This document shows, one piece after another, positions 1 through 64,000 of a stretch of DNA of 64,000 nucleotides. Both the position numbers and the translations under genes were made by a program. The stretch is from the human T2T-CHM13v2.0 reference genome, Homo sapiens, in the NCBI GenBank assembly GCA_009914755.4, contig CP086569.2:2240001-2304000 (forward strand), written 5' to 3'. The notes beneath the pieces were generated by a model. It was not told where the DNA came from. It did not search any database and saw nothing but the letters and a program-made list of their open reading frames with translations. Within the stretch, counting starts at the first letter, position 1; each line of letters opens with the position of its first letter.

Positions 1-18165: not shown

Positions 18166-20389
18166 ACCATGATCTAAGCACTCCCTTGGAGAACTGATGG
18201 ATGTCAGTGTGCACTGATGGACATAAAACAGGACCACAGAGAAGAGTCACACTTGTAGAAAGAAATGCCCCCCAATCTCTAGCCAAAAGCTCCAAGTGGG
18301 AGTCTGTGTCACTTCCAGTGACAACTCTGCACTGACTCACTGCGTGACCTTGGGCAAGAAGCACTTCTACCTGCCTTGGTTTGTGGACCTGAAACAGGGA
18401 TGTTAGCACCAACCTGGCATCTTCCCAGGACAGTGGCGCAGATCTGGAGGAACACCTCACGGGAAGGTCTTTTGTAGATCACACAGGAGGCTACACAGAC
18501 ATGAGTTACTGTGATTTCCTTTTGTCTAAAGGTTTCTTTCTGGTTCTAGCCTTGTCTATCTGGGGGAAGGAGACTATCTGTGATGGAGATGAGCGTTCTT
18601 TTCCAAGAGCGTTAATTAGCTGTTCACTTTGTGACTTCGTGAGCGCCCTACCATTTGAATTCTGAATCCCTGCGTTTTGTTCTCATTTGGTGATGAGCCT
18701 TTCAGCAGACATGGTAGTGACTATTAAGTAGGCATTTTAATGCAATCGTTCATAGAATCAATATGTAGACGGCTAGTTTCTAATTTATGAGAAGGCATTC
18801 TCTGGGAAATTGAATAAACAGTGCTCGATTGGAATATGGAAATTTTATATAAGAAAAATAATCCGAGAGAGGCTGAGAATGTACAAGCTCTAAGGAATCA
18901 TCAGATGTGAACAGGACTTCAGCTATCATGTTTAGGGTGAGCTTCGTTAGTGGCTCACATCTAGTTTCAGCTGCAACTGTATTTTCATATCGTTCCCAGG
19001 CAAGCCCCGCGAGTGACTGACTCCACGACCCTGTTTCTTCCCAAACCCTCACCTGAGAAACAGGCTTCTTGGATTAAATCTTCCTTTTCCTATTCGACTA
19101 GCCCGGTGGGTTTGTGCTTGGCGTAACTTTGGGCCCCCTGGGTGGGATGTGCTTGCGTGAAGCTCCAGTAGCTTTTCCTCTGTGCCGGGAATAATTTGCA
19201 AAGCGTCCTATTTTGGATTTTCATAATCAAGCTTCTACCCCGTTTCTTTTCAGTTAATTTAATACCTGGAGCACACGCAGTACTTCAAAAATATTGGTCC
19301 GTTCTGGTGTCAGAGAGTCTTTTTGGACTGAGATGTAAAAGTCCTACATTTGGGTATGTGAGCTGGGAGTTGGGGGGCCAGGCTGAGGAGAAGCAACAAA
19401 TTCCAGAGACAAACTTGGCATCTTGGGAGATGTAATACACGCACCCAGCCACAGAGTCCCAGGAGAATGTATTTTAATGGAGAATGTGGAGGGACTTTGC
19501 AAATGTTTTCATTTTCTCAAATCATATCTGTTATCCTGAAAGTGGTGTCTGTTCCCCCTAACGCCCCCCCGCTCCCTCCCCAACCCTTTGCAGACACTGG
19601 CATCTGTGGACATGAGTTAGGTGCTGCAGTACCACTCACTGTGTCAACTACAGTATTAACTACGGAAAACACACACACAGTCACAGTCACACTGACACTC
19701 ACACCCTAACCATCCCAAATCAGACATTTGCAGTCCCACGGGATTTCCAAAGATTCCCCGGACAAGCAATCTATAGATTATCCTGGGACCAGAAAAAAAA
19801 AAGTCCTAGGATTTTTAGTTTCCTTAACCCTCAAGTGGCTGGAAACTGTTAATCAGAGAGGAATGAACATAAATAACACCAAGCCGAGCTCCGTCTGATC
19901 CGAAGTGAGCCCCCAAACAGCTTCTGTCTGCCCTGATTACCAAAGGAAGCCATGCCCACGCATAAATTGGCAGTCTATTTAAACTGGGTGTTCTTCCTCA
20001 CAGTTTTTTTTTTTTCCCAGAGAAATATTCAAAGGCAGGCATTTTTCTGGCTAAGAAGATATTTATTTAAGTCACAGATTGCTTCACCTTCCCAAACTTG
20101 CCCGGCACACTTGGTGTAGGGCAAAGCCTCATCCTTGTCACATCTGTCCCTCTCCCCTCTGGAGCAGGGGCCAGAGGACTTTGGAGGACACCTACTCCCC
20201 CCACCCCCAAGGCTTCGGCTTCCCAGGGGGGGCTTGGCAGTGTGAGAAAGGCAAACCGCCTTCCGACCTGGTTGAAATTTTGTTTCCCATTGCTCCCTAG
20301 AGGTGTCCCTTGGCCGTGGATAACGCTCACTCTGTTCCTAGCCTCGCGCTCACCGTGTTTGTCCATGGAGGTTATAGGGAACTTGAGTG

Positions 20390-21720
20390 CGGGGTCCCCA
20401 CCGCCGGAGCAGAGGGCTAGGGACCCGATAGCGCCTGGTGTGCCATAGCGCATTGGACCCACCCGAGAGCCCGCGTTCTGCTGCACCGGTGGCGGCCACA
20501 GGCGGGAGCGCCTATGCGCCTTGGACCCAAGGCGCCCAGGGGGTGGGTGGGACGGACCTGGAGGGGGTACAGGGGGGGCCTGCGCCCACCTCTCTGCACG
20601 CGCATCTGCCGCTTCCCGTGCCCCATAGGGGAGCCCCGGGCTCCGTGAATCCTCGGGTTCAGTCCCGCGTCCGGATTCCGCGTCCTCCCCGAAGTTGGGG
20701 CTCCCCAACCGTGGCCCCCCAAAGCGCCCGCACGAGCGCACTCACCCGCTCTCCCCGGTGCGTCCCTGAAGGTCAAGGCCAGGAGGCGGTGGAGGTGCAG
20801 GGCGGGCGGTGGGGCCCGGAGTAGGGGGCGCGGGCGCCGAGCTGGGGGGCACCGCGGGACGGCTCAGTCCCCATGGCCCTGGCGCTGGGGGCGCCCCCCG
20901 CCTGGCGACCCCGGGGGTCCGCGGCGCTCAGATGCCGTGGTCACAGTCCACATCGCGGCAGATGTACCAGAGGATCACGTAGAGGATGAGGAGGATGGCG
21001 AAGATGAAGAGGGCCACCAGGATCGCCTTGGTCACCGGCGAGATGAGAGACTGCATGGCCCCAGCGGGGCGCGCGGGAGGGCGGGGGGCGCGCGGGGGCG
21101 CGGGGCGCGGCGCTCACGACCCCCGAGCGCGCCCGGAGCCCCGCGCCGGCCCCGCGCCGCATCCGCAATGCTCCGTGCCCGGGACAGACGCTGCCTGGGT
21201 GGCTGCTCGGCGGCGGCGGTGGTGGCAGTGGTGGCTGCTCGGAGGCCGGCGCGCTCGGGTGCAGGCGGCTGCGCGCGGGGCTCCCACCGCCCGGGTCCCC
21301 CCAGCTGCTGGCGCTCACCGGGCCCGGCGGCCGCTGGGCTGGGCTGGGGGCACGGGGGGCCCTGGGGGCGGCCGGGAGGAGGGGGCGGCGGCCATGGGGG
21401 AGAGCTGGAGGAAGGCGGCGCGCCGGGCAAGTCCCCCGAAAACTTGGGGCGGAGGCGGCGCGGTGACAGGTGGAAACGCCAGCCCCGCGGGCAGCAGCGC
21501 GCAGCCGTCCACTGGCGGCGGGGGGCGCGGGGGCGCGGGAGGGAGGCGCGGGGGCGAGCGCGCGGGGAGGGGCTGCGGCACTGGGCGGGGGGCCTCCCTT
21601 TGCAGATGGGGAGGGTCGGGGGAGAGCAGGCGTCCCCGACTGCGCGCCTTTCCATCACCTCTCCCACCTCTCTGCTTTTCCCGGCCCCCTCTCTCCAGCG
21701 CAGCGGTGGATATCTCTCTC
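20390..21720. promoter_or_regulatory. CpG island (orphan, ~1.3 kb, >75% GC, CpG not depleted)
   Basis: dense CpG from cggggtccccaccgccggagcag through ..cgcagcggtggatatctctctcgtcc; many cgcg/gcgc runs. Confidence 0.85.
20928..21056 (-). CDS. candidate 42-aa single-pass transmembrane micropeptide (MQSLISPVTKAILVALFIFAILLILYVILWYICRDVDCDHGI)
   Basis: the ATG is the reverse complement of cat at 21054-21056 and the TGA is the reverse complement of tca at 20928-20930 (hand-translated codon by codon). The ORF sits in a ~55% GC pocket inside ~80% GC flanks and encodes a clean 22-residue hydrophobic helix with basic/acidic flanks. Initiation context is gggGCCATGC. Not in the supplied ORF track because it is under 60 aa. 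Confidence 0.35.
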   Translation of the reverse strand: MQSLISPVTKAILVALFIFAILLILYVILWYICRDVDCDHGI

Positions 21721-23206
21721 GTCCAGGTCTTGCATCTCACCCCTTCTTTGGGAGTCCCCTTCCTTTCCTCTTTTCCTCACTCTCACCCTGCACCCCGGTA
21801 TGGGTGAGCTGCGATATTCTCATCAAAGAATGAAGGTGCTCATGGAGAGAAGCTGCCCCTTCTCTCTTTCTCTCTCTCTCTCTGTGTCTCTTGTACAGGG
21901 AAGGGGGTTTCAAGTTGCAACTAACTCATTGCTGATACCAAGCAGGATGGGCCCAGGCAGGAAAAAAGTACACACCCTTGCCCAGAGTCACAGCTTCTAT
22001 AAGGGGAAGGGGGAGACTGGGTTCTGTGATGAAGGGGTGAGGCAGACGTCTTGGTGTGAGACTCAGTCCCGTGATAAAGGGGCGATGCACACAGACGCCT
22101 TAGTGTAAGGATCCAGGTTTCTGCCCTCGCATCACAGAAAGCCCTCCACCCCACGTTTGTCCCTTACTCTCTGGGGCTTAGCCCTGGGGAATGGAGAGAC
22201 AGGCATGGTGGCACGTGGGTGCACACACATTTTTCCTGAAGTGTGAGCTGTGTTTAGGGCTGATGTCTGGTGGAGACACGAACAGGTCAGGGCACAGCAC
22301 AGAAGGCCGAAGGAGCCCAAATTCTTGGGAAAGGAGGTAGTTCCTCCCTAGCTGGGCATCCTGAATACTCTCTTTAAGGGAGGGAGGGAGCTGGGGCTGT
22401 TGGACAGGGGCATAGGGCTTGCACCAGGAATCCATGACATGGTAAGAACAGGGACCACCCAGTTTCCCAGCAAATACACAATTCAGGCCTTTCATGCCCT
22501 GATTTTTGTCTCCGCTCCCTGTGGCCCCTAACACCGGTGAGCAGGAGCTGTTCCACGATGCCTGGTAGAAGTCTTCGCCTGCCTGCAGTGACACACTACT
22601 GAGGGAAAATTTTATACCTGCATGCAGTGACCCCAGCACCGATGCCCCATGGTTCTGGGAGACAGAAAGAGCTTCAGGGTTGGAGAGCCTTTGTCTGAGA
22701 GCCTGGCTCCCGAGGGTAAGGCATTCCTGACCTTCAGAAACAGGAACAAAGGAGAAGATAGGACCTGACCCAGGTAAAAATAGCCTCCCCTGCTATGGTC
22801 TAGGATGGATTTGCAGCTGAGGAAGGATGCCAGGAAAATGGACCATGATATCAGAGGGCTGTGTGGGTCGGGGAAAAAGGAATTCATCAAGCACTAAAGT
22901 GGCGATGCAATCTCTCCTCTGCACCCTTCTACCCGGTGTTTCCATTCCAGAGACAGCTCTTCCCCCAGGATGACACAGGTGGGAGGGAGGAGACCCTCTT
23001 CCTGCTGACGGCAAAGAGAAGAGCCCACCTCAGGGTCTCCCAGCAGATAGCCGGGTGGCTGGCGTGGCTTTCCCTTGAATCTGCAGTCTGTGAAAGGTTT
23101 TCGAGCAGAAGTGGGGAGCAAGGGAACAGTTTTGTAGATGGCATGACCCATGCCAGCAAGGCTTGCAGCCAGGCAGCTTCTTCTTGCCACTTTAGAGAGG
23201 AAATCA

Positions 23207-23262
23207 ATTGTGTGTGTGTGCGCGCGCGCGTACCCGTGTGTGTGGGTGGGTGTGTGTGCACG
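23207..23262. repeat. (GT)n(GC)n(GT)n alternating purine-pyrimidine tract
   Basis: gtgtgtgtgtgcgcgcgcgcgtacccgtgtgtgtgggtgggtgtgtgtgcacgtg. Confidence 0.9.
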
Positions 23263-23624
23263 TGCCCACACAGTGCATGAAAAGGTCCTCGCTCAGCGAT
23301 AGTGTGTACATTTCCAGGGCAGCAGCTTCTAACTTTCAATTGAACCTGCGTTTCCAGCCTCTAGCTGTTCATCGGCTGAGAGAAGATGGATAATTGAATT
23401 TCTATACTTCCACTTCTCTGCACATGAAGAGTTGGTATTCCTCAGGGGAATTCCTCAGGGGAAGAAACACCAAAGTTTCAGACAGTTTGTAAACTTACTT
23501 TTGTCTGTACAATTTATCAGACACCCACAGTGAAGCCAAGAGCAAAAAGAACATCCAGATGGAAAGGTATAAGGCAGGTGTCAGAGCCAATACACCACGA
23601 TTCCTTTCTCACAAATAGAATTTG

Positions 23625-23931
<307 letters not shown>

Positions 23932-23999
23932 TGATTTTTAATGTAGGAAGACACAGAACAGAATAGACATCCCAGGAAAAAAAAAAAACATGGATTTAC

Positions 24000-25322
<1,323 letters not shown>

Positions 25323-25323
25323 C

Positions 25324-25520
25324 TAGTGGCTGAGTGCAGTGGCTCATGCCGGTAATCCCAGCACTTTGGGAGGCCGAGGCAGGTGAATTGTTTGAGGTCA
25401 GGAGTTCGAGACCAGCCTGACCAACATGGTGAATCCAAGAGGTGGAGGTTGCAGTGAGCCAAGATTGCGCCACTGCACTCCAGCCTGGGCAACAGAGCGA
25501 GAGTCTGTCTCAAAAATAAA
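25324..25520 (+). mobile_element. Alu with internal deletion
   Basis: tggctgagtgcagtggctcatgccggtaatcccagcactttgggaggccgagg...ggtgaatccaagaggtggaggttgcagtgagccaagattgcgccactgcactccagcctgggcaacagagcgagagtctgtctcaaaaataaaaataaaaataaa. Confidence 0.85.
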
Positions 25521-25806
25521 AATAAAAATAAAATGCTGTTTCTGCCACTTAATCCTTCAGTCATGTACATATCCTTCATTTTCCTCATCCCTGAGTGACT
25601 TCTTGAACTAAATATGGTGGGAAGGCAATGTTTCAGGGCAGCCACTCTCCCTAGAGTGAATTATTTTAGAATCAGAGAAGTGGTTGCTTCCTAAATCACA
25701 ATGTGTGAACTACTAAACGCTCTCTCCATATGTGGCTTGTGGTTGTTTGGTCCTGAGATACAGAGCTTCTAACGTGGACGGTAATCTATTGATTTACTAT
25801 CAGTGA

Positions 25807-26188
<382 letters not shown>

Positions 26189-26724
26189 TAGAAACTCATG
26201 GACAAGATGAACCATGAGCCCTGGGGCAGGCAGATGAGGACAGGAAAAGTTCCCCATTGACTAATTCATTCCTGGGTGATTAGAAGTATTGGAAGGATTT
26301 TATCACTTCTGATTGGCTCAGTATCTGTGTGAGTAAGAGCTGCTCATGGGCTGACCAGAATCTGCTCCAGGTGGACAGCTATCTCTGGGTCTGTTTACTG
26401 AAGAAACGTGTGTACTTTCTTGAATGTGCTACAACTCTTCAGGGTATCCCTGGAGAACTTTGGGATAGGTCCAGCATTCCATGTAGAAGATGGAACATCT
26501 TTCCCAAGAGTTTTTGGATCGTGTCTATCTCTGGCTTGACTCAATTGCCTAAAGTAATTGAATAATAAGTGCTTTTCCTCTGCTTCACTTTGAATGCTGA
26601 AACATGCGTTTTGTTTTTTAACCAGAGGAAACTTGCCCAAATTCTTGACAATCCTGGGCTCCTTTGGAGGATTGAAAATCTTGGGTCCTGGCTCTGTCTC
26701 CTGGATCTGCACGTTGGGTCATCA

Positions 26725-27143
<419 letters not shown>

Positions 27144-27297
27144 TCAAGATTTGGAAAAAATCTTGGTCAAAATCAGGATTTTGACTACTGTTTCTCCATG
27201 CCCTGCTCACATGAGAAACCCTCTCTCCCTCCAAGGCTCCAACTCTGTAATCACTTCTCATTCCCAAATCTGTGGGTCAAATCAAGGTCAAAAATCA

Positions 27298-27732
<435 letters not shown>

Positions 27733-28209
27733 CTAATGTGTTATTATTTTTAGTGAGGTTAAGTCTACAGGTTAACTGAGGCATAAACAGACTTGCTATA
27801 TTTGCTAATTTAGGCAAAACACAAAGCCAATGATAAAAACCGATAAAACCCAATGGACGAAAACGGATGTTTCCGTAATAGCAGGAGTCGCTTAGAGGTT
27901 CAAAAGCATTTTACCTTCTTAGTTCATGGTTTCTGCTTTTCTTTAGTCTGCCAGTGTTGTTGTCTTTGGGATATGTCTTTTTACTATTTGCTCAGATTAT
28001 TTCAAATATGATAGTGGGTAGTGTTGTGTGAAATAGCTAAGATTTTATGTAGATGCTATTAATAAATTTAAACTAACATTTTAGGTGTCCAGCATTTTTT
28101 ATCTATGAACAGAGCAGCTAACACTAGAAAGAGTTCTCTTTACAGGGAAGCAGATGTAACCCACCTGCTTTTTAGAATGGGGTGGTTTTACAAGGAAACA
28201 TCTCTCTAG

Positions 28210-28507
<298 letters not shown>

Positions 28508-28828
28508 GGAAACATCTCTCAAGTTCCTAAGGTAACTGCTTTGTTCCAAAACATAGATTCATTAAACTCAGTGTGTGTGAAAACTAGTAATAAGTTAGCA
28601 GAGCTGATGGGGACTTCAGACTTTAGTGTATGTTTTTTACTACCTTATTCCAGCAAATATGGGTTGGCGACAAAACCACAGAAACGATAGAAGAAAGGAC
28701 ATTTTATTTTTAAAATAGCAGAGTGGGAGCCAGTCAGCCATGGATTCAGATGACGAAAACAACCAAAGAAATGTGCACAAACTCTCACAGTGTTATTTCA
28801 ACAAAGTATATATTTACAGATTGTCTAA

Positions 28829-29213
<385 letters not shown>

Positions 29214-29623
29214 CGTCTATTCTTTGTAACAATCATGTGCCTTGATTTAAGAATTCCCATGTGCTCAAGCTTCTTGACCATCAGAGTGATTGTAAGATAA
29301 AGTAAGAATGAGACACCTTGAGGTCTCATTCAGGCCAGTGGGGATGTGTGGGGAAAACAAACAAACAAACCAAAAAAACAGGAAATATGGGTTAGTCACT
29401 AACCCTTTAATGGTGTTTCCTGTGTGTTAAAACTTTTTACGTAGAGCCACTGCCTCTCAGGTAGGCAGGACTGTGTCCTTTGTCAAATGAAATAGTGGGG
29501 GCAGCAAGTTGAAATCACCTGTGTGATTTAAACCCATGCATTACTTGGGGGAGAACTGTTGACATAATTCAGTGTCAACAGGGGAAGGAACATGTTCTCT
29601 TTCCAGAAGGGTATAAAGGTACT

Positions 29624-29953
<330 letters not shown>

Positions 29954-30443
29954 TCAGACCAGCTAAAATCACATGTATATGTGGGTCAAACATAAATGTG
30001 GTGTTTGAAATGTCCCTTTTCTTTGACACAAAACTTCATTTTTCAAGTATAAAGCCCGATTTTGATGCCCATTTGCGGTGTGCAAGTCCTCATTATTCCA
30101 ATGCTTCAGAGTCCGTGTTACAGGCAGAAATGTAAATATTTATTCTGTAATCGTCCTTTAATTTTTTTTTGTTCTTTCCTGCATCACAAAGTTTTTGACT
30201 GGCTGTTTCGGAAGACTATGTGATAGTTTCCTTTAACAGGGGGAGAAGAGCCCTTCATGATGGCGCTGAAGAATGATGATGCCTGTGTGTGTGCGGACCT
30301 GACCAAATTCTCAGGTTTGGGGTTACCCTCTAGATAAAGATTCTGATGGGGAGAGGGAGCTGTGATTTAGTTAATGCTTATCTGACTGCGCCACCTACCG
30401 GCTCGGCAGGGAATATGCTGCCTGCCTCTGAGGTTTTCACCGA

Positions 30444-30869
<426 letters not shown>

Positions 30870-30947
30870 TTAAAGCCTGCTTGCTGTGGGAGACTTTTCA
30901 GTATTCAAACTTTTATATTTAAGTACAATTTTTGATGATGTTGTGTC

Positions 30948-31245
30948 TTTTTTTTTTTGAAATGGGGGTCTTGTTCTGTCACCCAGGCTAGAAAGAAGTG
31001 GTGCCATCACAGCTCACTGCAGCCTTGACATCCTGGGGGCAAGCAATCCTCCCACCTCAGCCTCCAGACCAGCTAAAATCACAGGCGTGTGCCACCATGC
31101 TCAGCTAATATGTTTGTTTGTTTGTTTTGTAGAGACGAGGTATCACTATGTTGTCCAGGGTGGTCTTGAACTCTTGAACTCAAGAAATCCTCCTGCCTTA
31201 GTCTCCCAAAGTGCTAGGATTACAGACGTGCGTTACCGTGTGCAA
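30948..31245 (-). mobile_element. old Alu (AluJ-like)
   Basis: T-run+gaaatgggggtcttgttctgtcacccaggctagaaagaagtggtgccatcacagctcactgcagcc...gtagagacgaggtatcactatgttgtccagggtggtcttgaactcttgaactc. Confidence 0.85.
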
Positions 31246-31289
31246 CCTGATATTTTATCTGACAATGGTAGGGAGGGGCCAGAAGAGTC

Positions 31290-31360
31290 AGGGAGAGGGA
31301 GATGGAGACAGAAAGGAAAAGGAATAAAGAGAGAGAGAGAGAGACAAGGAGAGAGAGACT
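31290..31360. repeat. (GA)n-rich purine tract
   Basis: gagggagatggagacagaaaggaaaaggaataaagagagagagagagagacaaggagagagagact. Confidence 0.85.
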
Positions 31361-31989
31361 GATGGAAATTCTTTTTCCACCAACCGAGAAGAGAAGCAGC
31401 ATCCCATCAGAGGGGGTTGATCCAAGCCATCTACTGTATTAGTTCATGAGAAATGACTGGCTGTAACACATGAGCCCTGGAATTTCTGTGGCTTAACAAT
31501 TAAATAATTATTTCTCACTCATCCAGTTGTCCAGTGTAAGACTTAGGGACCCCTGAGCAGGCGGCCAGCTCTCAGCAAAGACAGCACAGTACCAGGGAAG
31601 GGTCACAGGAATTTTGGCACATGGCCAGCTGGTTCCACTGCACCTGCCCAGGGACGCTGGTCTCCAGGCTCCTGGCTTCTCAGCCTCAGCACAGATGTCT
31701 GCATCCCCAGAATTTTAAGGGAGGCTGCTGGAAGCCGGGGCAGGAGGTGGGATGAGAATGAAGCTTTTCAGAGCAGAGACCATAACAGACCAATTTTCAA
31801 ATTGTCTGAAAATGGAGCATGACCCAAATTCTTAGGAGACTCTAGGGAGGAGAGGGAACCGCAATAATAGCCGACATCACATTTCCCAGGGGAGTGGAGT
31901 CTAAGAGTCAGATTTGAGTCCGTTTAGATTGAAATTGGAAAGATACAGAGATGGAAGAGTCTGATGTTTCCTCAAAAGGTTAACCGAAG

Positions 31990-32345
31990 ACATACCATAT
32001 GTAGTAGTTTGTTTTCACACTGCTGATAAAGACATACCCAAAATTGGGCAACTAACAGAAGAAAGAGAGGTTTAATGAACTTATAGTTCCATGTTGCTGG
32101 GGAGGCCTCACAATCATGGCAGAAGGCAAGGAGAAGCAAGTCACGTCTTACATGGATGGTAGCAGGCAAAGAGAGAGCTTGTGCAGGAAAACTCCCTTTT
32201 ATAAAATCATCAGATCTCATGAGACTTATTCACTACCATGAGTACAGCATGGGAAAGACCTGTCCCCATGATTCAATTACCTCCCACAACACATGGGAAT
32301 TCAAGATGAGATTTGGGTGGGGACACAGCCAAACCACATCACCCT
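31990..32345 (-). mobile_element. MaLR LTR (THE1/MST family)
   Basis: ttcacactgctgataaagacatacccaaaattgggcaactaacagaagaaagagaggtttaatgaacttatagttccatgttgctggggaggcctcacaatcatggcagaaggcaaggagaagcaagtcacgtcttacatgg...tgggaattcaagatgagatttgggtggggacacagccaaaccacatca. Confidence 0.7.
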
Positions 32346-32611
32346 ATGAGCCAGCAATTCTGCTTCTGGGCACATACTCAAGAGAAAAACGAGAACACGT
32401 GTCCACCAAATAGCTTGTACATTTATACACGTAATGTTGATAGCTGCACTACTCAAAATAGCCAAAAAGTGAAGGTGACCCAAACGTCCCTCAGCCAATG
32501 AACGGATTTAACAAAATATGGCATATCCATACAGTGGAATGTGATTCAGGCAGAAAAAGGTTTCAAGTGCTGACACATGCTACAGTGTGGGTGAGCCTTA
32601 CAAACATACAC

Positions 32612-32950
32612 TGGCCAGGTGCAGTGGCTCCTTCCCGTAATCCCAACACATTGGGTGGCCAAGGCAGGTGGATTCCTGGAGGCCTGGAGTTTGAGACCAG
32701 CCTGGTCAACACGGTGAAACCCCATCTCTACTAAAAGGAAAATGCAAAAATTAGCCAGGTGCGGTGGTGCACACCTGTACTCCCAGCTACTCGGGAGGCT
32801 GGGGCACGAGAATTGGTTTAGCCTGGGAGATGGAGGTTGTAGTGTGCAGTGAGCCAAAATCATGTCACTGCACTCCAGCCTGGGTGACAGAGAGTGAGAC
32901 TCTGTCTCAAACAAACAAACAAAAACAAAAACAAAAAAAAAACCAAAAAA
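32612..32950 (+). mobile_element. Alu with (CAAA)n tail
   Basis: ggccaggtgcagtggctccttcccgtaatcccaacacattgggtggccaaggcagg...gagtgagactctgtctcaaacaaacaaacaaaaacaaaaacaaaaaaaaaa. Confidence 0.9.
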
Positions 32951-33384
32951 GCCCACTAACCCTAATGATTGCTGATGAGCTTTTTATAAAAATCGCAATC
33001 TTGGTCTCCTAAGTCATATTTTGGGTGGCGTATCTTGGTCTCCTAAGTCATATTTTGGGTGGCATATCTCGGTATCTTATAGGACATTCCTTTAGGTATT
33101 GCTCATTCACCCAAGGTGGCAGATTCCTATGGATTCCATCATAAATCAAGGACATGAATGAAGCCAATATTCTGTTCCCTCCCATTATGAATAAGCATCA
33201 TAAACAAGACACAGGAAAAACCATGTTTTGGCTCACGCTTTCCATAGAACTCCCATAGCCCTGAAATAGTCTGCTTTATTCATAGCAATGTGCCACCAGG
33301 ACATACTTGTTTATTCCTTGCAGAAATTAAGGGTAATGACAACCACTTTCAGTTTAGCATACCATTTTGAGCATGTAACTGAAA

Positions 33385-33572
33385 AGTGCATTCACTGTAT
33401 CTCCAAAAATAATGATATACATGCATATTTGTTTCTTGCAAACAAATATAAGTGCTCACACTATATCTCCAAAATGATATGCATGCATATTTTTTTCTTG
33501 CAAACAAAGTGCTCACGCTATATCTCCAAAATAATGATATGCATGCATATTTGTTTCTTGATAGGACAGATG
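33385..33572. repeat. minisatellite, ~60-bp unit x3
   Basis: three units of gtgc(a/t)c(a/t)c(a/g)ctatatctccaaaa(taa)tgatat(a/g)catgcatatttgtttcttgcaaacaaa. Confidence 0.85.
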
Positions 33573-34284
33573 TAAATATTTATGTGTGCTAAGATGTGGG
33601 GGACATTGAAAGGCTGCTGGGGTTTTTGCAGGCCCCTTAGAAGTGTTGCATGTGTTAAGAAGATGGGAAATACCCTCTTCCATAATTTATGGATGCTAAC
33701 TACATTCTCTAGCTCCCTTTCAGAGCCTGTCAGATACAAATGTAAAATTGTGTTTCCTCTCTCCCCATTATTTTTCCATGGATGTCATTTAGGAAATGAA
33801 AACGAACTCATGAGGACATGAGGATTGGATTGGATTCGACCACGAGAGTGATGGAGGGGTTTCAACAAAGTTCACCAAACTCCAGGCTCTTCATGGTGTC
33901 TGTCCACATGATTCAAAGTGTGACACACCCAGGCTTCCCGGAATTTAATTGACAGGTAACGTTTCAACATGTTTTCTGGAAGCACAGAAAGTCTAGATTT
34001 CAAGGAGGTGACTCTTTTCTCCCCAAAGCAGACCTTGAGACCGTGATTTTACCGCAAAGCTTTTGTGTTTGGGGAGGGTGGGCGGGGGTGAGTCCCAGGG
34101 AGCAGTGGGAGGGGAGAGGGAGTGAAGACAGAGAGTGGAAGATATTATCAGGCCAGTGACTGCAATGAGAGCTTGGAGACTCAGGGTCATCCCACCGGAA
34201 GAGTGAGGAAGGCCGGGGTCTTTTTCTGTCGTTTCCCAACATGTGTTGGCTGAGGTTGCTTCCAGGATGGGGGCATATGCTAGT

Positions 34285-34730
34285 TTTCTTGCACTTCCAA
34301 TCTGCTCAATGGGTGGTGTATTCGGCTCTTCTTGTACTGCTATAAAGAAATACCTGAGAATGGGTAATTGATAAAGAAGAGAGGTTTAATCGGCTCACAG
34401 TTCTGCAGGCTGGACAGGAAGCCTGACTGGGGAAGCCTCAGGAAACTTACAATTATGGCAGAAGGCAAAGGGCAAGCAGGTGCATCTTACATGGTTAGAA
34501 CAGGAGCAGGAGAGAGAGTGAGAAGGGAGGTGCCACACACTATTAAACAACTTGATCTTGTGAGAAATCACTCACTAGCATGAGAACAGCACCAAGAAGA
34601 GGATGCTAGACCATTCATGAAAAAGCACCCCCATGACCGAACCATCTCCCAATGGGCCCCAGCTCCAACGTTGGGGATTACAATTTGACATAACATTTGG
34701 GTGGGAACACAGATCCAAACCTTAGCAGGT
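34285..34730 (-). mobile_element. MaLR LTR (THE1/MST family)
   Basis: ctgctataaagaaatacctgagaatgggtaattgataaagaagagaggtttaatcggctcacagttctgcaggctgg...ttacaattatggcagaaggcaaagggcaagcaggtgcatcttacatgg...ggggattacaatttgacataacatttgggtgggaacacagatccaaacc. Confidence 0.7.
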
Positions 34731-35242
34731 GGGAAAGCAGGCTCAAGGGATAAGAGAATGGCATTGGGAAAATGATCACGTGTCTTGGCACCCAGAGGTT
34801 GGACCATCTTGCACTGACTGACAGTGTTGAGGAGGTAAAGTCCACGCCATATTGGTGAACTCCAGGAACGTGCTTCATTTTTTTTTTTGCAAGCAAGCAA
34901 CAGCATCTTTTATATCTAAGCAGCAAGACAAGCTGCCATCTTGTTTATCAATAGATCTAACATCTGAGTTGAATGTCTCCTATGAATTCCTACATCTCCT
35001 ATCTGTGTGTCTATGAGAATAGCCAAGTTGCCTCTTTGCCTTGAAAGGAAAGGATGGATGGAAAAGAGTTTGAACACTCCAGGTTTGCTGGAGGGAGTGA
35101 TGACATCTGAACAGGAGAGGAGTCAAAGTGTTACTGGAAAGGGGTCCCAATTCAAACCCCAAGAGAGTTTTTGGATCTCATGCAAGAAAAAATTCAGGAT
35201 AAGTCCACAGAGTGAAAGCAAGTTTATTAAGAAAGTAAAAGG

Positions 35243-35548
35243 GCTGGGCAGGGTGGCTCATGCCTGTAATGCCAACATTTTGGGAGGCTGAGATGGGCGG
35301 AATGCTTGAGCTCAAGAGTTTGAAACCAGCCTTGCCAACATGACAAAACTCCGTCTCTACCAAAAATAAAAAAGTTAGCTGGGTGTGGTGGCATGTACCT
35401 ATGGTCCCAGCTACTTGGGAGACTGAGGTGGGAGGATTGCTTAAGCCCAACAGGTTGAGGCTACAGTGAACTCTGATTGTGCCAACGGACTCCACCCTGG
35501 GTAACAGAGCGAGACCTTGTCTCAGGGAAAAAAAAAAAAAAAAGAAAG
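35243..35548 (+). mobile_element. Alu with TSD
   Basis: gggctgggcagggtggctcatgcctgtaatgccaacattttgggaggctgagatgggcgg...; TSD gaaagtaaa. Confidence 0.9.
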
Positions 35549-35589
35549 TAAAGGAGTAAAACAATGGCTACTCCATAGACAGAACAGAA

Positions 35590-36090
35590 GCGTGGGCTGC
35601 TTGACTGAGTATACTTATGGTTATTTCTTGATTATATGCTAAACAAAGGGCATTTAGCATATAATCTGAATGCCATATTATATGCTAAATTCAAGAGTTT
35701 TCTGGGAAACGGGAGTTTCTATAACTGAGGGTTCCTCCCCTTTTAGCCAATATAGGGTAACTTCTGGATGTTGCCATGGCATTTGTAAACCGTCACAACA
35801 CTGTTGGGAGTATTTTTGAGAAGCGAATGTATTAGAATTAGGGTATAATGAGCAGCGAGGATGACCAGAGGTCACTCTCATCGCCATCTGGGTTTTGGTG
35901 GGTTCTGGCCGGCTTCTTTACTGCAAACTGTTTTATCAGCAAGGTCTTTATGACCTGTATCTTGTGCTGACCTCCCATCTCATTCGGTGACTAAGAATGC
36001 CTAACCTCCTGGGAATGCAGCCCAGCAGGTCTCAGCCTCATTTTACCCAGCTCCTATTCAAGATTGAGTTGCTCTGGTTCAAATGCCTCT
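35590..36090 (-). mobile_element. ERV-class solo LTR (family not assigned), inverted partner of 41455-41990
   Basis: reverse complement begins ggagctgggtaaaatgaggctgagacc.. and contains ..ccatggcaacatccagaagttaccctatattggctaaaagggg.., colinear with the + strand copy at 41455. Confidence 0.6.
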
Positions 36091-36091
36091 A

Positions 36092-36511
<420 letters not shown>

Positions 36512-36844
36512 TCACAAGCTAACTGCATTTGCTCATTCCTACAAATAGGTCAAGCTAATCATGAATTCAGTTTACAGTTTAACTTTAAAGCAAGAATGAT
36601 CATAGTCCCTTCCCAAAAATAACCCCCGAGGGGATCAGGAGGATGTGCGCAGAAGGAACAATGTTATGTCAAAGATTTATAAGAGCACTGTGACCTGACC
36701 AAGGATGAGGAAGTTCCACAAGGCCCCTTGGACCATAATAGCCGCCCAGATGTCTGTGGTCATTGCTCACCTCTTGCCCTCTACCACCCTCCCTCTCCCC
36801 CTGGCATAAAAGCAGCCTAAAATTCTATTAAGATGGTTCTTTCA

Positions 36845-37295
36845 ACCCAAATGCCCATCAGTGATAGACTGGATAAAGAATATGTAGCACATATACACCA
36901 TGGAATACTATGCAGCCGTAAAAAAGAATGAGTTCATGTCCTTTGCAGGGACATGGATGAAGCCGGAAACCATCATTCTCGGCAAACTAACACAGCAACA
37001 GAAAACCAACCACCACATGTTCTCACTCATAAGTGGGAGCTGAACAATGAGAACACATAGACACAGGGAGGGGAACATCACACACCGGGGCCTGTTGCAG
37101 GGTGGGGGGCAAGGGGAGGGACAGCATTAGGACAAATACCTAATGCCTGCGGGGCTTAAAACCTAGATGATGGGTTCACAGGTACAGCAAACCACCGTGG
37201 CACATGCATACCTATGTAACAAACCTGCACATTCTGCACGTGTGTCCCAGAACTTAAAGTATAATAATAAATTAAAAAAAAAAAAAGATGGCTTT
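36845..37295 (+). mobile_element. L1 (L1PA-type) 3' end / 3'UTR with poly-A
   Basis: ggataaagaatatgtagcacatatacaccatggaatactatgcagccgtaaaaaagaatgagttcatgtcctttgcagggacatggatgaagc...acctagatgatgggttcacaggtacagcaaaccaccgtggcacatgcatacctatgtaacaaacctgcacattctgcacgtgtgtcccagaacttaaagtataataataaattaaaaaaaaaaaaa. Confidence 0.92.
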
Positions 37296-37883
37296 TTAGG
37301 ACAGCAGTCTTCTGTCTTCTTGACTTGCTGGTTCTTCAAAATAAAGTTGCTGTCCTTACCTTCACACCTTGTGTCTAGACTTACTGGCTATCACGCAATG
37401 TGTGGAGGGAGCTTTAGACGCGACGACAGGATGGTGAAGGGGGTGGTCACACGTGGAAGGAGACAGAAGGAAAGGTGCAGAGAACTGGGCAAGGCACTTG
37501 GCACAGCTGACCATTTTGTGTGATTCTGGGACAGAGAGAAGTGATGGTAGGTAATCTCCCAAAACTGTTCAGCAGCTGAGAGACCTGCTCCTTCCCCCAG
37601 CCGGCTCCGAGGAGCTGCATTTCTGCACAATGTACAGTAGCCCTCCCGCCCCATCTGTGGTTTTGCTTTCCACGGTGAAAGAGTTTGGATATTTGTCCCT
37701 GTCAAATAATTGTCATGCCCAATGCTGGAGGTGGGCCTGGTGGCAGGTGTTTGGGTCATGGGGGCAGATTCCTCATGGCTTACTTCTGTCCTCGAAATAG
37801 TGAGTGAGTTCTTGCCAGATCTGGCTGTTTTAGTGCTGTGGCACCCTCACCACCCCCGTGTTGCTCCTGTTTTTCCCGTGTGA

Positions 37884-38460
<577 letters not shown>

Positions 38461-38594
38461 TGAAAGAGAGAGAGAGCACATTACATTCACATAACTTTTA
38501 CTACAGTATATTGTTGTAATTGTTCTATTTTATTATTAGTCTGTTGTTGTTAATCTTTCACTGTGCCTAATTCATAAATTAAACCTTACCATTA

Positions 38595-38950
<356 letters not shown>

Positions 38951-38959
38951 TTATCTCAA

Positions 38960-40135
<1,176 letters not shown>

Positions 40136-40454
40136 AGAAGAAGAAACACTGTCTTTTGTGGGGGACCTTGCGTCTGTCGATCTGCAGAGGGTCTCCTGTA
40201 AGGCAGCCAACTCTTCTCTTGTCCGGATCTAGGAGAGATTAACTGAGAGTATGGTGCCTTTAAAGACCTGAAAAGAAATATTCAGCATCTCTTCTCTCTG
40301 GGGGCTGCTACCTGTGAAGCTGCATGTACATAACAAGCCCACTTTTGCTAGGAAAGCCTTTTCCTTTCTCCTTCCTATAACCTGTCTTGCAGCTAAAACC
40401 TGGTTTTGGCTGGACTCTGAGTCTGCATTCTTGTTTTTTGTTTTATTTGGTTGT

Positions 40455-40954
<500 letters not shown>

Positions 40955-41454
40955 TTAGGGAGTAGATTAGGCTGTTCCTGGTGTGTGTTACCAGAGATTC
41001 TGAAATATTCCTCGGTCGAATGCCTCCAAGAGTGATGTAGTCAACCACAAACCTCCCCCATCTGTTATATCTCCTTGTCTTGTCCCCCCAGATTGTTTTC
41101 TCATTGCTTTGCTTTTCCTGATGGGGTTCAGAAAACATTCCACCAAAATATGGAACTGTGGCATTTGAGAAAACAATTTAAGTAAGAAGGTCACTTTCAC
41201 CTTACCCTCATGGTTCTTCTTTAGCATAGGCCATAAAACCTCGGAAGGACTCTCTGACCTTACCCTGAAGCAGGTCAGGGGACCCTCATTCCAGAGGCGC
41301 CCTCCCTATACCAGGAGGAAGAGAATATCCTTAACTCTGAACATGCAGGGACACAGAAGAATCTGAACAAACAGGCCCTGCTAAGTTCCCGCAGTTTATT
41401 CTCATTAGATCAGATCCTTTTGCCAGAGGCATGTAAAACAGAGCCACTCCATCT

Positions 41455-41990
41455 TGAATAGGAGCTGGGTAAAATGAGGCTAAAACCTACTTGGCTGAAT
41501 TCCCAGATGGTTAAGGCATTCTAAGTCACAGGATGAGATAGGAGGTTGGTACAAGATACAGGTGATAAAGACCTTGCTGATAAAACAGGTTGCAGTAAAG
41601 AAGCCAGCCAAAACCCACCAAAACCAAGATGGCCACAACAGTGACCTCTGGTCGTCCTCACTGCTACACTCCTACCAGCACCATGACAGTTTACAGATGC
41701 CATGGCAACGTCAGGAAGTTACCCTACATGGTCTAAAAAGGGGAGGCATGAATAATCCACCCCCCATTTAGCATATCATCAAGAAATAACCATAAAAATG
41801 GGCAACCAGGAGCCCTCGGGGCTGCTCTATGGAGTAGCCATTCTTTATTCCTTTTGTTTCCTAATAAACTTGCTTTCACTTTACTCTATGGACTCACCCC
41901 GAATTCTTTCTTGCTTGAGATCCAAGAACCCTCTCTTGCGGTCTGGATTGGGACCCCATTCCTGTAACGTTTTTGTCCAATAGTCATACT
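41455..41990 (+). mobile_element. ERV-class solo LTR (same family as 35590-36090, opposite orientation), with AATAAA
   Basis: gagctgggtaaaatgaggctaaaacctacttgg...ccatggcaacgtcaggaagttaccctacatggtctaaaaagggg...ttcctaataaacttgctttcactttactc. Confidence 0.6.
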
Positions 41991-42032
41991 TCTCCATCAC
42001 TGTCCACTCTTCATTAAAAGTAAGCATATCAC

Positions 42033-42235
42033 ATCTGTAATCCCAGCACTTTGGGAGCCGAGGTGGGTGGATCAACTGAGGTCAGGAGTTCGAAACCAGC
42101 CTGGCCAACATGGTAAGAGTCGCTTGAACTCAGGAGGTGGAGGTTGCAATGAGCTGAGATCCCGTCACTGCACTCCAGCCTGGGTGACAGAGTGAGATTC
42201 CGTCTCAAAAACAAACAAACAAACAAACAAAAAAC
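42033..42235 (+). mobile_element. Alu, 5'-truncated with internal deletion and (CAAA)n tail
   Basis: tctgtaatcccagcactttgggagccgaggtgggtggatcaactgaggtcaggagttcgaaaccagcctggccaacatggtaagagtcgcttgaactcaggaggtggaggttgcaatgagc...caaaaacaaacaaacaaacaaacaaaaaacc. Confidence 0.85.
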
Positions 42236-42961
42236 CAGAAAACCTAAGCGTAAAAATACTCAGATTTTCCTGTTTCTTTCTTTATGATGGCTTCTGTGTC
42301 ACGTAAAACCTAAATACATGGGCCTGCTTTTCTCTTGCTATTGTCTTTTGTTCTAGGGGCCTTAGTCATGAACCCAATGATGGGTGAGGAAATATATTTC
42401 TCTCTCACTGCTACCCTGCCATTACGACAGGCCACAGGCAGCACTTCCAGCTGCTCCGTGGATGTGCTGCAACTTGAATTTGAACTTATTTCAAGTTCTT
42501 TGCCTTCAGAATGGTCAGGAATAGAGCCCATCTTCCAGGTGAACCACAGCCCCATCATGTCAACAGGTTTAGACGCAATGACATTGGAGAGGCTTGACTG
42601 CTGAAAGTGAAGAAGGAAAGTGCTTCCTAGGATAGAGTTTGTAAAGGAGCTTAAATCAGTGATGTCTTCTTGCGTCCGGTCCATGCCAATGCGCAATTTC
42701 ATTTTGTTTCCCTCTTTACAGAAGAGGCTGGTCCCTGACTCTCTGGAACTGTATGCATGAGATGTTTCTCCTGAATCTACAGAGACGTAAATCCCCATGA
42801 CTCAAAGACAGAATCTGTGAAATTTTACTGTCTGATCTGGGAACAGTTTTTAGGATGTCATTGTCATCTGTTGATTGGATTTTGAGTTGACCCCCAAAAG
42901 TTCAGATAAAAAACATGTGTCTCAGCAGATCTGGTAGGCTGTGCCCCTCTTCTTCTTCTTC

Positions 42962-43334
<373 letters not shown>

Positions 43335-43736
43335 TGAAAAGACGCATACACAGGCTCACACACTAAGTTATTGCCAAATTAATTATTGCTGTAAAAATGC
43401 TTTGCACCACTGAGGGGGCACAGACCATGAAATTTCCAATGTATGAACTCTAGGCTACCAAATACTGTTTACCTTTGGGCGCTGTGAACCCCGAGGAAAA
43501 TTCCAGTGATTTGGGGGCAGTCACAAGGCAAAGTGGTCCAAATGGCCTGAACTCAAAATCAAAGAGCCCTTCGTTTTGATCCCAGTCCACTGCTAATGAA
43601 CTCTATGGCCCTGTGTTGTTTTCTTATCAGCAGACGTGAGCTAATAAGTCCAATATCCATGTATCACAATTGTTTCCCAATGAATGAACACACAGAAAGT
43701 TACACAATACAAAAATGTCAGGTAAAAATTTACTTG

Positions 43737-44395
43737 TTTGTCCATCAATCCATCTATTCACTCATCCATCCACTCATCCATCTATTCTTCTTCTACCCAC
43801 CCATCTATCCAGCTATCTATCCGTCTGTCCACTTATCTATCCATCCATCCATTCGTCCATCCATCCATCCATCCATCCACCCACTCATCTATCTCTACCC
43901 ATCCATCCAGCCAGCCAGTAATCTGTCCACCCATCTATCCATCCATCCACCCACCCACCCACCCATCTCTCTCTACCCCTCCAGCCACCCAGTAATCTGT
44001 CCATCCACCTATCCTTCCAACCATCCATCCACCCACCCATCCACCCACTTATCTATCTGTCCATCTATCCATAGATCAATCCGTCTATCCCCCCTTTCAT
44101 CCATCCATTTATTCATCTGTCCATTTATCCATTCCTCCACCCACCCATCCATTCATCCATTTATTCATCTATGTATCCATCCATTCATCCATCCACCCAA
44201 CTATCTATCCATCCAATCATCCACTCATCTTTCCATCCATCCACCCATTTATTCATTCATCCAGCCATCTATCTCTTTATCCATCCTTCCAGCAAGTGAT
44301 CCATCCATTCACGCATCCAGATGGCTGTCTGTCCATTCATTCATCCATCCACCACTTCCTACCCCCAGACCCATCTATCCACCCATCATCCACTG
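43737..44395. repeat. degenerate compound tetranucleotide repeat (ATCC/ACCC/ATCT)n, ~660 bp
   Basis: ccatccatccatccatccacccactcatctatc... throughout; produces a spurious 266-aa HPSIHPSI ORF (43596-44396 +). Confidence 0.95.
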
Positions 44396-44721
44396 ACTTC
44401 AAAAGCTTCATTTGATCGTCTGTGCAGCAGACATGGTGTGTGATGCTCTGACACCTCTTAAGTGCTTTGGTTGCCCACAAGAACCTCACGGGAGGTCTCT
44501 AAGTTGGGCTCAGACCTTGGTAATGAAAACCAGAAATAAAAGTGATTTAAAGAAAGCTGATAGAAACCTAACTTTAGCAAATGGTAAGATAAAAATGTAC
44601 TCCTTTGTCCTGTAAAAGAAGTTGGGAATGTGAGTCGGGCTGGCACAGCCGTCCTGCTGTATCATCAGCCACCCTGATACCTTTGCTCAACGTGTTCTGC
44701 CATGCTTAGAATACAACTTCT

Positions 44722-45042
<321 letters not shown>

Positions 45043-46064
45043 CTATCCTGTAGGAGACTTCCTGCTTCGAACTGGCTGCTGGGACTCCAGCCATCACGTC
45101 ATTATCCCAGGCAGGTTCAGGATGAAGCAAAGACCAAAAAAAAAAAAAAAAGAAAGAAAAAAGAAAAATGATTCTGCCTCCAGGAGTGGAGTGCATAGTT
45201 AGACTGCTGCATTCCTCAAACCCCTGAGGTGGGCCCCAGGGTGCGGGGCCAGCCCCTCTGGCCTTGCCTGTGTCTGATCCAGGGGCACAGGTGGCCTGGG
45301 GAGAGACGGAGTCACCCGCAGGCCTGAGACAGCACAAGACCAGTGTTACCGAAGGGCCCCTGACGCAGCCTGCTGGGGTGAGTCGCCAAGGACCAGGACT
45401 CAGCCAGGCGACCCAGATAGGGGTCTTACCCCCAACCCCAAACCACGACCACAAGTCCTCACTCCCAACCCTGTCTCTGAGCTTGCGGCAGAACGTCCTT
45501 GGTCCCGCGCAGAGCGGGTATCCGCAGTGTGTCTCAAAGCCCCCCACCCCCGCCATCTTTCACCACTGAGCGCCCCCAGCTCGGACGCTCCAGAAAGGAC
45601 CAGGGGCCGTGGCTGCCTGTCAAGGCCTACGCCTTTCTAAGCAGGGAGGGGATTGCACTTTGCACCCCTTGGGGATCGCCCTGAGCGCCCCGTGAGCAGC
45701 TGGAAGGGGGCCCCATAGTTTTCCGAGCAGAGGAGCAGGAAGAGTTTCATTTCCTCCCCGTTGGGGCTGCCTGGGGGGGGTGCCTGTTAGGAACAGAGAG
45801 GAGACAGCAAGGGCGGGCGCGGAGAGGCCCACACCTCTCCAAGAAGGGCAGCGGTTTCTCTTGGCTCCAGGTAGGGGCCGCCCTGGGGCGTGCATTTAAG
45901 GGGCTGTAGAGAGGGAGGGACCCGCACTTTCCCGAGAATGTTGGGGGTTGCACTTTGCTCTAGTTGGCGGCATCCTGGCGACGGGCTTGTGGGCGGGGGG
46001 CACTCACAGTTTCCTGAGAAGGGAAGGAGGGCGTCCCGTGGTCCCCTCGGCGCGGCCCGAGCCA

Positions 46065-46165
46065 CCTCCGCCCGCCCCCTCCTCTGTCCCCTCCCCGGGC
46101 CCGGCGTTCCCTCCCCTTCCGTGCGCCAGTGGAGGCCGGGGTGGGGCGGGGCGGGGCAGGCGCAG
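46065..46165 (+). ncRNA. MIR6089: pre-miRNA-like hairpin; 3' arm carries the string I recall as mature hsa-miR-6089
   Basis: ggaggccggggtggggcggggcgg at 46131-46154, preceded by an imperfectly complementary C-rich arm (ccgcccgccccctcctctgtcccctccccgggcccggcgttccctcccc, ~46065-46120). Mature sequence quoted from memory, not checked. Confidence 0.6.
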
Positions 46166-46297
46166 CCTGGGCTGAGTTTGCAGGGCTGCTCCCCTCACCC
46201 AACCCCTTCGAGTCCTCCGCGGGCTCCGCCCCACCCGGCCCGTGGGGGAGGTTCCGTCCCGCCGCCTTCGCCCGCGCGCTGCACTCGCGGACGATCT

Positions 46298-46371
46298 CTG
46301 CTCGCCTTGGGCGCGGGGCCGTGCTGGCGCTGCGGCTCCTCGGCCTGCTCCGCCGTCTGGTGGCCGCCCCG
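46298..46371 (+). pseudogene. CD99P1: CD99-like exon 1 (signal peptide) with start codon lost; donor G|gtgagc retained
   Basis: translates SARLGRGAVLALRLLGLLRRLVAAP versus CD99 MARGAALALLLFGLLGVLVAAP (from memory); ATG position reads tct; exon ends ..ccgccccg|gtgagcgag. Confidence 0.7.
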
Positions 46372-47139
46372 GTGAGCGAGCGGCGGGATCCGGGTGGGAG
46401 GACGCGGGGGGTGGCGCGGGCTGGGCCTGGGGATCCGCCTGGGGATGTGGGGTGCAGGGGCGGGGCGCCCCGCGGGGACACCCGGCCCCTCTTCCGTGCC
46501 CGGCGGGACGCGCTGTGCCCACGGGGACCCAGGTCCGGAGGAGGCGCCCACTTTCTCCCCAGCGCTCTTCCTGGGGCCAGGTGGGAGCCGTTTCAGAGGA
46601 AAAAGCCAGCGTTTCTTTCGTAAACCAAAAAGTATCTGGGACAAGTCCCAATCCTTTTGAGTTGATTCGGCGAAGATCAGGAAGGAGCCCGGGAGACGGG
46701 TCTATGCCTTTCTCCAAAGATACTATTGAGAGCTTCGGTATTTAAAGGGGGAAAGCACGCTGGAGGGGAAAGAAGGAGGAAGGCTCATTTTACCGAATTC
46801 ACCTGTTGCAAAAGAAAAGCAGCAGGTAGAATAGTCAATTATGTATTTGTCTTGCGCTCACTAAATTGGCACTTTACTAAGATAAGGTCAACAGAGAGTT
46901 ATTGCACTGTCTGCTTGGGAACAGAAGGAAAGACAGCTTCCTGCCTGACTCAGCTTCCAGCTTTATTATTATTATTATTAATTATTTTGGCAGAGTGAAC
47001 TGGGGTTCCAAGTTTTAATTTTCCTTCTACAGTTTGCAGAATCGCAAACTCTTAAATTTAGGGGAACCTGGGGAAGAGGTGGCATCCGATTCCCCCCCAA
47101 CCCTGGTGACGTTCTTATGGATCTTATGGATACTGCAGT

Positions 47140-47705
47140 CTCTCTTCTCTTTCTGTCTCTCCTCTCTTCTCTTTCCTTTCTCTCTCTCCTCTTCTCTCCC
47201 TCTTCCTCTCTCTCTCTTCTCTCCTGTTCCCTCTCTCTCTTCTCTCTCTTCTTTCTCTCGCTTTTCTCTCTCCTCACTCTCCTCTCTCCCTCTCTCTCCC
47301 CTCTTTCCTCTTTCTCTCGCCTCTCTCTCACCTCTCTCCTCTCTCCCCTTTTCTCTCTCTCCCCCTCTTCTCTCTCTCCCCCTCTTCTTTCTCTCCTTTT
47401 CTCTCTCGTCTCTCTCTCCTCTCCTCTCTCTCCTCTCTCTCTCCTCTCCTCTCTCTCCTCTTTTCTCTCTCCCATCTCTCTCTCTCCTGTCTCCTTCTCT
47501 CTTGTCTCTCGCCTTTCTCCTCTCTCTATCTCCTCACTCTCTCCTTCTCTCTCCTCTCTCTCTTGTCTCTCTCCCGCCTCTCTCATCTATCTCCTCTCTC
47601 TCTCCCCCCTCTCCTCCCTCTCCTCTTTCTCTCCTCTATCTCCTCTCTCCCCCTCTTTCTCTCTCCTCTCTCTCTCTTACTCCCTCTTTTTCTGTCTCAT
47701 GCTCA
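47140..47705. repeat. ~560-bp polypyrimidine (CT)n/(CTCTCC)n-rich tract (polypurine on - strand); H-DNA/triplex-prone
   Basis: uninterrupted C/T-only sequence ctctcttctctttctgtctctcctctcttctctttcc...; the homologous position in later units (e.g. 51718-51760, 55338-55400, 63215-63262) is only ~40 bp. Confidence 0.95.
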
Positions 47706-47871
47706 TCTTTTACTGTTTTCACCTGAGGGAAGAGTGATGAGAAGATAGGAATTCACGTTTTCTGAAGTATTTAGAAACGTGGGGCCGTGGTGTTTTCTCC
47801 ACCTGTTTTTGGGTCATTCCTTCCTCATTTCTCAGAACATTGGTATTAACAGCTCATTTCCCTCCTTTAAG

Positions 47872-47915
47872 GGCTGACTTTGACTTAGCGATGCCTTTCC
47901 TGATGGAGGAAACAG
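47872..47915 (+). pseudogene. CD99P1: CD99/XG-like DFDL exon, copy 1 (frameshifted: reads ADFDLAMPFLMEET)
   Basis: acceptor cctcctttaag|GGCTGACTTTGACTTAGCGATGCCTTTCCTGATGGAGGAAACAG|gtgagtaac; 44 nt versus 46 nt in the other copies (two 1-nt deletions). Confidence 0.75.
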
Positions 47916-48099
47916 TGAGTAACTTTTTAAAGTCTCCTCTGTTGCTGACTTTGCTGATTGTCATTGAATTATTATCATTTTCAAGACATCTCTTTTGCGT
48001 GATAAATGGATTGAGTTTGGACAGTGGGAACATAGGAAGTATATGTGTTGTTTATTTTTGTTGTTGGATTTTTGATATATTTTTTTTTTGTTACCAGCA

Positions 48100-48420
48100 T
48101 GCTGGTTTTTTTTTTTTTTTTTTTTTTTTGAAGTGTAGGTTCAGAGTCTCACTCTGTGGCCCAGGCTGGAGTGCGGTGGCGCGATCTCGGCTCACCGCAA
48201 CCTCCGCCTCCTGGGCTTAAGCGATTCTCGTGCCTCAGCCTCCTGAGCATCTGGAATTACAGGCACCCACTACCACGCCCGGCTAATTTTTGTCTTTTTA
48301 GTAGGGGCTGGGTTTTGCCATGTGGAGCAGGCTGGTCTCTAACTCCTAAACTCAAGCTATGCACTCACCTTGGCCTCCCAAAGTGCTGGGATTATAGGTG
48401 CAAGCCATCACGCCCAGCCA
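48100..48420 (-). mobile_element. Alu inside array unit 1
   Basis: T27 then gaagtgtaggttcagagtctcactctgtggcccaggctggagtgcggtggcgcgatctcggctcaccgcaacc... Confidence 0.92.
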
Positions 48421-48799
48421 GTATGCTGGCTTTTATTTTAAAATGGTTAGTCTTTGGAACAACGTAAGGCAAATGTGACTCCCTTGGCCAGGTCAGGCCT
48501 CGTGGGCATAGATCTGCGCAGTCACACAGGGACCTGTGCACACAAGGGTGCCATGCTGCTTTATTGCTGTGTTGCTGCCATCTTCAGATTCTTCATACAG
48601 TTGGAACAATGGGTCGCACATTTTCATTTTCACAGGCCCTCCCAAATTCTGGAGGTGGTCTGCACACCTGGTTTAGTTTTCTTTGAAAATACTTGAAGTT
48701 AAATCCTGTACCTGGAAGACAACAGAAGGGAATTGGCAGGAGGCTACGTGTATGGGTATCCCCACCATGACAAAAACAAGGGCCAGTTTTTACCTGTTT

Positions 48800-48965
48800 A
48801 GTGAACAGTCTCTGTGCAAATTGATATTTCAGTTTCTTTTCTCATCGCTATGGAAATTGATTTTTCATTTTCTGGTCGCTGTGGAAATTGATTTTTCATT
48901 TTCTTTTCTGGTCGCTATCAAAATTGATTTTTCATTTTCTGGTCGCTATGGAAATTGATTTTTCA
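48800..48965. repeat. 35-bp minisatellite (gtcgctatggaaattgatttttcattttc(ttttc)tg), 5 copies, 50-200 bp upstream of a splice acceptor
   Basis: aaattgat(a/t)tttca(g/t)tttc recurs five times at 48823-48958; the homologous site has 2 copies in unit 2 (52583-52640) and 1 in units 3 and 4. Confidence 0.9.
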
Positions 48966-49017
48966 TTTTCTTGACTACTAGGTACTGATGATTGCAACTC
49001 TCATGTTTTACAAACAG

Positions 49018-49086
49018 GTGACCCAGCACCACCTAATGCCCCCAAACCAAAGCCAGATCCAAACCCCAACCGACCTGGTTTCACTG
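49018..49086 (+). pseudogene. CD99P1: CD99-like proline-rich exon, copy 1, open (..DPAPPNAPKPKPDPNPNRPGFT..)
   Basis: ttttacaaacag|GTGACCCAGCACCACCTAATGCCCCCAAACCAAAGCCAGATCCAAACCCCAACCGACCTGGTTTCACTG|gtaagagcc; compare CD99 DDPRPPNPPKPMPNPNPNHPSSSG (from memory). Confidence 0.8.
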
Positions 49087-49679
49087 GTAAGAGCCTCTAA
49101 CCCTACGGGTGGTCTCTATATTGTTTATTGTAACTTTATTTTATACTTATTCATAAGAATATTAATTCACATTTTCTCATGTTTTCTCATTTCTATCATA
49201 TGACATTTACTGACAAATACTATTCTATCTAAATATATAATAAAATACATTAATTCCTTTAATCCCTAATGTTGAAAACATTGTGTCTTCTGACATTTTA
49301 GAATTATGAATTACAAAGCCAATTTGAGTCAACTTTGTCTACTCTTTTTCATTCCTTTGAAGAGATTTCTGGCATTCAAATTGTCTAGATCAATGCTCAT
49401 GAGTACTTTTATAGCTTTTAACCTGGTTGGTTGTTTGCCCCAGAATTGCACCAATTTGATTTGATACCAGGGTGTCTGCAAATGTCCCTGTCTTCGAACC
49501 TTTTCCAGTAGCAATTATCACCTACAAAACCTTTGTCAAATAGTGTAATTATTATATCAAACCGGTCTTAGTTTTACATCTCTCATTCTGAAATGTAAAA
49601 AGCATAATGCATCCCAATGGGCCACGGAGACTTCTTCTTTTGTGTATTGGATGCTTTGGCTTTGATCCTTCAATTCATG

Positions 49680-49797
49680 GTGCCCGCCACCAGGCCCAGC
49701 TCATTTTTGTATTGTTAGTAGAGATGGGGTTTCACCATGTTGGCCAGGCTGGTCTCGAACTCCTGACCTCAGATGTTCTGCCTGCCTCAGCCTCCCT
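49680..49797 (-). mobile_element. Alu right-arm fragment, unit 1 only
   Basis: ccaggcccagctcatttttgtattgttagtagagatggggtttcaccatgttggccaggctggtctcgaactcctgacctcagatgttctgcctgcctcagcctccc. Confidence 0.85.
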
Positions 49798-50149
49798 ACC
49801 TACTGATGTATGAGCCTTCTTCAGTGATTTATCAATATTAAAGATTACCAGCCACTTATTATGAAAATGGTTTTGCACTTTATTTTTGCCTTTGAATATT
49901 TTTAACAGGAATGTTTTACAAGTGGTATGTTTATTTTTTTATGGTGTCTTATGTTTGTGTGGATATCCTGCTTTTTGTAACTTTTTTTCCTTTTAAATTG
50001 AGAATCATTTTGCTATTGTCCCTTCTCTTCAGAGAAGTAAAACCTTCTTTTTAATTTCATTTGAATTGTTTATCACCATAGGTTGATTGAAGGAATGGTA
50101 ACACGTTTTCAATGTTGAGTTTTTTCTTTTATTTTCTTTCCTTTTTTTA

Positions 50150-50435
50150 TTTTGGAGACAGAGTCTCTCTCTGTCGCCCGGGCTGGAGTGCAGTGGCGTG
50201 ATCTTGGCTCAGTGCAACCTCCACTTCCTGGGTTCAAGCAATTCTCGTGCCTCAGCCTCCCAATTAGCTAGGATTACAAACATGCACCACCATGCCCGGC
50301 AAATTCTTGTATTTTCAGTAGAGACGGGGTTTTGCCATGTTAGCCAGGCTGATCTTGAACCCCTGACCTCAGGTGATCCGCCCATCTCAGCCTCTCAAAG
50401 TGCTGGGATTACAGGTGTGAGCCACCATGCCGGCC
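50150..50435 (-). mobile_element. Alu inside array unit 1
   Basis: ttttggagacagagtctctctctgtcgcccgggctggagtgcagtggcgtgatcttggctcagtgcaacc...gtgtgagccaccatgccggcc. Confidence 0.92.
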
Positions 50436-51149
50436 TGAGCTTTTTCTTTGAGATTCGATTTGTCTCTTCCTCTTGTTGATTCTGTCAATGGGTTTCTAAA
50501 GTGTTTTTTCCTTGTTTTTGTTACTCTGAATCCATTTTCATGTCCACTATTTTTCTGTTTATTTCTGTCATGTAGAAGAGATTGTGTATATATTTTTTGC
50601 AATCCATGAAATGATGACCCTTTGTTAAATTTCAATTTTTTTTCTCTTCATTTCTGACCTTTTCTAAGAAGTTGGTCATGTTATTTGGTAATGGGTTTTT
50701 AAAATTTTCCCTGTTCCTAGATTTATACGTTCTCTTTACAGTTTATTTGTAATTTAGTTCTATGGCCTTTGCTAGAAGACTCAGGACAACTTTTAATATG
50801 TAGAGTTGTAAATATGGTAGACAACTTTTTTTCCAGACATTAGGACAAAAACCCAAAGAGATTCACCTTTAAATAAAATAAGTCATTTCAATAAGTGTCT
50901 TTCTCTTCTAGTATACTTTTTTTCTGAACACATAGGTTCTCATACCATGAGATTTCTTATTTCTATACAATGTATGTGAAAAATCATGTGCTTTTTATTC
51001 ATTGCTTGTGTATTTTAATATGGTTTTGAAAAAAAGATTCATTTTGATGTAGCCCCTCATGTTTCTTTCATTTGAGCCTCCCTTATCACTCCCAATATAA
51101 AATGTGCCTCGACCTTAATTGGGATTTGAAAAGCTTGGAACTAGAAGGC

Positions 51150-51471
<322 letters not shown>

Positions 51472-51949
51472 CTAGCATGAATGTCACATTAGTTTGTGGA
51501 GCCCAGCTGGGTGGGTAGAGCCACTTTTCAGACACAGATCAGAATCCGTCAGTCACAGATCAGATCACAGTCACCTGCCCTACCTCTTACGGTCTGCCTT
51601 GCTGAAGGTGTTGGGGACCTGGGAGGAGATAATGGGGAATCAACGGGACAGAGTTGTGTGCAGGCAGATTCAGAGTCCCAACTGGGTCCAGGCAGCACAG
51701 TTGATTTACAAATGACATTCTTTCTCTCTCCCTCTTTCTCTTGCTGTCATCTCTTACTCTTTTCATCTGGGGGAAGAATGATGTGAAAATGATCAGGAAT
51801 TTACTTTTTCAAATGAGATCCTAGTCAGTGTGATATTCAGAAAAGTCTTTAGTCATGTGGGTCTCTGGTGATTTCTCCATCTGTTTCCGAGGTCATTCCT
51901 TCCTCATTTCTCAGAGCTTTACTATGAACAGACCGATTCCTTCCTTTAG

Positions 51950-51995
51950 GGGCAGACTTTGACTTAGCAGATGCCTTTGGTGAGGGAGGAAACAG
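51950..51995 (+). pseudogene. CD99P1: CD99/XG-like DFDL exon, copy 2, open with intact splice sites (..ADFDLADAFGEGGN..)
   Basis: ttcctttag|GGGCAGACTTTGACTTAGCAGATGCCTTTGGTGAGGGAGGAAACAG|gtgagtaac. Confidence 0.8.
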
Positions 51996-52682
51996 TGAGT
52001 AACTCGTTAAAGTCTCCTCTGTTGCTGATTTGTTATTGTCACCAAATGACTGTCATTTCCAAGAGACTTATCTCTTTTGCATAATCCATGGATTGGGTTT
52101 ATACAGTGGAAATATTGGAAGTATATGCCTTGTTGTGTTTTATTTTTGTTGTTGTTGGATTTTTGTTTTTTTTCCCACCAATATGCTGGCTTTTATTTTA
52201 AAATTGTTACAGACTTTGGAATGATATAAGGCAAATGTCACTTCCCTGGCCAGGTCAGACTTCATGGGCATGTGACCTGTGATGTCACACAGGGACCTGT
52301 GCATACAAGGGCACCATATTGGTGTATTACTCAGTAGCTGCCATCTTGAAATTCGTCATAAAATTGGAACAGAATCTTGCATTTTCATTTTGTGCAGGGC
52401 CTCTCAAATTCTGGAGGTGGTCTGGACACCTGGCTTAGTTTTCTTTGAAAATACTTGAAGTTAAATCCTGTAGCTGGAAGATGATGGAAGGGAATTGGCA
52501 GGAGGCTATGTGTATGGGCATCCCCACCATGACAAAAACAAGGGTCATTTTTTACCTGTTTAGTGAAAGGTCTCTATGCAAATTGATTTTTCATTTCCTT
52601 TTCTGGTCGCCATGGAAATTGATTTTTCATTTTCTTGACTGCAAGGCACTGATGATCGCCAACTCTCATGTTTTACAAACAG

Positions 52683-52751
52683 GTGACCCAGCACCACCTA
52701 ATCCCCCCAAACCAAAGCCAGATCCAAATCCCAACTGACCTGGTTTCACTG
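52683..52751 (+). pseudogene. CD99P1: CD99-like proline-rich exon, copy 2, disabled (in-frame TGA; donor gt mutated to at)
   Basis: ag|GTGACCCAGCACCACCTAATCCCCCCAAACCAAAGCCAGATCCAAATCCCAACTGACCTGGTTTCACTG|ataagagcc; reads DPAPPNPPKPKPDPNPN*. Confidence 0.8.
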
Positions 52752-54742
52752 ATAAGAGCCTCTAACCCTACGGGGTGGTCTCTATGTTGTTTACCTGGCA
52801 GTGATGTCCGTGTCATCTGAGAAGAGGAGATTTCAGGTGAGCCTGTTCCTACTGTTGAATTACAAGGTAATTCCAGTGTTCAAGTAGTGGAAAACCTAGA
52901 TTACGAAAATATGTTTTTGGTTTGGATTTTATTTTCCTTTTCTTGATTTTACTTCAAAGATAAATGGAACTTCCAAATCATTGAATAAGAGCTTTTAGAT
53001 GTAGACTTGATATGAGGAAAAGAATCTGTGTGTTTCCCATGGAGAAGCCAACTTGTTTTAAACAATTAGATTTTTACTGAGTGTTTTTCTTTACATGTTT
53101 GTTTAATTTTTAACACAGAAATCTATCCAGATGGTCTAAATCCTGTTGACATTTTTATGGTTTTTTGCTGGTTATGTTATTATTGGCATAAGAATATTCC
53201 TTGACCATTTTCTCATGTCATTTAATCATTTGTATCATACGACTTTACATTATTATACTACAGACTTAATTACATACTTTGGTTTCTTTAAGTAATCCCT
53301 AATTCTGAAGTTATGTTTCTTCTGATGTTTTGGAATTATCAATTACAAAGCAAATTTGACTGCCCTTCATGCACTTTCCTTTATGTTTGAAGATATATTT
53401 CTAGAGTGCAAGTTGTTTACATCGATGTGTGTGAGTACTTTTGTAGCTTCTGACATGGTTTTGAAATTGCCCCAGAATTGCACCAATTTATTTTGATGGC
53501 GGCGGGGTGTGCAGATGACCCTTTCCTCACACTGTCTCCGATATTGGTGTTCACCAAAACATCTTTATCCAGTAGTGCAAAATGTCATGCTAACCTTGTC
53601 TTAGTTTCACGTCTTTAATTCTGAAACTTGAAACAAAAACAATGCATCAGTGGGCCATGGAGACTTCTTCTTCTGTGTATGGGATACTGTGTCTTTTATT
53701 CTTCTATTCTGGTATGTCCTCCCTGATTTCTAGTCATTTTTGAATTATTTATAGACAGTAAACATTGCCCAATATATTATGAAAATGTGTTTCCACTTTA
53801 TTGTTGCCTCTGAAAACATTTTGAACAGAAGCTTTTATAAGCAAGGCTTGAATTTTTCTTTTTTATGTTGTCTTAGGTTTGTGTGAGTTTCCACCTTTGT
53901 GTAACACATTTTTCCTTTTAACAGAACCATTTTATCACTGTCTCTCTTCCTTCTTGGGAAAAAGAAAACCATCTTTTTCTTTTCATTTGCATTACTTACA
54001 ACTATGAATTGATTTATAGAGTGCTAAAATATTTGTAAAATCGAGCAGATTCTTCTGTGTGCCTTTTTCTCCTGGTGATTTATTTAAATGGATTTCTAAG
54101 GTGTTTTCCCGTCAGTATTGATTTGTTTTGGTGAGTACGATTTTATGTGCGCTATTTGTCTCTCTGTTTCTGAACTATAGCAACATTTTTGTGCATTCTC
54201 TCTTACTCTCCACTGAATGATGAACCCTTGTGAACTTCCAATTGTTTTCTCTTCATTTCTTAATGTTTCTAAGAAGACCGACATATTATTTGTAAGTGAT
54301 TTTAAAATTTGTCTCCTTTTCTATGTTTTTTCGTTGTCTTCAGAGTGTCTTCAGAGTGCATTCGTATTTTTGTTGAATTGGCTTTGCTAGAGAACACATG
54401 ATGGCTTTAAGTATGAGTGAAGAGAGTAGACATTTTTTATTCCTGATTTCAAGGTAAAAACCTAAAGAGGTTCACCTGTAAATAAAATAAATTGTCTTTA
54501 CAAAACCAGATACTCATTCCAAGAAGATCTCTCTATTCTAGTATACTTTTTTTCTAAACATACAATAGTATAGGTTCTCATACTGTGAGACTTCTTATTT
54601 CTTTATACACAATATATTTGAAAAGTCATTGGTTTTTTAGTGATTACTAATGTACTGTTACATGGTTTTGAAAAGTGTTGGATTCAAAGTTTCCTTCATT
54701 TAAGCCTCTTTTTTCTCCCTTCCCCATATAAAAAGTTGATGA

Positions 54743-55073
<331 letters not shown>

Positions 55074-55605
55074 TTAGAACTGGAAGGCAGCCTCTGAAAT
55101 TATCAAGAATGTCACAGCAGTTTGTGGAACACACCTGGGTGGGTAGACCCACTTTTTAGACACTCTCTAGCCCAAATCTGATCACAGTCATTCTTCCTCA
55201 CCTCTTAGGGTCTCCCTCACAGAAGGTGTTGGGGGCCTTGGACGAGATGTTGATGGGATGGGAATAAACAGGAGCAAATAATGTGCAGGCGAAGTTGGAG
55301 TTCCTGCTCAGTCTGGGAGGAGAATTGATTTATGAATTTCTTTCTTTCTCTCTTTGTATCTATCTCTTCTTTCTCTCTCTCTCTCTCTCTCCCCCCAGCC
55401 ACCTTCTGATCTCTAATCCATTCATGTGAGAGAAGAGTGATGTGAAAATGGTCAGCAATTTGCTTTTTCTGATGAGATCCTGGTGAGAGTCATGTTCAAT
55501 AAAGTATTTAGTCACGTGGGGCTCCAGTGATTTCTCTGTTTACAAGCTCATTCCTTCCTCATTTTCTCAGAACTTTGGTGTTAACAGCCTGTTTCCTATT
55601 TGTAG

Positions 55606-55651
55606 GGGCTGACTTTGACTTAGCAGATGCCTTTCGTGATGGAGGAAATAG
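55606..55651 (+). pseudogene. CD99P1: CD99/XG-like DFDL exon, copy 3, open (..ADFDLADAFRDGGN..)
   Basis: cctatttgtag|GGGCTGACTTTGACTTAGCAGATGCCTTTCGTGATGGAGGAAATAG|gtgagtagc. Confidence 0.8.
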
Positions 55652-56294
55652 TGAGTAGCTCTTTAAAGTCTCCTCTCTTGCTAACTTGCTTATTATCGCC
55701 CAATTATTATCATTTGCAAGAGACTTACCTCTTGAGAATGATCAATGGAACTTGTTTGCACAGTGGAAACCTAGGGAGTAAGTGTGTTGTTGTCTGTTTT
55801 TGATGTTGTTGGACTTTTGTTTGTTTTTTTTTTAACCAGTCCACTTGCTTTTGTTGAGAAACTCCTACAGTCTTTGGAATGATGTAAGGCAAATGTGACT
55901 CCCCTGGCCAGGTCAGCCTTCACGGGCATGCAGCTTGTGAAGTCACCCAGGGACCTGTGTTTACAAAAGCGCCATATTGGTTTACTGGTCTGTAGTTACC
56001 ATGTTGCTCTTCTTCATACAGTTGAGACGAGGGGTCCCACATTTTTGTTTTGCACGGGACCTTGCCAACTCTGTCACTGATCTAGACACCTGCTTTAGTT
56101 TAATTTGATATTAAGCAATGTAGCCGGAAGATGATGGAAGAAAGTTGGCAGGAGGCTGTGTGTACGGTTATCCCTGTCATGACAAGCAACAAGCTCCAAC
56201 TTTTACCTGGTCCGTCAGCCATCTCTATGCAAATTGATGTTTCATTTCTTTACTCCAAGACACTCATGATTGCAACTCTCATTGTCACAAACAG

Positions 56295-56363
56295 ACGACC
56301 CAGCACCTCTTAATTCACCCAAGCTGAAGCCAAATGCGAACCCTGAGCAGCCTGGATTCATTG
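56295..56363 (+). pseudogene. CD99P1: CD99-like proline-rich exon, copy 3, open (..DPAPLNSPKLKPNANPEQPGFI..)
   Basis: attgtcacaaacag|ACGACCCAGCACCTCTTAATTCACCCAAGCTGAAGCCAAATGCGAACCCTGAGCAGCCTGGATTCATTG|gtaagtgct. Confidence 0.8.
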
Positions 56364-56978
56364 GTAAGTGCTTCTCACTCTATAGGTTGTCTGTATGTTG
56401 TCCACGGTAGAGTGGTATCCACATCAGATGGACGACAGGCTTTCAGATGAGCAGGTGCTTGCTATTGACTTTCTGTACAGTTACTCCAGTGGGCAGGGAG
56501 TGAAATACAGTTTTCTGAAATAGATATTTGACTTGCGTTCTATTTTTAGTTTGCTGATTTTACTTCCAAGATTGTATGGAACTTCTAAAACACTGAGCAC
56601 AAGATTTTCTTATGAACTTGGTATAGAGAAAATGGCCTGTGCATTCCCTGTAGAGAAACTTGGGTGTTTTTGATGTTTTTGCCCTTGAATATTTGTATCA
56701 GCTATTTTGACACATGACAGCATTCTCAGGTAATCTGACTAGCAACTGTTTTTTGAACTGAATTGTTGTGAAACATTCAGGTTTTTAGTTCTTTTTTGTT
56801 TTTAATTTTTAACACAGAAACATAAATAATGTTCATATCCTCTTGGCATTGTGATGGTTATTTGCGCTTATATTTTATATATCAGTTTAAATGAAGCAAA
56901 CGTTAAGTAATAAAGCCAGTCTTTTGTTCATACTGCATTGTAACATTATTATTATTATTTTTATTATTATTATTATTT

Positions 56979-57265
56979 GAGATGGAGTCTCGCTGTGTTG
57001 CCCAGGCAGGAGTGCAGTAGCGTGATCTCGGCTCACGGCAACCTCTGCCTCCTGGGTTCAAGCAATTCTCCTGCCTCAGCTCCTGAGTAGCTGGGATTAC
57101 AGGCATGCACCACCATGCCCGGCTAATTTTTTTGTGTGTATTTTTAGTAGAGACAGGGTTTCACCATGCTGGTCAAGCTGGTCTCGAACTCCTGACCTTA
57201 GGTGATCTGCCCACCTCGGCCTCCCAAAGTGCTGGGATTACAGGCATGAGCCACTGAGCCTGGCC
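56979..57265 (-). mobile_element. Alu preceded by (ATT)n
   Basis: attattattatttttattattattattatttgagatggagtctcgctgtgttgcccaggcaggagtgcagtagcgtgatctcggctcacggcaacc... Confidence 0.92.
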
Positions 57266-58756
57266 TATTTTATACTTATTAATAGTCACTGAACATTTGC
57301 TCATGTCATTTTATCATTTATATCATATGACATTTACTGTCAATTATATTCTATATAAATATATAATACATTAATTTATTTAATCCCTAATGTTTAAAAT
57401 ATTGTGTCTTCTGACTTTTTAGAATTATGAATTACAAAGCAAATTTGAGTCAACTTCATCTACTTTTTTTTTTTTTATTATTCCTTTGAAGAGATTTCTG
57501 GCATTCAAATTGTCTAGATGAATGTATATGAGTCCTTTTATAGTATTTGACCTGGTTCGTCATTTGCCCCAGAATCGTCCCAGTTTATTTTGATGATGGT
57601 GTGTGCAGATGTCTGTCTTCACACCATCTCTATACTGGTTATCACCTGCAAAACCTTTGTCACATAGTGTAAGGATTATATCAAACTTGTCTTAGTTTCG
57701 CATCTCTAATTCTGAAATTTAAAAAAAAATAGTGCATTCCAGTTGGCCATGGTTACTTCTTTTGTGTATTGGATGTTATCCCCTTTATTCTTAAATTCTC
57801 ATATGTACCTACTGATTTATAAGTCTTCTTCAGTTATTTATGGATATTAAAGATTATCAGCCACTTACTATGAAAATGTTTTTGCTATTTATTTTTGCCT
57901 TTTAATATTTTTAACAGGAATGTTTCATAAGCAAGACCTATTTTTTTATGGTGTCTTATGTTTGTGTTGGTTTTCTGGTTTTGTGACTTTTATTTTAATG
58001 GAGAATAATTTTGCCATTGTGTCTCCTGCTTGGGAGAAGTAAAACTGTCTTTTTAATTTCATTTGAATTGTCTTCAAACATAAGTTGATCAAAGAAGTTG
58101 TGAAACATTTTCAAAGTTGAGCTTTTTCCTTGAGATTTGATGCATCTGTTTCTCCTGATGATTTTTGTCAATGGATTTCTCAATTGTTTTTTGTTTTTGT
58201 TTTTGTTTTTTGTTTCTCTGAATCTATTTCTAAGTCCACTATTTTTCTGTTTATCTCTATACTATAATATACAAAGGATTTTGTGTATTTTTCTTTACGA
58301 TCCACAAATTGTTTGCAAATTATTTTTTTTTAATTTCCCCTTTTCTATATTTGTACATTTTGTTTACAGTTTATTTGTAATTTGGTTGTACTGTCTTTGC
58401 TAGATAAACCCAGGACAGCTTTTCATATGTAGAATTGTAAATACAGTAAACAGCTTTTATTTCAGGCTTTAGGGCAAAAACCCAGAGAGATTCACCTTTA
58501 AATAAAGTAAATCACTTCAAAAAGCCTCTTTCTACTCCAGTATACTTTTTTTTCCCTAAACGTATAATAGTATAGTTTCTCATACCATGAAATTTCTTAT
58601 TTATATATAATATATTTGACTAATTATTTGATTTTTATTGATTACTCATGTACTCTTACATAGTTTTGTAAAAATGTTGGATTTGATGTAGCCCCTCATG
58701 TTTCTTTTATTTAAGTCTCCTTGTTATCCCCTTTCAATATAAAAATTTCCCCAACC

Positions 58757-59087
<331 letters not shown>

Positions 59088-59557
59088 TTAAAACTAGAAG
59101 GCAAACTCTGAAACCATGGTGAGTTTTCACGTCAGTTTGTCCAGCATAAATGGGTTGGCAGAGTCACTATTTAGACACCCTCTAACCCCTCTTAGGGCCT
59201 CCCTGGTGGAAGGTGTTGGTTACCTGGGGGGAGATGATATTTGGACAGGAAATCAACAGGAGAGAACCATGTGCAGGTTAGAGTTGGAATTCCAACTCTG
59301 TCCAGGCAGCACAATTGATTTATAAATTATTTTATTTCTCTCTCTCTGGCTCTCATCTTTTGTTCTTTTCATCAGAAGGGAGAGTGATGTGAAAATGATC
59401 AGGAATTCACTTTTTCTATTGAGATTCTGGTTAGAGGGATATCCAGAAAAGTATTTAGGAACGTGGGGTTATGGTGTTTTCTGCATCTGTTTACGAGATC
59501 ATTTCTTCCTCATTTCTCTCAGAACTTTGGTGTTAACAGCCTGTTTCCCTCCTTTAG

Positions 59558-59602
59558 GGGATGACTTTGACTTAGCAGATGCCTTACATGACAAAGGAAA
59601 CT
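59558..59602 (+). pseudogene. CD99P1: CD99/XG-like DFDL exon, copy 4 (1-nt shorter, frameshift; reads DDFDLADALHDKGN)
   Basis: cctttag|GGGATGACTTTGACTTAGCAGATGCCTTACATGACAAAGGAAACT|gtgagtaac (45 nt). Confidence 0.75.
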
Positions 59603-60252
59603 GTGAGTAACTCCTTAAACTCTCCACTGTGGCTGACTTGCTTATTATCACCAAATTATTATTGTTTCCAAAAAACGTATCTCTTGTGAATGATCAATGA
59701 AACCTGTTTGCACAGTGGAAAGTTAGGGAGTAGGTGTGTTGTTGTTTGTTTTGGATATTGTTGGACTTTGTTTTTGTTTTTACCAGTATGCATAGTTTTA
59801 TTTTAAAACTCTCACAGTCTTTGGAATGACGTAAGGCAAATCTGACTCCCCTGGCCAAGTTAGGCTTCATGAGTGTGTGACTTGTTCGATCACCCAGGGA
59901 CCCATGCTTACAAGGGTGCCATATTGGTTTATGAGTCTTTAGTTGTCATCTTGAAATTCTTAATATTCAGTTGAGCAAGGATTTCTGCATTTTCATTTTA
60001 CACAGTACCTTGCCAATTCTGTAGCTGATCTGAAAAGCTGCCTGATAGGTTTTATTGAAAATGCTTTATCAGTACTGTAGCTGGAAGATGTTGGAAGGAT
60101 ATTGGCAGGAGGCTGTGTGTATGGGTATCCCCACCATGACAAAGAACAAGGTCCAATTTTTATATGTTTAGTGAACGTCTGCATGCAAATTGATGTTTCA
60201 TTTTCTTCACTTCAAGGCACTCATAATCTCAACTCTCATCTTTTACAAACAG

Positions 60253-60321
60253 ACGAGCCAGCACCACTGAACCCACCCAAACCAAAGCCAAATCCAAACC
60301 CCAAGCAGCCTGATTCCACCG
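60253..60321 (+). pseudogene. CD99P1: CD99-like proline-rich exon, copy 4, open (..EPAPLNPPKPKPNPNPKQPDST..)
   Basis: ttttacaaacag|ACGAGCCAGCACCACTGAACCCACCCAAACCAAAGCCAAATCCAAACCCCAAGCAGCCTGATTCCACCG|gtaagagcc. Confidence 0.8.
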
Positions 60322-61282
60322 GTAAGAGCCTCTAACCCTATGGGTCATCTGTATGTTGTTTACAGGACAGTGATATCCATGTCAGCTGGGAGATTTCACA
60401 TGAAACCTGTGCTCACTCTTCACTCCTTGTACAAGGAAATTCCAAAACCTAGTTTTCAACTATATAATTTTGATTTGGATTATATTTTTAGCGTCCTGAT
60501 TTTACTTCTAAGATTTTAAGATTTAAGTCATAAATCTTAAATAGAATCTTAAATTCTGAGCTTTTTGGATTCCACCTCTAAAAAGTTGAATACGAGGTTT
60601 TAAATACAGACATGATATGAAGGAAGGGATAGTTGCATTCCCAGTGGAGAGGTGAGTGCTTTTCAAATAGTTAGATCGTTAGTGATTTTTTTTTGTTTAC
60701 ATGCTTGTTTAACTTGTAACACAGAAAAATATAACTAGTGTCCAAATCCTGTTGACAGTTTGATAGTTATGTGCTAGTAACGTTATTTTTGGCATATTCA
60801 TATTTCTTGATGATTTTCTTATGTCATTTAAGTCTTTCTAACATGACTTTTACTGTCCATTTTATGTCCTTATTTATTTCCCACATAATTATATACTTCA
60901 ATATTTAATTTTGACAATGTTATGTTTCTTCTAACATTTTAGAATTATGGATTTCAAAGTCAATTTGAATCAACTTTATGCACTTGTTTTTATTCCTTCG
61001 AATCAATTTCTAGAATGCAAATTGTTCAGATCAATGTGTATGAGTACCTCTGTAGTTTTGACCTGGTTCTGAAATTGGCCCAGAATTATATGAATTTATT
61101 TTGATGCCAGGGATATGTGCAAATGTCCCTTTCTTCCCACCATCGTTACTGCTGCTGATCACCTAGAAAACCTTTGTCATGTACTATCACATGTAACATT
61201 AATCTTTGCCTAGTTTCAGTTCTTTAGTTCTGCAATTTAAAAAAAAATAGTAAATAGTACATCAATTTGCCACGTATACTTC

Positions 61283-61598
61283 TTTTTTTTTCTTTTTTTT
61301 TTTTTTGAGATACAGTCTCGCTCTGTCGCCAGGCTGGAGTGCAGGAGCACCATCTCAGCTCACTGCAACCTCTGCCTCCCGGGTTCAAGCAATTCTACTG
61401 CCTCAGCTCCCAAGTAGCTGGGACTGCAGGTGCATGCCACCATGCCCGGCTAATTTTTTTGTTTGTTTGTTTGTATTTTAGTAGAGATGGGGTTTCACCA
61501 TGTTACCCAGGCTGGTCTCCAACTCCTGAGCTCAGGCAGTCCACCCGCCTCGGCCTCCCAAAGTGCTAGGATTACAGGCATGAGCCACTGCGCCCAGC
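61283..61598 (-). mobile_element. Alu with TSD
   Basis: T-run+gagatacagtctcgctctgtcgccaggctggagtgcaggagcaccatctcagctcactgcaacc...; TSD tacttctt. Confidence 0.92.
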
Positions 61599-61838
61599 CT
61601 ACTTCTTCTATATGTATTGATTACTTTGCCTTTATTCTTATCTTCCGATATGTCTGTATTGTTTTATAAACGTTCCTCATTTTTTTATAGACATTAAATA
61701 TTGCCAACCATTTACTATGAAAATGCTTTTTCATCTTATTTTTGCCATTGAATAGTTTAACAGTATTTTTTGACAGGCAAGTCTTCAAATTTTTATTCAT
61801 GGTGTCTTATATTTGTCGGAGCTTTCTGATTTTGGTGA

Positions 61839-62135
<297 letters not shown>

Positions 62136-63469
62136 CGTTTTTTCCTTTGAACTTCAGAACCAACATGCCTGCAAAATTGAGATTTTTCTTGATATTCGAT
62201 GTACCTCTTTCCCTGATGATTTCTTTTAATGCATTCCTAGTTTTTTCTTTTTTTTCATTTTTCTGGATATATTTTTATGCCCACTATCTTTCTGTTTATT
62301 TTTGTTACATAGAAAGGATTTAATATATTTTTCCTTACTATATCCTGAACTATGATCCCTTATTAAATTTCTATTTTTTTCTCATTTCTTATCTTTCTAA
62401 GAAGACAATCATATTATTTGCACATGATTTTTAAATATTTTTCAATTTTCTATCTTTATATGTTCTCTTTACATTTTATTTGTATTTTTGTTGTATTACC
62501 TTTGATAGTAAACCCAGGACAGGTTTAAATATGAGTGAAGAGAGCAGATATTTTAAATTCCTGACTTTAAAGCAAAAACCCAAAGATACTCACCTTTAAA
62601 TAAAATAAATTGCTTTTTTAAAAAATGTAGTCATTTCAGGAAGGGTCATTCTATTCTGGTATACATTTTTCCCCAAATATATAATATTATTGGTTTTCAT
62701 ACCATGAGGTTTCTTATTTCTTTATATATATATATATATATTTGGATAATCATCTGGTTTTTATTGATTACTCATTAAAACCATGTAAGTTATTGATTAC
62801 TCATTGAAACCATGTAAGTATATTCTTACATGGTTTTGGAAAAATGTCGGATTTGATGTAGCCCCTCATGTTTCTTTTATTTAAGCCTCCTTATTATCCC
62901 CTTTCAGTGTAAAAATTTCTCCAGCCTTAGTCAGGATTTGAAAAGCTTAAAACTAGAAGGCAACCTCTGAAACCACGGTGAATTTTCACGTCAGTTTGTC
63001 CAGTACGTCTGGGTTGATAGAGCCACCTTTTAGACACCCTCTAGCCCAAATCTGATCATAGTCATGTGTCCCCACCTTTTAGGGCCTCCGTGGCGGAAGG
63101 TGTTGGTTACCTGAAGGGAGATGGTGATGGGATGGGAAATCAACAGGAGGGAATCCTGTGTTGGCAGAGTTAGAGTTCCAACTTCGTCCAGCCAGCACAG
63201 TTCATTTATAAATTACTTTGTTTCTCTCTCTCTCTCTCCCTCTCTTTCCACCCCTGACTCTTGCTCTCATCTTTTACTCTTTGTGTCTGAGAGAAGAGTG
63301 ATGTGAAAATGATCAGGAATTCACTTTTTCTTATGAGGTCCTGGTCACAGTGATACTTAGAAAACACTTAAGAACTTAGGCCTGTGGTGTTTTCTCCATC
63401 TGCTTCCAGGTCATTTCTTCCTCATTTCTCTCAGAACTTTGGTGTTAACAGCCTGTTTCCCTTCTTTAG

Positions 63470-63516
63470 GGGATGACTTTGATTTCACAGATGTTTCTTC
63501 ATGGTGAACGAAACAG
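63470..63516 (+). pseudogene. CD99P1: CD99/XG-like DFDL exon, copy 5, disabled (reads DDFDFTDVSSW*)
   Basis: cttctttag|GGGATGACTTTGATTTCACAGATGTTTCTTCATGGTGAACGAAACAG|gtgagtaac; in-frame TGA. Confidence 0.75.
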
Positions 63517-64000
63517 TGAGTAACTCTTTAAAGTCTCCTCTGTTGCCGAATTGCTTATAGTTTGTTTGTGTTTTTGGAGTGCTGTAGGAAGAGCAGTGAT
63601 GAAGGTTTGAGGCTTCTAGATGCTTCCATATTAGTTGCCTGGGGCTCAGGCAGGGGCACACATGTGGACCCCTGGGGGGACATGACAGTTGAGCTAACAG
63701 CTGAGGAATGAGGATGACTTATATCCCAAGGAGTGGGTCAAAGGGTGTTTTGTGTAGCAAGTGTGGCATGTGCAAAGGGCCTGTGGTCAATGGAACTGAG
63801 GGTGCCTGTGGGGCTCAGTGAGGGGGAAAAGAGGAAGTCAGGCATGGCATGGGATGGAGGGGAACAGAGTGAGGCTACAGTCAGTGCCCAGTCTTGAAAA
63901 TGTCCCTTCGAGTGTCCCTAGGGGCCATCCTTGTTTTCAGTGCTTATTACCCCTGCTCCCCTCTGCTTGCTCCCAGAGAGCTGTCTCCTGCCTCCCAGCT

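What the first reader, a model, noticed from the sequence alone, without database searches (positions are those of the whole stretch)
20928..21056. Unannotated-looking 42-aa single-pass transmembrane micropeptide ORF embedded in an orphan CpG island
On the minus strand a 129-nt ORF encodes MQSLISPVTKAILVALFIFAILLILYVILWYICRDVDCDHGI. It has a short polar N-tail, a clean 22-residue hydrophobic helix, and a charged Cys-containing C-tail (R-D-V-D-C-D-H). This is the architecture of phospholamban/sarcolipin/myoregulin-class regulatory micropeptides. It sits in a ~55% GC pocket inside ~80% GC flanks. In such DNA, chance ORFs are Ala/Gly/Pro/Arg-rich, and every long ORF in the supplied six-frame track for this island looks like that. 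A helix built from ATC/CTC/TTC/GTG/TAC codons therefore argues for coding constraint. The ATG has a usable context (gggGCCATGC). The rc-AATAAA at ~20063-20068 would give a single-exon transcript starting from the same island. I do not recognise the peptide as any known protein.
Basis: partly seen in the sequence, partly recalled or inferred. Interest (0 to 1): 0.75.

Follow-up and report, generated by a model that had tools for sequence, protein, structure and literature searches.

The report
Deeply conserved unannotated 42-residue membrane microprotein gene
The 129-base reading frame is a real protein-coding gene for a 42-residue single-helix membrane protein, identical from humans to birds, that I could not find as a 42-residue product in the RefSeq or UniProt content of the databases searched.

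Summary
The ORF is at window 20928-21056 (-), exactly as described. It is a protein-coding gene, not a chance ORF.

- **Conservation:** The same ATG, stop and 42 codons occur in 11 distinct orthologous DNA sequences from mammals, birds and fish. The peptide is 100% identical between human, cat, a chicken-like bird and swallow, and differs at 1-2 residues in fish.
- **Coding signature:** Variable sites fall 5/0/32 on codon positions 1/2/3, and dN/dS is 0-0.13. Outside mammals, similarity ends at the ORF boundaries.
- **Structure:** The peptide has a 22-residue hydrophobic helix (AlphaFold helix 7-40) and a short acidic Cys-containing tail, so it has the layout of a tail-anchored protein.
- **Transcript:** A consensus 5' splice site after the stop codon is conserved in all seven human-type loci outside rodents.
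- **Annotation status:** No 42-residue RefSeq or UniProt entry turned up. Public models fuse residues 1-30 to unrelated tails. SMIM36 is fully annotated in the same database.
- **Relatives and location:** A faster-evolving 41-residue paralogue exists. Similarity to SMIM36 is weak, and there is no sequence membership in the phospholamban/sarcolipin class. Fish synteny with ZBED1-DHRSX and a Celera chrX model favour human PAR1.
- **Function:** Untested. I infer an intramembrane subunit or regulator.

The parts
20928..21056 (-). Complete CDS: 42 codons plus TGA, encoding MQSLISPVTKAILVALFIFAILLILYVILWYICRDVDCDHGI
   Evidence: The same start and stop occur in 11 distinct orthologous DNA sequences. 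dN/dS is 0-0.13. Variable sites by codon position are 10/1/35.
20961..21026 (-). Codons 11-32: the 22-residue transmembrane helix AILVALFIFAILLILYVILWYI
   Evidence: Mean hydropathy of residues 11-29 is 3.34. AlphaFold2 predicts a helix over residues 7-40, with pLDDT 96-97 over residues 11-30. The helix is invariant in human, cat, two birds and two fish.
20928..20960 (-). Codons 33-42 plus the stop: the acidic Cys-containing tail CRDVDCDHGI*
   Evidence: The tail is kept through synonymous changes from fish to human, for example TGC CGC/AGA GAT/GAC GTG GAC TGT/TGC GAC/GAT CAC/CAT GGC/GGG ATC/ATT TGA. Cys33 is conserved in 16 of the 17 aligned family members.
20736..20776 (-). Conserved 3' end of the CDS exon and its 5' splice site. 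The exon ends at 20746 and the intron starts with GTGAGT at 20745-20740.
   Evidence: The block TTGACCTTCAGG...GAGAGCGG|GTGAGTGCGC is shared by human and two other mammals. The sequence between the stop and this block is rich in indels. A GTRAGT donor preceded by related sequence lies 31-264 nt after the stop in birds and fish.
20400..21650 (.). CpG island holding the CDS exon and presumably its promoter and 5' UTR
   Evidence: 76.7% GC and CpG observed/expected 0.84; composition profile. The transcription start site was not determined.
21160..21162 (-). Upstream out-of-frame ATG opening a 73-codon ORF that overlaps the CDS. Further upstream ATGs lie at 21393-21395 and 21653-21655.
   Evidence: In the titi monkey an indel puts this upstream ORF in frame with the CDS (P0017), so the stretch behaves as UTR rather than coding sequence. 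Whether it lies inside the transcript depends on the unknown start site.
20062..20067 (-). AATAAA, a candidate intronic or alternative poly-A signal for an unspliced short transcript
   Evidence: One mammal shows weak similarity over 19924-20083. Use of this signal was not tested.
3520..3848 (-). Candidate downstream non-coding exon. It is preceded by a long polypyrimidine tract and an AG at 3850-3849.
   Evidence: The tail of raccoon dog RefSeq model XP_055193554.1 (P0067) aligns here. The human sequence has a stop codon in that frame, so it does not look coding. The exon is inferred, not shown.
2982..3110 (-). Exon used by the human Celera model hCG1981875 (EAW98694.1)
   Evidence: P0061 residues 157-199 match at 100% identity. 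The rest of that model translates intron sequence at 20773-20349, so the model is an artefact.

Best explanation
**Shown.** Window 20928-21056 (-) is the complete coding sequence of a vertebrate-wide protein-coding gene. Its product is a 42-residue protein with three parts:
- a 10-residue polar N-tail (MQSLISPVTK);
- one very hydrophobic 22-residue helix;
- a 10-residue acidic tail (CRDVDCDHGI).

The whole CDS sits in one exon inside a CpG island. That exon ends, after the stop codon, at a conserved 5' splice site. The mRNA is therefore spliced and looks like an lncRNA, with the small ORF in the CDS-bearing exon.

**Inferred mechanism.**
- The peptide is too short to engage the co-translational signal-recognition route before translation ends. 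Its only hydrophobic segment lies 10 residues from the C-terminus.
- It should therefore be inserted post-translationally as a tail-anchored protein. The N-tail would face the cytosol, and the acidic Cys33/Cys38 tail would face the lumen or the cell exterior.
- Every residue of the helix has been frozen for several hundred million years. A plain membrane anchor would tolerate hydrophobic swaps.
- The helix therefore most likely packs against a specific partner inside the bilayer. It would act as an obligate small subunit or regulator of a conserved membrane machine, in the manner of sarcolipin, OST4 or the FXYD/KCNE accessory subunits.
- The partner is unknown.
For: **Coding**
- The ORF is intact with the same start and stop in 11 distinct DNA sequences from 19 loci.
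- Human versus swallow: identical peptide with 14 nucleotide differences.
- Human versus fish-like locus L018: 25 nucleotide differences (22 synonymous) but only one amino-acid change.
- Variable sites by codon position are 5/0/32 across seven lineages.
- In birds and fish, similarity stops within 0-16 nt of the ORF ends.
- GC3 is 0.91 against GC2 of 0.30.
- An independent annotation pipeline called exactly this 42-residue CDS in the Iriomote cat (CAK7313715.1).

**Membrane helix**
- Hydropathy of 3.34 is the top score of 373 ORFs.
- AlphaFold2 predicts a helix over residues 7-40 with mean pLDDT 84.

**Spliced transcript**
- The splice donor after the stop is conserved.
- The raccoon dog RefSeq model uses it.

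**A family rather than a one-off**
- A 41-residue paralogue group keeps the same architecture and has a donor just after its stop.
Against: - No transcript, ribosome-footprint or mass-spectrometry data could be consulted, so expression and translation in human are inferred from conservation.
- An out-of-frame ATG at 21160-21162 would compete with the start codon if the transcription start lies upstream of it.
- In human the stop lies 182 nt before the exon junction. By the 50-55 nt rule (my knowledge) this predicts sensitivity to nonsense-mediated decay, unlike fish at 31-67 nt.
- Topology, insertion route and the existence of a partner are all inference.
- No known family gives a significant match that would point to a partner.
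Confidence: 0.8

Rival explanations
1. The ORF is only the first coding exon of a longer protein. An internal donor (ctcTG|GTACAT at 20968/20967, or TAC|GTGATC) would join the N-terminal helix to downstream exons as a signal anchor, for example for DHRSX or ZBED1.
For: - More than ten public gene models share residues 1-25 or 1-30 and then continue.
- They include trout RefSeq XP_021453291.2 (DHRSX-like), croaker ZBED1 KAE8278733.1 and human Celera EAW98694.1.
- In croaker the ORF lies about 8 kb upstream of ZBED1 and 12 kb upstream of a DHRSX exon that has an acceptor but no start codon.
Against: - The tails of these models are unrelated to one another. In human and raccoon dog they are translated intron or UTR sequence.
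- Codons 31-42 and the stop are conserved with a synonymous-only pattern from fish to human. Intron sequence would not show this.
- Both internal GT sites depart from the donor consensus. A consensus donor is conserved after the stop.
- In croaker, the TAC|GTG donor joined to the DHRSX exon would be out of frame (direct reading).
Confidence: 0.05
2. The ORF is a peptide-dependent regulatory upstream ORF, or the first cistron of a bicistronic transcript. Its translation would control a downstream gene on the same strand (ZBED1 or DHRSX), and the peptide itself would have no function of its own in the membrane.
For: - The ORF lies on the same strand and immediately upstream of ZBED1-DHRSX in a fish chromosome.
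- The CDS exon ends at a conserved splice donor shortly after the stop, as a 5' leader exon would.
- From my own knowledge, some regulatory upstream ORFs are conserved at the amino-acid level.
Against: - No ZBED1 or DHRSX exon lies within the 21 kb downstream in this window.
- From my own knowledge, a 22-residue maximally hydrophobic helix with an invariant sequence is not what known stalling peptides look like.
- A paralogue family with the same architecture exists at other loci.
- The raccoon dog model's downstream exon is non-coding in human.
Confidence: 0.08
3. The conservation is non-coding (an enhancer, RNA structure or CpG-island element) and the open frame is accidental.
For: The region does hold conserved non-coding blocks, for example 14233-14414 and the block before the splice donor.
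Against: - Variation has a three-base periodicity of 5/0/32.
- dN/dS is 0-0.13, with synonymous sites near saturation against fish.
- The conserved block begins and ends within a few bases of the start and stop codons in birds and fish.
- Rfam gives no match.
Confidence: 0.01

Closest known systems
SMIM36 (small integral membrane protein 36, human chr17; sequence taken from the supplement of PMC6886504)
   Same: - Both have an N-terminal polar stretch ending in PVT, followed by one ultra-conserved helix.
- Both then have a juxtamembrane Y-x-C-R-x-x-D. The alignment is ISPVTKAILVALFIFAILLILYVILWYICRDVD against [35 protein letters not shown], 40% identity over 35 residues.
- UniRef labels the newt model that carries this peptide's N-terminus 'Small integral membrane protein 36'.
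- SMIM36 was itself found late, by PhyloCSF (PMC6886504).
   Different: - SMIM36 is 87-151 residues in the annotated orthologues listed, with a conserved cytosolic tail (KEYAPE...KRSTxV) that is absent here.
- The similarity is weak. Pairwise E is 0.001, hhalign probability is 45%, and 111 of 5000 architecture-preserving shuffles score as well.
- The two genes lie at different loci.
- Paralogy is possible but not established.
Sarcolipin, phospholamban, myoregulin and DWORF (SERCA-regulating micropeptides)
   Same: - Similar size (31-52 residues).
- One helix near the C-terminus, the tail-anchored type of layout.
- Encoded by small ORFs in lncRNA-like transcripts.
- High conservation of the helix. 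This is the best functional analogy.
   Different: - No Pfam match to the phospholamban or sarcolipin families, even at E up to 10.
- Smith-Waterman scores are within the shuffle range for phospholamban, myoregulin and DWORF, and marginal for sarcolipin at 31 of 2000 shuffles.
- The helix contains no Asn, so it lacks the Asn-containing motif I recall as typical of the SERCA inhibitors.
- The acidic CxxxxCxH tail has no counterpart in these peptides.
The 41-residue paralogue group (consensus MQALVSPVTKAIFVALFLFAILLILYVILWYICRDLDNDxI), which has no name in any catalogue searched
   Same: - 56-83% identical to the window peptide.
- Same length class.
- Same invariant or near-invariant residues: M1, S6, A11, L25, L29, Y31, W30 and C33.
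- A splice donor 5-42 nt after the stop.
   Different: - It lacks Cys38 and His40.
- It evolves much faster.
- It is found in a manatee RefSeq model ('extensin-like', XP_012415458.1) and in fish-like contigs.
- It is not present in this window, and whether humans retain it is unknown.

Membership tests
Protein-coding gene (evolutionary signature criteria of the PhyloCSF type) | The reading frame, start and stop are preserved across distant species. | tested here: met
   The 42 codons have the same ATG and stop in human, two other mammals, rodents, two birds and two fish.
Protein-coding gene (evolutionary signature criteria of the PhyloCSF type) | An excess of synonymous over non-synonymous change, with three-base periodicity. 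| tested here: met
   dN/dS is 0-0.13. Variable sites by codon position are 10/1/35 over all human-type sequences and 5/0/32 over seven lineages.
Protein-coding gene (evolutionary signature criteria of the PhyloCSF type) | Evidence of transcription and translation in human. | not testable with these tools
   No CAGE, RNA-seq, Ribo-seq or proteomics data were available. The only indirect evidence comes from gene models in cat and raccoon dog.
Tail-anchored single-pass membrane proteins | A single hydrophobic helix within about 30 residues of the C-terminus and no N-terminal signal peptide. | tested here: met
   The helix spans residues 11-32, the C-tail is 10 residues, and the whole protein is 42 residues.
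Tail-anchored single-pass membrane proteins | Post-translational insertion with the N-terminus in the cytosol. | not testable with these tools
   Inferred from length and charge distribution only: K10 sits on the N side, and R34 plus three Asp sit on the C side.
Phospholamban/sarcolipin/myoregulin class of SERCA regulators | A sequence signature of the family (the Pfam phospholamban or sarcolipin models). | tested here: not met
   Neither family matches at E up to 10. The alignments are not better than architecture-preserving shuffles, apart from a marginal score against sarcolipin.
Phospholamban/sarcolipin/myoregulin class of SERCA regulators | The Asn-containing intramembrane motif I recall as typical of the inhibitors (from memory, not checked against an alignment here). 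| tested here: not met
   Direct reading of the sequence: the helix AILVALFIFAILLILYVILWYI has no Asn.
Phospholamban/sarcolipin/myoregulin class of SERCA regulators | Binding to SERCA and regulation of its activity. | not testable with these tools
   This needs co-immunoprecipitation and Ca2+-ATPase assays.
SMIM36 family | Significant sequence or profile similarity over the N-terminal and helix region. | tested here: inconclusive
   BLASTP gives 40% identity over 35 residues with E 0.001. hhalign gives probability 45% and E 2e-4. 111 of 5000 segment-wise shuffles score as well.
SMIM36 family | A conserved C-terminal extension of about 50 residues (DPSKEYAPE...KRSTxV). | tested here: not met
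   The protein ends 10 residues after the helix, and the stop is conserved in all orthologues.

The most novel reading that the evidence does not exclude
This is a still-unannotated human protein-coding gene, probably in pseudoautosomal region 1 and so present on both X and Y. It would found an uncatalogued vertebrate family of 41-42-residue tail-anchored microproteins: the human-type gene, a faster-evolving paralogue, and perhaps SMIM36 as a distant third member. Its invariant helix would be an essential intramembrane subunit or regulator of a conserved membrane machine.
Probability: 0.45. Interest if true: 0.8.

Novelty: new member of a known kind. Interest (0 to 1): 0.7.

Why it matters
- **Rarity.** GENCODE wrote in 2024 that few conserved proteins remain to be found by evolutionary signature, and that microproteins are the remaining gap (PMC11701607). 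A 42-residue protein identical from human to birds, yet found in the databases searched only as mis-spliced models, would be one of those rare remaining cases.
- **Why it was missed.** My inference is that the ORF is short, sits in about 80% GC sequence that is often missing from assemblies and genome alignments, and lies in a transcript that looks non-coding.
- **Dosage.** If the gene is in PAR1, it is present on both X and Y and would escape X inactivation. That would make it relevant to sex-chromosome aneuploidy.
- **Function.** The degree of constraint on the helix predicts a specific and probably important membrane partner, which is directly testable.
- **Database clean-up.** The result flags a set of wrong public protein models, such as 'protein VASP homolog', 'extensin-like', and N-termini of ZBED1, DHRSX-like and TRPC5 models.

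Tried and rejected
- **Rfam:** no family reaches its gathering score over the whole window.
- **Pfam:** only sub-threshold hits to membrane segments (ASFV p17, Orf78, PspC), which I treat as hydrophobic noise.
- **Literature by sequence:** a full-text search for the peptide found nothing.
- **Supplement searches:** the peptide is absent from the held supplementary tables of Mudge 2019, Mackowiak 2015 and Sandmann 2023. The 2026 Nature microprotein paper has no supplements held, and Bazzini 2014 is not held.
- **Literature by name:** searches for a PAR small integral membrane protein, for ZBED1/DHRSX with micropeptide, for SMIM46-50, and for hCG1981875 gave nothing relevant.
- **Neighbouring genes:** The exact human position could therefore not be fixed.
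- **Trpc5 linkage in vole:** considered and down-weighted, because that scaffold is 14 small contigs within 35 kb of N.
- **DHRSX exon 1:** homology of the peptide to the human DHRSX N-terminus was considered and not supported.
- **Off-target tool:** the promoter and terminator scan uses bacterial models and is irrelevant here.
- **Not run:** a structure-library search, because a single helix is uninformative.
Full report

Yes. Window 20928-21056 on the minus strand translates to MQSLISPVTKAILVALFIFAILLILYVILWYICRDVDCDHGI followed by TGA. An in-frame stop lies 20 codons upstream.

The ORF is 57% GC, inside flanks of 85% and 78% GC. The surrounding CpG island (20400-21650) is 76.7% GC with CpG observed/expected 0.84. 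By codon position the ORF GC is 0.51/0.30/0.91, so only the third position follows the island's composition.

Its best 19-residue hydropathy window scores 3.34, the highest of all 373 ATG-initiated ORFs of at least 30 residues in the 64-kb window.

**2. Is it coding?**

An exact-sequence look-up finds this 42-residue peptide on 368 contigs. It is named only 'hypothetical protein', for example CAK7313715.1 from the Iriomote cat. Homology searches return 18-51 relatives.

I fetched 24 loci. In every locus of the human type the ATG, the 42 codons and the stop are in the same places.

| Comparison with the window | Peptide | Nucleotide differences |
|---|---|---|
| Mammal L001 | identical | 8 synonymous |
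| Cat-like L002 | identical | 5 synonymous |
| Chicken-like bird L003-L010 | identical | 10 synonymous |
| Swallow L017 | identical | 14 |
| Fish-like L018 | 1 residue differs | 25 (22 synonymous) |
| Croaker L024 | 2 residues differ | not computed |

- dN/dS is 0-0.13 for every pair where it could be computed.
- Across 11 distinct DNA sequences, variable sites fall 10/1/35 on codon positions 1/2/3. Across human, two mammals, two birds and two fish they fall 5/0/32.
- Outside mammals, nucleotide similarity is confined to the ORF plus 0-16 flanking bases.
- Upstream, indels shift the frame between primates. The titi monkey model P0017 fuses an ORF that is out of frame in this window. That stretch therefore behaves as UTR.

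**3. Anatomy of the product**

- The peptide has a polar N-tail (residues 1-10, ending in K10), a helix (11-32) and a tail CRDVDCDHGI (33-42).
- AlphaFold2, run on an 11-sequence alignment, gives one helix over residues 7-40. Mean pLDDT is 84, and 96-97 over residues 11-30.
- A 42-residue protein finishes translation while still largely inside the ribosome tunnel, and its helix is 10 residues from the C-terminus. By established knowledge of tail-anchored proteins, I infer post-translational insertion.
- The charge distribution is +1 on the N side and net -2 from side chains on the C side. From it I infer a cytosolic N-terminus and a lumenal or extracellular acidic tail.
- Cys33 is conserved in 16 of 17 aligned family members. 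Cys38 and His40 are specific to the human-type group.
- These points about insertion and topology are inferences, not results.

**4. Gene structure**

A different structure is better supported.

- In human and two other mammals, the sequence after the stop is indel-rich. It then becomes a conserved block ending in a consensus 5' splice site, GAGAGCGG|GTGAGTGCGC. The exon ends at 20746.
- A GTRAGT donor preceded by related sequence (GACCTTCAG, GGGTGACCCG) lies 146 and 264 nt after the stop in the two birds. It lies 31 and 67 nt after the stop in the two fish.
- The 41-residue paralogues have a donor 5-42 nt after their stop.
- The raccoon dog RefSeq model XP_055193554.1 runs from this exon, through that donor, into sequence orthologous to window 3812-3520.
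- Upstream of that stretch lie a long polypyrimidine tract and an AG at 3850-3849, so I take the candidate exon as 3848-3520. In human this downstream sequence contains a stop in the model's frame, so it looks like untranslated exon.
- The gene is therefore most likely a spliced, lncRNA-like transcript with its whole CDS in the exon that holds the CpG island. The start site and the downstream exons remain inferred.

Two caveats apply.
- An out-of-frame ATG at 21160-21162 overlaps the CDS and would compete with its start codon if it is transcribed.
- In human the stop lies 182 nt before the junction. By the usual 50-55 nt rule this predicts sensitivity to nonsense-mediated decay.

**5. Why public gene models mislead**

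More than ten deposited proteins share residues 1-25 or 1-30 and then diverge into mutually unrelated tails. One search identifies several:

| Accession | Species | Deposited name |
|---|---|---|
| EAW98694.1 | human (Celera) | hCG1981875 |
| XP_055193554.1 | raccoon dog | protein VASP homolog |
| KAE8278733.1 | croaker | ZBED1 |
| XP_021453291.2 | rainbow trout | DHRSX-like |
| KAH0499870.1 | prairie vole | TRPC5 |
| CAM9219572.1 | reindeer | unnamed protein product |

- Several bird and newt models show the same pattern.
- The models use weak internal GT sites (ctcTG|GTACAT, TAC|GTGATC) to escape the stop.
- The human and raccoon dog tails are translated intron or UTR sequence from this window.
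- Codons 31-42 and the stop are conserved with synonymous change only.
- I therefore read these models as artefacts of pipelines that disfavour very short CDSs, not as evidence for a longer protein.

**6. Where is it?**

- The window is human or a very close relative. It carries Alu-derived ORFs. The Celera human model, on a 155.4-Mb contig the size of chrX, matches it at 91-100% identity.
- In the croaker chromosome the order on one strand is ORF, then ZBED1 (BED finger and hAT dimerisation domains), then a DHRSX-type short-chain dehydrogenase, all within 20 kb.
- ZBED1 and DHRSX are human PAR1 genes (my knowledge).
- Against that, a prairie vole scaffold places the ORF among Trpc5 exons. Trpc5 is at Xq23 in human. 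That scaffold is 14 small contigs within 35 kb of N, so I give it little weight.
- No ZBED1, DHRSX, CD99 or TRPC5 exon lies in the window. The exact position is unresolved.

**7. Comparison with known families**

- **Pfam:** nothing above noise.
- **SERCA micropeptides:** the class resembles this peptide in size, layout and gene type. Sequence membership fails. There is no family hit, the alignments fall within the shuffle range, and the helix has no Asn.
- **SMIM36:** this is the nearest named protein. It shares ..PVT.., the helix, and Y-x-C-R-x-x-D, with 40% identity over 35 residues. Its N-terminus and helix are also frozen from shark to human.
- **Strength of the SMIM36 link:** support is weak. 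hhalign probability is 45%, and 111 of 5000 architecture-preserving shuffles score as well. SMIM36 also carries a conserved tail of about 50 residues that is absent here. Paralogy is possible but unproven.
- **Unnamed paralogue:** a 41-residue group (consensus MQALVSPVTKAIFVALFLFAILLILYVILWYICRDLDNDxI) is clearly related and evolves faster. It occurs in a manatee model and in fish-like contigs, so the duplication is old.

**8. Is it already known?**

The same protein database that lacks a named entry for this peptide holds SMIM36 with RefSeq or UniRef names in well over 50 vertebrate species, including entries from species whose RefSeq annotations I believe are recent.

For the 42-residue peptide and its paralogues, three searches return no RefSeq or UniProt record of the short product. 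They return only raw-assembly ORF calls, two 'hypothetical protein' GenBank entries and the mis-spliced models.

The peptide is also absent from the held supplementary tables of the PhyloCSF gene-discovery paper, the conserved-sORF catalogue and the 7,264-ORF Ribo-seq catalogue analysis, and from full-text search.

I could not query current GENCODE or RefSeq tracks directly, so a very recent annotation cannot be excluded.

**9. Verdict**

- **Observation:** confirmed.
- **Interpretation:** supported in its core, with two corrections. The transcript is spliced rather than single-exon. The likeness to sarcolipin and phospholamban is an analogy, not family membership.
- **Best explanation:** this is a genuine, ultra-conserved tail-anchored membrane microprotein gene. 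I infer that the invariant helix packs against a specific partner in the membrane.
- **Novelty:** new member of a known kind, namely conserved transmembrane microproteins encoded in lncRNA-like transcripts.
- **Interest:** 0.7.

Noticed in passing
window 45900-46750, with 47139-47700 alongside: A second GC-rich, CpG-island-like block lies about 25 kb upstream of the ORF on the minus strand. It holds only Ala/Gly/Pro/Arg-rich ORFs, and a 560-bp (TC)n-rich tract sits next to it. It may be another promoter.
   Followed up: no
window 14233-14414: A non-coding block about 75% identical to two other mammals, in the presumed intron. It contains CCAAT and TAAT-core motifs (GCCAATTTAATCAAT) and looks like an enhancer-type conserved element.
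   Followed up: partly
window 18344-18882 and 10702-11426: Further blocks conserved with the mammalian loci L001 and L002 (66-84% identity), downstream of the CDS exon. They could be exons or conserved non-coding elements.
   Followed up: no
L015, L016, L019-L022; proteins P0024-P0028, P0053, P0066, P0197-P0208: A 41-residue paralogue family has the same architecture and a splice donor just after its stop. It evolves much faster and is also absent from RefSeq and UniProt as a short protein. Whether humans retain it is unknown.
   Followed up: partly
L024 (Larimichthys crocea chromosome CM011673.2), 10001-28261: The ORF, ZBED1 and a DHRSX-type dehydrogenase lie on one strand within 20 kb. The DHRSX exon at about 21800-21915 has an acceptor but no start codon, so its first exon lies further upstream, possibly near the microprotein exon.
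   Followed up: partly
L023 (Microtus ochrogaster scaffold JAATJU010028212.1): The vole orthologue sits in a 2.4-kb contig scaffolded among Trpc5 exons, and the deposited TRPC5 protein KAH0499870.1 starts with the microprotein. This is either a rodent relocation or a scaffolding error.
   Followed up: partly
L011-L014 (P0020, P0021): These orthologues, possibly rodent (the source species is not given), carry 6 amino-acid changes and very GC-rich codons. Birds and fish are identical or nearly identical to human, so evolution was accelerated in this lineage, possibly by GC-biased processes.
   Followed up: no
window 43741-44353, 6790-8063, 48808-48972: A (TCCA)n-derived minisatellite, AT-rich tandem arrays with periods of 33-140 bp, and a 31/67-bp tandem repeat. 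They are ordinary repeats and unrelated to the finding.
   Followed up: no
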